Program-made: the position numbers and the translations under genes
IMG/VR virus record: IMGVR_UViG_3300023109_001684
Strand: one strand, 5' to 3'
DNA length: 64,000 nt
Source: a virus
Part shown: piece after piece, positions 1 to 64,000 of the stretch
Layout of the letters: each line of letters opens with the position of its first letter
Position numbering within the stretch: the stretch's first letter is position 1
Notes under the pieces: model-generated
The model's input: the letters and a program-made list of their open reading frames with translations, nothing else
Told to the model about the DNA's origin: nothing
Database searches by the model: none

Positions 1-556
1 CAATTTGTTCTTCTTCATATTCTGCAAGTGTTGAGTACATTTCTAATGCATTACGTCTATATCCGTATACACCTAAATGCCAATCACCGTAACCAGTAAT
101 ACCTCTACCAAACCACAGAGCTTGGTCACCTGCTTTTATCATTTTAACTGTATTAGGATCTTCTTGCATACAAGGAGGCATTTCTGTAAACACTGTAGTT
201 ACAGAGTAATGTTGTAGATGCCATTGTACTTGCTGTATCATAGCAACGTCTACATCGGGCATATCACCTTGTACGTTTATAAAGTGATTATACTTTTGCA
301 TATAGTCTAAGTTAATTGCGCCAGCACATCTTTCAGTACCATTTGCATAGTCTGTGTCATCTATAATAACACTTGTGTTTTGAAACACACTAGCAATGCG
401 TACATCATCAGTAAGCACGTATGTTGGTATCTTAGACGCAATACAAGCGTCATACACACGTTTTATCATAGGCACACCATCTAACATAGCTAGTGGCTTG
501 CCCGGCAGGCGTGTGCTATTATATCTTGCGGGTATAAGAATAGCTGACGATGTCAC
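1..556 (-). CDS. kdsB: 3-deoxy-manno-octulosonate cytidylyltransferase (CMP-Kdo synthetase); 3' end runs off the window
   Basis: Not in the ORF track. Manual translation from GTG at 556 (SD GAGGAGG upstream) gives VTSSAILIPARYNSTRLPGKPL...NGTERC...INVQGDMP...HLGVYGYR, the KdsB signature motifs. Overlaps the kdsA 3' end. Confidence 0.93.
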   Translation of the reverse strand, partial: MTSSAILIPARYNSTRLPGKPLAMLDGVPMIKRVYDACIASKIPTYVLTDDVRIASVFQNTSVIIDDTDYANGTERCAGAINLDYMQKYNHFINVQGDMPDVDVAMIQQVQWHLQHYSVTTVFTEMPPCMQEDPNTVKMIKAGDQALWFGRGITGYGDWHLGVYGYRRNALEMYSTLAEYEEEQI

Positions 557-1298
557 GTACCACCTCCTCAAAGTCTTCTAAGCGTAACATATTAGGACCG
601 TCACTGGGTGCTATATCAGGATTAGGATGGACTTCCAAGAAAAAATTCCGGATGCCAAGAGCAGCCCCACTACGAGCCAAGCCAGGCACGTAATCACGAT
701 TGCCACCTGAACTAGACCCTTGTCCCCCGGGTTTTTGGGCAGAGTGCGTACAATCAAAAACAATATCATGTTCATAAGTGTCGAGCATATACATAAGACC
801 AGTATAGTCAACGACAAGAGTGTTATAGCCAAAACTTGTTCCTCTCTCAGTTATCCAGACGTCTTTAGCGCCTTCAGTTTTACTTAGCACACCTTTCATA
901 TCCCAAGGTGCCATAAACTGACCTTTTTTAATATTAACAATTTTATCTGTAGCACAAGCCGCTTTGATCAAGTCAGTCTGTCTACATAAAAATGCAGGTA
1001 TCTGATAGACATCAACTGCATCTCTAAATTCTCGTTCAATGCGGTTCACTTGTACATAGTCATGTACATCAGTAAGTGTCTTTACACCTAGTGTTACTTT
1101 TAGTGCTAGGAAGTCTGTGAGTGTTGCTTCCATACCTAAGCCACGCACACCTTGCTCACTTGAGCGATTGGCTTTATCGTAACTTGCTTTGAAATAATAT
1201 TCAATGCCGTACTTGTCACATACACGTTTACACTCTCGAGCAATCTCTGATGACTGTGCTAGTCCTTCATGTTGACATGGCCCTGCTATAATTCTCAT
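519..1298 (-). CDS. kdsA: KDO 8-phosphate synthase
   Basis: IAGPC, KASYDKANRSS, QIPAFLCRQTDL, NIKKGQF, ERGTSFGY, DCTHS, FLEVHP.P..APSDG motifs. Probable start at MRIIAG. Confidence 0.97.
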   Translation of the reverse strand: MRIIAGPCQHEGLAQSSEIARECKRVCDKYGIEYYFKASYDKANRSSEQGVRGLGMEATLTDFLALKVTLGVKTLTDVHDYVQVNRIEREFRDAVDVYQIPAFLCRQTDLIKAACATDKIVNIKKGQFMAPWDMKGVLSKTEGAKDVWITERGTSFGYNTLVVDYTGLMYMLDTYEHDIVFDCTHSAQKPGGQGSSSGGNRDYVPGLARSGAALGIRNFFLEVHPNPDIAPSDGPNMLRLEDFEEVVRDIVSYSYTRKI

Positions 1299-1477
1299 TT
1301 GCAACTCTTACAGTTACAATCACGTATAAAGAAATGTACAACAGCCATTGTAAACCACATCCATGTCATTTCACCTACTCCGAGTAATGTTTGCCCGTGA
1401 CTCATGTGATGCATATCTTTATACAAAAATATACTTCCGAGTATTAAAAATAATACTCCTGCTCTTTTATGTCTCAT
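1295..1477 (-). CDS. small membrane protein, Met/His-rich, C-terminal CxCxxC
   Basis: Two hydrophobic segments; translationally coupled to both neighbours. Confidence 0.6.
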   Translation of the reverse strand: MRHKRAGVLFLILGSIFLYKDMHHMSHGQTLLGVGEMTWMWFTMAVVHFFIRDCNCKSCK

Positions 1478-1728
1478 TTGTGTTCCTTTATTGTATAATA
1501 AGTTGTTACTAATGTATCTAATAATTTTTTTAGCGTTGGATACTCTTCACTTAATTGGCATAGCTCTTGCCATTCTCCGTAGCTTATTAAGTCACCTTGT
1601 GCTCTAGCAACGCCTGCAGGATCTCCACCTATGATCCAACGAGGTATTTGATTATGGGGAGCATCTCTATACTTTGCATATACTACACCGTCGGCTCTCT
1701 CGTATATTAATGCTTCACCTGATATCAT
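1474..1728 (-). CDS. hypothetical protein
   Basis: Start moved to MISGEALIYER at 1728, directly after the upstream stop. Confidence 0.65.
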   Translation of the reverse strand: MISGEALIYERADGVVYAKYRDAPHNQIPRWIIGGDPAGVARAQGDLISYGEWQELCQLSEEYPTLKKLLDTLVTTYYTIKEHK

Positions 1729-1729
1729 T

Positions 1730-2260
1730 TTATTTTTCAATTGCAATGTCAAACTTTCCTTTTTTAGTAAGTTCATGATATTGAACTGTACCGTCAATGT
1801 ATGTTTTAATTTTTTCTAACCACCACTGGGGAGTTTCTAAAATTAAGTGGGCATTACGCCCGTCTGATAATTTTTTACGTGCAGGTAATGTATCAATACG
1901 TAGCCAAATATATTTTGTTGACAGCGTGTTTATATGATCTAATACTTGCCCAATGTACTCAGGTTCAATGTGTTCTAACACATCATTAGAAAATACACAA
2001 TCGTAATTAGAAGAGGACAAACTAGCAAACAACTCTAATGCAGGATCGTATCCTTGTATACTTACACCCGGATATGATTCTTTAAGTTGTGCTAGTATGT
2101 GTCCTTTTCCACAGCCATAGTCTAATAAAGATTTAACATTCCAAGAATCCATAAACTTTGGAAACTTTCCTAAATGTTTATTCTTGCCGCCGAAACCTGT
2201 TCGACGAGATTTATCGCTGTGTATTTCCTTTAATTGTTGTAAGTATTTTCTACTATACAA
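1730..2260 (-). CDS. class I SAM-dependent methyltransferase
   Basis: LLDYGCGKG, GYDP and DVLEHI motifs. Confidence 0.88.
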   Translation of the reverse strand: MYSRKYLQQLKEIHSDKSRRTGFGGKNKHLGKFPKFMDSWNVKSLLDYGCGKGHILAQLKESYPGVSIQGYDPALELFASLSSSNYDCVFSNDVLEHIEPEYIGQVLDHINTLSTKYIWLRIDTLPARKKLSDGRNAHLILETPQWWLEKIKTYIDGTVQYHELTKKGKFDIAIEK

Positions 2261-2503
2261 TTAACCTAACCTTTTTACTAACTCTGCTTTAGTAAGACTT
2301 GCGTTAGCTTTAACGCCACGCTTCTTAGCTTCTTTAAGAAGTTGATCTTTTGTTAATTTGCTAAAGTCGCAAGTTTTAGTTGCTGCCTTTTTAGCTTTTG
2401 TTTTAGGCTTAGTTGCTTTTTTAGGTGTTGAATTTTCTTTTGACAACTCGTTAATAACTGTCGGAACATCCTTCCCTAGTAAACTTCTTATCCATGACCA
2501 CAT
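2261..2503 (-). CDS. small basic protein with C-terminal Rho_N/HeH-like helical hairpin
   Basis: KLTKDQLLKEAKKRGV...LTKAELVKRL. Start MWSW follows an AAGGA SD. Confidence 0.6.
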   Translation of the reverse strand: MWSWIRSLLGKDVPTVINELSKENSTPKKATKPKTKAKKAATKTCDFSKLTKDQLLKEAKKRGVKANASLTKAELVKRLG

Positions 2504-2527
2504 ATTTTTAATCCTTTTATAAATGTG

Positions 2528-2552
2528 GATAGCGAGCAAAGAGCTCGCTATC
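2528..2552 (-). terminator. stem-loop downstream of yhhQ (terminator or stabiliser)
   Basis: GATAGCGAGC-aaaga-GCTCGCTATC, a 10-bp perfect stem with only a weak U-tract. Confidence 0.45.
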
Positions 2553-2570
2553 TATCTTTGGGTAGTTAAA

Positions 2571-3179
2571 TTAACTACCGTCGCCTACTTCTACTCTACC
2601 TTTAAGGTAACGTAGTAGTAAACCATATGCAGGTAAGAATATAATTAATCCTACCGCAATTTTTAGCACAGCTTGTGAGCCTGCAATTTCCATCCAGTTA
2701 GCAGCCATATACTCATCTGCTGAGTTATTAAACGCTACTGCAAAGAATGTGTAACTGTCAATTACGTTTGCAACTATAGTTGACAATGCAGGTGCTAACC
2801 ACCATGCACTCATACGTTCTCTAATTGCTTGGAACACATATACGTCAATAAACGTACCTACAGCATATGCTGTTGCTGATGCAAAGCCAATACGCATTGC
2901 TACACTCTCTGGTGCACCTTCTGCTAGTACTACTGCAATACTTGTAATAATTGCAATTGGGTATGCTGCCGCGATGGTTGCTCGAGCAATGTTCTTACCT
3001 AATAAACGTACTGTTAAGTCAGTTGCTAGAATAACTATCGGAAACGTAAACGCTGCCCAAGTTAATTTAAACCCAGCAATCTCTACTGGTATTGCAACTA
3101 GTGCGTTGCTAATTGTAATGACTATAACTTGCAACAGTGCAAGTTTTAGCATCATCTTCTTATCTATGTTTTTAAACAT
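2571..3179 (-). CDS. yhhQ: VUT-family queuosine precursor (preQ0/preQ1) transporter
   Basis: Multi-TM protein with SNxLV, TWAAFTFP...LATDLTVRL.G, RI..AS..AY..G...D..VF and DS..FF..AF motifs typical of YhhQ. Confidence 0.88.
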   Translation of the reverse strand: MFKNIDKKMMLKLALLQVIVITISNALVAIPVEIAGFKLTWAAFTFPIVILATDLTVRLLGKNIARATIAAAYPIAIITSIAVVLAEGAPESVAMRIGFASATAYAVGTFIDVYVFQAIRERMSAWWLAPALSTIVANVIDSYTFFAVAFNNSADEYMAANWMEIAGSQAVLKIAVGLIIFLPAYGLLLRYLKGRVEVGDGS

Positions 3180-3182
3180 TTG

Positions 3183-3542
3183 TTACTTCTTTCTAATTGC
3201 TGTGCCGCTTGTTCGACGAACAATGTCATCGTGATTAAATTCAGCCCAGTATAATTCAAAAGCGACACCGTCTTCTAAACCTTCAAACTGGTGAATTTTT
3301 CCGGGCTTCACTTGTGTAAAGTCCCCTGCTTCAAGAATAGTTTCATCAACTAGTCCTTGATCATCTTGCCAAACTCGAACAATCATCTTGCCCGATTCAA
3401 CAAAGAATCCGTTCCATTTAAATTCGTGTGCGTGTTCGCTACACTTGTATCCTGCGTTAAAATTAATGCGGTGAAACTCTAGTACACCATTGGCGTGGAT
3501 TAGTTCTGTGCCACCCCATATTTTACCTGCTTTAATTCCCAT
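3183..3542 (-). CDS. cupin-domain protein
   Basis: KxWG start, CSEHAHEFKWNGF and PGKIHQF cupin motifs. Confidence 0.8.
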   Translation of the reverse strand: MGIKAGKIWGGTELIHANGVLEFHRINFNAGYKCSEHAHEFKWNGFFVESGKMIVRVWQDDQGLVDETILEAGDFTQVKPGKIHQFEGLEDGVAFELYWAEFNHDDIVRRTSGTAIRKK

Positions 3543-3553
3543 ATGTATTTCCT

Positions 3554-4060
3554 TTATATTAAAAGTGAGTATTCTATAACTTCACACTGTCGACTGATAT
3601 CTTTTACAAAGTATGCACACAATGGCTTATCACCATCTTCGATAGGAACACTTAGTAATTGTCCGTTTTTCATTTTTGGGAAATACCATTTTACATCTGA
3701 ATAAAAGTTTACAATTTCAATTTCTTCAAAGTCAACTTTATAGCTTGATAGCGGATTAAAAAGAAATGCTTCAAACCCTCTATTGTTTAAACTAGTAAGC
3801 GGTAGTATTTCTAAGTCGTTACCACTTTGGCTACATCCAACAGCTACACTCCAATCTACCGGCATTGTAATTTCTCTGCCGTTAATATTAATTACCATTG
3901 CAGGTGCGCTAAAGCTCTCAAGAAAGATTAAAGGTACAAAAAAGAAATCTGGATTTTTAGGATCGCTATTATCTAGTACACTGAACCGTATGTCTTCTTC
4001 TATTTCATCTGGTAGCTTATCTAAATGAAAGCATTGATTTTCTAATGTTAATATTCTCAT
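3554..4060 (-). CDS. hypothetical protein, possibly degenerate Hint-like beta fold
   Basis: 168-aa ORF directly after uvsW; the fold is only a guess. Confidence 0.7.
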   Translation of the reverse strand: MRILTLENQCFHLDKLPDEIEEDIRFSVLDNSDPKNPDFFFVPLIFLESFSAPAMVININGREITMPVDWSVAVGCSQSGNDLEILPLTSLNNRGFEAFLFNPLSSYKVDFEEIEIVNFYSDVKWYFPKMKNGQLLSVPIEDGDKPLCAYFVKDISRQCEVIEYSLLI

Positions 4061-4063
4061 AAT

Positions 4064-5527
4064 TTAATTCCAATCCACCTTTTCTATTGTGAATGGGTAC
4101 TCTGCTTCTTTGTAAAACTTCTTACGCTGAGTTAGATGTCGCTTCGCAAACTTACAAGTGGATGTAAGGTCCCATATTTGTACGAAGTCTTTGTCCTTTG
4201 CCTTTCTTACACCTCTACCAATTGATTGAATTACTCTTACAAAAGACTTCCCAGGCTCCAAAAGAACCAAGTTAAAAATACGAGGAATGTTAAGACCCAC
4301 GGCAGCAACTCCATAGGTTGCGATAATAACCTCGTTAGTTCCTTCACGAATCGTATCATAGGTTTCCTTTCTATCTTTTACTTTTACAGCGCCGCTTACA
4401 AACGTTGCGTTAGGTATAAGTTCGGCAAGCATTTGGCCTGCGCTAATTCTGTCTACTAGTATAAGTGTGTTGCCTGAGTCTTTTATTGTGTTTAGTAATT
4501 TGCCTATATATTCTATTCTTGCTTGATTAGTAACAAGATATTTTAATTCTGATTGGTAATCGCTGTGTGCTACTGTATCCATTAGTTGTACAATATTAAC
4601 ATGACACTGTGCAAGAACACCTTTGTCTTGTAATTCTTTTGCGCTGATGTTGCCAATTACAGGACCAAGACTAGCATGAATACTTTCAAATTCAAACTTT
4701 GCTTTTGGTACTGTACCAGTTAGCCCCCAGCGTATTGGAGCGTTACGTAGGTTGCGGGTAAGCAAGTTCTTAAGAACTTCTGCTTTGGCTTGGTGTACTT
4801 CGTCAACAATAATAGTGCTCACACCTTCTAAGAACTCAGCTAGTGATAACACTGCGCTTCCGTCTTTGTGCTTCTTGTCTAGAATATTCAAACTCTGCCA
4901 AGTGCAAATAGTGTGAGTCTTACCTAAGTTTTTCCTGTCTCCAAAGTATACCCCTACGTCGAGCCCACAGTTAATATAGTCTTCTTCTGTTTGTTCTACT
5001 AACGATTTGTTAGGAACAATCACAAGTGACCTACCGTATGGCTCAGCTATATGTGACAACGTTGCTGTCGTAATTGTTTTACCTGCACCAGTAGCAATCT
5101 GTTGCAAGCTTTGTGGATTATTTAAAAAGTTATTAATTGCTTCTACTTGATAGTCACGTAGAATAATGTCTTCGCCTTCTGCTGGATGACCTTCAGGCCA
5201 TACAACACCTTGGTCTTTCCAATAATTTTCTGTAACGGGTGTAAAGTCTAATTTAATTGGGTGACGTCTATCTTCGATGTCTACTATTTGTACGTTATTC
5301 TTTTGTAGAACTTCACTAACAATATCAAGATGATTGACGTAGCCAGAGCCGCCAATACCAAAAAAAGCAACCTTTCCATCCCAGCGACCAAGTTTATATT
5401 GTGGCATATACTTTGCATATGGCACTTCAAACTTAAGAGCGTTCGCGAGCTTTCTCCGTACATCAACCTCTAGTCCTTCCAGCTTAATGTTTACTTCATC
5501 TTCTATTATTAGTTTGCAGCTTGCCAT
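4064..5527 (-). CDS. uvsW: UvsW-like SF2 DNA helicase
   Basis: LRDYQ, ATGAGKT, DEVH, GLTGT and QSIGRGVR helicase motifs in a T4-like context. Confidence 0.92.
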   Translation of the reverse strand: MASCKLIIEDEVNIKLEGLEVDVRRKLANALKFEVPYAKYMPQYKLGRWDGKVAFFGIGGSGYVNHLDIVSEVLQKNNVQIVDIEDRRHPIKLDFTPVTENYWKDQGVVWPEGHPAEGEDIILRDYQVEAINNFLNNPQSLQQIATGAGKTITTATLSHIAEPYGRSLVIVPNKSLVEQTEEDYINCGLDVGVYFGDRKNLGKTHTICTWQSLNILDKKHKDGSAVLSLAEFLEGVSTIIVDEVHQAKAEVLKNLLTRNLRNAPIRWGLTGTVPKAKFEFESIHASLGPVIGNISAKELQDKGVLAQCHVNIVQLMDTVAHSDYQSELKYLVTNQARIEYIGKLLNTIKDSGNTLILVDRISAGQMLAELIPNATFVSGAVKVKDRKETYDTIREGTNEVIIATYGVAAVGLNIPRIFNLVLLEPGKSFVRVIQSIGRGVRKAKDKDFVQIWDLTSTCKFAKRHLTQRKKFYKEAEYPFTIEKVDWN

Positions 5528-6744
5528 TAAATTTCCTGAATTTTATTTTTTTCAAAACGCATGAACTGACTAATGTTACTGTCGTAATGTATAATTAAAT
5601 CATATTCATCTGCGTAATGCGACATCTTCATATTCAACCGGTAGCTTTCTAACATCAACATAGTTAGAGGTTTGCAATCGCTTGTCAATAAAGGTTTATT
5701 AAGTTTATTTCTATTAATATACACTATTTTTGTGTCTTTGTCAACCGGAGAATTTAACTTGTGTTCTTTAATATACTCGTTAAACCCGTCACTCTTATTA
5801 GACTCTAATCGCATCATTACACTTATTTGATCATTAGATACAACATTTTTAAAATGATTATGTGATATAATTAAGTGATCAAATGCATCATCGTCATCTA
5901 ATAAAATAACAACAGGGAATCTTTCTAGTTCTATTAAACTTCCAACAATCTGATCTAATGTACACTGTGTTGAATTAATAAAAATATGCGACATTTCTCT
6001 ATTAACAATTTTCTGTGTGAGCGTACTGTACTTAGGTAAACAGTAATTAATGTCAAAGTCAAATTCTTTAATACCGTACATTAAACTTCTGTCTCTATAA
6101 AGGACTATGTTATCTTTAGATAACTTACCTAAACTGTCCTCTAAACTTTTTACACCGTTAGGATGTAAATTCTTTAAAGTCATATTTCTAATACTTGGAA
6201 CGTAGTCTTCTTTTCTTAATTTTAACAGAGTGTCATAAGCTTCTAGTAGTACTTGATCTATTTCGAAATTTTTATCTTTAAATGCACTGATTACATTAAA
6301 TATATTTTGCTCGTTAGCTAAAAAATGATGTTCATGACTACCTTTTCTATGACTATATTCACGGTGATTATATTGAATCTGTTGTAACGTCATAATTAAT
6401 TTTTTACTAAATGGAAAGCGTACTTTAATCCAGTTTTCTTTTGGTTCATTTAATGGTGCTTGGATTAGTGTAATATACTTACTACGGTCAATTTGTCTAA
6501 GTGGCAAACGTAAAGTTTTGATAGCTAAATCAAAATTACAATTAGTAAATTGTTCTTTATATTTTTGTAGTTTATCTTTCATTAGAAGAAACTGTCTATC
6601 TGTCAATGCAGTACCTTTAAATGATTGCCGTGCAATGCTATGTATGATAGTAGCATCGGTTGATTCTATTTTTAAGTTGTCTGAAGAAGTTAACCCTGCT
6701 AGTGTTTCCAGGAGGTCTTCGATAGTATTAATATTAGTTTCCAT
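5527..6744 (-). CDS. hypothetical protein (first gene of the uvsW operon)
   Basis: 405-aa ORF coupled to uvsW and preceded by a sigma70 promoter. Confidence 0.75.
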   Translation of the reverse strand: METNINTIEDLLETLAGLTSSDNLKIESTDATIIHSIARQSFKGTALTDRQFLLMKDKLQKYKEQFTNCNFDLAIKTLRLPLRQIDRSKYITLIQAPLNEPKENWIKVRFPFSKKLIMTLQQIQYNHREYSHRKGSHEHHFLANEQNIFNVISAFKDKNFEIDQVLLEAYDTLLKLRKEDYVPSIRNMTLKNLHPNGVKSLEDSLGKLSKDNIVLYRDRSLMYGIKEFDFDINYCLPKYSTLTQKIVNREMSHIFINSTQCTLDQIVGSLIELERFPVVILLDDDDAFDHLIISHNHFKNVVSNDQISVMMRLESNKSDGFNEYIKEHKLNSPVDKDTKIVYINRNKLNKPLLTSDCKPLTMLMLESYRLNMKMSHYADEYDLIIHYDSNISQFMRFEKNKIQEI

Positions 6745-6750
6745 AACACT

Positions 6751-6779
6751 ATTATAACTTAAGAGATAGCAGAAGTCAA
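6751..6779 (-). promoter_or_regulatory. sigma70-type promoter, probably leaderless transcript
   Basis: TTGACT-17 nt-TATAAT, then 6 nt to the ATG at 6744; no SD. Confidence 0.8.
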
Positions 6780-7637
6780 GTGTTTAAGTGGAATACCTTG
6801 AGAAATTTCTTTGATTGTATATTCAGTATGTGCATAATCGTTGAGCCATGCTTGCCTTGCTCCCATATGCGGTTCTTCGATATCAAAAAGAAAGTCTATG
6901 TCATTAGCTACTGGATATGCTAACGAGCTAGGACTTACAAACGACGGAACACCATTCATGATACTGTGTATACCTGGGTTGCTACTGTAACTTATAGTGG
7001 CCCATATATTATCAAACTTCATATCAAAGTCGTCATAGGTGCCTGGTAGTTGTCTCGGTTCCTGTCTGTATACATGTTTTAATCCAAGTTCGATATGAGG
7101 CAATCTACAACGTGGATGCGCTCGAAATAATATAGGACGATCAGTGTGTTTGCGGATTTCTCTGTAAGTTTGCATAAACCAATTGCTCATACTCGGCATG
7201 TCTTGCCACTGCAAACTTTTATCGTGTTGTCCGCATATTAAAATAAAATCCCCGTTGGATCTCCAAGGTTTACAAACCAGTCCCATGCTATCAGCCCGGC
7301 TCCTATCATTGTTGCCGCTACCAAAGTAGCCAGTTCTGTTAATTCCATTTAGTCCTACTTTCCAAGTTATACCTCGTTGGATGCCGCCAACTTCTAATAC
7401 TATAACAGGTTTCTTTAACATACGGTTTTGTTCCCATACATTTTTGTTCTTTGCCATTCTTCCGTGCCATAACACACTCCATATAACAGCAACATCATAA
7501 TTGTCGTAATGGTCCATTACTCTATAAGGCTCATTGTAAATTACAGTATGTCCGGCATCTATTATACTTTTAGCAAATGCTTCGAATACTGGTTTAGAAT
7601 TTAGTGCGCCATAATCAGTGTATAAACAAAAAATCAT
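6759..7637 (-). CDS. KpsS/KpsC-like capsule-synthesis glycosyltransferase (paralog 1)
   Basis: ICGQHDKS, RPILFRAHP and SSNPGIHSIMNGVP motifs shared with four paralogs. Confidence 0.7.
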   Translation of the reverse strand: MIFCLYTDYGALNSKPVFEAFAKSIIDAGHTVIYNEPYRVMDHYDNYDVAVIWSVLWHGRMAKNKNVWEQNRMLKKPVIVLEVGGIQRGITWKVGLNGINRTGYFGSGNNDRSRADSMGLVCKPWRSNGDFILICGQHDKSLQWQDMPSMSNWFMQTYREIRKHTDRPILFRAHPRCRLPHIELGLKHVYRQEPRQLPGTYDDFDMKFDNIWATISYSSNPGIHSIMNGVPSFVSPSSLAYPVANDIDFLFDIEEPHMGARQAWLNDYAHTEYTIKEISQGIPLKHLTSAIS

Positions 7638-7639
7638 CA

Positions 7640-7666
7640 GTTAAATACTCCATATACATATTTAAC
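7640..7666. promoter_or_regulatory. face-to-face pair of T4-like late promoters
   Basis: GTTAAATA (+, 7640-7647) and TATTTAAC (-, 7659-7666) form an inverted repeat between divergent GT genes. Confidence 0.6.
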
Positions 7667-7678
7667 AAGAGGAACACC

Positions 7679-8524
7679 ATGACATCAATAACAGTGGTTA
7701 CAACATTTCATCAGCCAGGACTAAGTTTATATGGACAACGATTCTTAGATAGTTTTGCAGAAAGAGTTGAAAATAAAGTAAAGCTATTAGTGTATGCTGA
7801 AGATTGCACTCCTGTAAATCCCAATCCTGAGCAAATTACAATACTTAACGCAACAGAAGTTTTGCCAAAACTTAATGCATTTAAAAGTAAGTGGGGAAGT
7901 GTTGATAAAGCAAATGGTATACCGCCTGCTGATATAAGAGCTCGCAGACCACGTGATTGGCAGAAGAAATTTAAATGGGACGCTGTACGCTTTGCTAACA
8001 AGACATACGCTGTGTATGACGCTTGTACACGCTCTAAGGACTGGTGTGTATGGATGGATGCAGATACGTTTGTACACAGTGACTGGAGCCATAAACAATT
8101 TAAAGAGCTGTTACCAAATAATGCATGGATAACATATGTAGGTAGAGGCAAAGGATCACAGACATGGCCCGAGTGTGGCTTCTATGGTATGAACTTAAAT
8201 CATCCAGTGTGTCACGAGTTCCTTAAAGAGTTTGAACGTATGTATGAAGATGCAGACAACGGCATATTTACATTAGAAGAATGGCACGACAGTTATGTGT
8301 TTGGTCATATACTTAATAACATGAAGAAAGACTTTCCAACAGTATTAGACTATAGTGCAGAAATGTACTTACGTGAAGCAAGTACAGGCGGTGGTGGACA
8401 TCCTCTAATAAACACAGTTTTAGGCAAATGGATGGATCATATGAAGGGCGATCGTAAAACTGCGGGTAAAAGCAAACATACAGATATAATGGTTAACCGA
8501 CAAGAAGATTATTGGCGTGGATGA
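7679..8524 (+). CDS. GT-A fold glycosyltransferase
   Basis: WMDAD (DxD), ECGFY and EWHDS motifs. Start MTSIT after an AGAGGA SD. Confidence 0.75.
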   Translation: MTSITVVTTFHQPGLSLYGQRFLDSFAERVENKVKLLVYAEDCTPVNPNPEQITILNATEVLPKLNAFKSKWGSVDKANGIPPADIRARRPRDWQKKFKWDAVRFANKTYAVYDACTRSKDWCVWMDADTFVHSDWSHKQFKELLPNNAWITYVGRGKGSQTWPECGFYGMNLNHPVCHEFLKEFERMYEDADNGIFTLEEWHDSYVFGHILNNMKKDFPTVLDYSAEMYLREASTGGGGHPLINTVLGKWMDHMKGDRKTAGKSKHTDIMVNRQEDYWRG

Positions 8525-9101
8525 TACCTATAAGAAAATAAACATTACTATATGGCCGCAATACCGTTTAAATTATTGGGGTATTACTAAGTGTGCTAAT
8601 AGTGCCGTTAAAAGTAGTTTGATGAATCATAATGTAAAAAATATTAATAAACGAGATAAATCATTACACTCTTCAAAAAACGTTACATACATTTCTCAAG
8701 AAGCAGCATTATCAAATAACTATGTAAATTTTAGTGTTACTAGAGATCCTTACGAACGATTTGTTTCTCTCTATAAAGACTTTGGCTGTGACAGATATAA
8801 AGCCATTGGGTTGCAAGACAGTGTATCATTTGATTACTTTATTGATTATGCCTTAGAAAAATTTCCTAATGATAATTGTAATATACATTTTAAAAGTCAA
8901 AGTAGTTTTATTGCAAATAAGTATGAACTATTATTTGATAATGTCTTTGATATTTCTAGAGTACCAGAATTTTTATTGTCTTATGGTGTTAATTTAAATT
9001 ATGCAAATGTATCTAAAAGTCAAGAAGTTATTTTAAGTAGCGTACACAGACAAAGAATATTTGACAGGTATGAAAACGATTTTGTGTTACTAGGTTATTA
9101 A
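8517..9101 (+). CDS. sulfotransferase family 2 protein
   Basis: ITKCANS (5'-PSB), RDPYERFVSLY (3'-PB), HFKSQ and YENDF motifs. Confidence 0.85.
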   Translation: MDDTYKKINITIWPQYRLNYWGITKCANSAVKSSLMNHNVKNINKRDKSLHSSKNVTYISQEAALSNNYVNFSVTRDPYERFVSLYKDFGCDRYKAIGLQDSVSFDYFIDYALEKFPNDNCNIHFKSQSSFIANKYELLFDNVFDISRVPEFLLSYGVNLNYANVSKSQEVILSSVHRQRIFDRYENDFVLLGY

Positions 9102-9674
9102 ATGTATAGAATTACATCATGGCCTAATTTCAATATTAATTTTTGGAGTATTACTAAGTGTGCTAATACTGCAATGAAGATTCATTTATACGAACTAACT
9201 AACGGTGAAATATCTTTACACAGAGATACTGATATTAACAAACATCTAAAGTTTATTTCTGCAGAAGAGGCAGCAAATAATAATTTTATAAATTTTACGA
9301 TATGTAGAAATCCATACACTAGATTTTTAAGTGCATACAATTACATACGTTACAAACGTCCTAAAAAACTAAAGGACATTGGCCTACCTAAAGAATGTAC
9401 AGTTGATCAACTTATTGAATTTTTATTTTGTAATCGAGATAACGAAGCATTAGATCCGCATTTAAAAAAACAGATTAATTTTATAAATCATAATGTACAT
9501 AATATAATACACATTGAAAATATTCAAGAAGAATGGAATATAAATTTGCCAATCCTTGGAGTATCAAAAAATGTTAATACACGCAAACAACTATTAAAAT
9601 TATCTAAAACTCAAAAAGCACTTGTGTATAACTGGTATAGAGAAGACTTTACATTCTTTAACTACGAAAAATAA
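9102..9674 (+). CDS. sulfotransferase family 2 protein (tandem paralog)
   Basis: ITKCANT, RNPYTRFLSAY, HLKKQ and YREDF motifs. Confidence 0.85.
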   Translation: MYRITSWPNFNINFWSITKCANTAMKIHLYELTNGEISLHRDTDINKHLKFISAEEAANNNFINFTICRNPYTRFLSAYNYIRYKRPKKLKDIGLPKECTVDQLIEFLFCNRDNEALDPHLKKQINFINHNVHNIIHIENIQEEWNINLPILGVSKNVNTRKQLLKLSKTQKALVYNWYREDFTFFNYEK

Positions 9675-10612
9675 ACTGGCTTTAGGTGTTCCCAACATTC
9701 ACCACTAATTACGTCTACCTTATTCCACATAGTGTATGCAATTTGATTTTGCCACTGTGTTCGATCTATATCGTAATTAATATTCTCAATTTGTGATAAA
9801 CTTTTATGACTTATTGGATATGTCATAGATCCGTCATTTAATGAAAACACTGGTATGCCCTTACACACTGCTTCAACTGAACTTAGACTATTAAACGATA
9901 CAACACAATGTGCGTTATTTAAATCAGCATCAAGCCCGGCGCCGCCTTGATTCCCACCCTGCGTTAAATGTTTACTGAGTACTACGTTATTCTTTTTATT
10001 ATTTTTTAGTACTTTACTGCGTACCTGTATTAATGTTTTATCTAAATTACGTGGGTGCGGACGTATTACTATTCTACGATCAGTATGCTTTCTAATATTC
10101 TTAATTACTACATTTACCCAATCATAAAAACTATTAAACCCTTGTTCGTATAACTCATTTAGCGCACTGTCACCTTCTTTTTGACCCATTATAATTATGT
10201 CATCTCCCGGACTGTGCCAGTCGTTAAATGTAACGCCTGTAATGTTTTGAAAACGTTTCCATCTAGTATCGTCAACGTTATCGTTATTAAAATTTCCTTT
10301 AGTCCACTTGTAACTGTTCCATCCAAACCGAAGCCAACCGTCGTATTGTCTAAACGGATTTGATTCGCTTACTATAAAAGGTTTTTTTGAATCTAAAATA
10401 AAATCAAAATATTGTCCTTGTGTTTCTGCACGTTTACCAGTAAAAAACTTTTGTTTTCTTTCATTAGTTTGGTAGTAGCAATCAGCATACACAGATTTAT
10501 AGTCGTCCTCTCTAGTTAGTTGTATTATTTTATCACCGTGTTTTTCTAACCCGCGAGCCCATCTAAAATATAATTTACTTACTGGAGATGGAAAACTTAC
10601 CATTTCAATCAT
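9662..10612 (-). CDS. KpsS/KpsC-like glycosyltransferase (paralog 2)
   Basis: GQKEGDSAL, RRIVIRPHP and NSLSSVEAVCKGIPV motifs. Confidence 0.72.
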   Translation of the reverse strand: MIEMVSFPSPVSKLYFRWARGLEKHGDKIIQLTREDDYKSVYADCYYQTNERKQKFFTGKRAETQGQYFDFILDSKKPFIVSESNPFRQYDGWLRFGWNSYKWTKGNFNNDNVDDTRWKRFQNITGVTFNDWHSPGDDIIIMGQKEGDSALNELYEQGFNSFYDWVNVVIKNIRKHTDRRIVIRPHPRNLDKTLIQVRSKVLKNNKKNNVVLSKHLTQGGNQGGAGLDADLNNAHCVVSFNSLSSVEAVCKGIPVFSLNDGSMTYPISHKSLSQIENINYDIDRTQWQNQIAYTMWNKVDVISGECWEHLKPVYFS

Positions 10613-11523
10613 ACATAATTCCTAATGTGTCTCCATGCTTGTCCTGAAGATAGCTCTTCAAAATTCCAGTGACTCATCGATAGTCTTTCGATCCAATCTT
10701 GTCTTTCAAATGTTTTTGGATTTTCAATTTCTATAATTTTTTTATTAGCAACACCACATGCTTGACTAGTTTCAGGAACTGGGTCTGTAACAAATACCGG
10801 AATACCTTGGATTGCTGCTGCAACACCAGGACTGCTATTATAAGTAATTACTGCCCAACATTTTTTAAAGTCTGATGTTATTGATATGTTGTTACTTATT
10901 TTTACTCCAGGATGATTTAATTTTAAGTATTGCTTTGCCCGTTTGTCTCCTGGGTGTGCTCTAACTACTATAGGACGATCACTATACTGTTGTAACTTAG
11001 TTATAGTTGCACGAAGCCACGCCATTACATCTAGTCCTTTCATGCTCCAGCCGCCATTCCTTTGCAAACAAATTAGTATATGATTACCGTTTGTTCTCCA
11101 ATCCTTTAATGATATTCCAAGATTGTTTGATATGCTTTTCCATCTATCAGGATCAGGATTATCGTCAAAGTAATTACCTGTAGTAGGAAAAACACCGTCT
11201 AAACTAAACCTTAGATAATGTAATGGGTTTAAAGGATCTGCATATAAAAACAAATTACTATCTGCTATTAAGGTATGTTTTCCATGTAACTTTTGGTTAT
11301 TCAAAACAGTTTTTCTTAATTGCAAATGAGGAGAGTTTGCACTTTGTTGATGAACAAATCCTTGTATAACACCTAAATCACTTAATGACCAATGAGGATT
11401 TTGTGACACAATACCTGTATCACCTACTGCATTTACTCCGTCGGCGAATCGAGTTAATACTTGTATTTTCTCTGGATTCTTTTGATTAGGTATGCCCTTA
11501 AGATAAGTTACTACGGTTTTCAT
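10609..11523 (-). CDS. KpsS/KpsC-like glycosyltransferase (paralog 3)
   Basis: CLQRNGG, RPIVVRAHPGD and NSSPGVAAAIQGIPV motifs. Confidence 0.72.
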   Translation of the reverse strand: MKTVVTYLKGIPNQKNPEKIQVLTRFADGVNAVGDTGIVSQNPHWSLSDLGVIQGFVHQQSANSPHLQLRKTVLNNQKLHGKHTLIADSNLFLYADPLNPLHYLRFSLDGVFPTTGNYFDDNPDPDRWKSISNNLGISLKDWRTNGNHILICLQRNGGWSMKGLDVMAWLRATITKLQQYSDRPIVVRAHPGDKRAKQYLKLNHPGVKISNNISITSDFKKCWAVITYNSSPGVAAAIQGIPVFVTDPVPETSQACGVANKKIIEIENPKTFERQDWIERLSMSHWNFEELSSGQAWRHIRNYV

Positions 11524-12511
11524 CTATCAACTCTTTTATGGAAGATTCTAAGTGTAACCAACATTGGCCTGACTCCATTTCTTCAGGTGTCCATTGGCAG
11601 TATGCTAGATTATAAAGCCATTGTTGTACATCTTTGCTGTCGGCTAATGTTAAATTTTCAATGTTAGATAATTTACGTTCGCCAACGTTCCATGCAAAGT
11701 TTCCTTCATCTACTGCTATTACCGGAATGCCATTTAATACAGCATCAATCGACATGCCACTTGTATATGCTACTACACAGTAAGCATCTAATATATGATC
11801 TTCCCATGGTGTTTCCTTACCGTTTACAAACTGTACATTAGGGAAGTTTTTAAATAAAAACCATCGAAATAATTCTTCGTGATTGGACCATCCTTTATCA
11901 CTTACACCTGGATGTGTTCTAATTTCAATAGGACGGTCTGTGTGCCTGCGTAATGTTTGTACTGTATTTTTGCACCATTCATTAATATCATTGTGACGTA
12001 AACTTGCATCTCCAGCTAGTTGTAATGCAATTATAATTTTCTTTCCACGCTTCTTTTTCCAACCCGAATATGATAATCCTAAAGCATTAAATCTGTCTGC
12101 TGGATAATCTCTTTCTTCTCCCCAAATAGCATCTCTATTTAAAAATCCATTTATACCAACTCTGTAATGCTGGTTAGGTTGAAATACTCTTCTCCCTAAC
12201 AACGGAGTTTCGATACATAAAAACGGTATGTCACTTTTATAAATTGCTGTTCTTATTTCGTGATGTACTCTTGAACGCTCAGGCTTCCAGCTGCCAAACA
12301 TTACTGCTAAGTCACAGCCTCTTGCTTTTTCAGTGTAATCATAAAATACCCCTGAACCTTGTAATCCTTTAGACTTGTTAACTTGCCGCCAACGTTTCTT
12401 TTCAGCTTTGTCTTTAGGTACTAGATGTTCTTCTATACCATCATACATATTTCTTAAGACATCTCTTTCAGAATTATGTCCTGCACTATTCATAAATATT
12501 TTAATTTTCAC
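11498..12511 (-). CDS. KpsS/KpsC-like glycosyltransferase (paralog 4)
   Basis: LQLAGDASL, RPIEIRTHP and TSGMSIDAVLNGIPV motifs. Probable GTG start at 12511 after GGAGA. Confidence 0.72.
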   Translation of the reverse strand: MKIKIFMNSAGHNSERDVLRNMYDGIEEHLVPKDKAEKKRWRQVNKSKGLQGSGVFYDYTEKARGCDLAVMFGSWKPERSRVHHEIRTAIYKSDIPFLCIETPLLGRRVFQPNQHYRVGINGFLNRDAIWGEERDYPADRFNALGLSYSGWKKKRGKKIIIALQLAGDASLRHNDINEWCKNTVQTLRRHTDRPIEIRTHPGVSDKGWSNHEELFRWFLFKNFPNVQFVNGKETPWEDHILDAYCVVAYTSGMSIDAVLNGIPVIAVDEGNFAWNVGERKLSNIENLTLADSKDVQQWLYNLAYCQWTPEEMESGQCWLHLESSIKELIDENRSNLS

Positions 12512-13271
12512 GTAGTAATCTCCATGCTTTTCCGTTTTTAAATTCTTCAATATGGAATTGTCCGTATGCCAAATGACAGGCCCATTTATATATTTTATCT
12601 TTATCTTGCTTAGTTGGATGTTCGATCAGACTTAAATCTTTATCACAAACAGGGTCGGCAGCAGTAGGAGCAAGAGTAAATGCCGGGACACCGTGAAGTA
12701 CACTTTCAACTGCTGCTATACTCTGATATGTTACTAATGCATGACAATCTATTAAATCATCAAATATTGTTTTTACAATACGCTCAGGCCTTGATGCTTT
12801 ATCTCTAACAACAATTGGTCTATCTGTATATTGTTTTATTTTATTAATTGTTTCTTTAACCCACACATCTCTGTTAATGCCGTAAAACTTACAAGGTTTA
12901 TCACTAGGTGTTACTAGCAGTATATGTCTCCCTAGTTTACGATCATGTATTGGGTAGTCAAGTTGTTTCCATCTGTCGTCTGATCGATTTATTATTTCAT
13001 TATGCTGCACATCGTTTTTTACTATGCGGTGAAATAATTTAAATCCCATAGGATTAAATTTTGATTTGTAGTTGCCTATATACCCACTATCCATATAATA
13101 GAATGTATGTTTGTTCTTCCAACATTCGTGAATTAACTTACGCTTTGTCATGCTACGAATCATTATTGAATTATTAGAAAAATTAAAGTCGTAATCTTCT
13201 ATACGTAATTTAGATCCCTTTGCAAACATATTAATATATTCGTCATTTTTGTTTTTACTCAAACATATCAT
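12501..13271 (-). CDS. KpsS/KpsC-like glycosyltransferase (divergent paralog 5)
   Basis: RPIVVRDK (HP motif lost), QSIAAVESVLHGVP and W..HLAYGQF motifs. Confidence 0.65.
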   Translation of the reverse strand: MICLSKNKNDEYINMFAKGSKLRIEDYDFNFSNNSIMIRSMTKRKLIHECWKNKHTFYYMDSGYIGNYKSKFNPMGFKLFHRIVKNDVQHNEIINRSDDRWKQLDYPIHDRKLGRHILLVTPSDKPCKFYGINRDVWVKETINKIKQYTDRPIVVRDKASRPERIVKTIFDDLIDCHALVTYQSIAAVESVLHGVPAFTLAPTAADPVCDKDLSLIEHPTKQDKDKIYKWACHLAYGQFHIEEFKNGKAWRLLREN

Positions 13272-13912
13272 TTTGTAATTCTAATAGAACATTGTTGATG
13301 GTTACTTCTGTATAATACTTCAAACTCTCTATCAAAGTCTGTAATCCATTCTTGTAATGCTTTATATTCGTGATCTTCCCAAGTCTCATACCTCTTTCTA
13401 CCCCATGCATAAAACTCGTCAAATACTATAATAGTATCTTTAACTATACTATCGTTTAATAATGTAAGTACAGTCTTTGCACTAGAATACAAATCACTGT
13501 CAACATGTAATAACTTAATAGGTGTAGGATTATTATCTTCTAACCATTTTGGCAAACTAGTATCAAAAAATCCTTTTACTAGTTCTACATTTTTTGATAC
13601 ACTAGGTAATTTATCTACAGCAAAATAACCTTTTTTATGTTTGTTCTTTTTAGGATTAGTACTAATGTTCCAGTCTTCAGGAAGTCCTTCAAAACTGTCA
13701 AATCCATATAGTGTGTCATTAGGAAAAACTTTAGACATAACATTAATTGTTTTGCCCTTGTGTACTCCAAACTCTAAAACACTGCCTTCAATTGTACAAG
13801 TTTGACACGCTTTAACTAAATGACTTTCTCGTTGTACACCTAAGCTATCTGAATCAGATACTGCTGGCACTTTATGAAATGCGTCAATTGAATAATTTTG
13901 TTTGTTAATCAT
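13268..13912 (-). CDS. TylF/MycF-like O-methyltransferase
   Basis: LEFGV..G, GFDSFEGLP, LVKGFF, HVDSDLYSS and VFDE motifs. Confidence 0.85.
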   Translation of the reverse strand: MINKQNYSIDAFHKVPAVSDSDSLGVQRESHLVKACQTCTIEGSVLEFGVHKGKTINVMSKVFPNDTLYGFDSFEGLPEDWNISTNPKKNKHKKGYFAVDKLPSVSKNVELVKGFFDTSLPKWLEDNNPTPIKLLHVDSDLYSSAKTVLTLLNDSIVKDTIIVFDEFYAWGRKRYETWEDHEYKALQEWITDFDREFEVLYRSNHQQCSIRITK

Positions 13913-13913
13913 T

Positions 13914-14609
13914 TTATTTTTCCTTTTTGAAATTTGGTTTGTTCATCATCTCAAATAATTCTTTCTTCCACAACTCATTAAACTCGCAGTCTCTATAGTT
14001 TTCAAACCACGGTCCGCCTTCAGTATAATGAATCAAGTTTGGTTTTTCGATATCATCATACACACCCACTAAGTAGTTCCATGTACGATCTAGTTCGCCT
14101 ATTTCATCATCTAGTAACCAACTAAATCTATGAAAGTATGCGCCATTTAATTCTAAACTGTTGACTTGATCTTGATCCACGGCTCTATTACTAGGATGAC
14201 CACAGTTCCATAACACAACACTTGACCAGTTCTTGCGTGGATAGATAGTTTGTTTTTGTCCGTCCATCTTAATACCTTCTTTAGGTGTGTAATCATGTTG
14301 CACACACATAACAGCATACCTGTCATCTGCTTGATCGAACAGTTTTTTAATGTCTGTAGTAAGGATCATATCGCAGTCCATAAACACAGCCCAGCCTTTG
14401 AAGTTAGCAAGTTCTGGCACTAAGAAACGTGTAAACGTAAATTCTGTACTTGCAAGTTTATCTTCAGGACGCTTGTACCATCCTGCTTGTCTTAATTCTT
14501 TTTGTACTAATGGACGCACATCTGCATTGGGTTGATGCTTTAGTATGCTGTGTTTACACACTTGGTAAGCCATATCTTCTCTTGGTTCGTAGCCTATGAA
14601 TACTTTCAT
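13914..14609 (-). CDS. GT-A nucleotide-diphospho-sugar transferase (GT8-like)
   Basis: STEFTFTRFLVP, FMDCDM, RKNWSS and HYTEGGPW motifs. Confidence 0.82.
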   Translation of the reverse strand: MKVFIGYEPREDMAYQVCKHSILKHQPNADVRPLVQKELRQAGWYKRPEDKLASTEFTFTRFLVPELANFKGWAVFMDCDMILTTDIKKLFDQADDRYAVMCVQHDYTPKEGIKMDGQKQTIYPRKNWSSVVLWNCGHPSNRAVDQDQVNSLELNGAYFHRFSWLLDDEIGELDRTWNYLVGVYDDIEKPNLIHYTEGGPWFENYRDCEFNELWKKELFEMMNKPNFKKEK

Positions 14610-15364
14610 TAATCTCTTCTTTCTATATCATTTTCTGTTAGATTGTCACCTAACCATACTTCAATTACTCGTGCAGTTTTGACACCAGTATTTACAGCTT
14701 TATGCCAAGTAAGCACAGGTATATCAATACTGCTTCCTTTAGTATATATGTTAGTAATTTTATCGCCGTTATCGTATTCTAATGTCATTTGTATTTCACC
14801 TTCAACAACATGCCAATGTTCTGAACGATCAAAATGACGTTGATCACTAAGCGACTTTCCAGAAGTAAATGCTAATTGTTTTACTTGCCATCCAGGCCCT
14901 TTATCTAATATTGTGTAGGTTCCCCAAGTACGCTCTGTAGTAGGTTGAGACCATTCTTTTAATATCCAACTTGAACTATTAGCTTTATTTTCGCCGCCTA
15001 CGCCAAATACAAATTCTACATTATTATATTGCATTTCGGGTATATTAGACTTTGTTCTATCTCCGCCATTGGCAAAGATAATTTTTGTACTTGACCCTGT
15101 TGTGCTTTGTAATTGGAATATTGCATGATTAGCAGTATTGTCAGAATCATTAAATCCAATAACTTGATCTACACATGCTAGTTCTTTGATGATTGCACAA
15201 CGCTCTTCAAAGGACATAAACGGTCTACCCTTCTTGCGGGTTAGCCATTCGTCGCTATTAACTCCAACAACTAATTTGTCGCCGAGATTACGTGCTGCTT
15301 TAAAATAGGCTATATGCCCGGAGTGGAGAGGATCAAAACCCCCAGTAACTAAAACTACATTCAT
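14609..15364 (-). CDS. cytidylyltransferase (TagD/RfaE-like) fused to a C-terminal cupin
   Basis: TGGFDPLHSGH (HxGH), NSDEWL..KKG, ANGGDR; C-terminal RTWG...QRHFDRSEHW...WH cupin. Confidence 0.88.
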   Translation of the reverse strand: MNVVLVTGGFDPLHSGHIAYFKAARNLGDKLVVGVNSDEWLTRKKGRPFMSFEERCAIIKELACVDQVIGFNDSDNTANHAIFQLQSTTGSSTKIIFANGGDRTKSNIPEMQYNNVEFVFGVGGENKANSSSWILKEWSQPTTERTWGTYTILDKGPGWQVKQLAFTSGKSLSDQRHFDRSEHWHVVEGEIQMTLEYDNGDKITNIYTKGSSIDIPVLTWHKAVNTGVKTARVIEVWLGDNLTENDIERRD

Positions 15365-15369
15365 GTAGT

Positions 15370-15375
15370 TATTTA
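15370..15375 (-). promoter_or_regulatory. late promoter TAAATA (leaderless) for the glycan operon
   Basis: TAAATA-actac-ATG(15364). Confidence 0.65.
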
Positions 15376-15828
15376 CAGAGTAGCGTCTTCCATACCTGCA
15401 ACTCTGAGCTTAACTACGTTAGTAATTTGCCACTGTTTTTGATCTAATGCTTTGAGTACACCTAACCATTTGTTACGCATTAAGGCAAACTCATTAATAA
15501 TTTTTTCATAGTCAACGACATCTGCCTCGCCGTCAACGTATTTTTCTACGTCACGACTAGACAGTGCCCGTTGATAGTTTTCAAGATATTTTTTAAAAAA
15601 TGAGCTACGCAATCTACGTAGCTCAATATTTAGATAGTTAAGAATTGCTTCAATTTCTTGAAGCTGATTGAACCTATGTTCAACAATGCCTGGCATAGCT
15701 GCCGCACTCTTTTCAACATTACCAACAAGTTTACACTCACCGCGAGCATGGTTAAGTTCGGATTCAAAGTGCTGTATAGCACCAGGAATCTTGTTAATGT
15801 CACGAGATACTTCGCTATACCAACCCAT
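15373..15828 (-). CDS. uvsY: UvsY-like recombination mediator
   Basis: Helical protein with KY..GE.D and K.LDQK.WQI.N.VKLR..G motifs, near uvsX. Confidence 0.8.
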   Translation of the reverse strand: MGWYSEVSRDINKIPGAIQHFESELNHARGECKLVGNVEKSAAAMPGIVEHRFNQLQEIEAILNYLNIELRRLRSSFFKKYLENYQRALSSRDVEKYVDGEADVVDYEKIINEFALMRNKWLGVLKALDQKQWQITNVVKLRVAGMEDATL

Positions 15829-16058
15829 TATTCATCCCAATCGTTATTAAAATTATCTTCGTCTACGTCAGCATCTAAGTAATAGTTTATTGCTTCATCA
15901 AGTACACTGCATGTACCTAAAGAATCTTTAAGTATAACATCGTCTACTCCATAATCTGCTAATTGATCAATAAATCTTTCAGCAACAATTTCTATTTGTT
16001 TTTTATCGACGTATTCTTTAAATAGTGTCCATACATCTACTATTTGTTCTTCATTCAT
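15828..16058 (-). CDS. small acidic hypothetical protein
   Basis: Coupled between uvsX and uvsY. Confidence 0.7.
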   Translation of the reverse strand: MNEEQIVDVWTLFKEYVDKKQIEIVAERFIDQLADYGVDDVILKDSLGTCSVLDEAINYYLDADVDEDNFNNDWDE

Positions 16059-17142
16059 TTGTTAAGGCTTCCTCGATTTGGTCTTCCGTAGCTTCATCAT
16101 CTACGCTGTCGATATTTACCACTTGAGCTTCTTTAATCAAGTAATCTGACATAACCTTATCGAGGTTCTCGCCTACCCACTTTTTACGGTATTCGAGAAT
16201 TTCTTCGCCGTCACTAGAAACATACTTTAGTCTATTACCTTGTTTCTCAATGACTCCTTTACCTTCAAATAATTCAAGCAATCCACTATAAGGATTCATA
16301 CCTGTTTCATATGGAATCTTTACTTGTACACCTTCAAACGGTTTTGCATAACGAGTCTTCATAACCTTACAGCCTGCACGGATACCCATAACTTGACTGA
16401 TCTTGTTACCATCTTCGTCTTCTTTCAGCTTCATCTTTTTCATTGCAACAACAATACTTGATGCATAGATAAAGCCTGAACCGCCACTAATCTTATCATC
16501 TGGGTCAAACATATCTTGCGATGCATATGTGTGATTAGTACATACTAGTCCAACATTCAATGAACCAATCATATTAACTGTGTTACGAACAAGTGATGTT
16601 AACTGCTTGGGCTTACGACCCATATCACCTTTCATATCACCTTTGTTAAACTGATCGATGTCAGTAGGTGTTAGCAACATACCCAAACTATCAACTACAA
16701 ACAATACTTTAGGCCGGTCTTCTTCATCCATTGTTTTATAGTCTGCAATAAATGTTGACAGTGTTTTAGCAACATCATCAATCATTGACATATTAAGTTT
16801 AAGTAGTTTATCGTCTGATGTGTCTACATCTAATGCTTGTAACCAAGCTTCGTCAAGTGCGTTCTCTGAGTCAATTAGTACTACAAAGATACCTTGATCT
16901 TGTGCTGCCTTTACAATGTTACCTGAACAGATATATGATTTACCTGCACCTGATTCACCAGCAAACACAGTTACCTTACCAAGCGGAACACCTTTGTGAA
17001 AGTCACCACTAATAAGATAGTTTAGTGCATAGTTGCCTGTGCTGATCCAATCTTTAGGATCATTGAATCCACTACTCATGCCTGAGATGGATTTTGTTAA
17101 GTCCTTACGGAACTTAGTCGGATCGAATGATTTATTCGCCAT
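16051..17142 (-). CDS. uvsX: UvsX/RecA-like recombinase
   Basis: STGNYALN, AGESGAGKS (Walker A), DSENA, VVDSLG, TNHTY and ISGG motifs. Confidence 0.95.
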   Translation of the reverse strand: MANKSFDPTKFRKDLTKSISGMSSGFNDPKDWISTGNYALNYLISGDFHKGVPLGKVTVFAGESGAGKSYICSGNIVKAAQDQGIFVVLIDSENALDEAWLQALDVDTSDDKLLKLNMSMIDDVAKTLSTFIADYKTMDEEDRPKVLFVVDSLGMLLTPTDIDQFNKGDMKGDMGRKPKQLTSLVRNTVNMIGSLNVGLVCTNHTYASQDMFDPDDKISGGSGFIYASSIVVAMKKMKLKEDEDGNKISQVMGIRAGCKVMKTRYAKPFEGVQVKIPYETGMNPYSGLLELFEGKGVIEKQGNRLKYVSSDGEEILEYRKKWVGENLDKVMSDYLIKEAQVVNIDSVDDEATEDQIEEALTNE

Positions 17143-17167
17143 AGTATTCTCCTATCTAAAAAGCGTA

Positions 17168-17187
17168 ATGGGGGATTACTCCCCCAT
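17168..17187 (-). terminator. GC-rich hairpin between gp32 and uvsX
   Basis: ATGGGGGA-ttac-TCCCCCAT. Confidence 0.55.
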
Positions 17188-17196
17188 AGTGTATTA

Positions 17197-18180
17197 TTAT
17201 GACTGACGTGCTCTGATCATTGCTAGAATGTCATTTGCATTACCGCCACCTTCTGCAGGTGCTTCGGCTGCTGGCGCTGGCGCTGGTGCTGCTTCTGCTA
17301 CTGGTGCAGCTTCTGGTGCTGGTGCCGGTGCTACTGCTGCCGGAGCAGGAGTTGGTGCTACAGCAGGTTTGTTTGGATCGCCAGTTGCCGCTGACACACC
17401 TGCTGGACGGAAGTAATTACTCCAACGTTCAGCGTCATATGCTTCGCCATCTACTGATGCTTCAAACATTTCCTGCAATACTTTTTGTGCAGTCTCGTCT
17501 GGCTTTTTAGGAAGGAAGTCTGACATGTTAAACAACCCGTGAGTGTTAACAGCGTTCATTTCAGCATCAGTTAACGGACGCTCTCTACGAGCCCAGTTAC
17601 TTGTGCTATAGTCTGCATAACCGCCTTTTGAACTTTTATTAAGACGGAAATCTACACCTGCTGTGTAGTCTGTTGGCAACTCTTCCATGTCTGGATCCAT
17701 AAGTGCTTGCTTAATGATCTGAAAGATTTGTGGTCCAATAATAAAGCGTCGAATTGGATTCTCTGGTGCTTCGTCATCTGTTAGTGGATTGTCATTTACA
17801 AATCCTTGGAAAATATACGAACGCTTTTTCCAGTACTTACGACCCATGTCTTCTAATGATGGATCTTTAAACCAACCACGCACTTCATTTAAGATGTTAC
17901 ATGTTTCGCCGTACATTTCCATACATGGAACTTGTACTTGTACAGGACGTGAATCTGTTTGACCTTTAATACCTGCAAATGGAAGTTTGATCATCAAACG
18001 TTCTGCCCAGAAAAATGTGTTATCCGGGTTGCCATCAGGAAGGAAACGGAAAGTTGCGCTTTCGCCTTCTTTGATATTCCAAAATGGGTAAATTGGGTTT
18101 GGACCTTGTGGTCCTCTGTTTCCGCTTGCGTTAGACTCTTGTTGTTTGAGCTTTGCTCGGATTTCTGCTAATGATGCCAT
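17197..18180 (-). CDS. 32: single-stranded DNA-binding protein (gp32-like)
   Basis: RFLPD, YWKKRSY, G.DF.L.K..KGGYADY.TS motifs; Ala/Pro-rich C-terminal linker; upstream of uvsX. Confidence 0.9.
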   Translation of the reverse strand: MASLAEIRAKLKQQESNASGNRGPQGPNPIYPFWNIKEGESATFRFLPDGNPDNTFFWAERLMIKLPFAGIKGQTDSRPVQVQVPCMEMYGETCNILNEVRGWFKDPSLEDMGRKYWKKRSYIFQGFVNDNPLTDDEAPENPIRRFIIGPQIFQIIKQALMDPDMEELPTDYTAGVDFRLNKSSKGGYADYSTSNWARRERPLTDAEMNAVNTHGLFNMSDFLPKKPDETAQKVLQEMFEASVDGEAYDAERWSNYFRPAGVSAATGDPNKPAVAPTPAPAAVAPAPAPEAAPVAEAAPAPAPAAEAPAEGGGNANDILAMIRARQS

Positions 18181-18261
18181 AGTGCCTTTTCTCCTATATA
18201 ATGCCTATATGCTTGTAGCTACATTGCTACTGTGTGCCTTGTTATTTGCAGCACAGTTATT

Positions 18262-18289
18262 AGTATAACATCGCTACATCGTTTGTCAA
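18262..18289 (-). promoter_or_regulatory. sigma70-type promoter for gp32-uvsX-uvsY
   Basis: TTGACA-16 nt-TATACT with an extended TGn. Confidence 0.72.
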
Positions 18290-18336
18290 GTCTTTTTTAA
18301 AGAAAAAGAAATAAAACTTATAAGTGGGTTAGCAGA

Positions 18337-20352
18337 TTATCTTAAACCTGCTAACTCTCTCATTCTGTTGTAATCGTCTTCGACGTTAACTTCCATTTGC
18401 TGTGGGTTTTCTTGCATTTCAAAGTTATCAAATAATGCCTGTACTTGTTCGATAAATGCCTTAGCAGGATCTATGAACTGCTCGCCGTAATCTTTTTCTA
18501 CCATAGTAAGAATTGATGTTTCGCCTTTTGGAAATGTTCCATTTTCTCTATCGTAGTATGATAGTATGAACTCGCCTAATGGTGTCTTTTGTTCTTCTTT
18601 TTCTATTTTGATCTTTTCACCGTCTGGGCCATCAATTTCATCACCCTTTTTCTTGCCGTTCATTTTAGCTTTTGCTACAGCACCTGAGTAGGCATTACCT
18701 TCATCTTGATTAAAGTCGTGTGCATCAATATACTGCATTACAGGATATAATGTGTTTACAATTTGATTACCAAACTTGCCGTTCTTGCCTGAACCTGGCT
18801 TGGTTTCTAATTTCTTTGCTTCGCCACGTAGTGTCATCATGTCATCAATTGCAGACTGGAACTTTGGATCTATGTCTTGGAACCCTTTAGTTTTTGCTTC
18901 AATCCAAGAATATACGTACCACACTTGATTTGCATACTCGTTTGCTAAGTTACCTTCGTACTCGCCATCTCCAGTTTCAATCTTTTTGCCTTTGCCACGC
19001 AATACGCCTAGCGCATCACTTGCATCTTGTGCTGTCTTGATTGTGCCTTCTTGTACTTCTTCTTCGCTTTCTTTTGCTGTTTTTCTACGGCAAGAACCTT
19101 TTTCGCCGCGTGTTGTGCCAGGTACTTTTTCATAACCTGCCCAGCATTTGTCATATTCTTTGCTGTTGCCGTGTGCTTCTTCTAGTTCTTCTTCTGATAG
19201 TGTTTCCCAACTTTGGTTACCGCACTCTTCACATACAGTGTCTGAGAATTGACCTAGTGTTGCTTCAAATGCTCGTTCTAGTTCAATTTCTTCTTTAGTC
19301 TTTTTGTTCTTTTCGGCTTTGCTATACTTGTCTTTTAATGCGCCAAGTTCTTCTGCTGATTCATCTACTAAATCTTCTGGGCCTAATTCTTGTGCTTTTG
19401 TTGCTTCACTTACTAGTTTGTAAATGTATGGAAATACATCTGATAGTTCTTCGTTAAACTGTTTGATAGTTAATTGGTCAATCCAATTCTCTGCAACATC
19501 TGCCGGAACTTCTTCCATAATAGGTGCTTCAAATGCAGCAAACGTTTCTGCATAAAACTTTGGCTTTTGTAATGACTCAATTGTTTTCTTAACTGTTGTA
19601 ATACGCCCTTTTACAACATCCATGTATTCAACTAGACTTTCTGCCATTACTGCACTACGACCCATGTAGTTTTTAAATTTACGCAGTTTTGCCATTTCTT
19701 CTGAAAGACCTACAATGTGCTTACCAAATTCATCATATGCATTTCCGCCTTCTGCAACATGTCTTGCCATTGCTCTTGCGCCACTTAGGTGTTTGAATGG
19801 ATAACGGAATCTTTCTCCGTCAGCACTTTCAATATAAATTTTTCCTATTTTTTGTGTGCGTCCTGTTGCTGCTTCTTGATTAATGCTTTCTGTGTGCTTA
19901 ATCATAATACGTGCTTCGCCTACGTTTTGATAGCTAATGCGGCTTGTTCCGTATAGTTTTGATTCATTCATGTTACTGTCCTCTGGGCGGTTGGCAAGAT
20001 ACTGATAATCTCTTTTTTCTAAATTACTTTTTGTAATGTCTCTAGTGTCAAAATTTAGCATACGCTTTTTTGCAAATTGTCGTAGCTCTTTTAAAAAATC
20101 ATACCACGCTGTTTTGTATACGTCATTTTCTGCAATATCTTGGCTATACATTATAACTACGCCATCTTCTTCTGAAAGGCTTACACTAACTTTACCTAAT
20201 TCTTCTTGACTTTCTTTAAACGGAAATTCAAAAAATCTTGCTTGTGCAGGATCAGTAGTTACATTACCTTCACTATCGCCAATTGTTACACCTGGAAATC
20301 TTCCACGTATTTTTGAAAATAATTGTTTTGCTGGTTGATCTAAATTCTTCAT
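18337..20352 (-). CDS. large acidic protein, probable internal head/virion protein
   Basis: Start moved to MKNLDQ (TAAATA-N5-ATG). Glu-rich; C-terminal RMRELAGLR. Confidence 0.65.
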   Translation of the reverse strand: MKNLDQPAKQLFSKIRGRFPGVTIGDSEGNVTTDPAQARFFEFPFKESQEELGKVSVSLSEEDGVVIMYSQDIAENDVYKTAWYDFLKELRQFAKKRMLNFDTRDITKSNLEKRDYQYLANRPEDSNMNESKLYGTSRISYQNVGEARIMIKHTESINQEAATGRTQKIGKIYIESADGERFRYPFKHLSGARAMARHVAEGGNAYDEFGKHIVGLSEEMAKLRKFKNYMGRSAVMAESLVEYMDVVKGRITTVKKTIESLQKPKFYAETFAAFEAPIMEEVPADVAENWIDQLTIKQFNEELSDVFPYIYKLVSEATKAQELGPEDLVDESAEELGALKDKYSKAEKNKKTKEEIELERAFEATLGQFSDTVCEECGNQSWETLSEEELEEAHGNSKEYDKCWAGYEKVPGTTRGEKGSCRRKTAKESEEEVQEGTIKTAQDASDALGVLRGKGKKIETGDGEYEGNLANEYANQVWYVYSWIEAKTKGFQDIDPKFQSAIDDMMTLRGEAKKLETKPGSGKNGKFGNQIVNTLYPVMQYIDAHDFNQDEGNAYSGAVAKAKMNGKKKGDEIDGPDGEKIKIEKEEQKTPLGEFILSYYDRENGTFPKGETSILTMVEKDYGEQFIDPAKAFIEQVQALFDNFEMQENPQQMEVNVEDDYNRMRELAGLR

Positions 20353-20363
20353 ATTAATATTTA

Positions 20364-21944
20364 TCAAAAACTACTACTAATAAAGATAGGCATTGGTGGT
20401 TCGTAGTCTTCTATATCCTCTGCTTGATTAAATGTACTATAAACTCTAGGATCCCAATCTTTTAACACAGTCATCATTCTTATAGCAAGTAATGTAGCAC
20501 TTACTAAATCATCTGTCATTCCCGACTTTGCTTGGAAACTTGACCCTGTTGCAACAAATCCTTTTAGTTCACTTATTAATGGTTTACTATGTAATTGCAT
20601 TTTATCGTTTTCTATCATTGTTTTTAAACGACTACATGCTGTAATCTTAGTGCTATGGGTAGTGTTAAAGCCTTTTCGAAATTTGCGCACATGTCCTTTT
20701 CGCATAGGTTCGGACACAAATAGTCCTGGTATGTTCTCTTCCCCAAAATCGTTTATAACGATTAGTGCTGCTTCTCCGATTCCGTTATTTTCTACACTCC
20801 AATATATACCATTAGGATTTTTAGTTTCTTGTTCTAGATATTTACATATATCCGCTAACACACGAATTTGTCCTGGTATTGCTGTTGTGTTATGTTGCCA
20901 TTCTGCAACCTGTTTATAACTAGGCAATTCGTATACTTGTATTGCAGCAAAATCACCACCTGTTCCCATACTAGGGTCAAGTGCAACTGCATATGTATAC
21001 TGATTGGTTGGTTTTTGATACCAACGAGTTTGTCCCATATTTAATATAGGACTACTACCATCCATAGCACTAAGTTTTATTGAATTAATTAAAGTCTCAT
21101 CAAATACTAAGAATTCGCAGCCGTATTCTCTACGAAACTTTTCTTCTCCGATGCGTCCAATTTCTTCTGCTTTCCATTCGTCATCTCTGTCTGGATGTTC
21201 GTGCCATTCAGCAACATAACTATGGAAACCATTTGACCCTACTTCAGTTTCATTGCCGTGTGCGTCAAACTTCTCTTCTGCTTGTTTCCAAATAGTAGCA
21301 AAAGTATCTTCGTCACTATTGGGGGTGCTTGTAATAATAGCACGACCACCTGTTGCTAGTGTAGGTGATATTGAAGTCCAAAACTCTTCGGCAATATTAG
21401 GCATAACAAACGCAAACTCGTCACAGTATAGTAATGAAATACTCATACCACGTCCTGTATTACCTGTTGTAGTCTGTGCTACAATACGTGATCCATTTTC
21501 AAATTCAATTGATTGTTTATTGTAACTTACAACTCCTGCTCTAATATGATCAGGACAACTTTCGTATACAAAGCGTATGCGTGACATAATCTCTTGCGCA
21601 CCTGTATATTTGTGTGCTGCTACAAGAATAGTTTGGTCAGGTTTAAACATTGCGTACCAAGCAAGGTAGATACTAGCACATGTAGTTTTACCTGTTTGTC
21701 TAGGCATCATGTTAATATTAAAGCGATAGTTGTGGTAACTATGCATCAAACGTAGCTGATACTCGTAAGGATCAAACAACAATTTGCCTTTTACAGGATG
21801 CTGAATAAATGCAAATGATCTTGCAAAGTGTAAGTATCCTTCATCGGGATCCATGCACTTTAGAAGTTCTTCAACTTGTTCGTTTGTATATGTTTCTTGT
21901 TTATTGGCTTTCTTAATTAAGACGCCGTCTAATGATGCTGCCAT
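20364..21944 (-). CDS. 17: terminase large subunit (gp17)
   Basis: PRQTGKTT (Walker A), YCDEFAF, ITSTPN, REYGCEF, DPSMGTGGD, ENN and DDLV motifs. Confidence 0.96.
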   Translation of the reverse strand: MAASLDGVLIKKANKQETYTNEQVEELLKCMDPDEGYLHFARSFAFIQHPVKGKLLFDPYEYQLRLMHSYHNYRFNINMMPRQTGKTTCASIYLAWYAMFKPDQTILVAAHKYTGAQEIMSRIRFVYESCPDHIRAGVVSYNKQSIEFENGSRIVAQTTTGNTGRGMSISLLYCDEFAFVMPNIAEEFWTSISPTLATGGRAIITSTPNSDEDTFATIWKQAEEKFDAHGNETEVGSNGFHSYVAEWHEHPDRDDEWKAEEIGRIGEEKFRREYGCEFLVFDETLINSIKLSAMDGSSPILNMGQTRWYQKPTNQYTYAVALDPSMGTGGDFAAIQVYELPSYKQVAEWQHNTTAIPGQIRVLADICKYLEQETKNPNGIYWSVENNGIGEAALIVINDFGEENIPGLFVSEPMRKGHVRKFRKGFNTTHSTKITACSRLKTMIENDKMQLHSKPLISELKGFVATGSSFQAKSGMTDDLVSATLLAIRMMTVLKDWDPRVYSTFNQAEDIEDYEPPMPIFISSSF

Positions 21945-21958
21945 AACATTATTTACCC

Positions 21959-21986
21959 AAAAAAATAGCACCCGTGGGTGCTATTT
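21959..21986 (-). terminator. rho-independent terminator, immediately followed by the terminase late promoter
   Basis: Minus strand AAATAGCACCC-ac-GGGTGCTATTTTTTT, then GGGTAAATA. Confidence 0.8.
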
Positions 21987-22007
21987 GATTGGACCGCCCT
22001 TACCTAG

Positions 22008-22652
22008 TTATTTGGCTTTTTGGAACTGTGGAGGTACTTCACCTTTTTTAGGCTTGCTACCTTTTGACTTTCCTGCGTTATCATCTTCGCCTGGTTTCTT
22101 GTCTGCCCAGTCTGGAACACCATCGCCATCAGCATCTGGCTTTTTCTTTTCAGCAAGTTGTGCATATAACGATGCTTTAATATTTTCTAATGCCATTGCA
22201 TTATCACCGTCTTGTGCTTTTACATATGATTTCTTTTTGCGATTTAAATCATTACCGTCTGGAATAGCATCACTCATGTCACCGTATCTTTCATCCGGTT
22301 CGTTGTCGTAACCTTCTTCAGTATCAATCTCATCAACTGGTTCTAATTCTTCGTTTGGATCTTCGTCACCTGGCTCGTCCATAATTCCTTTTAAACGTTC
22401 CATATCCATACGCATAGGTAACTGTTCTTTACCAACAGGTTTTGAATCACCAACACCTGCGTTTTTCATCATATCCATTAAGTCAGCAACATGCTCTGCG
22501 CCTGATGCACTTAAATTTACATTCATTCTTACAGGTTCGCCGTCATTTTGTGGCATAGCCGGTGGCGCCATACTTGGAGCTGGCATTGGAGCTTCGTCCA
22601 TCCCACACTCATCTATTTCCTGCATTGATTCTAAAAGCTTCTTCATATTCAT
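22008..22652 (-). CDS. acidic hypothetical protein, possible internal head protein, with DxDxDG Ca-binding-like motif
   Basis: MKKLLES N-terminus; DADGDGVPDWAD. Confidence 0.65.
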   Translation of the reverse strand: MNMKKLLESMQEIDECGMDEAPMPAPSMAPPAMPQNDGEPVRMNVNLSASGAEHVADLMDMMKNAGVGDSKPVGKEQLPMRMDMERLKGIMDEPGDEDPNEELEPVDEIDTEEGYDNEPDERYGDMSDAIPDGNDLNRKKKSYVKAQDGDNAMALENIKASLYAQLAEKKKPDADGDGVPDWADKKPGEDDNAGKSKGSKPKKGEVPPQFQKAK

Positions 22653-22656
22653 GGGG

Positions 22657-23214
22657 TTAACCTCCTACTACCGCTTTGGTATTTTCGTTGTCGCCGATAT
22701 CCTTGCTATCACCACTTGGTGCTGCGGCAGCTGGATCGTGCTCACGTTCTTTTTTAGCTACTTCTAACTCTTTCAACAAATCCATAACTCTACTACCTGC
22801 TACGTCCTGCTGTGCTTCTTCACCACCTAAGTCTTCTTTTGTAAGCAATGTTTCATATGCTTCTTCATCTTTAGGTGCTTGATAATCTTCTCTTGGGTCA
22901 TTCATATTACGTACAATAATATACGCTTGGTCAATACCGCAACACTTACCTACATACTCTTGTAGTACTTGGCTAGTTGTAGGATAATTAACTTCTGCTT
23001 CGAAATATGTAACTTCCATATTTTGTAATTGTGGGAAGTCTAATGGACGTTCCTGTATTGGTGTTTTCTTACCTGTACTAATATTAACAATACTAAACTT
23101 ATTCATAGTAGTTTTTAATTCGTCAGCGAACCCTTCAGGTAATTCGCCGGCAACGCCTATTTTAAATTCGTATGTTTTCTTAGCTTCAGTTAATATATCT
23201 GTAAATGATCTCAT
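22657..23214 (-). CDS. hypothetical protein with T4 capsid-targeting-like N-terminus
   Basis: MRSFTDILTEA; late promoter TAAATA upstream. Confidence 0.65.
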   Translation of the reverse strand: MRSFTDILTEAKKTYEFKIGVAGELPEGFADELKTTMNKFSIVNISTGKKTPIQERPLDFPQLQNMEVTYFEAEVNYPTTSQVLQEYVGKCCGIDQAYIIVRNMNDPREDYQAPKDEEAYETLLTKEDLGGEEAQQDVAGSRVMDLLKELEVAKKEREHDPAAAAPSGDSKDIGDNENTKAVVGG

Positions 23215-23235
23215 TGCTTAATATCCTATTATATA

Positions 23236-23739
23236 TTATTTATCCTTATCAAGTCCTTTTAGGCGCTCCAATAAGCTATTTCTATCAGTAACAACATAAC
23301 CTTCGCCATTAACAATATCGCCATCGCCGGGGGAACTATCTTTATCCATTTTTTCTTTTTTAAGTTGTAAGTCGATCATTTTTAGTTTTTTATCTAACTT
23401 TGCAACTTTAGCATCTAAACTAGTTTTTAACATGCCGCCTGCAACTTCAAATACACGCCCACTATAACGGCTTTCAACATTCATTCCTAAGTCCATTAAA
23501 TCGTCATATGCAGTCATTGCTTTTTGTGCAATTTCATTTAACTCGTCATCGGCTTTTTGACCAAGACCTTTTACACTAGGTAATGCACTTGCAATTTTAT
23601 CAAACTCTGCAATATCACGCATAGTATCTTCTTGTCGAGCAAGGTCATGTGACTTTTGCTCGTTTTCTTGTGTCTCAGCGTTTTTAATGATCTCTTTTGC
23701 ATCTGGAAGATCTAAAAGTTCTTCTAATTTCTTAGTCAT
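23236..23739 (-). CDS. probable terminase small subunit (gp16-like)
   Basis: Helical, about 167 aa, R.FEVA..ML helix and VTDRNSLL tail; upstream of gp17. Confidence 0.55.
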   Translation of the reverse strand: MTKKLEELLDLPDAKEIIKNAETQENEQKSHDLARQEDTMRDIAEFDKIASALPSVKGLGQKADDELNEIAQKAMTAYDDLMDLGMNVESRYSGRVFEVAGGMLKTSLDAKVAKLDKKLKMIDLQLKKEKMDKDSSPGDGDIVNGEGYVVTDRNSLLERLKGLDKDK

Positions 23740-23906
23740 TTAACTGCCTCCCATTTTCCTATAGGGCATCTTGTATTCTTTTTTCTTACTTTTGTAAATA
23801 TTGGGCAAACACATACATTACAGGTAGATCCTAGTGCTGTAAGATGTTCACAAGACTTACAAATTTTTGTCCGCTTTTTAATAATTTTTTTATCAGTTAC
23901 AATCAT
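23736..23906 (-). CDS. 56-aa Cys-rich protein (DUF6171-like)
   Basis: Below the ORF-track cutoff: MIVTDKKIIKKRTKICKSCEHLTALGSTCNVCVCPIFTKVRKKNTRCPIGKWEAVK. ATGA overlap with the next gene. Confidence 0.75.
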   Translation of the reverse strand: MIVTDKKIIKKRTKICKSCEHLTALGSTCNVCVCPIFTKVRKKNTRCPIGKWEAVK

Positions 23907-23922
23907 TATATGCTACTATTAT

Positions 23923-24360
23923 TTATCTTTTCTTTCCCTGGTGGAAAATATCTCCTTCATTAACTATACGAAAGAATATACCTTTTTGTTTACACCATGC
24001 TCTAGCTGCTTCCCACTTTGCTTGATTAATAATCCAATGTGCTTGATTTGCACGACTACGTCCTAATTTTTCTTTTACAGTTTGATTTTCTGGCTTGACT
24101 TCGATTAGTTCTACACGCTGTTTTTTATCTCTGCCTGCATAAGCAATAAAGAAGTCAGGTACATATATTGTTTGTTTACCTGTAAGCGGATTTCTATATG
24201 GAATTTTTACTGCTTCACTTGCCCATTGTAACACACTAGGATGTTCGTCACAAAATCTCATAAATGCAAACTCCCAACTACTTCTGTAAGTAGGTGTTTT
24301 GTTTCCCATATACTTGTCTGGATTTTTTAGTTTAAATTTTCCCTGTGCAAATCGCGGCAT
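23923..24360 (-). CDS. 4: head completion nuclease (gp4-like)
   Basis: NP.KY.G, YRSSWE, WASE, YVPDF, IEVKP and NQAKWEAA motifs. Confidence 0.9.
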   Translation of the reverse strand: MPRFAQGKFKLKNPDKYMGNKTPTYRSSWEFAFMRFCDEHPSVLQWASEAVKIPYRNPLTGKQTIYVPDFFIAYAGRDKKQRVELIEVKPENQTVKEKLGRSRANQAHWIINQAKWEAARAWCKQKGIFFRIVNEGDIFHQGKKR

Positions 24361-24372
24361 ACATCTATCCTG

Positions 24373-26802
24373 TTAATATGTAATATCAAAATTAGACTCG
24401 AAATATTTTCCTACTAACCTTGCCATATCTGGAGAAAATTGATGGCCTGCATCATCATTTAAAAATATTACATTACCATAGTCGACAATAGTACTAGTTG
24501 CTCCGTATGCAGAGCCTGTTAACTGAGCTCCTGTATAGCCTTGACTTTGTGCTAATGCATAAGCACTATCTGCTGCACTTAAGAAAGTCATTCCTGCAAA
24601 ATCTCCGCCGTTGTATGGTACAACAGTATCACTCCTACCGTTTAATTGCAATATTTTACGTTGTGTCATCGAATCTTGCACAGTGTCGTATCCATCGTTT
24701 GCATAAGCATCACCTGTTAATGTTTCGTCGCTAGGATAATAAAAATTACTATTTCGATATTGATCAGTGTTAGTTTGACTAATTATACAACAAACTACAT
24801 CAATAGACGCATCGTCTATTTCAACTGCTGCTCGTAACGCAAGAGCTCCACCATTTGACAACCCAAGTATCCTAATACGATCGGTATCAACGTTTGTATA
24901 TAATTTTACTTTTGCTATAATTTGTTTTATTGCTTCTATGTCTTGGCCGTTATTTGGCTCGTTTGATATATTCCAAGTATTTTGACCGTCTACTGATACA
25001 CTGACTACAATATGATCATATAATACAGCAGATATTGATGATAAGAATCCTGTTTCGTCGCCACCTGCGCCATGGAATGCCAAACATACAGGCTTTCTAG
25101 CCGGATTTGTTCTAGTGCTCCAAGGAATATTAACAGCAGTAACATATGTTTGTCCACCAACTTCTATTGAAAAATTTGTGTCTGTTAATAATGTTTCACC
25201 AAAATCAATTTGTTTGCTTGTGCCTGTTATTCCAGTAACATTTATTGCTCCGGTAGTTGTTACAGGATCAGTAACACCGTATCTGCTGTAAAGCATTCTG
25301 TTAGGTGATCCGAGTAAAGATGTTTCGTAATTAGCATAATCTGTATCAGATCCAGTATTATCTATTGTTGCTTTACTATCAGCAACCATTTTACTTTGTA
25401 GTTGTGCAGGAGTAAGATTAGGTTGAGATTGTAAGTGCAATGCACATACACCTGCAACTTGTGGCGATGCCATACTTGTGCCACCTATACTCATAATTTG
25501 GTATGTATCATCTTCCGGATAATCATATGTTGTATAAGCGGCGTCTGCAAGTGTACTTGACGCACTCATTATTTGATCGCCGGGTGCATAAATGTTTACG
25601 CCAGGGCCTCTTGTAGTGCTACTAGATACAACGTCTGATGATGTAGAAGCAGATCCTGCAAGATTGCCTACCATAAATGCTTCGTCGCTATATGGCGAAC
25701 TTCCTCTATGATATTCATAATTGCTGCTGCCAAAATTTACTGTATTATCGTAATCTAGTCCGCCGATTACATCTGCTTTAAATCTATTATTACCTGCTGC
25801 AATACAAACGTGTATTCCTGCATCTATCATGTCTTCAATTTCTGCATCTGCTGATGCTATTCTTACAGGTATTCTAACACTGCCAAAAAACTCTCTACTT
25901 ACACCAGTTGCAGCCCATAGTTCGTCTCTATCAGTGTAGTCGACTCCGTATGTCCATGCTGTACCTCTATAAACTCCATTTATTGGTTGTAATGTTTGTG
26001 TTGATCCATATCCCCAGCTCATATTAACTACTGTAGGTCTACTGTTCCCTTTAAAAATATGCCATCTTCTAATTAAATCAAAAGCAGATGCTATAGGAAT
26101 ACCAGTACCGTCACTTCCTGACAATGTTTCTAGGCCTGCTAACTTTTGAGAATAAATGTGTGCGCCTTTTGCCCAACCGTATGTTTTACCTGCCGCTATA
26201 CCTGCGCAATGTGTTCCGTGGCCATCAGCATCTCTATAATGATTTGGAGACTGTTGTACTGGTGAACCTAACACTGCTTCTTGATACCAATTTATTTGCT
26301 GTAATCTGCTAACGCCGCTTCTGTCTTCCCATTCAGGATGATTAGGATCAATACCGCTGTCTTGTATTACTACATCTACACCTGTTCCGTCTAGTGCGTA
26401 ATCGTAATTTCCTAGTATTTGATTAAATGTTGTGTAAGGATTTGTTGCTTCAATACAACGTCTTAATCCCCAATTAACTGAGTTTGGATCTCGATTTTGA
26501 CTACCTCTATATACTCTATAAAAGTTGCTTGACTGAGATGCATTACTAATAAGTTCAATGTCGTCTCTTTGATCTGGTGGTATTTCTACTGATAGTACTC
26601 TAGGATCGTCTGCTAATACTTGAGCTTCTTCGTCAGTTAGCATCCAGTGAGTCATACGTTTAGACCCTTCACGTGGATTTGCTATATCAACACTACGATT
26701 AGGTATTGCGTTAGACCCAGTTGATGCTGATAGCTCAGCATCAAACTCTTGTAAGTCTATGCCTCGATGTACAACAACTATGTATTCTCTTTCTACACTC
26801 AA
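24373..26802 (-). CDS. S8 subtilisin-like serine protease fused to a C-terminal alpha/beta-hydrolase (esterase)
   Basis: Triad DSG / HGTHCAG / GTSMASP. C-terminal FHGAGG, GLSNGG, NG.SD.VVP, GH. Confidence 0.88.
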   Translation of the reverse strand: MSVEREYIVVVHRGIDLQEFDAELSASTGSNAIPNRSVDIANPREGSKRMTHWMLTDEEAQVLADDPRVLSVEIPPDQRDDIELISNASQSSNFYRVYRGSQNRDPNSVNWGLRRCIEATNPYTTFNQILGNYDYALDGTGVDVVIQDSGIDPNHPEWEDRSGVSRLQQINWYQEAVLGSPVQQSPNHYRDADGHGTHCAGIAAGKTYGWAKGAHIYSQKLAGLETLSGSDGTGIPIASAFDLIRRWHIFKGNSRPTVVNMSWGYGSTQTLQPINGVYRGTAWTYGVDYTDRDELWAATGVSREFFGSVRIPVRIASADAEIEDMIDAGIHVCIAAGNNRFKADVIGGLDYDNTVNFGSSNYEYHRGSSPYSDEAFMVGNLAGSASTSSDVVSSSTTRGPGVNIYAPGDQIMSASSTLADAAYTTYDYPEDDTYQIMSIGGTSMASPQVAGVCALHLQSQPNLTPAQLQSKMVADSKATIDNTGSDTDYANYETSLLGSPNRMLYSRYGVTDPVTTTGAINVTGITGTSKQIDFGETLLTDTNFSIEVGGQTYVTAVNIPWSTRTNPARKPVCLAFHGAGGDETGFLSSISAVLYDHIVVSVSVDGQNTWNISNEPNNGQDIEAIKQIIAKVKLYTNVDTDRIRILGLSNGGALALRAAVEIDDASIDVVCCIISQTNTDQYRNSNFYYPSDETLTGDAYANDGYDTVQDSMTQRKILQLNGRSDTVVPYNGGDFAGMTFLSAADSAYALAQSQGYTGAQLTGSAYGATSTIVDYGNVIFLNDDAGHQFSPDMARLVGKYFESNFDITY

Positions 26803-27179
26803 GCAATTATATTCCTTGTCTCTACAAGATTCTCAGGTTGCGGAACAGTAAACCCTAAAGTACTAGTTTTTTGTCTTGTGTAATTTAGTACTTCGGTTAC
26901 TACAGCACTAAGCTGTACTTCGTTTAGGCCTTTTAAAGTATCTAAAACTTTAAAAATTGGTACATTGTCTATTTTTGCTTGTCTTAGTAAAGCACTTCCG
27001 GTACTACGTGCAGCTGATTCATCAAAGCCTCTTTTGAGAAAAAATCCTATTGTACTATCAACCTCGTTTGCTGAGAATTCTAAAGGTTGGTCATAGTAAG
27101 CATCGAATACTTGTTTTACACTACCGTCAGCTATAGCGTTTTTATCTATAGGTAAGTTTCCTGTGTTATTAGTAGCCAT
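26799..27179 (-). CDS. hypothetical virion-associated protein
   Basis: ORF within the tail operon. Confidence 0.7.
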   Translation of the reverse strand: MATNNTGNLPIDKNAIADGSVKQVFDAYYDQPLEFSANEVDSTIGFFLKRGFDESAARSTGSALLRQAKIDNVPIFKVLDTLKGLNEVQLSAVVTEVLNYTRQKTSTLGFTVPQPENLVETRNIIA

Positions 27180-27180
27180 G

Positions 27181-28305
27181 TTATGGTCCTCCGATATTAT
27201 TTGCAGCTTTTGCAGCGTCTACCTTTGCTTTAGTTGTTTCTTCCGAAGCTTGGGATGCTGCTTGAGTTGCTTTAGTTGTACTTAACGCTCCACCTGAACC
27301 TGAAGCTTTTGGAAATTTTGTTCCAGGTACACCGTTAACAGTATTATTTAAAGCATTAATGGCTGCGCCTTCTAGTAAACTGAGTCCTTCGTTTTTAATT
27401 GAGTCTTTGCTAAGATTCTTAGCATTTTTGAAAACGTTAACTCCTTTAATAATTGTACCTAATCCAAAGTTGCCGCTGTTAATATCGCCTAGTATACTTC
27501 CAATGCCACCTAATACTCCACCGTCACCAAACAAACTGTTTACTCCGCCGCCGCCTACACCTAACGGACTTGGCGATTTATCATAGTGAGTAGTAGCAAA
27601 TGTTGCAGGACTGTCTTCGCCAACTGCACCTCTATCATACAATACATTTTCGTATACAAGAGTCATAGCATTTTCAGCAATGCCAGTTGTCTCGCTTTGA
27701 TTCATAGTATCATGACCCCATTGTGAAATCATAGGATTTACTAATGTATATTCTGTATATTCGTGTCTAGCAAATTGATACAATTTTATATCTTTAAAGA
27801 ACGGAAAACGTCTACTATTATCTAACCCGTATCTTAATCCGTTTGTTACTTCTTGGTACGTGCCTCTTGGATGATAACTGTCTTCAATTGTTGTTATATT
27901 TGAATCGTTAAAGTAATATCGATAGTACGCTTCCATCAGCATAGTAGTCAACCCAAGATTGTCGTCGTGCATTCTTAGTTGTATAGGTTGATAGTCTACT
28001 CTTGTTTGTACATTCTTTTTTCGATTATATTGATTTTTTGTAGAAACTTCTGCGGTATACTGCGGTAAGTCAACTTGTTTAACTAACATGTTTAACTCAG
28101 CTGTATGATTGTTTGACAGTTTAGGAAATTGTTGTAATACAAGAGGGTTAAAAGTAAAATTTACAAAATAAAGAAATTTTACTTTAGGTGCTAGTCTAAA
28201 TGCATCGTCTACATAAAGTCTTTGAGCATGCTGGAAGTCACCAACATTGCCTCTAGGGTTAAGTGCTGCATTAAAAAAGTTATCTAAAAATCCATTAAGT
28301 TTCAT
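27181..28305 (-). CDS. tail-tube-like baseplate/tube initiator protein (gp48/gp54-like)
   Basis: VDLP...NQYNRK...Y.PI...HDD tube-like fold; follows gp19. Confidence 0.6.
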   Translation of the reverse strand: MKLNGFLDNFFNAALNPRGNVGDFQHAQRLYVDDAFRLAPKVKFLYFVNFTFNPLVLQQFPKLSNNHTAELNMLVKQVDLPQYTAEVSTKNQYNRKKNVQTRVDYQPIQLRMHDDNLGLTTMLMEAYYRYYFNDSNITTIEDSYHPRGTYQEVTNGLRYGLDNSRRFPFFKDIKLYQFARHEYTEYTLVNPMISQWGHDTMNQSETTGIAENAMTLVYENVLYDRGAVGEDSPATFATTHYDKSPSPLGVGGGGVNSLFGDGGVLGGIGSILGDINSGNFGLGTIIKGVNVFKNAKNLSKDSIKNEGLSLLEGAAINALNNTVNGVPGTKFPKASGSGGALSTTKATQAASQASEETTKAKVDAAKAANNIGGP

Positions 28306-28343
28306 AAAAGTATTTATCTTATATAGTTAAGTACATACATAAT

Positions 28344-28368
28344 AAAAAAGGGAGCATAAAGCTCCCTT
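28344..28368 (-). terminator. rho-independent terminator after the tail tube gene
   Basis: Minus strand AAGGGAGC-tttat-GCTCCCTTTTTT. Confidence 0.8.
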
Positions 28369-28396
28369 AAATATCGGCAATCTATTTTAGATTAAA

Positions 28397-29029
28397 TTAA
28401 GTTGCGCCACCGCCGCCTGTTACTAGAGTATTAACTGTACGCCCAATTGCTGTACCAACTCCTGTACCTTGTGGTGACTGAATAGCATTATCATAACGTA
28501 TGTTTAACGAAATTGTAACAGCATCGTTAGTTGCATAGTTTAGTGTATTATAGTTTGCACTTTGTAGCATACAACCGTATAATTCCCAAGTTTCTAATAC
28601 ACCTACTTCATTTGCTCCGTTACCACCGTCTAAGATTTCAATACGTGATGTAAATTTGTAATCAATACCAGATGCTGCACTTGACTGTTCGAAAAAGTCG
28701 AATTGCTTCTGTAGCTGTTCGCCAACTAGTTTTGTTACGTTACCGTTTACGTCATCTCTAACGTTTAATGTGATTGGTTCCCAAGTATGCTTACCTGCTA
28801 GATAGCTTCTTGAGTTGTAAACATCTAAAGTAATTTCTTCAAACGTTACATTCGGTCTTGATACATCAACTACTTGTTTTGTAATTTCTGTTGTGTCAGC
28901 ACTTACACCAAAGTTTTCTAGCGAAACTCTAAAGCGATATTGCAATTTAGGCATTAGTAAGCCTTGGTTATTTGCACTTTGATCGCTTGCTAGTGGTACT
29001 GTGATTTTTGATAATGTTGAGATTGCCAT
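28397..29029 (-). CDS. 19: tail tube protein (gp19)
   Basis: YRFRV, AGKHTWEPIT..RDD, WELYGC and IRYDNA motifs; directly after the sheath gene. Confidence 0.88.
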   Translation of the reverse strand: MAISTLSKITVPLASDQSANNQGLLMPKLQYRFRVSLENFGVSADTTEITKQVVDVSRPNVTFEEITLDVYNSRSYLAGKHTWEPITLNVRDDVNGNVTKLVGEQLQKQFDFFEQSSAASGIDYKFTSRIEILDGGNGANEVGVLETWELYGCMLQSANYNTLNYATNDAVTISLNIRYDNAIQSPQGTGVGTAIGRTVNTLVTGGGGAT

Positions 29030-29064
29030 TTATATTTTCTCCTGTTACAAGTATTTAGCAAATT

Positions 29065-29088
29065 TAAGCCCCATATTTCAGGGGCTTA
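29065..29088. terminator. hairpin between sheath and tube genes
   Basis: TAAGCCCC-atatttca-GGGGCTTA, followed on the minus strand by late promoter GCTAAATA. Confidence 0.6.
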
Positions 29089-29093
29089 TTTTT

Positions 29094-32000
29094 TTAGCCT
29101 AGCCCTGCAATTTCTCCTGTATTTTTCAAACGTAGTGGAATGTAAATAAATTCTACTGCTTTGACTGGTTCAATTGCAATGTCTAGATAAAGTTCATTAC
29201 GATCAATTCTAGACGGTGTATTGTTTGACTCGTCACACACAACTAGGTAGTCGTATAATGCTCTTTGTCCAACTAGCTCTAAACACAAACTTTCTGCTGC
29301 ATTCTTAATTTGATCACGTGTGATCTTATCATTTGGTTCAAACAAGTAAGGCTTAGCTAGTTTGTTTAGCTGTGAGCGCATGTAGATAACCAAACGTGCT
29401 ACGTTGATTCTGTCTAGCGCACTTGCATTTCTTGCACGAGTCTTTTGACCAAATACAACTAATCCACTGCCGTTTAAGAATGTAATTGGGTTAACTGCAT
29501 TTGAATAAAGCGTATCACGCTGTCCTTCGTTTAATGCAACACTTACAAATTCGCCTTCATTACTAATGTAACCTGTTGCAGTTGCATTAGTTACTCCGCC
29601 ACGTCTTGTACCTGCTGGTGCAAACCATGGATAGCTAACTTGATCGCTTAGTGCAATAGTACGTAGTGCCATATGACTTGCAGGAACAACAACATTGTTA
29701 CCTACGTTATCACTTGTAAAGCCTGCTGGGTAGTAAACACCCATGTACTCATCAAAGCTAACTAAACCATCGTCGTTATCTTCAACTGCTTTGCGAATGT
29801 TTTGTCCCCACTCATTAAGTGAAGTAGCATCTGGTGTTAGTCTCATTGGACTGTCACCTACGATAAATGCACTTAGTCCACGATCGTAGTTTAGGCTTAC
29901 CATTTCACCAATTAGTTCTGGATAACCTGGTGTTGCCATTACATTAAAGATACGTGATTCGTCATCTCTAATATCATCATTACTGTTTAACATTCCTTGT
30001 AATGCTTTAACTACTACACTACGCTGTGCTTTACGTCCAAAGCTTCCTGCGCCATCTGCTTGGTTAGGAGACTCTGTAACCCAACGGTGTGGGTAGTATG
30101 CTGACATACTTACGTCACCTGCACGACCATTTTCACCTGTTAAGTCAATGTAATCACGCTCAAAACGCTTAACGTTAAATCCGCTTCTGCGTAAGTTCCA
30201 TAGCAACATACCTTTTGGATATAGTGCTGGGTCTGGAGCATCTGGATCTAAGTAATCGCTTGAAAGTAGATCTACAATTGTACCTACTGGAGCAACTGTA
30301 GCTGTACCGCCTGATGTACCATAACGTGCATCTGCAAACAGTACACCGTCTTCAGTAGTTTGGTCACCTGAGTCAACTAATACCCAACTTGCGTTTGAAT
30401 AACGATATACAGTTGGATAATTTTCAAGGTTACTTGTGTCAATCCATAAATCGTTATCTTGTAAGTTAGTTGCGCCATCTGATTGTCTAGTTGGTTCTGT
30501 TGCACTTACTAATGGACCATTAGCATCTGTACTTGGATACAATGTCTTATAGCCTACCCATGTAGTACCGTTGTGTACCAACATGTCAACTTCGTCAACA
30601 ACTGAACTGTACCACAATGCGCCGTCAGCTGCTAATGCTGCTGGTGCTGTGCCACTTGCTGTAAATGTAGATTTTTTCCAGTTACTTGCAGTTAATACAC
30701 TAGTTTCGTCTGTGTATAAGTGTGCTGTTGTACTTGGGCTGTTTGCAACAAATTCGCTAAATCCAGCATCGGACATAGTAGAATTTGTATCAGCTGTAAA
30801 TCTAATTTCACCGCCTTGTGCATGTGAAATTACAATTCTATTTTGTGAATCAACTACAGCACTTACATTTTCAAATCCTGCGCCGTTAATTGCACCTGCA
30901 AATAGTTCAGTATCGGATACAGAACCTGTACCACTAAATGATACTGCAATGCCTGTATTAAATGCAGTTGCTCCTGCATCTGATTCTGAAATTGTTACAC
31001 TGTATACTGTGCCGTTTCCAAATGATCCTGCAATTCTTGGTTGCCCAGTAATTGATGTTGCACCATTTTTAGAACGTGTATAAATTCGGAAGCTTGCTAG
31101 TGGCTCACCTACTTCTGTAACATTTGTTTTTACATAAGATGTTCCTGCTGGTAGATTAAATCCGCCGCCAGTTCTATCTAAGTTATATAATGCTGTAGCA
31201 TGATCTGAATGTAAAGATGCATTAACATCGTCAAATAATTCTGTTTCATCATTCCATACTTTAAATCTCCAACGTGCGCCTAAATTTGGTTCAGTAGTTT
31301 TAACCCATACACTGCCTGTTGGACGATTTTCTTCTGCTGTCTTAAATAGCGGAACAGATGTGTGCTTGCTAATTTGTAGTTCTGGTGATCTATATGCTCC
31401 AGCTGTAATACCAAGTATTGCGCCTAAACCAGCACTGTCTGCTACGTTAGCTACTTCGTCACTTGAACCGTCATTAAAAATAGCAATCTTGTTATCAACA
31501 ACTTGTAAACTAATTCCTGTACCAGCTAGTGCAGTATTACCACCTGTTACAATATCACCAAGTGTATCTGCTTCTGCAATTGTAACAACTGCTCCGCTTC
31601 CTGGTTGGATTGTAAGTGATGCACCATTTGAATTTGAAACACTTGGTGAACTTACTGTACCAGATACTACAGACCAACTAGCTTTCCAATTTGTAGAACC
31701 TAACTCAACCCATTGATTTGAAATTCCTAATCTTGTTGCTGTTGCTGCGTCAACTCTATAATATGCTTTTAGCAAATCAGTTGTTGCTTTAATTGCATAA
31801 CTGCCTACTGCGCCTTCGCTTTGCTTAGGAAATCCGTTTCCGTCAATTCTTGAAGCTTCGGTAATTACAATAGGTTGTTGTACACTAAATGACTGTCCGC
31901 CTGTTGTTCCTGCTGCTGAGCCGTTCCATGCAAAAATGCCATAGTTACTAGCGTCAGTGTCTAGCCAATAAGTGCCAGATACTGGATTAGCAGTTGGTTC

Positions 32001-32372
32001 GTCTGCTTGTGGATTAATTGCTCCCAAGTCAACATCGGCTCTAGTTACATATACTCTGCTGCTTATTCCTAATATAGAATATGCTGCTTGTAAACCGTAT
32101 TCGTTTAGTTCGCCGCCGTGTACTGGGTTGTTATTAGCGTCTGTATAGAACGTTGGGTCTCCGAACGTTTCTGCTAACTCTCTTTGTGATGTAAGCAAGT
32201 ATGGTTTACCTGCGTTTGCTGCCAGTGTTCCTGGTGCTGTGCCTGTGCCGCTGCCGTTAATTTTATTACTTGCAGAAGCTACAAAAATCATTGGTACAGT
32301 GCCTGGTTCGGCCGGCGTGTAAAAACTTTCATCAATTACACTAACCTGTACTCCTGGTGATACTAAAGCCAT
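29094..32372 (-). CDS. 18: tail sheath protein (gp18), enlarged
   Basis: SPGV N-terminus, FGDP, PWFAPAG..RG, GQKT...SALDRINVARL, VCDESNNT and P.KAVEFI motifs. Confidence 0.95.
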   Translation of the reverse strand: MALVSPGVQVSVIDESFYTPAEPGTVPMIFVASASNKINGSGTGTAPGTLAANAGKPYLLTSQRELAETFGDPTFYTDANNNPVHGGELNEYGLQAAYSILGISSRVYVTRADVDLGAINPQADEPTANPVSGTYWLDTDASNYGIFAWNGSAAGTTGGQSFSVQQPIVITEASRIDGNGFPKQSEGAVGSYAIKATTDLLKAYYRVDAATATRLGISNQWVELGSTNWKASWSVVSGTVSSPSVSNSNGASLTIQPGSGAVVTIAEADTLGDIVTGGNTALAGTGISLQVVDNKIAIFNDGSSDEVANVADSAGLGAILGITAGAYRSPELQISKHTSVPLFKTAEENRPTGSVWVKTTEPNLGARWRFKVWNDETELFDDVNASLHSDHATALYNLDRTGGGFNLPAGTSYVKTNVTEVGEPLASFRIYTRSKNGATSITGQPRIAGSFGNGTVYSVTISESDAGATAFNTGIAVSFSGTGSVSDTELFAGAINGAGFENVSAVVDSQNRIVISHAQGGEIRFTADTNSTMSDAGFSEFVANSPSTTAHLYTDETSVLTASNWKKSTFTASGTAPAALAADGALWYSSVVDEVDMLVHNGTTWVGYKTLYPSTDANGPLVSATEPTRQSDGATNLQDNDLWIDTSNLENYPTVYRYSNASWVLVDSGDQTTEDGVLFADARYGTSGGTATVAPVGTIVDLLSSDYLDPDAPDPALYPKGMLLWNLRRSGFNVKRFERDYIDLTGENGRAGDVSMSAYYPHRWVTESPNQADGAGSFGRKAQRSVVVKALQGMLNSNDDIRDDESRIFNVMATPGYPELIGEMVSLNYDRGLSAFIVGDSPMRLTPDATSLNEWGQNIRKAVEDNDDGLVSFDEYMGVYYPAGFTSDNVGNNVVVPASHMALRTIALSDQVSYPWFAPAGTRRGGVTNATATGYISNEGEFVSVALNEGQRDTLYSNAVNPITFLNGSGLVVFGQKTRARNASALDRINVARLVIYMRSQLNKLAKPYLFEPNDKITRDQIKNAAESLCLELVGQRALYDYLVVCDESNNTPSRIDRNELYLDIAIEPVKAVEFIYIPLRLKNTGEIAGLG

Positions 32373-32404
32373 TTGTGTTCTCCTATATGGGTTGTTGTTA
32401 GTAG

Positions 32405-32475
32405 TATTTAGCGTATACTAAACAAAACCCCTTGATAAACACCCTGAAAAAGGGACCGAAAAGGGCAGCTAAATA
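32405..32475. promoter_or_regulatory. divergent late promoters (sheath / HNH gene)
   Basis: TATTTAGC at 32405-32412 (-) and GCTAAATA at 32468-32475 (+). Confidence 0.65.
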
Positions 32476-32480
32476 TGAGT

Positions 32481-32822
32481 ATGCGTCCATTATGTAAAAA
32501 ATGTAAGAAAAAACCTTCTGCGATCAACTATCACAAAGATAATAGAACATTCTACCGAAGTATGTGCGAAAGTTGTTGCCGTACAGGCGGAGGAGCCAAA
32601 GGTATTCCTCGATGGCAAGAGAATGGTTATATTAAAAAGTCTAAATGTGAGAAATGCGGATTCAGTAGTAGAAACGAAAAACAGTTTGATGTTTATCACA
32701 TAGACGGCAGATTAGATAATTGTCGTCCTAGTAATTTAAAAACTATTTGTGCTAACTGTCAAAGAGTCCTACAGGATGAGGAAGTCCGTTGGCGTCAAGG
32801 TGACCTAATCCCCGATCTTTAA
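32481..32822 (+). CDS. Zn-binding HNH-like endonuclease
   Basis: CxxC pairs and YHIDG..DNC..SNL..ICANC. Start placed at the second Met (TAAATA-N5-ATG). Confidence 0.75.
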   Translation: MRPLCKKCKKKPSAINYHKDNRTFYRSMCESCCRTGGGAKGIPRWQENGYIKKSKCEKCGFSSRNEKQFDVYHIDGRLDNCRPSNLKTICANCQRVLQDEEVRWRQGDLIPDL

Positions 32823-33318
32823 ATTCTATATGATCTATTAGGCTACACACATTAAATTCTAATTCATCAATATCGCCATTGTTGTCAATAGTATAGTCCG
32901 ACATCCATTGTTCTAAACTCATACTATCTTTTGATTCAGGAGGTAGATGATCTGATCTGTCAACCCAAATACAGTAGTCAAACACACCTGTGTTTTGCAT
33001 TGCAAAGAATTCACGCTTATTACGTAGTCCACAATATATGTCAAACTCGTTAAACATTGCTCGTCCTAACCGAGCAGCATCGCCCTTATTATAATCACAA
33101 ATAGCATTATACCACTCTGCTCGGTGATTATGCCTATCTGCATAGCATTCTTCTTCGGTAGTATAATTGTACTTGTCTTTTAAATCATTATAGATAAAAA
33201 GTTTAGAGCAGAATTGACTGCTTGATTCAAATGTGTATCCAAATTTATCACGTAAAATTTCGCATACAGTATCTTTGCCGTGGCGGCCGTGTCCAATAAC
33301 TAATAGTTTAGGTAACAT
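32752..33318 (-). CDS. deoxynucleoside monophosphate kinase (gp1-like)
   Basis: IGHGRHGKDT P-loop and G.R..RE motif; adjacent to the neck genes. Confidence 0.75.
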   Translation of the reverse strand: MLPKLLVIGHGRHGKDTVCEILRDKFGYTFESSSQFCSKLFIYNDLKDKYNYTTEEECYADRHNHRAEWYNAICDYNKGDAARLGRAMFNEFDIYCGLRNKREFFAMQNTGVFDYCIWVDRSDHLPPESKDSMSLEQWMSDYTIDNNGDIDELEFNVCSLIDHIEFKDRGLGHLDANGLPHPVGLFDS

Positions 33319-33341
33319 GCATATATCTCCAATGTCTTTAC

Positions 33342-33370
33342 AGTATATGCTATTTTTAGTTATTTGTCAA
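33342..33370 (-). promoter_or_regulatory. sigma70-type promoter for the dNMP kinase
   Basis: TTGACA-17 nt-TATACT. Confidence 0.8.
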
Positions 33371-33378
33371 GTATTTTT

Positions 33379-34140
33379 TTATCCAATTAAGAAACCGTAG
33401 CCAGTTCCGCCCGGTACTGCTTGACTAACTTCTAGTTCTAACTTATCCATCTCTTGCTGAGCTTCAGCTTTTAGTGAATCACCATTAAGACTTGTACCGC
33501 CTTGTGGTCCTGCAATAGTAGCAAACTTTGAACGTGCTTCGCCTAGCATATATTTACAACCTGCTAGTGTATAATCTTTAATCCATTGTTTCGCAAGATA
33601 GTCGTTTAGTAATTCTGAATCAGGACGATAGTTGTAAGCGTATAATAATACATTTTCGTTTGCTCTTGGACGCTGTAATATAGTTAATTTTTTAGTAGTG
33701 TTATTCCAAGTAAACTCTATAAATGCGCCGAACATACGTCCTACTAATTCTTGATACCCTGCAAACATTTCATACGTAGCAAGCCCGCCCATTTGACTTG
33801 ATCCACTTAAAAGGTATGTGTTTGTATAAGCAAGGTTAAACGGTTCGTGTAAACTTCCGCCGTCTCCACCGCCTGTACGTGAACCAATACTTCTACGATA
33901 GACTTTACGGATTTCCATCACTTCACTTGGTAATATATAATCGTTTTGATCTTCAACTAAATCTAGAAATAAGTAACTTTCTTCTACACTTGCATCACTG
34001 CGTTGTCTAAAACGTGTAAGTGCCTTGGTCAATGCTGTGTCATAGTGGATAGGATCAAGTTCAACATCGACCATTCCTCCGCCTAAGAATGCATTAACGT
34101 AATCAAATATTTCTTGTTTTTGTGTTTGTAAATTTGCCAT
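33379..34140 (-). CDS. 13: neck protein (gp13)
   Basis: LG...VDVEL, WIKDY.LA..K..LG..RSKF...GP.GG..LNG..L..EA and C-terminal F.IG motifs. Confidence 0.9.
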   Translation of the reverse strand: MANLQTQKQEIFDYVNAFLGGGMVDVELDPIHYDTALTKALTRFRQRSDASVEESYLFLDLVEDQNDYILPSEVMEIRKVYRRSIGSRTGGGDGGSLHEPFNLAYTNTYLLSGSSQMGGLATYEMFAGYQELVGRMFGAFIEFTWNNTTKKLTILQRPRANENVLLYAYNYRPDSELLNDYLAKQWIKDYTLAGCKYMLGEARSKFATIAGPQGGTSLNGDSLKAEAQQEMDKLELEVSQAVPGGTGYGFLIG

Positions 34141-34158
34141 GTGATGTTCTCCGTATAG

Positions 34159-34191
34159 TATTTATCGTAGTTGCTATCGTTACGATAAATA
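34159..34191. promoter_or_regulatory. back-to-back late promoters forming a perfect 11-bp inverted repeat
   Basis: TATTTATCGTA (34159-34169) / TACGATAAATA (34181-34191). Confidence 0.75.
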
Positions 34192-34196
34192 TGTAT

Positions 34197-35420
34197 ATGC
34201 CAAGATTAAGTTTATATAAACCCCAAAGGGGAAATGATTACAAGTTTATGGACAATAGAGTCTATGAAATGTTTACCATCGGCGGTACTGATGTGAATAT
34301 ACACAAGTACATAGGTACTGATGACGGTGAATCTGTAAAAGATCACACCCAAATACAAGACATACTTTTCTTAGAAAATAGAGACCGAAAATACGATCCA
34401 GACATATACACAATACGTTGTGTCTATAATGTACAGGATATTGATTTTGATTTAAGTCAATTTGGGTTATTTTTAAGTAATGATACACTGTTTATGACTA
34501 TTCATATTACAAGAAGTGTTGCTGCTCTTGGAAGAAAAATTATGAGCGGCGATGTTATTGAATTGCCGCACTTACTAGACGAACATGCCGAAAATGATTT
34601 TGCTACAAGTTTGAAAAGATACTATGTAGTAGAAGATGTTAATCGTGCAGCAGAAGGTTTTTCTCCTACATGGTATCCTCACTTATATAGACTTAAATTA
34701 AAACAGTTAGTTGACTCGCAAGAATTTGCAGATGTGTTAGTACGTCCTGAAGATGATGATATTTTTATAGGTGATTACGATAGTAGCATAACATACGAAA
34801 TTGGGCAAGTTGTAAAATATAAAGGAAAATTGTATAAAGCAACGGCTCAAACTATTGGTAATACTCCTACTGATGTTTTTAATTGGGGCGAATATACTGA
34901 GAATACTTTGAGAGATCTTTTAAGTACATACGAAAATGAAATGCAAATAAACAATGCTGTACTTTCAGAAGCAGAAGCAGACGCTCCGGAAAGCGGATTT
35001 GATATTTCTCATTATTATACTCTTGCTGTAGACGAAAACGGAAGAACACAAGTTGATACTGTAGAAGATCCAAATGCCAGTAGGCCAGACAGATCAGGTT
35101 ATGCAGGATATTTGGTGTCTGGTGATTCTCCTCCTAATGGTACAGCATTTGGTAGTGGTACTTCTTTTCCTAATATTAACGAAAAAGACGATTATTTTTT
35201 AAGGACTGATTATCTGCCTAATAGACTATTTAAATATGACGGATCTAGATGGATGAAAGTAGGTGACGATGTACGCATGACAATGACTAACGGCGTAAAT
35301 CGACAAACACTTAAAGGAAAATTTATCAATAATGTTAAAACAAATAATATCGGTGGCGAAGCTGTACAAGAAAGACAATCTCTTAGTAAAGCACTTAGGC
35401 CTAAGGCGGATGATGTATAA
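34197..35420 (+). CDS. 14: neck/head-closure protein (gp14-like) with CBM-like insertion
   Basis: LFLENRDRKY, LSQFGLF and GDVIELP motifs; lies between gp13 and gp15. Start MPRLSL. Confidence 0.75.
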   Translation: MPRLSLYKPQRGNDYKFMDNRVYEMFTIGGTDVNIHKYIGTDDGESVKDHTQIQDILFLENRDRKYDPDIYTIRCVYNVQDIDFDLSQFGLFLSNDTLFMTIHITRSVAALGRKIMSGDVIELPHLLDEHAENDFATSLKRYYVVEDVNRAAEGFSPTWYPHLYRLKLKQLVDSQEFADVLVRPEDDDIFIGDYDSSITYEIGQVVKYKGKLYKATAQTIGNTPTDVFNWGEYTENTLRDLLSTYENEMQINNAVLSEAEADAPESGFDISHYYTLAVDENGRTQVDTVEDPNASRPDRSGYAGYLVSGDSPPNGTAFGSGTSFPNINEKDDYFLRTDYLPNRLFKYDGSRWMKVGDDVRMTMTNGVNRQTLKGKFINNVKTNNIGGEAVQERQSLSKALRPKADDV

Positions 35421-36907
35421 TGCAATATTTTTATGATGGACAAATTAGACGCTATATTACTCAAATGGTGCGTTTATTAAGTAATTTCAATGTAAGTGAT
35501 TCACATAATAATCTTACACAAATACCTGTAATGTACGGAGACTTAACTAGACAAGTAGCTAATATTATTCGAGACAATAGTGAAAATAAAATTCCTAGTG
35601 TGCCAAGAATTGCAGTATATGTAACTGGTTTAGAAATGGATCGCGAAAGAACAGGTGATAGTAGTTTTGTAAACAAAATAAGTGTTAGAGAACGGGCATA
35701 TGATTCTACAAATGAAGAATATTTAAATACACAAGGTAAAAACTATACTGTTGAAAGATTGATGCCAAGTCCTTATACACTAAGATTACAAGCTGATATA
35801 TGGGCAAGTAATACCGAACAAAAATTACAGATATTAGAACAAATACTTGTACTGTTTAATCCTAGCTTTGAAATACAAACAACAGACAATTATCTTGACT
35901 GGACTAGTTTAAGCGTTGTAAATTTAGACAATGTAACCTTTAGTAGTCGTAGTATTCCTGTAGGAGTCGACTCCGAAATTGATGTTGCAAACATGCAATT
36001 TAGTACTCCTATATATCTAACTCCTCCTGCAAAAGTAAAACGCCTTGGCGTGGTTACAAATATTATTACAAGTATATTCAACGAAGACACTGGAAGTATT
36101 AATTTAGGATTAACGCTAGATGGTGTTGAACCTATATTTGAATCAACAAGAACAGAAGTAGGCGAAGACGGTGAAGAAGAAAGAATTGTTGATGACGGAC
36201 AATTTCCTAATGACGGGACTGGTGTTATGGATATCAGTGCAGAGTATAGATGGGCAGGTCTAACATCTAGCTCAACATATCGTAATTACGGATTAAATGT
36301 CATCGGTAGTGAAGCAGAAGTAGTATATAGAGGTACATCAGGAGAAGTTACATTTACTGAACTATTAGACACTATTCCAGGTACATATACAGCAGATGTA
36401 AGTAAAATATATCTAAAAACAGATGACTCAGATAATTATGTAATTGGCACAATTACAATAAATGCTTTAGATAATACAAAATTATCTATTAACTTTGACA
36501 ACGACACATTACCTAACGATACTGTTATTACCGGGCCTACTGGAGATAGAGCTAGTATTGATTATATAATTGATCCGTTACGTTTTGATCCTAATCAAGA
36601 CAAATCAGTAGGTATAAGAATATTATTACTTGGAGCCATCGGCGACGATGACAATCAAGACGGTGCAGATGCTTGGAAAAATACAGACGGTACTGACTTT
36701 GTAGCACAAGAAAATGATATTGTAGAATGGGACGGATCTAGATGGCATATAATATTTGATAGTAATGTTGACGACAGTACAACTATCTATACAAGTAATC
36801 TTACATCTGGTATACAATATAAATGGGATAATGCTAACAAATACTGGGTAAGGTCTTACGAAGGTGAGTATTATCCCGGAACATGGACATTCATATTAGA
36901 TGCCTAA
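35420..36907 (+). CDS. 15: tail sheath stabiliser/terminator (gp15-like), C-terminally extended
   Basis: YFYD.QIRRY, PVMYG, MPSPY and QILEQIL.LFNP motifs. Confidence 0.88.
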   Translation: MQYFYDGQIRRYITQMVRLLSNFNVSDSHNNLTQIPVMYGDLTRQVANIIRDNSENKIPSVPRIAVYVTGLEMDRERTGDSSFVNKISVRERAYDSTNEEYLNTQGKNYTVERLMPSPYTLRLQADIWASNTEQKLQILEQILVLFNPSFEIQTTDNYLDWTSLSVVNLDNVTFSSRSIPVGVDSEIDVANMQFSTPIYLTPPAKVKRLGVVTNIITSIFNEDTGSINLGLTLDGVEPIFESTRTEVGEDGEEERIVDDGQFPNDGTGVMDISAEYRWAGLTSSSTYRNYGLNVIGSEAEVVYRGTSGEVTFTELLDTIPGTYTADVSKIYLKTDDSDNYVIGTITINALDNTKLSINFDNDTLPNDTVITGPTGDRASIDYIIDPLRFDPNQDKSVGIRILLLGAIGDDDNQDGADAWKNTDGTDFVAQENDIVEWDGSRWHIIFDSNVDDSTTIYTSNLTSGIQYKWDNANKYWVRSYEGEYYPGTWTFILDA

Positions 36908-36934
36908 CCTACATATTTTTCTATAACTAATTAT

Positions 36935-37378
36935 ATGAAGGACATTATTTGTAGTGGTGCATTACTATATGCACTTAACACTAAACGATTTTTATTTTTG
37001 CATCGTGCTAAAGGCAAGCACAAAGATCTTTGGGGATTAGTAGGTGGTACTAGTGAGCTCGGAGAGACTCCTTGGTCTGCATTACAACGTGAAATACAAG
37101 AAGAAATTGGCAACGTTGATGTTGTTAAAACAATACCGTTAGAAAGTTTTGTCAGTAATGATAACGCCTTCCATTTTCATACATATCTCGGAATAGTCGA
37201 ACAAGAATTTTTACCTAATCTAAATGACGAACACACTGGTTATGCGTGGGTTGAATTAGGAAAGTGGCCTAAGAGCTTACACCACGGGCTACGTAATACT
37301 TTACAAAACAAAACAATACAATCTAAACTTAAAACTGTTATAGATGTAATAAACTTATTAGAGAAAAATAATGGATAA
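36935..37378 (+). CDS. Nudix hydrolase
   Basis: Nudix box GGTSELGETPWSALQREIQEEIG. Confidence 0.9.
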   Translation: MKDIICSGALLYALNTKRFLFLHRAKGKHKDLWGLVGGTSELGETPWSALQREIQEEIGNVDVVKTIPLESFVSNDNAFHFHTYLGIVEQEFLPNLNDEHTGYAWVELGKWPKSLHHGLRNTLQNKTIQSKLKTVIDVINLLEKNNG

Positions 37379-37727
37379 TATTAAAGAAACTACTTATGGC
37401 TATGAAATATGCTGGGCAACTACTGAAAATTATTCAGGAAAAATACTTATCTTTAATAGACCGATAAAAACTGATTTAGCATTTCATAAAGAAAGACAAA
37501 AATCATGGTTTATAAATTCAGGCGATTTTAGAATTAGATGGATAGATACTGCTGACGGTAAACTCTACGAAAAACAAGTAAAAGAAGGTAGTGTATTCCA
37601 TGTTGATCCGTTAACTCCTGTTAGTATTGAATCTCTCACTAGTGACGGAAGTATTGCAGAAGTAAGTACTCCAGAAAAAGATAATGACACATGCTGTGTT
37701 ATACCTTCGCAGAATATTGGAGATTAA
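37371..37727 (+). CDS. cupin-like protein (degenerate metal site)
   Basis: YGYEICW...YSGKIL...FHKERQKSW...G pattern. Confidence 0.6.
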   Translation: MDNIKETTYGYEICWATTENYSGKILIFNRPIKTDLAFHKERQKSWFINSGDFRIRWIDTADGKLYEKQVKEGSVFHVDPLTPVSIESLTSDGSIAEVSTPEKDNDTCCVIPSQNIGD

Positions 37728-37728
37728 T

Positions 37729-37986
37729 ATGTTTCCAAAGTTACAAGAAAACAACAAAGTCCAAAAAGAGTTAAAAAAGTTTGATGCAGCTATTAAACAA
37801 ATAAAAAATATTCACGTTAAAAACTCGGCAGCAAACTTGTTACAAGAATTAAAAAACGAATATGAAATTATTGACGGATCTTTTTTAGGAACAAACGGTC
37901 CGGTAACTCCTGGCGTAGCAAGAGAATCTGCAATGAAAACAATGGATTTGCGTAGTAAACTTAATAGTCTGTTAAAGCGACGATAG
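37729..37986 (+). CDS. hypothetical helical protein
   Basis: Start moved to MFPKL after a GGAGA SD. Confidence 0.6.
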   Translation: MFPKLQENNKVQKELKKFDAAIKQIKNIHVKNSAANLLQELKNEYEIIDGSFLGTNGPVTPGVARESAMKTMDLRSKLNSLLKRR

Positions 37987-39615
37987 TCTTTTTACAGTAA
38001 TAGATCCAACCATTGCCGGATGTAGTGTACATTGATATGCAAATGTACCACTAGTACTTTCCGGTATACTCCATATTAATGTTCCGCCATCTTGTGCTTG
38101 TGCGCTTGTATCTGCACTAGGAGTACCATCTTCTGCAATGTGTAATAAATTAGTAGTAATCGGAGTCAAAGTGCCGTCTAGGATTTCAAACGGATGTCCG
38201 CCTACATTAAGTTTAAAACTGATTTGCATTCCGCTGATAACAAAAATTGATGGATTGCTTCCAGTGTATAAAGGATTAAATGTATAAGCAGTTGCACCAA
38301 TATTATCTACTTCAAAATGCATTCCGCTTCGTACAACAAATTCGTCAATAGTTGCTAAGTTGGCAGTTTGTGCATCTCCTAACTGATCAAAATCAGTTAC
38401 ACCAGATGCTCCATTGTAACTTACAGTAATCGTATCACCAGATACTGCTGTTGTAATACCAGCACCGCCAGCAACTGTTAATGTATCAGTTGCTGAATTT
38501 GCAGTTGTTGACCCAGTGTCACCGGATACTGTTTCAAATAAATTTTGTGTTGCTCCGCCAGCAGACACAGTCCTAAAAGTAAAGTTTCCAAACCCATCTG
38601 TGCCAAGTACTTGATTGTTTGATCCATCAGCAATACCTAAGTCAGTTAAGTCAGCAGGTATAATACTGCCTGTATCTGTAAGATCTCCTAGGTCAGTAGG
38701 TATAGTAGGCGTACTAGATAAATCAGTATAAAGCCCGCTTGTTGCTACTGTTGCAAATCCTGCTTCTACTGGTGTTTGGTTTATCCATGAACTAGATGCG
38801 TTATCATATGCTAGGAGATCATTGTCTCCTACTGATGTAATTGCTATATCAGTAATATTATCTATTGCTACACTTACCAAAGCACCAATTCCTGCTGCTG
38901 TAGGCGGAGTGTATCTAAAAACACCTGTTGTGTTGTCGTATCCAATAGCGCCGTTACCACTAGCTGTAAGTTCATTGCCTACACTAAAGTCCGTTAATGT
39001 AGCAATGGCTGGAGTGTTACTAAAGTTATTGTAATCTAAAAAGTATGTACTATCAAAGCCGTCAAGTGTATCAGCGTCAGTACCGCCGCCTCCAGATGTA
39101 GCGTCTGCTCCAGGTGCCCAATTAGTTCCGTTCCATTTTAGCACCTGTCCACTTGTTGGAACACTGCTAGAAGTATCAACATCACTTAAAAAGTCAATTC
39201 CAAATGCATCCATATTTACAGTAAGATTAGAAGTGTCTGTTGATATCTCTGTAGAGATATTAGTACCGCCTAAAATATTTAAAGTATCGTCCTCACCGCT
39301 TGCTACTGCTGTACCGTCATCTGATACTATATTCTTAAATACATCGCCTGCGCCGCCGCCTGCTTCGCCTGTAAAATTAAATGTAACAATATCGTCAACA
39401 ACACTAGTTGCAATATTTGTGCCGCCTGCTAATGTTAATGTGTCAGCAACTCCGTCTGCGGTTGTTTGACCTGTGTCACCTTGGATTGTTGCAAAGATAT
39501 TTGCGCCGGCTGCTGAAGACGTTACATTCCAAGCAGTTCCGTCCCATTGCCACGTTGTATTACCGACAGTAAATACCTCGTTTAACCCGGGTGATGCTGG
39601 ATAATTAATTGCCAT
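37972..39615 (-). CDS. fibre-like virion protein with C-terminal cupredoxin domain
   Basis: N-terminal YP.SP...W.WDG..W; three F..I..D.G...A....DTL...GG repeats; GHPF...YQCTLHPAM. Confidence 0.75.
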   Translation of the reverse strand: MAINYPASPGLNEVFTVGNTTWQWDGTAWNVTSSAAGANIFATIQGDTGQTTADGVADTLTLAGGTNIATSVVDDIVTFNFTGEAGGGAGDVFKNIVSDDGTAVASGEDDTLNILGGTNISTEISTDTSNLTVNMDAFGIDFLSDVDTSSSVPTSGQVLKWNGTNWAPGADATSGGGGTDADTLDGFDSTYFLDYNNFSNTPAIATLTDFSVGNELTASGNGAIGYDNTTGVFRYTPPTAAGIGALVSVAIDNITDIAITSVGDNDLLAYDNASSSWINQTPVEAGFATVATSGLYTDLSSTPTIPTDLGDLTDTGSIIPADLTDLGIADGSNNQVLGTDGFGNFTFRTVSAGGATQNLFETVSGDTGSTTANSATDTLTVAGGAGITTAVSGDTITVSYNGASGVTDFDQLGDAQTANLATIDEFVVRSGMHFEVDNIGATAYTFNPLYTGSNPSIFVISGMQISFKLNVGGHPFEILDGTLTPITTNLLHIAEDGTPSADTSAQAQDGGTLIWSIPESTSGTFAYQCTLHPAMVGSITVKRLSSL

Positions 39616-39632
39616 ATTGTGTACCTTTTAAA

Positions 39633-40811
39633 TTATGCATAAGTGTTTAAACTTCCGTAGACAATCCAACTGCTTGATAATCGTAGTAAAGTAAATCCTA
39701 CTATATCAGTTTGACTTGCAGTTCCGCTAGGCGCTGATCCGCCTTGCCATAATATTGTTTGCGCTACGCCGTCCACTTGAAGTGCTGTAGGCAAATACGG
39801 AGTTGATCCTTGCGTAATTACTACAGCAATACTTATTGATTTATTATCGTCTGTTGGAACATTAGTGATGTCCGCTGTAAAATTAGCAGCAGATGATGTA
39901 TGTTGCCATAGCGATGATATACTAAAGTCGTGTGTTACAACCCCAGTTGCTCCTACTATTAATTGCACATGTTCTCTTGTGCCTGCAAGATCAGCTATTC
40001 CTGTAATACTAATGTCACCTGCAACACTTATATCGTTGCTTACATTTACTGCATCTGGTGCAGTTAAATTTATACTACTTGCACTTGTTATACCAGGAGT
40101 TCCTACTCCTGTTGATGTAATGCTATCTGCAGAAATTGTTGTTGCTGTTATTTCGTCAAATGCTACATCGTCAGTTGTATTAAGAGATTGGTTATAAGAG
40201 GTGCCACCGCCGCCACCTCCGCCACCAGTTACAGTTGTAAATGAAAACGCTCCTGAACCGTTGGTTGTTAAAACTTGTCCTGAGCTGCCATCTGAAATTC
40301 CTAAGTCTAGTAAACTTATTGGTATAGTAGGTTTATTTTGTACGTTTGCCCAATCTAATATTGGAAGGGGATAACTTGGTTGTATCCATTGACTAGAATC
40401 AGTGTCAGTTACATATACATAAATTTGGCCGTTAGTGCTGTTGAACCAAATATTTCCTTGTTCTGGTGATGTAGGTACTGTATCACCTACATCTACACTT
40501 GCTCCGCCGCCGCCTTCAAACCCGCTTGCTGTAATTTTATTAGCAAATACAGTGTTATCGATGTTTGTAAGATCTGCAAGAGCTATTCCTGCTTCAGACG
40601 AAGCAGATTGAAATTGTGCTGTAGTTACATTAGTTAGATCGCTTCGAGCAATTTCAAAACCACCAGTATCTTTACCGCTATACACTCTAAGTGTATTTGA
40701 TGATTTACTAAAGAAAATCTCGCCGCTTGATCCTACATTCCGATCTAAAAAGTCAGTCGGACGTGGGATAATTCTAATTCTGTCTACTACAGGTGCTTGT
40801 GATGATGACAT
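39633..40811 (-). CDS. tail-fibre-like virion protein
   Basis: GEIFF...LRVY.G...GG N-terminus, P.QG.IWFNS, GQVLTTNGSG and C-terminal W.GG.AP motifs. Confidence 0.7.
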   Translation of the reverse strand: MSSSQAPVVDRIRIIPRPTDFLDRNVGSSGEIFFSKSSNTLRVYSGKDTGGFEIARSDLTNVTTAQFQSASSEAGIALADLTNIDNTVFANKITASGFEGGGGASVDVGDTVPTSPEQGNIWFNSTNGQIYVYVTDTDSSQWIQPSYPLPILDWANVQNKPTIPISLLDLGISDGSSGQVLTTNGSGAFSFTTVTGGGGGGGGTSYNQSLNTTDDVAFDEITATTISADSITSTGVGTPGITSASSINLTAPDAVNVSNDISVAGDISITGIADLAGTREHVQLIVGATGVVTHDFSISSLWQHTSSAANFTADITNVPTDDNKSISIAVVITQGSTPYLPTALQVDGVAQTILWQGGSAPSGTASQTDIVGFTLLRLSSSWIVYGSLNTYA

Positions 40812-40835
40812 ACTATACTCCTTGTATAGTATTTA

Positions 40836-41252
40836 TTAATATTTGGTATAGTACAATCGATTAGCAATGTCTTGTACGTTATCATTTTTTAGGATAAACT
40901 TGCGTACATTGTCTATATGAATAAGTTTCCTTTGTTTTCCAGGAAAACTTACTACTGGAAGATGATTCATTCTTAACAATTCGTCGCCTCTGTAAGATTC
41001 AATTTCGATAGGAACTTCATCTATTGGTAACATTCCATAGTGTTTAAACTTCATTGTACACACTGACGTTACTAATTTGTCGTCTTCGATATATTCCATA
41101 ATTAATTCATTTTCTTTTAATAATTCTATTACCCATTCATACAACTTTTTTCGATCTTTTTGTATCTTACGTTTACTGTACTCGTCACCTTTATCTTTCC
41201 GCGGAGTAACTGTGTATATTACTAGTTCGTCTGTATAAAATTCTTCCATCAT
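40836..41252 (-). CDS. hypothetical protein
   Basis: Last gene of the coupled enzyme operon. Confidence 0.65.
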   Translation of the reverse strand: MMEEFYTDELVIYTVTPRKDKGDEYSKRKIQKDRKKLYEWVIELLKENELIMEYIEDDKLVTSVCTMKFKHYGMLPIDEVPIEIESYRGDELLRMNHLPVVSFPGKQRKLIHIDNVRKFILKNDNVQDIANRLYYTKY

Positions 41253-41983
41253 GATTTGCTTCCAAAATACTTATAGTATATATCTTTAATTAATGTTCGT
41301 TTTTGTTTAAACGTATGATTCATTAAAAATTTAGATTTAGTAACCCAATTTAAATCTTTTTCTGTTGCATTACGCACTTCCAAGTCAAAGATTTTTTCTG
41401 ACAATGGTATTATCTGTGCTAATGGTTGTCCTGCTTTAATCATAAATTTACCTTTAGGTACATTACAGTATGCTTGTATGTTTATTTCAGAACTTATGCC
41501 TGGGTCTAATATACCCGAACTACTTTCAAGTTCAAAATTATCAGGATAAGGTATTGGAATCATTAGAAACTTTACACCTTTAGGAGCAATAATGTGCCAC
41601 GGCATATTAATCTTTAATAACGGTCCAACAGTCCAAGGTTTTACAGGCATTAATGTTTCGACGCCAGTCTGTTGTCTTGAAATAATGTCTTTACCACTTG
41701 CTAGATCAACTATATCTGATGTAGGGATAGTCCATTTATAATTTCCTGTGCCATCTGTTTCTATTAAAACATCGTGCCACATTGGAATAATGTATCCAGT
41801 TTTTGCTAAATCAAAAATACCCGGGCATTGGTATATGTGATCCATTCTGCCGTCGGCTGCATCTAATTTTCTTTTAAAATCGTTTCTGGCTCTATTCATC
41901 CAGTCTGGTTTATATTGCTTTGCTGGTATGATCGGAACTGCTTCAGCTAAGCCGTCAATAGTACTAAAAAATTCAATTTTCAT
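41249..41983 (-). CDS. DUF6065-like / dUTPase-like fold protein
   Basis: CPGI....GYIIP.W.D, K...PW....P.G and KAGQPLAQIIP motifs. Confidence 0.6.
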   Translation of the reverse strand: MKIEFFSTIDGLAEAVPIIPAKQYKPDWMNRARNDFKRKLDAADGRMDHIYQCPGIFDLAKTGYIIPMWHDVLIETDGTGNYKWTIPTSDIVDLASGKDIISRQQTGVETLMPVKPWTVGPLLKINMPWHIIAPKGVKFLMIPIPYPDNFELESSSGILDPGISSEINIQAYCNVPKGKFMIKAGQPLAQIIPLSEKIFDLEVRNATEKDLNWVTKSKFLMNHTFKQKRTLIKDIYYKYFGSKS

Positions 41984-42551
41984 TTTTAAACCTTATGTCA
42001 AATGCAATATTAATTCTAGATTTATTAGATAAATTCGGTTCAACTTCGTGCGGTAACCAACTAGGCCACATAATTAAATCTTTGTCCTTAGGTGAAAAGA
42101 AAAAGTCTCTAGTAAATGGACTTTTTGTATTACACTCACCTAATGTATTTGCAGGATTCATAATACGGAGATCACCTGTACCTGATCCTTGTATATAATA
42201 CACTCCGGATAATATTCCAGGCTTGTGTGCATGCATAACATTTCTCGAACCGATATTATTTACGTTTGCCCAGTAATGAATGTCAAACTGTTGATTAGAA
42301 TACATTGCAAAAGTATTATCAATATCTGAATAATATTTAAATTGTTCTTTTACTGATGTTTCTATTGCCTCTAATAAAAATTTAATATTATGTAATTGTT
42401 GAGTACCCCGCCAGCAACCGTCGTTACTAAACGAACTATTAGGAAACTTTGTACTGTTTTCTAATATTTCTTGTTTTAATAAATCTAAATTACTATCTGA
42501 ACCAACTTCATTATAATTAAAAAGTCCAGCATGTAGGATTGTTGGGATCAT
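41973..42551 (-). CDS. 2OG-Fe(II) oxygenase (TIGR02466-like)
   Basis: WAN, HAH, LSGVYY, WPSWLPHEV.PN and RINIAF motifs. Confidence 0.88.
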   Translation of the reverse strand: MIPTILHAGLFNYNEVGSDSNLDLLKQEILENSTKFPNSSFSNDGCWRGTQQLHNIKFLLEAIETSVKEQFKYYSDIDNTFAMYSNQQFDIHYWANVNNIGSRNVMHAHKPGILSGVYYIQGSGTGDLRIMNPANTLGECNTKSPFTRDFFFSPKDKDLIMWPSWLPHEVEPNLSNKSRINIAFDIRFKNEN

Positions 42552-44059
42552 CTATCATACCAATCAGTTAAGTACTCGTATTGATTTTTAAACATGTTTT
42601 CAACTAAATCTAATCTTGCATTAGTGCAATCAATAAAATACTTTCCGTATCGTTCTTGAGATTCTGTTAAGTACGGCTCTACGTCTTTATATGCGCCGCC
42701 TGCGTGTAATACACTAAACCATTGAGTAATATTAAACATACTACTTGGTGTTAAATTCATAAAGCGTTGAGGATAAGGCAAAAATGCTGATAATATATCT
42801 TTAATAAACTTTGGCATTTCTTCTAATTTTTGCTCACGTATTTCTTTCCAGTACGGTGTATCATTACGTGAACTAAAGTAATAGTGCGCCCAAACAAATG
42901 CTAGAATTTCTTCTGACATTTCACTAAAGCCTCTATTAATAAATCCTTTTGTTTCAGTATTCCAAATATTTCCAGTATTATTCAATAAATCAACAATGCT
43001 CATAACTGCACCTGTTGTAAACGTAATGCCTGTTGCTTCTAACGGTTCAACAAATCCTGCACTTAGTCCAACTGCAATTACATTTTTTACTGCAATTTCT
43101 TTGTGATACCCGCATTTCATTTTTAAATGATTTGCAGGAGCTACGTATTCTCCAATTGACTCACGCAACTCTGCTTCAGCGTCTTCTTTAGATATATGCT
43201 TACTAGAATATACATACCCATTTCCTACTCTTGTAAAAATAGGAATAGTAAAGCGCCAACCTGCTTTCATTGTAGTTGCTTTTGTATACGGAAAACATTC
43301 TTCTTCTGGATTTTTATATTGTTTAGGTATAACTACTGCACTATCATTTAGCAGTATGTCGTTATAACTATGGAAGGGAATATTAAGTTCTTTTTCAAGT
43401 AATCTACTTTGAAATCCTGTACAATCAATATATAAGTCTGCAGAATACTTATTTCCATTAGAGTCTATTAATGCTGTTATACCGTTTTGATCTTTTTGTA
43501 TATTGTCTATTTTAGCATCAATATGTTGTATTGTGTCGCCTAATATTTCTTTAAGAGTTTTAATTATATTATGAGCATTAAAATGTACTGCACCAAAGTG
43601 TAATGGCCCCATACGATGATTTACATCTAAGTAGTCATCAAATTTTTGACATATGTTTTGTTTTGCAAGACGGTATGCAGGATGATAGTCTTTAAATTCT
43701 TTATTTGTTTTACCTATAAAGTAATCAGAGATATAATAATCTTCTGCAATTAATGTATTATCAGGAGAGTCGTTATCTACAAAGTACGGCTCATCATTCC
43801 ATCCCTCAAGCTCAACACCATACTTAAAACTAGCATCACTTGTATTCATCCATTGCTTTGGTGGTATACCGCATTTACCTAAAAAGTGTGCGGTGGCAGG
43901 TTGTGTTCCTTCACCAACTCCGATTGGCCCTGCACTGACATCTTCTATTAATGTTATTTTAGTGGGACGTTGTAAATTTCTAGACATATATGCAGCAGTT
44001 AGCCAGCCGCTTGTTCCGCCGCCAAAGATTATTATGTGTTGTACTTTATTTAAAAACAT
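42548..44059 (-). CDS. flavin-dependent (tryptophan-type) halogenase
   Basis: GGGTSG, IGVGEGT, catalytic-Lys region FKYG, DCTGF, GWRFTIP, GNGYVYS and FVEPLEATG motifs. Confidence 0.92.
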   Translation of the reverse strand: MFLNKVQHIIIFGGGTSGWLTAAYMSRNLQRPTKITLIEDVSAGPIGVGEGTQPATAHFLGKCGIPPKQWMNTSDASFKYGVELEGWNDEPYFVDNDSPDNTLIAEDYYISDYFIGKTNKEFKDYHPAYRLAKQNICQKFDDYLDVNHRMGPLHFGAVHFNAHNIIKTLKEILGDTIQHIDAKIDNIQKDQNGITALIDSNGNKYSADLYIDCTGFQSRLLEKELNIPFHSYNDILLNDSAVVIPKQYKNPEEECFPYTKATTMKAGWRFTIPIFTRVGNGYVYSSKHISKEDAEAELRESIGEYVAPANHLKMKCGYHKEIAVKNVIAVGLSAGFVEPLEATGITFTTGAVMSIVDLLNNTGNIWNTETKGFINRGFSEMSEEILAFVWAHYYFSSRNDTPYWKEIREQKLEEMPKFIKDILSAFLPYPQRFMNLTPSSMFNITQWFSVLHAGGAYKDVEPYLTESQERYGKYFIDCTNARLDLVENMFKNQYEYLTDWYDR

Positions 44060-44062
44060 TTT

Positions 44063-44662
44063 TTATTCCTGATATGTGTATCTAAAATCAGCATTAAATG
44101 CCAATGATATTCTAGTATTAGTTGTCCGGTTGGGCATAACTTTATGTAATAGCCAATTTGGAAATAATAAAAGCATGCTTTGCTCTACTGCTATATTTAC
44201 AATATTTGTATAAGTTGGTGTCTGATGTGGGAACGATACTACAAACGGATTTGGGCTTTTGAATTGTATATCGCCACTGCCTGGAGTAAATTTATGATAA
44301 TATACTCCGCTTACTACATTTGGTTGATACCCGTGTTCGTGAAATCCAATTAACTGTTCAGTAGAAAATTTATTAAGCCACGAACTGTTTACATTAATAC
44401 TATCAGTTTGATAACGTTGCCCAGTTTGTTCTAAGTAGTTTTTAACATGTTGTTTTATAACATCATTAGTAACTTTCATATCAAAAGTTGGTATGATATT
44501 CATCATATCATTACTAAAGGTTGTTTCAGCTGTATCGTTATCAGGTTGCCAATCATTTTTAAATATAGCACTAGACACTACATTATCTATTTCAATATCT
44601 AATAAGTCAGTATCTTCAACAGTATGAATATAGATTGGGGTAGAGAAAAAGTTTTCAATCAT
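44063..44662 (-). CDS. 2OG-Fe(II) oxygenase (TIGR02466-like)
   Basis: SWLN, HEH, VSGVYY, FPNWLLHKV.PN and RISLAFN motifs. Confidence 0.88.
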   Translation of the reverse strand: MIENFFSTPIYIHTVEDTDLLDIEIDNVVSSAIFKNDWQPDNDTAETTFSNDMMNIIPTFDMKVTNDVIKQHVKNYLEQTGQRYQTDSINVNSSWLNKFSTEQLIGFHEHGYQPNVVSGVYYHKFTPGSGDIQFKSPNPFVVSFPHQTPTYTNIVNIAVEQSMLLLFPNWLLHKVMPNRTTNTRISLAFNADFRYTYQE

Positions 44663-46326
44663 TTAGCTACAACAAGTATATATAACCCGTTCCACCATTG
44701 ACTAATATCTTCAACATCATTTAGCATTAGTTTTTCGTATGTAACATAACCTCCGCACTCATTAATGCCTTCTCTAGCACCATTAACTACTCCGTCCCAA
44801 TTTGCATCATCAAATATTAAAACAGTTTCGTTTTTAAAAGTATTCCAATAATGTTTAACTACATTCTTTGTAGATTCTTGATCATGAGGACCATCGTAGA
44901 AAAACATGCTAAATGCATTTGACATATTTGTAGTATCAATTGCAAACATATCATTATTAATTACTTCAATTCTATTATTGCCTTTATACGGTTCAACATT
45001 TTTAATAAACTCATCTAAAGAGTTAGGAGGAGTAGTACTTCCATTAGCTGGCTGTATTTGCTCTTCCCACTTATCGATAGCAACAGCAAGAAGCATATTG
45101 TCTTTTAATACCGAACTTAGAGTTGCTCCTAAATACGATCCAATTTCTAAATAAGAGTCGACACCTTTTGCAATAGAGTTAAGAAGAGTTTGTACTCTAG
45201 GTGAAGTTAGCCCAGGTATGTCAACTTTTGTTGTAGGAATACCGCTTGACTCAACACAAGTAACTACATGCTTAACTAAATCGCTGTGATCAATTTCTGT
45301 TTTTGCTTTGTAAATTTTATCGCAAAATTGACATTCCCAACAGTCAAATTTACAGTTCTTAATAAGTTTGCGCCATGCGTCAATAGGACGTTCTTTTAAA
45401 TTTGTATCTTCTAAATATTGGTTAAATGTTTCTATTAATATTTCTTCGTTATCGTCCCATTTTTTAATTATAGTCATGGTTTCGAAAAGTCTACTTACTG
45501 CTTCTCTACCATGCATTTTAAATACGTCAATACCGCAATCATTAATCAATTCTTCCCAATCTTCTTTCCATGGCGGCAGATCAGAAGTTTTTAAATGTAC
45601 TGCTGGATCTATAAAGTCCCATTTAGGACAACTTACTCGACTTATAGGATCATTAAAGTATTGCGGATCGTTACCTTGTCTAGTATTATTATATTCAAAA
45701 TGTTCTACCATCATAGGGCAGTTACCTAAACACCCTTCATTTGCTAATAAACTAATTTTAATTTCTTTTCCTAAATTATCCTTAATCCATTCTTTAGCGG
45801 CTTTAATGCGTAATAGCGTATCTCTGTCACGCATTAAGTCTCTATCTAAATTGATATAATCAAACCCAACTTTAGCAAGATTTACTATTTCAGTTGCAGT
45901 TCTTACATCACGTAAAATAGTATTCTTAACCATTAACTCAGGAAATGCACGTTTTATTTGACCAGTTGCCATCCAGTGTGTATGTGGTATAGTAGCTATA
46001 CGTACACCTGCATCATATATAGGTTTGAAATTCTTTATAAAGAGATCTAAATTCTTTTGTGTCGGGGGAACTTGTATATTATTAAATGTTGCACTGATCG
46101 GAATATCTAAACTTTTTTGTATATAGATAGCCATGTCAATAGCATGAGAATAGTCTTCGTTATGTATAAAGATATCTCCCATTGCATCTTGTGCAAAGGG
46201 GGAAATCCTCGAAGTAAAATATACATCGTAAATTAAATGTTTATATGTTTTTAGAAAAGAAATAAACTCGTCGAATTCTTCTTTACTTAATTTAGGATTT
46301 AAAGGTACACTGAATATCTTTTGCAT
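44659..46326 (-). CDS. U32-family Fe-S protein fused to a class I SAM methyltransferase
   Basis: LDRDL.RD, NEGCLGNCP, FKMHGRE and CKFDCWECQFC. C-terminal YLEIGSYLG, FYDGPH, IFDD. Confidence 0.82.
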   Translation of the reverse strand: MQKIFSVPLNPKLSKEEFDEFISFLKTYKHLIYDVYFTSRISPFAQDAMGDIFIHNEDYSHAIDMAIYIQKSLDIPISATFNNIQVPPTQKNLDLFIKNFKPIYDAGVRIATIPHTHWMATGQIKRAFPELMVKNTILRDVRTATEIVNLAKVGFDYINLDRDLMRDRDTLLRIKAAKEWIKDNLGKEIKISLLANEGCLGNCPMMVEHFEYNNTRQGNDPQYFNDPISRVSCPKWDFIDPAVHLKTSDLPPWKEDWEELINDCGIDVFKMHGREAVSRLFETMTIIKKWDDNEEILIETFNQYLEDTNLKERPIDAWRKLIKNCKFDCWECQFCDKIYKAKTEIDHSDLVKHVVTCVESSGIPTTKVDIPGLTSPRVQTLLNSIAKGVDSYLEIGSYLGATLSSVLKDNMLLAVAIDKWEEQIQPANGSTTPPNSLDEFIKNVEPYKGNNRIEVINNDMFAIDTTNMSNAFSMFFYDGPHDQESTKNVVKHYWNTFKNETVLIFDDANWDGVVNGAREGINECGGYVTYEKLMLNDVEDISQWWNGLYILVVAK

Positions 46327-46333
46327 TAATTAT

Positions 46334-46382
46334 CTCACTCTCTATTAGTAGTTATTATAACAGAGAGTGAGCTAGTTGTCAA
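46334..46382 (-). promoter_or_regulatory. consensus sigma70 promoter with a 10-bp inverted repeat flanking the -10 box
   Basis: TTGACA (46377-82)-17 nt-TATAAT (46354-59); CTCACTCTCT (46334-43) / AGAGAGTGAG (46362-71). Confidence 0.82.
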
Positions 46383-46927
46383 GTTGGTTCTAGCCAATGT
46401 ATCTTAAATTTTGGAGCTCTCTTCCTGCGCATATTAATCGGAAACCCTACATCAAAGTAGTCATACATTAATTCTTGGGTTGCATTTATAGTAGTTAATT
46501 GATTAATTGCTGCATTTAAACCAGCAACTGATTTACTGTTTGGCTCAGTATGATTTTTTAAGTGTATTCGCATTATAGTTTTATAAAATTCTACACAGTT
46601 AAGGGTATCTGTTTGTGTAAGTCTGTAGTAAACTTTAGTTTCATCCAGTTCTTCAGTATCTCCGCTTCCGTCAAATATTTCAGCATAAACGTTTGTCGAC
46701 TTTCTTACAGAAATTTCACCTTCGTGGGCACTAGTAAATTTATAAGCTTTAGCTACATTCTCTGATACTTTCTGACCATGTAACCAAGAGTACACAATGT
46801 CATCGTTATTGCTAGGAAATTTAATGACGCTATAGCACCAAAACTCTCCCATTCTTTCCATTAGAGGATGCAATCGAGGATCGTCACCTGCAACAGTTTC
46901 ATGTATTATATAAGTCGTATCCGTCAT
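46379..46927 (-). CDS. hypothetical protein
   Basis: 182-aa ORF coupled to the upstream coiled-coil gene. Confidence 0.65.
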   Translation of the reverse strand: MTDTTYIIHETVAGDDPRLHPLMERMGEFWCYSVIKFPSNNDDIVYSWLHGQKVSENVAKAYKFTSAHEGEISVRKSTNVYAEIFDGSGDTEELDETKVYYRLTQTDTLNCVEFYKTIMRIHLKNHTEPNSKSVAGLNAAINQLTTINATQELMYDYFDVGFPINMRRKRAPKFKIHWLEPT

Positions 46928-47759
46928 CTAATGTTGTATCCTGTGTAGTTAGTTGCGGCCCGGCATTTGGTGAATTATCTATACCCAATGACGTTAAGTC
47001 TGGTTTAGTAAGCGACAAATTACTTCCGTTCTCAAGACCTAAATCTTTCTCAACTTCTAATTGAATAGCAGTTTCGGCTTCTTTCAACTGCGTAGCAAAA
47101 CTATGAGCTAATGCTAAAGTGTGCGCTTGTTGTTCTTCGCTCATACTTAATATTGCATCCATATTACCTGTATTAACTCGACCATAGAATAACAAATCTG
47201 ATGCTGCTTGTTTACCTAATCTATGTGTCCAATACTCTTGTTCATACAGATCTTCTTCGTCTGTATTAATAATATCAAAGTAAGTTCTACCGGTACCGTC
47301 TGGTAATAGTACTTCGGGTGATGCTTTAAATTCATTTATGAGATCGATAAATTGTTGTCTTTCTAAAAACCAATCTTGTAGTCTACGTCTAGTAGCAACT
47401 TGTTGTCTGTTTAACTTGTCTGCTTCTATTGCGTGTAATCTTTTCTCAAATGGGTCAGGATCGTGTTCTGCTAGATAAGTGTGTCTATCTATTTCAACTT
47501 GCCATTTTAGAATTTCGTATTCTGTATGTTCAATACCTTCTTCACGAGTACGTAACTCTAAAAGCCACTGACGCAATTTTGCAAAAGGTGTTATTTGAGT
47601 TTGACCTACAAAGTATCTCATTTTGAACTTTGGGTTAGTCCATTCTTTGTTTATAGCAAACAATACAGTTTGCTGATCTTCATCAGATAACGAATCGGTA
47701 TTAGTTCTTAAATCATTTATATAGTGGGTGTTCGCAAACTGCGCTAATCTATCAACCAT
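46899..47759 (-). CDS. coiled-coil hypothetical protein
   Basis: Heptad-rich core and YWTHRLGKQA...GNMDAI motif; own late promoter and SD. Confidence 0.7.
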   Translation of the reverse strand: MVDRLAQFANTHYINDLRTNTDSLSDEDQQTVLFAINKEWTNPKFKMRYFVGQTQITPFAKLRQWLLELRTREEGIEHTEYEILKWQVEIDRHTYLAEHDPDPFEKRLHAIEADKLNRQQVATRRRLQDWFLERQQFIDLINEFKASPEVLLPDGTGRTYFDIINTDEEDLYEQEYWTHRLGKQAASDLLFYGRVNTGNMDAILSMSEEQQAHTLALAHSFATQLKEAETAIQLEVEKDLGLENGSNLSLTKPDLTSLGIDNSPNAGPQLTTQDTTLDDGYDLYNT

Positions 47760-47792
47760 AATATCTCCTAAGGCTTATGTGAAAATATTTAG

Positions 47793-49262
47793 TTAGTCTC
47801 GCCAGCCACCGATACCTGAACTGGTACCTGGTATTCCTGATGGTTGCATTGACGATGCTCCAGTTGTTTGCACTTCTGTTGCATACACAAATTTTGCTGA
47901 TAAATTATTCTGTAGTCCGTTATACTGACCTAACATATACTGATGATCTTGGCCTAGTGTATAGTTTTCTTCGCCACAGTTAGTATATGCTTTACCAATA
48001 CCAGGAGTAGTTACTGTACCAGTCGTAAAGTTTGTTTTACGATATGTATATCCACCGGCCCAAGATCCTTCATTACCTGCATATCCATTAACTACCTTAC
48101 TTTGAATAGATTTTTGTTGGAAATGTCTTCCTGAATGTGTTCCGGAACGTGTAGTTATTGTTTCTGTAGCAAAAACGAAATCCCAGTGGTTTACGCCGCC
48201 GCCACTGCCTTCTCCACTATACCAAATACCGTAATTTTCATCACAAGTCATACCCCACGGTCCGCCTGCTGTAGCGCCACCTTGCCCACTGTAACTCGGA
48301 TTGTTAAAAATACTTGAAGTTACCATAGATTCTGTAATAGTATCAAATTTTTCAATTTCTCCTCTATTACCGCCCATAATCCAAGTAGCATAATGTTCTT
48401 TAAATACAGTACCCATATGCCCGCGGCTGTTTGCCATATGTGAGCGACTCTGCGGGGAAAACGCAGTTTCTGTTCTTGAACTAAATCCTGTAGTTAAGTT
48501 ACTAGATGCATTGTGTGCATTACCTGCACCAAACACAAAAATTCTATCTTTACCTACTGCACCTGCTTTGTAGTTAAAGGTTCTATCTAATAAATCTCCT
48601 AGATCAGTAGTAACATCTGTTGCTGCAACAGTTCTGTTGACTCTTTTGTACGTTACTCCTGACTTATATCCGCCTAAAATATAACCATTAGTAATAATAC
48701 TTCTATGGAGGTACGGAATAGTAAAGTCTTCCCATTTGCCGTCATATTCAGTTGTATAAAATTCTACTTTATTTTTATCTGTATTATAACGAATTACACC
48801 AGCATCAGGAATAACATCAAACAAATACATTGCAGAGTAATTATCAAATGAATAGTTTCCAGCTGCATAGTCTTTATAGTAGATATACATTGTGTCGCCG
48901 TAACCGGTTAGATATGGCTTGTTAGTTTCAATGAGTGTCCACCCGGTGAGGTCAACAGCTGACCAGCTGTCCTGGCGCATTAGATAAACTCTGCAGGCTG
49001 GCAATGCCCACGTTGATCCTTGAGTGTCATTAATACAAGTTGTGGTCCTTAATCCTAACAGATAGTCTGGTAAATTTCTATAGTCTGCCCAACCTGATCC
49101 GTTACCACTAATTGTAAGAGATAAACCGTTTGAAGCGATAGCAGTATTATTATTAAATAATCCACTTAATGTTATATTTAAAGTTCCTCTTTCAGCAGTT
49201 GTGCCGCCAGGTATTTTAATATAACCTGTGTCATTAATAATACTATTTTTTAACGTTGCCAT
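47793..49262 (-). CDS. adhesin-like virion protein with Kelch-like beta-propeller
   Basis: P.GTT.ER N-module, G.IRYNTD, then GYILGGY / IFVFGAG / WIMGG / YMLG propeller blades. Confidence 0.7.
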   Translation of the reverse strand: MATLKNSIINDTGYIKIPGGTTAERGTLNITLSGLFNNNTAIASNGLSLTISGNGSGWADYRNLPDYLLGLRTTTCINDTQGSTWALPACRVYLMRQDSWSAVDLTGWTLIETNKPYLTGYGDTMYIYYKDYAAGNYSFDNYSAMYLFDVIPDAGVIRYNTDKNKVEFYTTEYDGKWEDFTIPYLHRSIITNGYILGGYKSGVTYKRVNRTVAATDVTTDLGDLLDRTFNYKAGAVGKDRIFVFGAGNAHNASSNLTTGFSSRTETAFSPQSRSHMANSRGHMGTVFKEHYATWIMGGNRGEIEKFDTITESMVTSSIFNNPSYSGQGGATAGGPWGMTCDENYGIWYSGEGSGGGVNHWDFVFATETITTRSGTHSGRHFQQKSIQSKVVNGYAGNEGSWAGGYTYRKTNFTTGTVTTPGIGKAYTNCGEENYTLGQDHQYMLGQYNGLQNNLSAKFVYATEVQTTGASSMQPSGIPGTSSGIGGWRD

Positions 49263-49274
49263 ATTTATATTTCC

Positions 49275-50321
49275 TTAAGATGTCCATGCTGCAACAGCAC
49301 TACTCATTCCTGCGTGACCTTTAGGTTCACCCGACGAGCCAAGTTGGAAGCCTGTTTGTGTACTATAGTTCCATCTGTGACTTAAATTATTTTGCAGTCC
49401 ATTATACTGACCTAACATATACTGATGGTCTTGACCCATTGTATAGTTTTCTTCACCACAATTGCCAATTGGTTTATTTACAGTTCCGCTAGTAGTATTA
49501 GTATACATATTAGTTACACGATACGTATAGCCGCCGTTATAAGACCCATTGTCGCCACACCATTGATACGAGTGCTTTGACTGTACTGATTTTTGTTGGT
49601 GATGATTGCTTACTGTTGTTCCGCCTCTAGAAGTAAGTGTTCTTGTAGCAAATGTCCAATTCCTATTGTCATTTGATGTAAATAGAATTGCAAAATTTTC
49701 ATGACTCATTGCCCATGCATTACCTGTTGTATATGAACTACCGCTTGCACCAATATGAGTTTTTGTGGTCATATTGTATTCTTCAATTTCTGCGTTACCG
49801 CCTCCATGTATCCAAGCATAATCGTTTTCTTGGAACGCACAACCAAAGCGTATTCTGTTATGATTCATATTACGATTTATATCAGTCATATTTTGTTCAG
49901 TGCGCATGTTATATGCAATAACATAGTTTGATGCTACAACATGTCCGTTACCTGCGCCAAAGGTATATGCATAATCTTTTGAACATGCACCAGCTTGATA
50001 GTTATGTCCTCTTTCAATACTACCGTCGCCTAGGTTAATTGTTGTGTCTGTTGATGTAAAACATTTGTTTACATTACTCCATACCGCTGAACTTTTATAT
50101 CCGCCGTGTACATATGCTGTTGATATAATTTGTCTATACGGAAACGCAATAGTATTTGTTTCCCAACCAAACCCGCTCCAGTATTCTAGATCACCGCTTG
50201 TACTATTAATTCTTACTGCGCCTAGTACACTTGGGTCTCCAGCCGGGCGTTCAGCATCATTACCTATCGGTAATCGTAAGTAGCCTGTGTCATTAATAGT
50301 TGTTGCTTTTAAATTTGCCAT
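49275..50321 (-). CDS. Kelch-like beta-propeller adhesin (paralog of 47793-49262)
   Basis: Same N-module; shares NCGEENYTxGQDHQYMLGQYNGLQNNLS. Confidence 0.7.
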   Translation of the reverse strand: MANLKATTINDTGYLRLPIGNDAERPAGDPSVLGAVRINSTSGDLEYWSGFGWETNTIAFPYRQIISTAYVHGGYKSSAVWSNVNKCFTSTDTTINLGDGSIERGHNYQAGACSKDYAYTFGAGNGHVVASNYVIAYNMRTEQNMTDINRNMNHNRIRFGCAFQENDYAWIHGGGNAEIEEYNMTTKTHIGASGSSYTTGNAWAMSHENFAILFTSNDNRNWTFATRTLTSRGGTTVSNHHQQKSVQSKHSYQWCGDNGSYNGGYTYRVTNMYTNTTSGTVNKPIGNCGEENYTMGQDHQYMLGQYNGLQNNLSHRWNYSTQTGFQLGSSGEPKGHAGMSSAVAAWTS

Positions 50322-50324
50322 GTT

Positions 50325-51224
50325 TTATATCCCAAACTTGTTTCTAAGTGCGACTGTATTTCTTATCATATCATCGTCATCGAGTCCAGTACTATATATT
50401 GCAAAAAATGCTAACTTGGCATCCCATGTATTTGGATATTCTCTACAATTGCCTACTTGCGCTGCTGTTCCGTTTAAATCAATGTTTTTAGCAGTAGTAC
50501 CAGTTTCTACAAGATTAATACCATTTTTCCAAATACTTCTTGCTTGTTTATTTTTTAAAGACCTAAATGCAATTACATTCCAACGAGTCATTATTGGTTC
50601 TCCGTAGGGAGATGAGTTAGTGTCTATTCTTTCGTCTGCATCACAACACCCGCCTTGATCAAAATATATTTGATTATTTGACCAACTACAGTGAGCAAAT
50701 ATTCCTCGTCCTGGTGATGATGTAACTCCAGTGCCACCTTCCCATCTAAACGCTCCACTTGAGTTTGGACTATTTTGTCTAAATACCATAAAAACTGTAT
50801 AGCCGCTGTTATTATCAATGTTAAAACTATTTGACGCCGGGCCTTCTGCTCGTACGCCATTTGTTTCGATATATGGAATACCCGGGCTATTATGTTCGTG
50901 TGTTGTGTCGTATCCGATAGTTCTTGCAGTTGACCAAACAAAGTGTCTGTCGTTGCCACTTATATCAAGCCAATTTGTACCGCCACTTGTAAAGCTTGCT
51001 GAACTACCTACGTCTAGTACTAATTCTAGATTTGGACCAGTAATACCTCCGGTATTAGTTCTAGCATCTACCCAAAATCCTCTGTAATAAAATTCTACAT
51101 ATCCAAGATCAGTATTATACCTACAGTCGCCGTTTACTGGATTAGTTGGACGCTGACCTGTAGTTCCTACTGGTATTTTCATTGAAGCTGTATCATCAAT
51201 AATTGTATTTTTAAGTGTTGCCAT
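50325..51224 (-). CDS. adhesin with ConA/LamG-like lectin domain
   Basis: Same N-module; L.L.LD......W.DISGN.RH ... IYS..L pattern. Confidence 0.7.
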   Translation of the reverse strand: MATLKNTIIDDTASMKIPVGTTGQRPTNPVNGDCRYNTDLGYVEFYYRGFWVDARTNTGGITGPNLELVLDVGSSASFTSGGTNWLDISGNDRHFVWSTARTIGYDTTHEHNSPGIPYIETNGVRAEGPASNSFNIDNNSGYTVFMVFRQNSPNSSGAFRWEGGTGVTSSPGRGIFAHCSWSNNQIYFDQGGCCDADERIDTNSSPYGEPIMTRWNVIAFRSLKNKQARSIWKNGINLVETGTTAKNIDLNGTAAQVGNCREYPNTWDAKLAFFAIYSTGLDDDDMIRNTVALRNKFGI

Positions 51225-51232
51225 TTAGATTA

Positions 51233-52120
51233 TTACCCTCGAGTTTTTAATTCTTCTACCTCTTTAGTAAGAGTTTTAACAGCTTCAATCAAATAAGCCG
51301 TTAGCTTTGTATACTGGATACCATTTCCTTGTACTACATTAGGTAAAATCTTTTCAACGTCTTCTTTAATTAGACCAGCTTCCATTTTACTTGAACCATC
51401 TTTACGATCGTACGTTACACCTGCAAGTTGCATGATAGCGTCTAATGCATTATTAATTGGATTAACATTCTCTTTGAGTGTTATACTCGAAGTCTCTGTA
51501 ATAGTTGAAGCAACTAAGGTTGCAAATGTTCCGTTAGCGGCACTTGCACTACCAATAGTAGTTCCGTCTATATTACCAGCATTTATATCAACAGTTGTAA
51601 GTGTACTTGTTCCTGTTGCACTTATACCAGTTACAGATATATTATTAACATTTAATGTGCCTGAACTTGGTGTAAATTCTATTTTATCATTACTATATGT
51701 TAGTGAATTAATACTTCCATCGTCAGCATCAGCATCATCCATTAAGGCGACATAATATGCGCCTGTTGACGTAGTATTATTATTTGCTTCTATACTAAAG
51801 TCTCCGAAGCTTACAGTGCCACCAGTGTCTACTAGCATTGCATAGCCGTTTGCTGCTGGTGCTGCTGCTGGCATAGTTAAAGTATACGATGTAACATCAT
51901 TTGGTGCTTTAATGCCAACGTATGCACTAGTATCAGCATCACCAAGTCGAAGTTCGCCTTGGGCATTAAGTTGCAAATGGCTATTACATTTTGTAATACC
52001 TGATCCGTTTGCATCTAAAATAATATCGATATTAGTTTCGATAGATTTTAGAGTATTTTCTTCGGCAGTAAGTGTACCTAATATCGGTCCACCTTGAATA
52101 CCTGTTGTAATTCTACGCAT
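51233..52120 (-). CDS. tail fibre with C-terminal intramolecular chaperone (peptidase S74-like)
   Basis: SSITLKENV...AL..I.QL.GV.Y, GLI.EDVE..LP..V, Y..L...LIEAVK.L..EVEELK. Confidence 0.8.
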   Translation of the reverse strand: MRRITTGIQGGPILGTLTAEENTLKSIETNIDIILDANGSGITKCNSHLQLNAQGELRLGDADTSAYVGIKAPNDVTSYTLTMPAAAPAANGYAMLVDTGGTVSFGDFSIEANNNTTSTGAYYVALMDDADADDGSINSLTYSNDKIEFTPSSGTLNVNNISVTGISATGTSTLTTVDINAGNIDGTTIGSASAANGTFATLVASTITETSSITLKENVNPINNALDAIMQLAGVTYDRKDGSSKMEAGLIKEDVEKILPNVVQGNGIQYTKLTAYLIEAVKTLTKEVEELKTRG

Positions 52121-52129
52121 ATCTACTCC

Positions 52130-52450
52130 TTATACTGTTGGTGTTTCTATGCCGTAAATAACTGCTGATACATCAGTGCTATTGCTTCTTATAACAATAA
52201 CTTTGTTTGCATCTACAACTATTCCGCCACGTTCTAGTACACCGTTACCAATTAATGCAGTGTCATATTCAATGAAATCAGCTAATGCTGGTACTGCGCC
52301 ATCAGATATTGCAATTCTTACTGCTCTATCTTGACCGTTACGATTTGCAACATTAACTGTTATAACACTAAAAGTATCAGCTGGAACAGTGTATACTGCT
52401 GTGTCTGTTGCAGCGGCTAAGTCTGCTCTTCCTAAAACTCCGGTTGCCAT
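52130..52450 (-). CDS. small beta-rich virion protein
   Basis: VYTVP...NV.NR...IEYD...LER.G pattern; located in the structural operon. Confidence 0.65.
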   Translation of the reverse strand: MATGVLGRADLAAATDTAVYTVPADTFSVITVNVANRNGQDRAVRIAISDGAVPALADFIEYDTALIGNGVLERGGIVVDANKVIVIRSNSTDVSAVIYGIETPTV

Positions 52451-52462
52451 GTCTTTCTCCTA

Positions 52463-55400
52463 TTATCTCAACATATAGTTCAATGCTAAAGGTATACCTG
52501 TTACAGATTTTGTAAAGTTTACGTTTGCATTGATATTTATTAGTTCTCCACTCACAGTGGTTATTTGGTTGGTATTTATGAATATGTCACCAGCTGTAAC
52601 ACTGTTAACATTAAGTGACGCACCACCGCCACCAATTTGTGCTTCGATATATGCTTTAACTGCTCGCTGTGTTGGTACAACACTATCGCTATTTGCAGTA
52701 AAGAATGGATCTGTACTAAATTCAGTAATTGAAGCTGAGTTACCGCCTAGTGTAACTGTTCCTAGTGATAGTTCTTGTAGACCAGCAATATTAAATGCTT
52801 CAGCATCAAGTGTAGCAACACCTGTTGCCTGTTCAATACTAAACAAGTCGCCAACTCTAAAGTTACCATCTTGGTCAGTTGCTGTGAAGAATACTCGTCC
52901 ACCTGCACTATCAGTAGTTTCTTTATTTTGATCTGGCAAGTTAACCGGCGGACCATTTACTTCATTTGGATAGTTTGAATCAGCAAAGTTACCTGTTCCG
53001 ATATCTAAGAAGTCATGTCCTGTTAATCGTACCTGACTAAATCTAATTCTTAGTTCTAATTCAGTACCTTCAGCTGGTGCTTCGTCAATTTCTAATGTTG
53101 GCGAAACTTGTAAGAATCCAGTAAAGCTACCTTCGTTAGTTCCTCTAAAGCTAACAGTATTAACAAGTTTAAATACTCTTCCAGGCAAACTTGTAAATTC
53201 AATATTAGAACCTGCTACTGGTCTTGAACTTAGTCTCTTAACAGCTACAAATGCTCCTGATTGGAAGAAGTCTGCAGATCCATTAGATGCATTTTCATTT
53301 ACATCTGATGTTGCTGTAATAAATCCTGTTCCTCTATTTGCAAAAGTAGGATTAGCAAGTAGTCCAGTTCCTACACGTACTTGTATGTTTACATCTTCAG
53401 TATTGTTAGGATCAGTTACAGTAATTGTTGGAGTACTTGTATAGTTTGAGCCTGGCTCTTCTAGTCTAATAGCAAATACTTGCTCATTTGAAGTACTTGC
53501 ACGACCTCTTGCTTGAACTCCTAATCTAACATTCATTACATCAGCAGTAATGCCAGAACCTATTGCTACAAATTTTGGTGTCTTATCTGGGTTACCAAAT
53601 GCAATTGCACCGCCTGCACTAAAGTTAAAGCCTGCGCCGCCTTCAGTTGCCCATGTTAGCCCATATTCAGAATATGTTAGTTCATTAGAGTTACTAGTAA
53701 CAGCAAACATTCCTTGTCCGTAAGCAATTTTACTATATGTACCAGTTGGTAAATCTTGTTGTGTCCAAGATACACCGTCTAAACTGTATGCTGCTGTTCC
53801 GTCTGTAGCAATAGCAATAAATCTACCATTACCCCACGATATGTCTATCCACGGTGCGCTTGGCAATCCGGTACCTGCACTCCAAACTAATCCGTCCGCA
53901 GAGTACATTGTATCTGTTGTACCGCTTCTAAGAGCTACAAATTTTCCTGCTCCATTTGCTAGTGCAGAATAGTTTGTACCAGTAAGAACTGTGCCTGTAG
54001 TTGACCAAGTAACGCCGCCGTTGTCACTATACACAACGTCAGTATCATTACCACTAATTGCAATAAATCTACCAAGGCTTTCTGCAACTTGTCCAAATGC
54101 AACCATTGATGCACCTGCTGTTGCAAATGTACCTGGTAACGTAACACTAGTCCATGCTACACCATCTAAACTATATGCAGCAGGGCCGCCTTCGGATATT
54201 GCTATAGCAACACTTTGTTTAAATGTTGACGATCCGTCATCTATTAGTCCACTTGTAATATTATCCCAAGAGTTACTTGCTCCAGCATCTGGTAATGAAT
54301 TTGAAACCCACGTAACACCGTCAACACTATATGCGCCGCCGATATTAGCATCTGGTATCGCAACAAATACTCCTTTTTGTCCGTAGCCGCTAAAGTCAAA
54401 GTCTACAACAGCTCCGTTTACATCAACAGTAGTAATTGTAATTACTAGATCATTTAATGGAGTTGCACCACCTAATGACGTACCTGGTATTTCACAATGA
54501 TTTAGTCTTCCGTAGCCTGCACCACCTTGGTTAAGAGTTACATAGTACTTTTCACCATTACGTGTTACATCAAATGTTGCTCCAAGACCATCAGATTCTG
54601 TTAATGTTACTACATTAGTATATTGCGCCGATGTAGTAACATATGTTGCATCAGTATAAGTATTTGAAGTTATAGTTGCTTGTGTTGCAGTATTTGTCGG
54701 AGCACTAAATGCTACTGCTGGTTCAATTTGATATGTTGTTGTAGCATTTGGAGCAACAATAGGTGTTCCAGGAACAACATGATTCCATTCAGTAACTGTT
54801 ACTTCTTTAGTACCAGCATCGTATGTTTGAATAATAGCATACTGTCCATTACCTGCACCACCTACAAGCTGTATTCTAGTTCCAGGGTATGCTGAACTTA
54901 AATTACCATCTGTTGCTGATATAAATATTCCTGTTAAGCTTCCTGACTGTGCAACGTTTGACACTGTTGTATAACCAGCACCACCTGTTGTAACACCTTC
55001 AGTTTCACTAGGAATGATTCTACCTTCAAATACGCCTAAGTCTCTAAATTCGTCTGTAATTACAACTTCGTTTGAACCGCCGCCGAATATTTCAAGTTCA
55101 GCTTCAGTATAATCATTACCTGCATGTGTAAATTCTATGTTAAGTATTTGGTTAGCATCTGTGTTAACTAATCCTACAGTAGCGTTATACTGTGTAAGAT
55201 TGTCAACAACAGCTGATGTTGCAGTTTCTTCTGGATCAACACCTTCTGCTACAGAACCAAATTTACCGTATGAATTGTTACCGTTTGTAGCACGTACTCT
55301 ACCGCCGGACTCTGCCAAGTATCCCATGTGTGAGTAGTATGTAAACACTGACACAAGTTCTGCTCTACCGTTGTTAAGAATGTGTGCGCCAATACCGTCA

Positions 55401-58400
55401 CTTATGACTTGTGTAAAGTCGTTACTAACAATTGAATCATTACCGCCGTTATGCAATGCACCGTCAATTCTTTGACCAGTTGCACCAAATCCGAATGTTG
55501 TACAGTTTTGTACATACGGTGAACGTGCAGTAATCCATACACGTTTATCATCTGGACCCCAACCTGGATCAAGTGATGCATATGCTCCTGCTGTTGGTCT
55601 ACGTGTTCCGTATATATTACTTGCACCTAGATCACCATTTAGACCTTGCATAGTTTGTAGTCTTAATCCTGTACCATTACGTAAGTAATAGAAATCTTCT
55701 TCTTGCGATCCTATCATTGCATTTACATAATATCTTGCTGCAAGTCTTGTTTTATAAGCAGCAGGACGATAAACTACAACATCGTTAGTGTAAGTTCTCT
55801 TCCATTCCTGGCCCCATACTAGATCCCATTTCATAGCATTAATATATTCTTTAATATCTCTAGCACAAATAGCTCTATTATATGTATATGCTGTTTTTAC
55901 AATAAACTGGTTATTTGTTCCGTCTACTTGTACATACACGCCGCCTACTGTATTTGAAACAGCAAACTCAGTAGCACTAAAGACATCAGCAACATAAAAC
56001 TTATTATTTAGGAAGAAGTTAGTATTTGTTAAAATATTATTTGGATTTTCAAATGCTATTTCCATTCCAACTTTTAGCCAACCTGTATCTGCAACAGTAA
56101 GTGTATACAGATCTACTCCGCCTGATGCACCACCAATTGTTACAGTAGTATCAGTTACAGTTGACCTAAAGTAATCATTGACATATGCTATTGCTTCGTC
56201 TACAATAAATTCTTTATTCACCTCTAGTTGTCTAACAGCATTATAAACTTCAATATCGTCTGTTTGTCTATTACCACCTTCATTTGATCCTGCCCAGATT
56301 GTATCTTGTACTAGATCCCATGTTTCATTAATTCCAGTAATAGCTGTAGCTTCAGAAATTTCTGCAACAGCTAGTCCTAGCGCAAATTGATTTGCTGCTA
56401 TTGTTGCTGTTTTTTGCGGACCTGTTACTTTATTACTAGTTCTACGTAAGTAAGACAAGCCTGCATTAACACTTGCATAGTTTGTTCCTAGCATCCAATC
56501 ATATCTAGCAGCATCAATTATAAGTCCTAAATCTCTAGAACACTTAGCATGATCGTATTTAAAGTCATTGTATGTATTTGTAATAAACTGAATTACATTT
56601 AATATTACGTCTGATCTACTATTGTCAATAGTTGTTTTAGCAGTTGTAAATTCAGCATCTGCCCATGTTACACTTGGATATGACACTGCGCCTAATACTG
56701 CCGACAATGTTGTAGTACCGTCAATTACATCACTAACTGTTTCTACAAGTGCTTGAACTGCACTTCCTTCAGTTGCACTTGCTGGTGTTCCTAGTGTAGT
56801 TTGTAGTGTAGTATTTCCAGTTTGTGCAGTTACAGAAGTCTCTTGTACGATATCTGACATAATGCTTGCTAAGTGATTGTAAGCTGCTGCTGTTTCTGTA
56901 GTTTGACCATCTACTTGTATTGTTCCGTTTACAAAATAAGATTCACAAATTCTACTAGTAGCTTGGTTACCGCCATATAAGATATCATAACTTGCTGCGT
57001 TAACAATGTATTCTACATCTCTTGCACACTTAGTACTATCATAAACTAAAGAACCATAGTTTTGTGCAATATACGCAATAACATCATCTTTCATAAAAGC
57101 AATGTTTGCTTGTAAGTTATCTTTTGCATCTACTTTATTTTGGTCAACGCCTGTTGGGCTTGGTAATACTAATGCATTAACTGTGCCGTCTCCTGGCATT
57201 GCTGTACCTAACGACCCGTTTTGGATAATATCAACTATTTCGTTATATGCAGTATTAAGTCTAGTTAAGTCATTGCCAGAACCAAGTAAAACTCTATACT
57301 GATCTCTAGCATTTCTAATAGCACCTACAGTTTCAACTCTTTGGTTTTGTAGATTGTATGCATTATTTGGGCGCTGATAAGCAATACCGTTAAATGTAGC
57401 GTTATAGTTTGTACCAAGCGCAATATCATATGCTGTATCAGTAATAATGTTTGTTAAGTCTCTGCGGCACTTTGCACTATTATATTTAAAGCTACCAAAG
57501 TTTGCATTTATAAAGTCAATTGTTTTTTCTTGTATAACTGGTAACGCTGCAACTAAGTTTGTGCTATCTGATTGTAATCCAACTGAAGCACCTGCAACAC
57601 TTGGATATGTTATCGATGCAGCTGAGATACCGTTAGTGACCGCAGGTATAACTGTATTATTAAACAATGCTGCAATAGCGTTTGATACTGTTGCATTACC
57701 TGGCTTACCACTAATTTGTGTTACGCCTGTTTGATATGTTGGAGTAACTGTAATATCACGTCCTACTGTTTGTAATAAATCACGCAAGTATCCGTAAGAT
57801 GCAATAGTAGCAAGCTTTTGCGGAGTGTCAATACTTACATCGTCAATATCAACAATACCTGCTGCATCAGTTTCAAAAATAATTTCTGTTTGCAATGCAG
57901 TAGCAGTAAACGTATACGAAACACTGCTTGTAGATGTAAGATCTATTGCAGTAGCTAATGCTGTGTCTGAATTTGGATTTCTTGCAAATACACTTGCTCC
58001 GTCAGCAGTATGAGTAACTGAAACGTTTACTGTATATTCTTGACCTGGCGTAGTATAAACAGTTTGCAATGCAGTACCTGCAGTTCCACCGGCAGCAACA
58101 AGTTCGTTACCTGTTATTGCAAATGCACCATTTGTAATAGTCCAATCAGTTGTAGTTGCAAAATCGCCGTTAGTTATTAAACCAGTTATTTTATTAACAT
58201 TTCCACTACCGTCATAGTATGATTTAGTAGCATTATATGTCTGCCAGTTGCCGCCATAAACTAGATCGTATGCAACTGCATCTATTATAAATCCAACATC
58301 TTGTTTACATTTTGTTTTACCATATTCAAGATTTGGATATTGATCTGCAATATATGCAATAATTTCTTCTTGTATAAACTCTTTGTTAGAAGCATTTAGT

Positions 58401-61186
58401 TCTATTGCATAACCGTACTCTGGTACACCTAACTCATGTGGCTTAGGTAAAATAGCATTTTCTTTAATACCTGTTCCAATTGCAACTCTGTCAGCAATAT
58501 TTCTTGCTAGGCGCTTTGTTTCAGTAGCTACAGGAGTAGTTTCTGCGTAAGGCCACGTAACATCTTGTGTTGTTGTATTGCCTGTAGTTGGAGTAACTGC
58601 TGAACCTATTACAACATCTCCTACAATTGCTTCAATTCTTTTAATTGCTTGGTAACTGTAGCTGATGTCTTTTTTGTCTGTTAATGTACTATTAATAGTT
58701 GTTCTTGGCTGTACATTAGTAGAACGAAGTTCGTCTCCTATAATACAGCATTCTGCTGGAACAACAATTGGAAGTACTTCGTAGTACTTTCCGGTTGACA
58801 CTTTAATTAATGTATTTCTAATTAATCTTTCAGGTATATTAGTAGCAACACCTGCTGTTATTGCATCTGTAATAATCTTTGCTAGACCTTGAATGTCTGC
58901 ATAAACACTTTCTGTTCTTAGTAATTCATTAGTAAACTGTACTGATACTCTAGTACTATTATCGCCATTTGTTGTTTGATAGTTAACTGCTGGCGCTGTT
59001 TGATCTAATATATTTTCAATTAAAGTAATGCCGTAATTTATAGAAGCATTAGTTTCAGCTTTTTGTGTTAAGTATGGTGATCCTACTGTATCATTTACAT
59101 AAGATAATGCTGCTTCTCTAGAACGTACATTACCGCCGTGTGTAATATCCCAAATTAGAGCATCAACGATTAGACCCATATCTCTTTCACATTTTTCTGT
59201 CTTGTAATCAAATGCTGTAGTAAATGGTGCAAGGTTATTTGTTATTTGGTACTGTGTCCATTCAACAATTTCTCTTTGTATAAATCTTCTGTTAAGTTCT
59301 AATAACTGTGCTGCATCTGGATTTCTAGCACCTTGCTCAACTTGCTGTGCTGCATACTTAATTGTTTTATAAGGTTTATCAATTGTTGTACCATAAATTG
59401 GAGCAGGTAAATCTAAACCGTGTTCTGCAACATAATAAACATCAGCAGTAGAACCAATAAATGCCCATTCCGGAATACCAGTTGAACTTACTGTTAATAC
59501 TTGTCCGTCTCTACCTACTGGTAGTCTAGTTGGTGCTGAACCACTATAATAAACTAGGTCGCCTTTGGTTGTAAGTACACTAGACTCTGAACCAATTGCT
59601 AATGCACTCCAAAACTGTCCGCTATCTGCTAAGTCTGGGCGTGATCCTTCAGCACCTGAGCTTAGTGAACTATAATCGTCGCCTTCTGAAATATGTCCTA
59701 ATATACATACATATGAATTGTCGCCATAACGTACAACATCACCTTCGTAATACTGTGCATCATCTCTCCACTCACCTCTCCACTCAAAACCGTAGTTTAA
59801 TCTTGTCCAATAAACTTCGTTAGGTGGTATTTGGTTTTGGTGATCTGCAATACAACGATATGTATAGCCGCCGTGTCTTACAACGTTACCTACTTGATAT
59901 TCGTATTGTGACGAATCTGCTCCCCAGTCGCCGATGAATTTAAATCCTTCAGTAAATAGGTCCCAGCTTGCTGGAACAACAGTTGGTCGATCATTTTCGT
60001 TATCTGTTTTACTAATATACTGGTTACCACCGTAGCGTACAATGTCGCCTGGTTGGTAAACACCATTATATGCCCATTCATTTTCAAATTGGAAGCCTTC
60101 TACAAACTTTTCCCAGTTTGCACTATCGTCTGTAAATGCAGCAGCACTTGTATGATAGCTAGTTGCAATCCATAAGCTCGCACCGTACTTTACAACATCA
60201 TTAACAAGATATTTTCTACTTGTAAGCCATTCATTTTGATAGCGGATACTTTGATTAAATGCGTCCCACTTTATTAAGTCATTTTCTAAACCTAAGCCTG
60301 TGCCAATTCCTGTAGACTGGTGCGGATCGATACAAACAAAACTTGCACTACCGTACTTAACAAAATCACTTAAACGGTAATGGAAATCTTCGTGCCATTC
60401 GCCCTTCCAATCTAATCCATCAGCAAATACATTCCAATTGGCTAAATCTGTTTCTAAACCTAAGCTAATAATTTCTGCACTTGCATTGCTGCTCATGCCA
60501 GCATGTTGATAGCAGAAATAATGAAGTGTGTCTGGAGCGTCATCTGGAACAGTAATACGCATTTCTCTAGTAGTAGCAGCAGCAAATCCTGCATCGTATG
60601 CTGCGGCATCAACTACTTCGACAGCATCTAGGAAATATGTTACACCGTCAGTATATATTGCTCCGCTGTTGTGTGTTCCGTCTTTAGTAGTACTAATAAC
60701 CATTGGATGTCTAGCAACGCCGGCACCAGCGAATAAGTTAGTAGCACTATTTTGCTGCCATATATATGTGTTGCCTCTTACCATTTGAATGTCTGGAGCC
60801 GCAACGCCGTCTATATAAAATACGCCGTTACTTACATTAGGGTCGTCTGCTACTGTGATTACATATGTTTCGGAGTCGGACTGTGTGGTAGAAGTATGAA
60901 TGGCATCACAAATATATAACCTTGCACCGTACTTTACAATATCATTGTACACATATGATGTGCCGTTGGACCAGTCACCCTTCCAAGTTTGACCATCACT
61001 AACTAAATTCCACTTTGTCGGAACTACATCTAAATCTGTAAAAAAGTTAGCATCACTGCTATGTCCTTCTACACATATATACGCTTTCCCACCAAAAGCA
61101 ATTACGTCATCCTTGTAGTAAACAGTGCCTGTGGTCCAGTCACCTTTCCATACAAAGCGTATTCTACCTAACTTAAATTCTGCCAT
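52463..61186 (-). CDS. giant multidomain virion protein (2907 aa)
   Basis: N-terminal W.G.W...Y...D.V.YG..Y repeats, cupredoxin insert, six helical C-x-R/Q-D repeats, beta-helix-like region, S.DG..W (BNR-like) propeller, conserved GHDFLDIGTG / TDQDGNFR tail. Late promoter and SD upstream. Confidence 0.85.
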   Translation of the reverse strand: MAEFKLGRIRFVWKGDWTTGTVYYKDDVIAFGGKAYICVEGHSSDANFFTDLDVVPTKWNLVSDGQTWKGDWSNGTSYVYNDIVKYGARLYICDAIHTSTTQSDSETYVITVADDPNVSNGVFYIDGVAAPDIQMVRGNTYIWQQNSATNLFAGAGVARHPMVISTTKDGTHNSGAIYTDGVTYFLDAVEVVDAAAYDAGFAAATTREMRITVPDDAPDTLHYFCYQHAGMSSNASAEIISLGLETDLANWNVFADGLDWKGEWHEDFHYRLSDFVKYGSASFVCIDPHQSTGIGTGLGLENDLIKWDAFNQSIRYQNEWLTSRKYLVNDVVKYGASLWIATSYHTSAAAFTDDSANWEKFVEGFQFENEWAYNGVYQPGDIVRYGGNQYISKTDNENDRPTVVPASWDLFTEGFKFIGDWGADSSQYEYQVGNVVRHGGYTYRCIADHQNQIPPNEVYWTRLNYGFEWRGEWRDDAQYYEGDVVRYGDNSYVCILGHISEGDDYSSLSSGAEGSRPDLADSGQFWSALAIGSESSVLTTKGDLVYYSGSAPTRLPVGRDGQVLTVSSTGIPEWAFIGSTADVYYVAEHGLDLPAPIYGTTIDKPYKTIKYAAQQVEQGARNPDAAQLLELNRRFIQREIVEWTQYQITNNLAPFTTAFDYKTEKCERDMGLIVDALIWDITHGGNVRSREAALSYVNDTVGSPYLTQKAETNASINYGITLIENILDQTAPAVNYQTTNGDNSTRVSVQFTNELLRTESVYADIQGLAKIITDAITAGVATNIPERLIRNTLIKVSTGKYYEVLPIVVPAECCIIGDELRSTNVQPRTTINSTLTDKKDISYSYQAIKRIEAIVGDVVIGSAVTPTTGNTTTQDVTWPYAETTPVATETKRLARNIADRVAIGTGIKENAILPKPHELGVPEYGYAIELNASNKEFIQEEIIAYIADQYPNLEYGKTKCKQDVGFIIDAVAYDLVYGGNWQTYNATKSYYDGSGNVNKITGLITNGDFATTTDWTITNGAFAITGNELVAAGGTAGTALQTVYTTPGQEYTVNVSVTHTADGASVFARNPNSDTALATAIDLTSTSSVSYTFTATALQTEIIFETDAAGIVDIDDVSIDTPQKLATIASYGYLRDLLQTVGRDITVTPTYQTGVTQISGKPGNATVSNAIAALFNNTVIPAVTNGISAASITYPSVAGASVGLQSDSTNLVAALPVIQEKTIDFINANFGSFKYNSAKCRRDLTNIITDTAYDIALGTNYNATFNGIAYQRPNNAYNLQNQRVETVGAIRNARDQYRVLLGSGNDLTRLNTAYNEIVDIIQNGSLGTAMPGDGTVNALVLPSPTGVDQNKVDAKDNLQANIAFMKDDVIAYIAQNYGSLVYDSTKCARDVEYIVNAASYDILYGGNQATSRICESYFVNGTIQVDGQTTETAAAYNHLASIMSDIVQETSVTAQTGNTTLQTTLGTPASATEGSAVQALVETVSDVIDGTTTLSAVLGAVSYPSVTWADAEFTTAKTTIDNSRSDVILNVIQFITNTYNDFKYDHAKCSRDLGLIIDAARYDWMLGTNYASVNAGLSYLRRTSNKVTGPQKTATIAANQFALGLAVAEISEATAITGINETWDLVQDTIWAGSNEGGNRQTDDIEVYNAVRQLEVNKEFIVDEAIAYVNDYFRSTVTDTTVTIGGASGGVDLYTLTVADTGWLKVGMEIAFENPNNILTNTNFFLNNKFYVADVFSATEFAVSNTVGGVYVQVDGTNNQFIVKTAYTYNRAICARDIKEYINAMKWDLVWGQEWKRTYTNDVVVYRPAAYKTRLAARYYVNAMIGSQEEDFYYLRNGTGLRLQTMQGLNGDLGASNIYGTRRPTAGAYASLDPGWGPDDKRVWITARSPYVQNCTTFGFGATGQRIDGALHNGGNDSIVSNDFTQVISDGIGAHILNNGRAELVSVFTYYSHMGYLAESGGRVRATNGNNSYGKFGSVAEGVDPEETATSAVVDNLTQYNATVGLVNTDANQILNIEFTHAGNDYTEAELEIFGGGSNEVVITDEFRDLGVFEGRIIPSETEGVTTGGAGYTTVSNVAQSGSLTGIFISATDGNLSSAYPGTRIQLVGGAGNGQYAIIQTYDAGTKEVTVTEWNHVVPGTPIVAPNATTTYQIEPAVAFSAPTNTATQATITSNTYTDATYVTTSAQYTNVVTLTESDGLGATFDVTRNGEKYYVTLNQGGAGYGRLNHCEIPGTSLGGATPLNDLVITITTVDVNGAVVDFDFSGYGQKGVFVAIPDANIGGAYSVDGVTWVSNSLPDAGASNSWDNITSGLIDDGSSTFKQSVAIAISEGGPAAYSLDGVAWTSVTLPGTFATAGASMVAFGQVAESLGRFIAISGNDTDVVYSDNGGVTWSTTGTVLTGTNYSALANGAGKFVALRSGTTDTMYSADGLVWSAGTGLPSAPWIDISWGNGRFIAIATDGTAAYSLDGVSWTQQDLPTGTYSKIAYGQGMFAVTSNSNELTYSEYGLTWATEGGAGFNFSAGGAIAFGNPDKTPKFVAIGSGITADVMNVRLGVQARGRASTSNEQVFAIRLEEPGSNYTSTPTITVTDPNNTEDVNIQVRVGTGLLANPTFANRGTGFITATSDVNENASNGSADFFQSGAFVAVKRLSSRPVAGSNIEFTSLPGRVFKLVNTVSFRGTNEGSFTGFLQVSPTLEIDEAPAEGTELELRIRFSQVRLTGHDFLDIGTGNFADSNYPNEVNGPPVNLPDQNKETTDSAGGRVFFTATDQDGNFRVGDLFSIEQATGVATLDAEAFNIAGLQELSLGTVTLGGNSASITEFSTDPFFTANSDSVVPTQRAVKAYIEAQIGGGGASLNVNSVTAGDIFINTNQITTVSGELININANVNFTKSVTGIPLALNYMLR
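55700..59320 (-). repeat. six phycobiliprotein-like helical repeats within the giant protein
   Basis: KCERD, KCKQD, KCRRD, KCARD, KCSRD and ICARD at Cys codons 59191, 58309, 57469, 57028, 56542 and 55867. Confidence 0.75.
59640..61170 (-). repeat. about seven CBM5/12-like aromatic repeats
   Basis: WKGDW...YYKDDVI.FGG.AYIC, WKGDW...Y.YNDIVKYG..LYIC, WRGEW...YYEGDVVRYG..SYVC and similar. Confidence 0.7.
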
Positions 61187-61219
61187 TTGTTCTTAACTCC
61201 AGTTATATATATTTATCCA

Positions 61220-64000
61220 TTACTGCGTGGTGTCGTTAAATGTTTTTAACACTAGCATTTGACTTAAAAATGTTCCTTGGACCCTAGGTAAATTACCAAA
61301 TGCATCTACACCTGAGAAGTCTACCGGAACATTTATTTGTAATGTTTCATCGTTATTCATATTAAATTCGTTTGCTTCGCCGCCAATAATAACTTGACCA
61401 GCAACTAATCTATTTGTTTCAAGATCCTCGCCACCTACAGATAATCTGTCTGCGAGGAATGTTGCAATTGCACGTTGTGTTGGAACAACGTTATTACTAT
61501 CTTCTGACATAGTCGGGTCAGTAGAAAAATCTCTAACTGCTGCGCCCGAACCACCTAGTCTAACTCCGCCTAGTGATAGTTCTGAAAGCCCGTCTAAGTC
61601 AAAAAACTCAGCACTAATAGTAACAATACCTGTACTCTGTTGCACACTAAATAATTCACCAGTTCTAAAGTTACCGTCTTGGTCTGTACTTGTATAAAAT
61701 ACTCTACCGCCGTTTGTTTCATATACTTCATTTTCAGGTGCTGCAACAAAATAATTTCCGTCTGCATATAGTTCTGGATAATTTGATTGAATGAAGTTTC
61801 CTGTACCAATATCTAGGAAATCGTGCCCAGTAATTCGTGCTTGACTGTATAGTGATCTTAATTCAACACCTGTAGCGTGAGCAAGATTGTCTTCATTATC
61901 TATAGATGGTGAAATTTGCATTTGAACTAATCTAGTTGCATTACCAGTTCCGTCATCTCCTAAGTCTGTTATCTTAACACCGTTAAATAATTTTAAATCA
62001 CTAGGATCTTCAGTAAGAGGATCAAGAATAGTATTAATTCTTATTTGAACACCTGGACCTGGAACTGTATCAACACCAGCAAGTGTTATTGTATTAGCTT
62101 CTGGTATAATATCAGCATAACCGTCACCAGTTAAAGTAACTACTGTAGAATTTGATCTGTATCCCGAACCTCTACTCTTAAAGCTAGGTTGAGCTATTGT
62201 TCCATTACCTATTCTTTTTTCTAGTTCGACCTCTGTTACAAACTGTGTGTCTGTTACAGTAATTGTCATATTATCAGGATTAGGTGAATATCCACTACCC
62301 GGATCCCATATCTTTACACGTTGGAATATTCCAGTAAAAGTATCTGATCTAAGTTTTGCTCGCTTACCTGTTTTAATATTTGCAACTCCGCCTAATGTTA
62401 CACCGTCAGCTAGTAACACCCATTTTGGATCACCGTCAAGTGACGCAAATGATAACGTTTTCCACGCCTGAGACGATGCTAAATTATTTTGTCTCCATAC
62501 CAGCCCATCTTCAGTAGTAGCATTTAAACTTGTTGGAGTTCCGCCATCAGTACTGATTACCATAAACACACCTTGAGCATATTTACAATCTACATATGAT
62601 AAACTAGATCCGCCATTTTGCGGAACATTTTCACCTTGAATAAAAGTTTCGCCTTTATCAACACTATACATAACTGATCCGTCTGATCTAATTATTATAA
62701 ATCTATTATCTCCGTAAACTAAACTTACAATAGTCGGTGCACCGCCTAGTGGTAAAGCAGTACGTGATGTCCAAGTGTTCCCGTTATTATCTGAAGTTAT
62801 AACAGCACCTGATTCAGCGATACAAACATATCTTCCTTGACCATATGCAACTTTAGTGTAAGTGTCTGCTGCTACTGTAGAACTTGAACTCCATGTTAAA
62901 CCGTCAGTACTGTATGCAAATTCTGTTGCTCCGTTTGCAACTACTACAAATCCTGTCGGACTTGCTGCTGCATCTGACCAGTCTTCTGTTGCTGGTAATG
63001 CTCTTGTAGTCCAGTTTTCGCCTGTATAAGAAAAGTTATATTGATTAGTTCCTGATGCTATTGCTATAAATCTATTTTTGTTAGCAAGTACTTTAATCCA
63101 AGTTGCTGTTATATCAAGATTAGATTCTTGCCAAGTAGTACCAGTATCACTGTATACAACAAAGTTTGGATCTGCTAATGCTACAAATCTTCCGCCTCTA
63201 CCTGTACCTGATGATTTAATAGTAGCAATACTATTTGTACTATCATCTGATGTAGTTAATACATCAATTATAAGATCATTGTCAGGAGTTGCACCTCCTA
63301 GTAAATCACCTCTGATAGTTAATCTATCATTCTCAGCATATCCAGCACCGGCATTGTTTATAGATACAACGTAGTCACTGCCTCTTCTTGAAACATTAAA
63401 TATTGCTTCAATTTGCGGTAATCCAAATGTTTCGCCAGTTCCTAAGCCGCCTGTTAACCCTCCGTAAGTATTTGTTATTCCACCAAAGTCAACGTCAATA
63501 AATGTTCTTTCTGCTGGTAAATTTTGTACAGTAGAAGTAAACCCTGGATGACTAACTGCCATTCTCGGTTCTATTCTATATCTAGCAGTTGAATCAAATG
63601 CTGCTACTAGAGGTGTACCAGGAATTAAATGATCCCACCCTGGCTGATCGTCAGATTCTCTTGATACAGTAACTTGTCTAGTTACTGCACTGTATCCAGA
63701 TATATAACCGTATTGTCCGTATCCAGTGCCTTGAATAACTAGTATTCTCATGCCTGCAACATCTTCATAAAATTGTGTTGCATCACTTGTACTTAATTTT
63801 AAGTATTGGCTTGCATCTAAAGTTTCTTGGGCGTTACCTTGTCTTACTAGATAATTTGTACCGCCTTCGCTTCCTGATCCTTTAGTGTTTATAAGTCTAA
63901 CATTATATAATGAGCCATCTCTAAAGTCATCAAATTCTACATTAACGCCAGCGCCGGCACCTGTAATTGTAGCCGATGCTGATTTATAGTTCTCGCCACA
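61220..64000 (-). CDS. second giant virion protein, paralog of 52463-61186; 5' end outside the window
   Basis: Frame stays open from 63751 to 64000 (CGENYKSASATITG...). Shares the BNR-like propeller and GHDFLDIGTGNF / STDQDGNFR / VPTQRA tail. Confidence 0.85.
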   Translation of the reverse strand, partial: CGENYKSASATITGAGAGVNVEFDDFRDGSLYNVRLINTKGSGSEGGTNYLVRQGNAQETLDASQYLKLSTSDATQFYEDVAGMRILVIQGTGYGQYGYISGYSAVTRQVTVSRESDDQPGWDHLIPGTPLVAAFDSTARYRIEPRMAVSHPGFTSTVQNLPAERTFIDVDFGGITNTYGGLTGGLGTGETFGLPQIEAIFNVSRRGSDYVVSINNAGAGYAENDRLTIRGDLLGGATPDNDLIIDVLTTSDDSTNSIATIKSSGTGRGGRFVALADPNFVVYSDTGTTWQESNLDITATWIKVLANKNRFIAIASGTNQYNFSYTGENWTTRALPATEDWSDAAASPTGFVVVANGATEFAYSTDGLTWSSSSTVAADTYTKVAYGQGRYVCIAESGAVITSDNNGNTWTSRTALPLGGAPTIVSLVYGDNRFIIIRSDGSVMYSVDKGETFIQGENVPQNGGSSLSYVDCKYAQGVFMVISTDGGTPTSLNATTEDGLVWRQNNLASSQAWKTLSFASLDGDPKWVLLADGVTLGGVANIKTGKRAKLRSDTFTGIFQRVKIWDPGSGYSPNPDNMTITVTDTQFVTEVELEKRIGNGTIAQPSFKSRGSGYRSNSTVVTLTGDGYADIIPEANTITLAGVDTVPGPGVQIRINTILDPLTEDPSDLKLFNGVKITDLGDDGTGNATRLVQMQISPSIDNEDNLAHATGVELRSLYSQARITGHDFLDIGTGNFIQSNYPELYADGNYFVAAPENEVYETNGGRVFYTSTDQDGNFRTGELFSVQQSTGIVTISAEFFDLDGLSELSLGGVRLGGSGAAVRDFSTDPTMSEDSNNVVPTQRAIATFLADRLSVGGEDLETNRLVAGQVIIGGEANEFNMNNDETLQINVPVDFSGVDAFGNLPRVQGTFLSQMLVLKTFNDTTQ

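Follow-up and report, generated by a model that had tools for sequence, protein, structure and literature searches.

ApcE and smURFP, two proteins with a phycobiliprotein (PBP)-type domain, attach their bilins autocatalytically. Among the bilin biosynthesis-associated globins (BBAGs) of non-photosynthetic bacteria, which are PBP paralogues with CXRD, the bilin motif of PBPs and BBAGs alike, BBAG-1 and BBAG-3 bind bilin covalently without lyases (Rockwell et al. 2023, PMC10151467). Haem oxygenase (HO) and PcyA/PcyX are also encoded by aquatic phages of presumed heterotrophs, where their purpose is unexplained (PMC11480375). A literature search for PBP-like domains in phage fibres found no prior description of them. 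The domains analysed here form a chain within a giant open reading frame, P0001, in the DNA of an uncultured virus; the window, i.e. the whole stretch of DNA analysed, is 64 kb long.

The tail sheath gene of the window showed in tblastn 46-50 % identity to those of PA5oct, Atu_ph07 and Phosso, and 51-53 % identity to the IMG/VR contigs G002 and G004. Judged by its sheath, the phage is a jumbo myovirus, kin to PA5oct, Atu_ph07 and uncultured phages of 330-360 kb, and no typical cyanophage. An assignment to the T4-like cyanomyoviruses, made from PHROG matches such as tryptophan halogenase, was overturned by the tail-sheath search.

P0001 matched the PHROG tail-fibre families phrog_9851 (E 7e-171), phrog_5342 and phrog_4527. 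It lies within a run of minus-strand structural genes, its same-strand neighbours being tail-fibre, baseplate and sheath genes, and only 33 nt separate it from the 843-aa tail-fibre gene on the same strand. These matches and its setting mark the product of the ORF (52463-61186) as a giant protein of tail-fibre type, predicted to be part of the virion, from an uncultured jumbo myovirus of aquatic origin. The middle third of the protein is a chain of five complete PBP-like domains and one degenerate domain (Table 1), and a profile search with non-self copies found the domain in no other ORF of the window. The C-terminal part of approximately 1060 residues is presumed to be the receptor-binding part; it matched no Pfam family above the cut-off, phrog_3442 matched residues 1887-2091, and Asp-box-like 'YS.DG..W' repeats were read from the translation at about residues 2330-2600.

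Table 1. Features of the window discussed in the text. R1 to R6 are the units of P0001, with motif codons checked; E values for these units come from a profile of copies from other proteins
Feature	Residues or length	Position	Strand	Cys codon and motif	Basis
Tail sheath	1092 aa	29094..32372	minus		phrog_10581, E 1e-230
Giant ORF P0001, tail-fibre-like virion protein (predicted)	2907 aa	52463..61186	minus		ORF list and translation
P0001 C-terminal region, beta-rich, fibre-type C-terminus	~1060 residues	52466..55639	minus		Read from translation
R6, degenerate	1645-1809	55760..56254	minus	Cys1774, 55865-55867, CARD	
R5	1500-1630	56297..56689	minus	Cys1549, 56540-56542, CSRD	E 4e-39
R4	1337-1463	56798..57178	minus	Cys1387, 57026-57028, CARD	E 2.5e-40
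R3	1189-1324	57215..57622	minus	Cys1240, 57467-57469, CRRD	E 2e-30
R2	927-997 + 1119-1158	57713..58408	minus	Cys960, 58307-58309, CKQD	
R1	616-738	58973..59341	minus	Cys666, 59189-59191, CERD	E 1.5e-27
P0001 N-terminal region, six CBM_5_12-type repeats	1-600	59387..61186	minus		Pfam PF02839, E 6e-31, six stretches
Upstream neighbour, tail-fibre protein	843 aa	61220..63751	minus		phrog_9851 C-terminal part, E 1.7e-46

The sequence-only reading had described six repeats sharing a cysteine motif. A regular-expression scan for Y-x3-x-C-x-(R/Q)-D found exactly six occurrences in P0001, with the cysteines precisely at the six positions claimed, and these account for six of the nine cysteines between residues 600 and 1850. 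CxRD is present in five of the six units, R2 having CKQD. The limits of the units were set with a profile built only from copies of other proteins, containing no P0001 rows, and a complete domain proved to be helical and approximately 125 aa long. R2 was recovered in two pieces (hmm 20-90, E 6e-29, and hmm 91-133, E 3e-4), split by an insert of approximately 120 aa (residues 998-1118) with a weak DUF642/beta-sandwich-like match (PF04862, E 0.0013, below cut-off). R6 gave only two weak pieces, 1645-1680 and 1758-1809 (E 3e-4 and 7e-4); its order is a first helix, a beta-rich insert of approximately 90 aa and the Cys1774 helix, followed by an unrecognisable C-terminal half, and in an AF2 model built on 21 orthologues the insert reached pLDDT 83-93, the cysteine helix about 70 and the remainder less than 50. 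Since R6 is matched only in weak pieces and R2 is interrupted, the chain comprises five domains that are complete, although one is interrupted, and a sixth unit that is degenerate, rather than six equal repeats. The recurrence of the units in P0001 is far beyond chance.

The relationship to PBPs was examined at the levels of sequence and structure. Of the 36 matches that a profile of the six repeats gave among 177,635 PDB sequences, 34 were phycobiliproteins (best E 0.0012), with the Cys, Arg and Asp of the phage repeats aligned to Cys84, Arg86 and Asp87; a profile of 101 copies gave the same picture. PF00502 was matched by 16 of the 101 domain copies (best E 1.1e-6), and any other family by at most one copy. 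R4, the best repeat of P0001, had PF00502 (Phycobilisome) as its sole Pfam match (E 0.0033), at 17.8 bits and hence below the 22.2-bit cut-off, which counts against the assignment; its phmmer match was phycocyanin alpha (5ook_A). With PBPs of cyanobacterial genomes as targets, HHalign returned a probability of 94 % and E 1.3e-7 over 96 columns. Less was gained from other searches: feature-based and shape-based searches of the ESM Atlas were uninformative, megablast of the giant gene against 50,697 phage records gave no match, and tblastn with one repeat found only three records, this query being too insensitive to assess distribution.

The copy folded by AF2 for the structure comparison was R5 (pLDDT 90.7), and its model was all-helical and globin-like, with a PBP-type fold. 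All Foldseek matches listed, down to rank 48, were PBPs or PBP-derived proteins. VIA-align superposed 120-136 of the 140 residues on PBPs, ApcE and smURFP with Z 15-16 and, in the best rows, an rmsd of 1.9-3 A. When 48,161 chains were scanned independently, PBPs ranked first (Z 12-15), followed by photocobilin (11.9), sensor globins (9.5-11.7) and haemoglobins (about 8). In the phage domains the Cys-x-Arg-Asp chromophore site lies on the counterpart of helix E, so that the bilin-attachment position assigned to these cysteines from the letters alone was borne out, as was the PBP likeness of the repeats, on which sequence and predicted fold agree. The N-terminal X-Y helical hairpin is absent, the first helix of the model aligning from about residue 35 of CpcA, and because this hairpin serves alpha/beta heterodimers and ring assembly, the phage domains are not classical antenna subunits. 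Profile comparisons and the model together indicate that the middle domains of P0001 and the bilin-binding globin domains of PBPs are homologues.

The window itself contains no HO, ferredoxin-dependent bilin reductase (FDBR) or CpeT gene, in agreement with the earlier observation that bilin synthesis genes are missing from it. Domain-bearing contigs, located by a degenerate DNA pattern, were considered separately. Adjacent HO and FDBR genes were present in all three near-complete jumbo genomes (at least 200 kb) carrying the domain, each with 12-18 domain copies, and psbA was found in none of these three. In G002 the HO-FDBR pair lies at 164 kb and the domain ORF at 315-325 kb, about 150 kb away. 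In the reverse test, contigs were picked only by FDBR, using an alignment of four FDBRs (the single G002 FDBR query gave only three loci), and the domain was present in all seven whose length was 200 kb or more. Among tail-sheath relatives, five cultured jumbo phages lacked all three of the domain, FDBR and CpeT. No FDBR was found in the 14 closest sheath relatives (59-83 % identity), all of them fragments only 10-53 % complete. CpeT occurred in one of 30 domain-bearing contigs and in none of 11 FDBR-bearing contigs, and a search of five jumbo genomes for an S/U-type lyase (PF09367) gave no match.

A different partner gene was seen in the T4-like cyanomyoviruses. To our knowledge, the substrate of the phage lyase CpeT is still unknown. 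Among 18 isolates, 13 had both the domain and CpeT, two the domain alone, none CpeT alone and three neither (Fisher p = 0.012), so that CpeT was present in 13 of 15 domain-bearing and in none of three domain-less isolates. In S-PM2, Syn1, S-RSM4 and S-CAM1, belonging to four genera, cpeT is located 0.7-1.5 kb upstream of the domain gene. Co-occurrence within one phage clade can reflect shared descent, and the three cyanophages without the domain may belong to a single clade. FDBR was rejected as a partner of the domain in cyanomyoviruses, showing no association with it: P-SSM2 and S-SSM7 carry FDBR without the domain. A second cysteine, 60-108 residues downstream of the first, was noticed in 14 of 16 copies of S-PM2, Syn1 and S-RSM4 and in none of five in P0001; the idea that it goes with CpeT holds in these three cyanophages and fails in contig G003, which has CpeT and 13 domains, none with the second cysteine. 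The co-occurrence in relatives proposed earlier as a check was thus found twice, with HO and FDBR in jumbo phages and with cpeT in cyanomyoviruses.

Bilin binding by the fibre domains is supported by comparative genomics; a fold and a motif in common do not prove ligand binding. With the PBP fold present and its attachment site intact, a bilin that absorbs light may be present in the virus particle. We regard it as an even call whether the fibre domains, as PBP homologues, take up bilin at the cysteine and thereby give a pigmented fibre. Each domain would take up a linear tetrapyrrole during assembly in the infected cell, and in the jumbo lineage this bilin would be made by the HO and FDBR of the phage itself. 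The domain cysteine would bind the bilin as a thioether, with Arg and Asp holding the propionate and the pyrrole nitrogens. Since most relatives were found to have no lyase gene, attachment would probably be autocatalytic, as it is in ApcE and in BBAG-1/-3. The outcome would be a pigmented fibre. The bilin acceptor role, the pigmented virion and any physiological role, all put forward in the sequence-only reading, are proposals here as well.

The strongest competitor, in our view somewhat improbable, is that a captured PBP-type globin was multiplied as a rigid, helical, pigment-free spacer of the fibre, with the Cys, Arg and Asp needed for folding, for contacts between chains, for a metal ion or for a disulphide of the trimeric fibre. 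Metal ions are bound at the three-fold axis of known phage fibres (T4 gp12 and gp37), the large insertions in R2 and R6 are tolerated, and the number of domain copies per genome, from 3 to 18, is as expected of spacers. The family also has near-invariant residues of its own without a PBP counterpart, namely Asp62 (99 %), Tyr78 (96 %), Asn68 (89 %) and Asp57 (81 % of 608 copies), which hint at a function partly different from that of PBPs. However, over the same 608 divergent copies, drawn from 121 proteins with a mean column identity of 22 %, the four bilin-contact residues are retained as follows: Cys in 93 %, Arg in 94 %, Asp in 98 % and the preceding Lys in 54 %. Such conservation, including that of the cysteine, which had been set in advance as a check, is hard to explain for a pigment-free spacer. 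There is one conserved Cys per domain, and a lone unpaired Cys is usually selected against in an extracellular protein. The links of the domain with HO/FDBR and with cpeT, and the cpeT synteny, are also left unexplained by a scaffold.

Quite unlikely is the possibility that the domains act inside the cell as a sink, soaking up free bilins or competing for host lyases so that the host antenna is remodelled or shut down, or bilins are detoxified, any virion pigment being a by-product. Cyanophages do carry genes manipulating phycobilisomes, such as nblA, cpeT and pebS (PMC10452541, PMC2984593), and the domain co-occurs with cpeT. On the other hand, the jumbo lineage lacks psbA and probably a phycobilisome-bearing host, a presumably late structural protein of 2907 aa would be a costly sink, and the position of the domains between fibre modules (CBM repeats and the beta-rich C-terminus) is typical virion architecture. 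We give marginally less credence still to the proposal that the cleft holds another ligand, i.e. a host-surface molecule, haem or other tetrapyrrole, or a lipid engaged in receptor recognition. Haem-binding sensor globins were indeed the next-best structural matches and the fibre contains carbohydrate-binding modules, but the family's most highly conserved columns include no conspicuous proximal-His-type position, the closest relatives by both sequence and structure bind bilin rather than haem, and the co-occurring genes make bilins and hence destroy haem. That a helical repeat of other origin resembles PBPs in a short motif by chance is highly improbable: single-sequence and small-profile E values reach only 0.1 to 0.001 and helical bundles can score a high structural Z by chance, but the HHalign match extends over 96 columns (E 1e-7), 16 independent copies match PF00502 with no other family recurring, Z is 15-16 over 120-136 of 140 residues, and the ranking PBP > photoglobin > sensor globin > haemoglobin mirrors the published family tree (PMC10151467).

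The most speculative step of the bilin-binding reading is that the pigment would make the fibre light-responsive, for instance by light-gated adsorption, or photoprotective. That the virion biliprotein is a photoreceptor, in which light absorbed by the bilins changes the fibre so that adsorption takes place only in light, is a doubtful proposal in our estimation; if true, it would cover the light-dependent adsorption of some cyanomyoviruses, the orphan CpeT and the HO-FDBR cassettes of aquatic phages of non-phototrophs. P-HM1 and P-HM2 do not adsorb in the dark, whereas P-SSM2 and P-SSP7 do (PMC6628666), and the domain is present in the former pair and absent from the latter, a pattern from which a molecular explanation of light-dependent adsorption can be put to the test. 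Should bilin prove to be bound to the domains, no phage particle before this one would have been known to bear a pigment, and an acceptor would be at hand for the orphan bilin-synthesis genes of aquatic phages (PMC11480375) and for the orphan lyase CpeT. The bilin-binding globin family of PBPs, BBAGs and photoglobins would reach into viral structural proteins, which bears on the origin of PBPs (PMC10151467). Small, monomeric and possibly self-attaching domains are also a potential source of new fluorescent tags.

PBPs (PF00502) have in common with the phage domains the globin-like helical fold, the K-C-x-R-D on the helix E equivalent, aligned to Lys83/Cys84/Arg86/Asp87, and the spacing G-x6-Y-x4-GG that follows it. 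The nearest PBP by sequence is C-phycocyanin alpha, and by structure allophycocyanin and phycoerythrin beta. PBPs are subunits of approximately 160 aa with the X-Y hairpin for alpha/beta pairing, whereas the phage domains are hairpin-less tandem copies in a fibre of 2907 aa. Unlike PBPs, they have their own conserved Asp57, Asp62, Asn68 and Tyr78 and are phage-encoded, with relatives lacking psbA, and their bilin binding is only predicted.

The bilin-binding domain of ApcE and smURFP resemble the phage domains in being single, hairpin-less PBP-type domains without a partner subunit, and members of this group were the top structural matches (8imi_0, 7ext_03, 4xxi and 7uqa). ApcE also has its domain inside a long multidomain protein, as does P0001, and the insert of R6, between the first helix and the cysteine helix, occupies the position of the ApcE loop. 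ApcE is a cyanobacterial phycobilisome component whereas P0001 is a predicted virion protein, and the bilin cysteine of ApcE is presumably at another position than that of the phage domains. BBAGs occur outside photosynthesis in genomes with HO and FDBR, the same pairing as in the jumbo relatives of the phage, and are likewise hairpin-less, a likeness drawn by description. They are small stand-alone proteins clustered with FDBR, in contrast to repeats of a structural protein that in G002 lies far from the HO-FDBR pair.

The same PBP-like domain is found in the cyanomyovirus 'short tail fibre / gp7-like' giants (T4-LIKE GC 734 of S-PM2, Syn1 and S-RSM4; gp7 of P-HM2), which have 3-11 copies per genome and bear annotations as proteins of the tail fibre or baseplate; the names 'structural protein' and 'tail protein' given to cyanophage homologues in databases are no more than annotations. 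These giants belong to a different phage family with cyanobacterial hosts, are linked to cpeT instead of HO-FDBR, and mostly carry the second cysteine that P0001 lacks.

In the giant tail-fibre-like protein P0001, five domains homologous to phycobiliproteins (PBPs) are complete and a sixth is degenerate; the bilin site is kept in each. The sequence-only reading had proposed six PBP-like repeats with a bilin-type Cys. Its six Cys residues (666, 960, 1240, 1387, 1549 and 1774) were all recovered as the six matches of a pattern scan with Y-x3-x-C-x-(R/Q)-D, and the codon-checked motifs are, in order, CERD, CKQD, CRRD, CARD, CSRD and CARD. The borders of the units were set with a profile made solely of copies from other proteins (non-self profile), which detected R1-R5 with E values of 1e-27 to 1e-40 but picked up only two weak pieces of R6. 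In the predicted fold of R6, based on 21 orthologues, a confident beta-rich insert lies between the first helix and the Cys helix, and confidence is low beyond the latter. Five of the proposed repeats therefore stand as complete domains and the sixth is degenerate. No other ORF of the window contained the domain when searched with the same profile.

Coordinates of P0001, its repeat units and other features discussed
Feature	Location	Strand	Size	Remark
P0001 ORF	window 52463-61186	-	2907 aa
R1	P0001 residues 616-738			non-self profile
R2	P0001 residues 927-997 + 1119-1158			non-self profile; insert between
R2 insert	window 57833-58195; P0001 residues 998-1118	-	~120 aa	beta-sandwich-like, weak DUF642 match
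R3	P0001 residues 1189-1324			non-self profile
R4	P0001 residues 1337-1463			non-self profile
R5	P0001 residues 1500-1630			non-self profile
R6 insert	P0001 residues ~1674-1765			beta-rich, different from R2 insert
Halogenase-family ORF	window 42548-44059	-	503 aa	PHROG 'tryptophan halogenase', E 8e-103
G002 HO-FDBR locus (L127)	G002:C1:162639-166202
S-PM2 locus (L441)	NC_006820.1 165928-177267
P-SSM4 CpeT-like ORF	NC_006884.2 16642-17064		148 aa	above Pfam cut-off

The inserts within R2 and R6 make the globin domains of P0001 hosts for nested domains. Six CBM_5_12 repeats lie within the first 600 residues, the last third of the protein is rich in beta structure and has Asp-box-like repeats, and P0001 as a whole matched PHROG tail-fibre families. 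The surrounding genes on the same strand encode tail-fibre, baseplate and tail-sheath proteins. The halogenase match, to a family common in marine phages, had prompted a reading of the virus as a T4-like cyanomyovirus, which was dropped since the tail sheath groups with jumbo phages. This 1092-aa protein is 46-50% identical to those of PA5oct, Atu_ph07 and Phosso and 51-53% identical to its counterparts in two uncultured IMG/VR genomes, G004 (364 kb) and G002 (328 kb). CheckV estimates for related fragments point to genomes of ~350 kb.

The repeats are phycobiliprotein-like by four independent routes: PDB sequences, Pfam, HHalign and predicted structure. A phmmer search of PDB sequences with the repeat region gave one match, phycocyanin alpha (E 0.11), and with the six-repeat profile 34 of 36 matches were PBPs (best E 0.0012), C-x-R-D being aligned with Cys84-x-Arg86-Asp87. 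The outcome with a 101-copy profile was similar, the alignment reaching back across the preceding helix. PF00502 was the sole Pfam match of R4, below the cut-off; it was matched by 16 of 101 diverse copies (best E 1.1e-6; every other family by at most one copy), and precomputed PF00502 matches are present on many homologues. Comparison of the domain-family alignment with PBPs from cyanobacterial genomes by HHalign gave a probability of 94% and E 1.3e-7 over 96 columns. The globin-type AF2 model of R5 (pLDDT 90.7) retrieved by Foldseek only PBPs or PBP-derived proteins among the matches listed (to rank 48), and VIA-align gave Z 15-16 with 120-136 of 140 residues aligned. A structure search independent of Foldseek ranked PBPs (Z 12-15) above a photocobilin (11.9), sensor globins (9.5-11.7) and haemoglobins (~8), an order that mirrors the tree published for bilin-binding globins (PMC10151467).

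With the repeat profile as query, 268 proteins were retrieved in a word-indexed search; the best 120 of these and P0001 gave 608 domain copies. The bilin-site residues are conserved (Cys 93%, Arg 94%, Asp 98%), as the biliprotein proposal demanded of the Cys, and CXRD is a recognised bilin-attachment motif in PBPs and BBAG-1/-3 (PMC10151467). The Tyr five residues before the Cys is found in 86% of copies and the preceding Lys in 54%; mean column identity in the diverse copy set is just 22%. Four near-invariant residues are specific to the family: Asp62 (99%), Tyr78 (96%), Asn68 (89%) and Asp57 (81%), corresponding to D1563, Y1579, N1569 and D1558 of R5.

The window itself contains no bilin synthesis genes, as previously stated: haem oxygenase (HO) and ferredoxin-dependent bilin reductase (FDBR) were not found, and neither was CpeT, a putative phage T-type lyase. 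A degenerate DNA pattern of the Cys motif retrieved at least 120 contigs from IMG/VR, the near-complete ones being G002, G003 and G004, with 18, 14 and 12 domain copies, respectively, in giant ORFs. All three carry adjoining HO and FDBR genes; CpeT was found in G003 only, and neither psbA nor a CpeS-type lyase in any of them. In the reverse test, contigs were picked solely by a related FDBR and then scored: the domain was present in 7/7 contigs of ≥200 kb, 5/8 of 100-200 kb and 1/11 of 60-100 kb, a rise with length expected if the whole lineage has domain and FDBR. The co-occurrence that the sequence-only reading had proposed to look for was thus observed, in relatives, from both sides. Five sheath-related cultured jumbo phages (PA5oct, Atu_ph07, Phosso, SCTP-2 and GAP32) lack domain, FDBR and CpeT alike. 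As a caveat, the nearest relatives of the window (sheath 59-83% identical) have 13-15 domains, yet an FDBR was not found in any of them; each is a fragment, 10-53% complete, with the structural module at its centre. The HO-FDBR pair of G002 is flanked by genes for an Hsp20, a ClpS adaptor and homologues of CsgF/CsgG of curli secretion, an unusual host-like set which hints at a Gram-negative host other than a cyanobacterium.

In T4-like cyanomyoviruses, the giant 'short tail fibre / gp7' proteins bear the same domain. Among 18 isolates, 13 have domain and CpeT, none CpeT alone, three neither (P-SSM2, S-SM2 and S-SSM7) and two the domain alone (S-ShM2 and P-SSM7, each with unscored candidates), which associates the domain with cpeT (one-sided Fisher p 0.012, uncorrected for phylogeny). 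No FDBR-domain link was seen in this group. Cyanophage CpeT is a putative T-type lyase confined to myocyanophages (PMC10452541). In S-PM2, Syn1 and S-RSM4, cpeT is followed by small ORFs or tRNAs, the giant domain gene 0.7-1.5 kb downstream of the cpeT end, and gp12; the arrangement in S-CAM1 is similar. Directly upstream of the giant gene lies a 2OG-Fe(II) oxygenase gene (T4-LIKE GC 104) in S-PM2 and Syn1 (L440), which may encode a further partner, e.g. for protein or bilin modification, and an HNH endonuclease gene in S-RSM4. A second Cys 60-108 residues past the first occurs in 14/16 cyanophage copies, in 0/5 P0001 domains and, despite its CpeT, in 0/13 of G003. Short CpeT forms (134-160 aa) are found in many cyanomyoviruses, and one was detected in P-SSM4, for which a 2010 review gave cpeT as absent (PMC2984593). 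The RefSeq record of S-PM2 places about 16 tRNA features, all tagged S-PM2t009, within its giant 'short tail fiber' CDS, apparently an artefact of coordinates or annotation and not biology.

This comparative genomics strongly suggests, but does not prove, that the PBP-like domains are acceptors of bilins, phage-made or host-made. The main rival explanation is that the fold is used structurally, free of pigment. Jia et al. reportedly described light-dependent adsorption of S-PM2 in 2010. No dark adsorption occurs for P-HM1 and P-HM2, and it does for P-SSM2 and P-SSP7 (PMC6628666). The domain was found in P-HM1, P-HM2 and S-PM2 and not in P-SSM2 and P-SSP7, in agreement with these phenotypes for three versus two phages only; that pigment in the fibre gates adsorption by light is speculative.

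No description of PBP-like domains in phage fibres was found in the literature searched. Active HO and PcyA/PcyX are known from aquatic phages thought to infect heterotrophs, their purpose being termed unknown and BBAG-like proteins named as a mere possibility (PMC11480375); BBAG-1/-3 bind bilins without lyases (PMC10151467). PBPs have no counterpart to the conserved Asp57, Asp62, Asn68 and Tyr78 of the phage family; these residues may bind a cation, contact another domain or add to the contacts with a bilin. The X-Y hairpin of the antenna PBP subunits is missing from the P0001-type domain, as it is from the ApcE bilin domain, smURFP and BBAGs, and the phage domain is therefore closer in kind to these proteins than to an antenna subunit.
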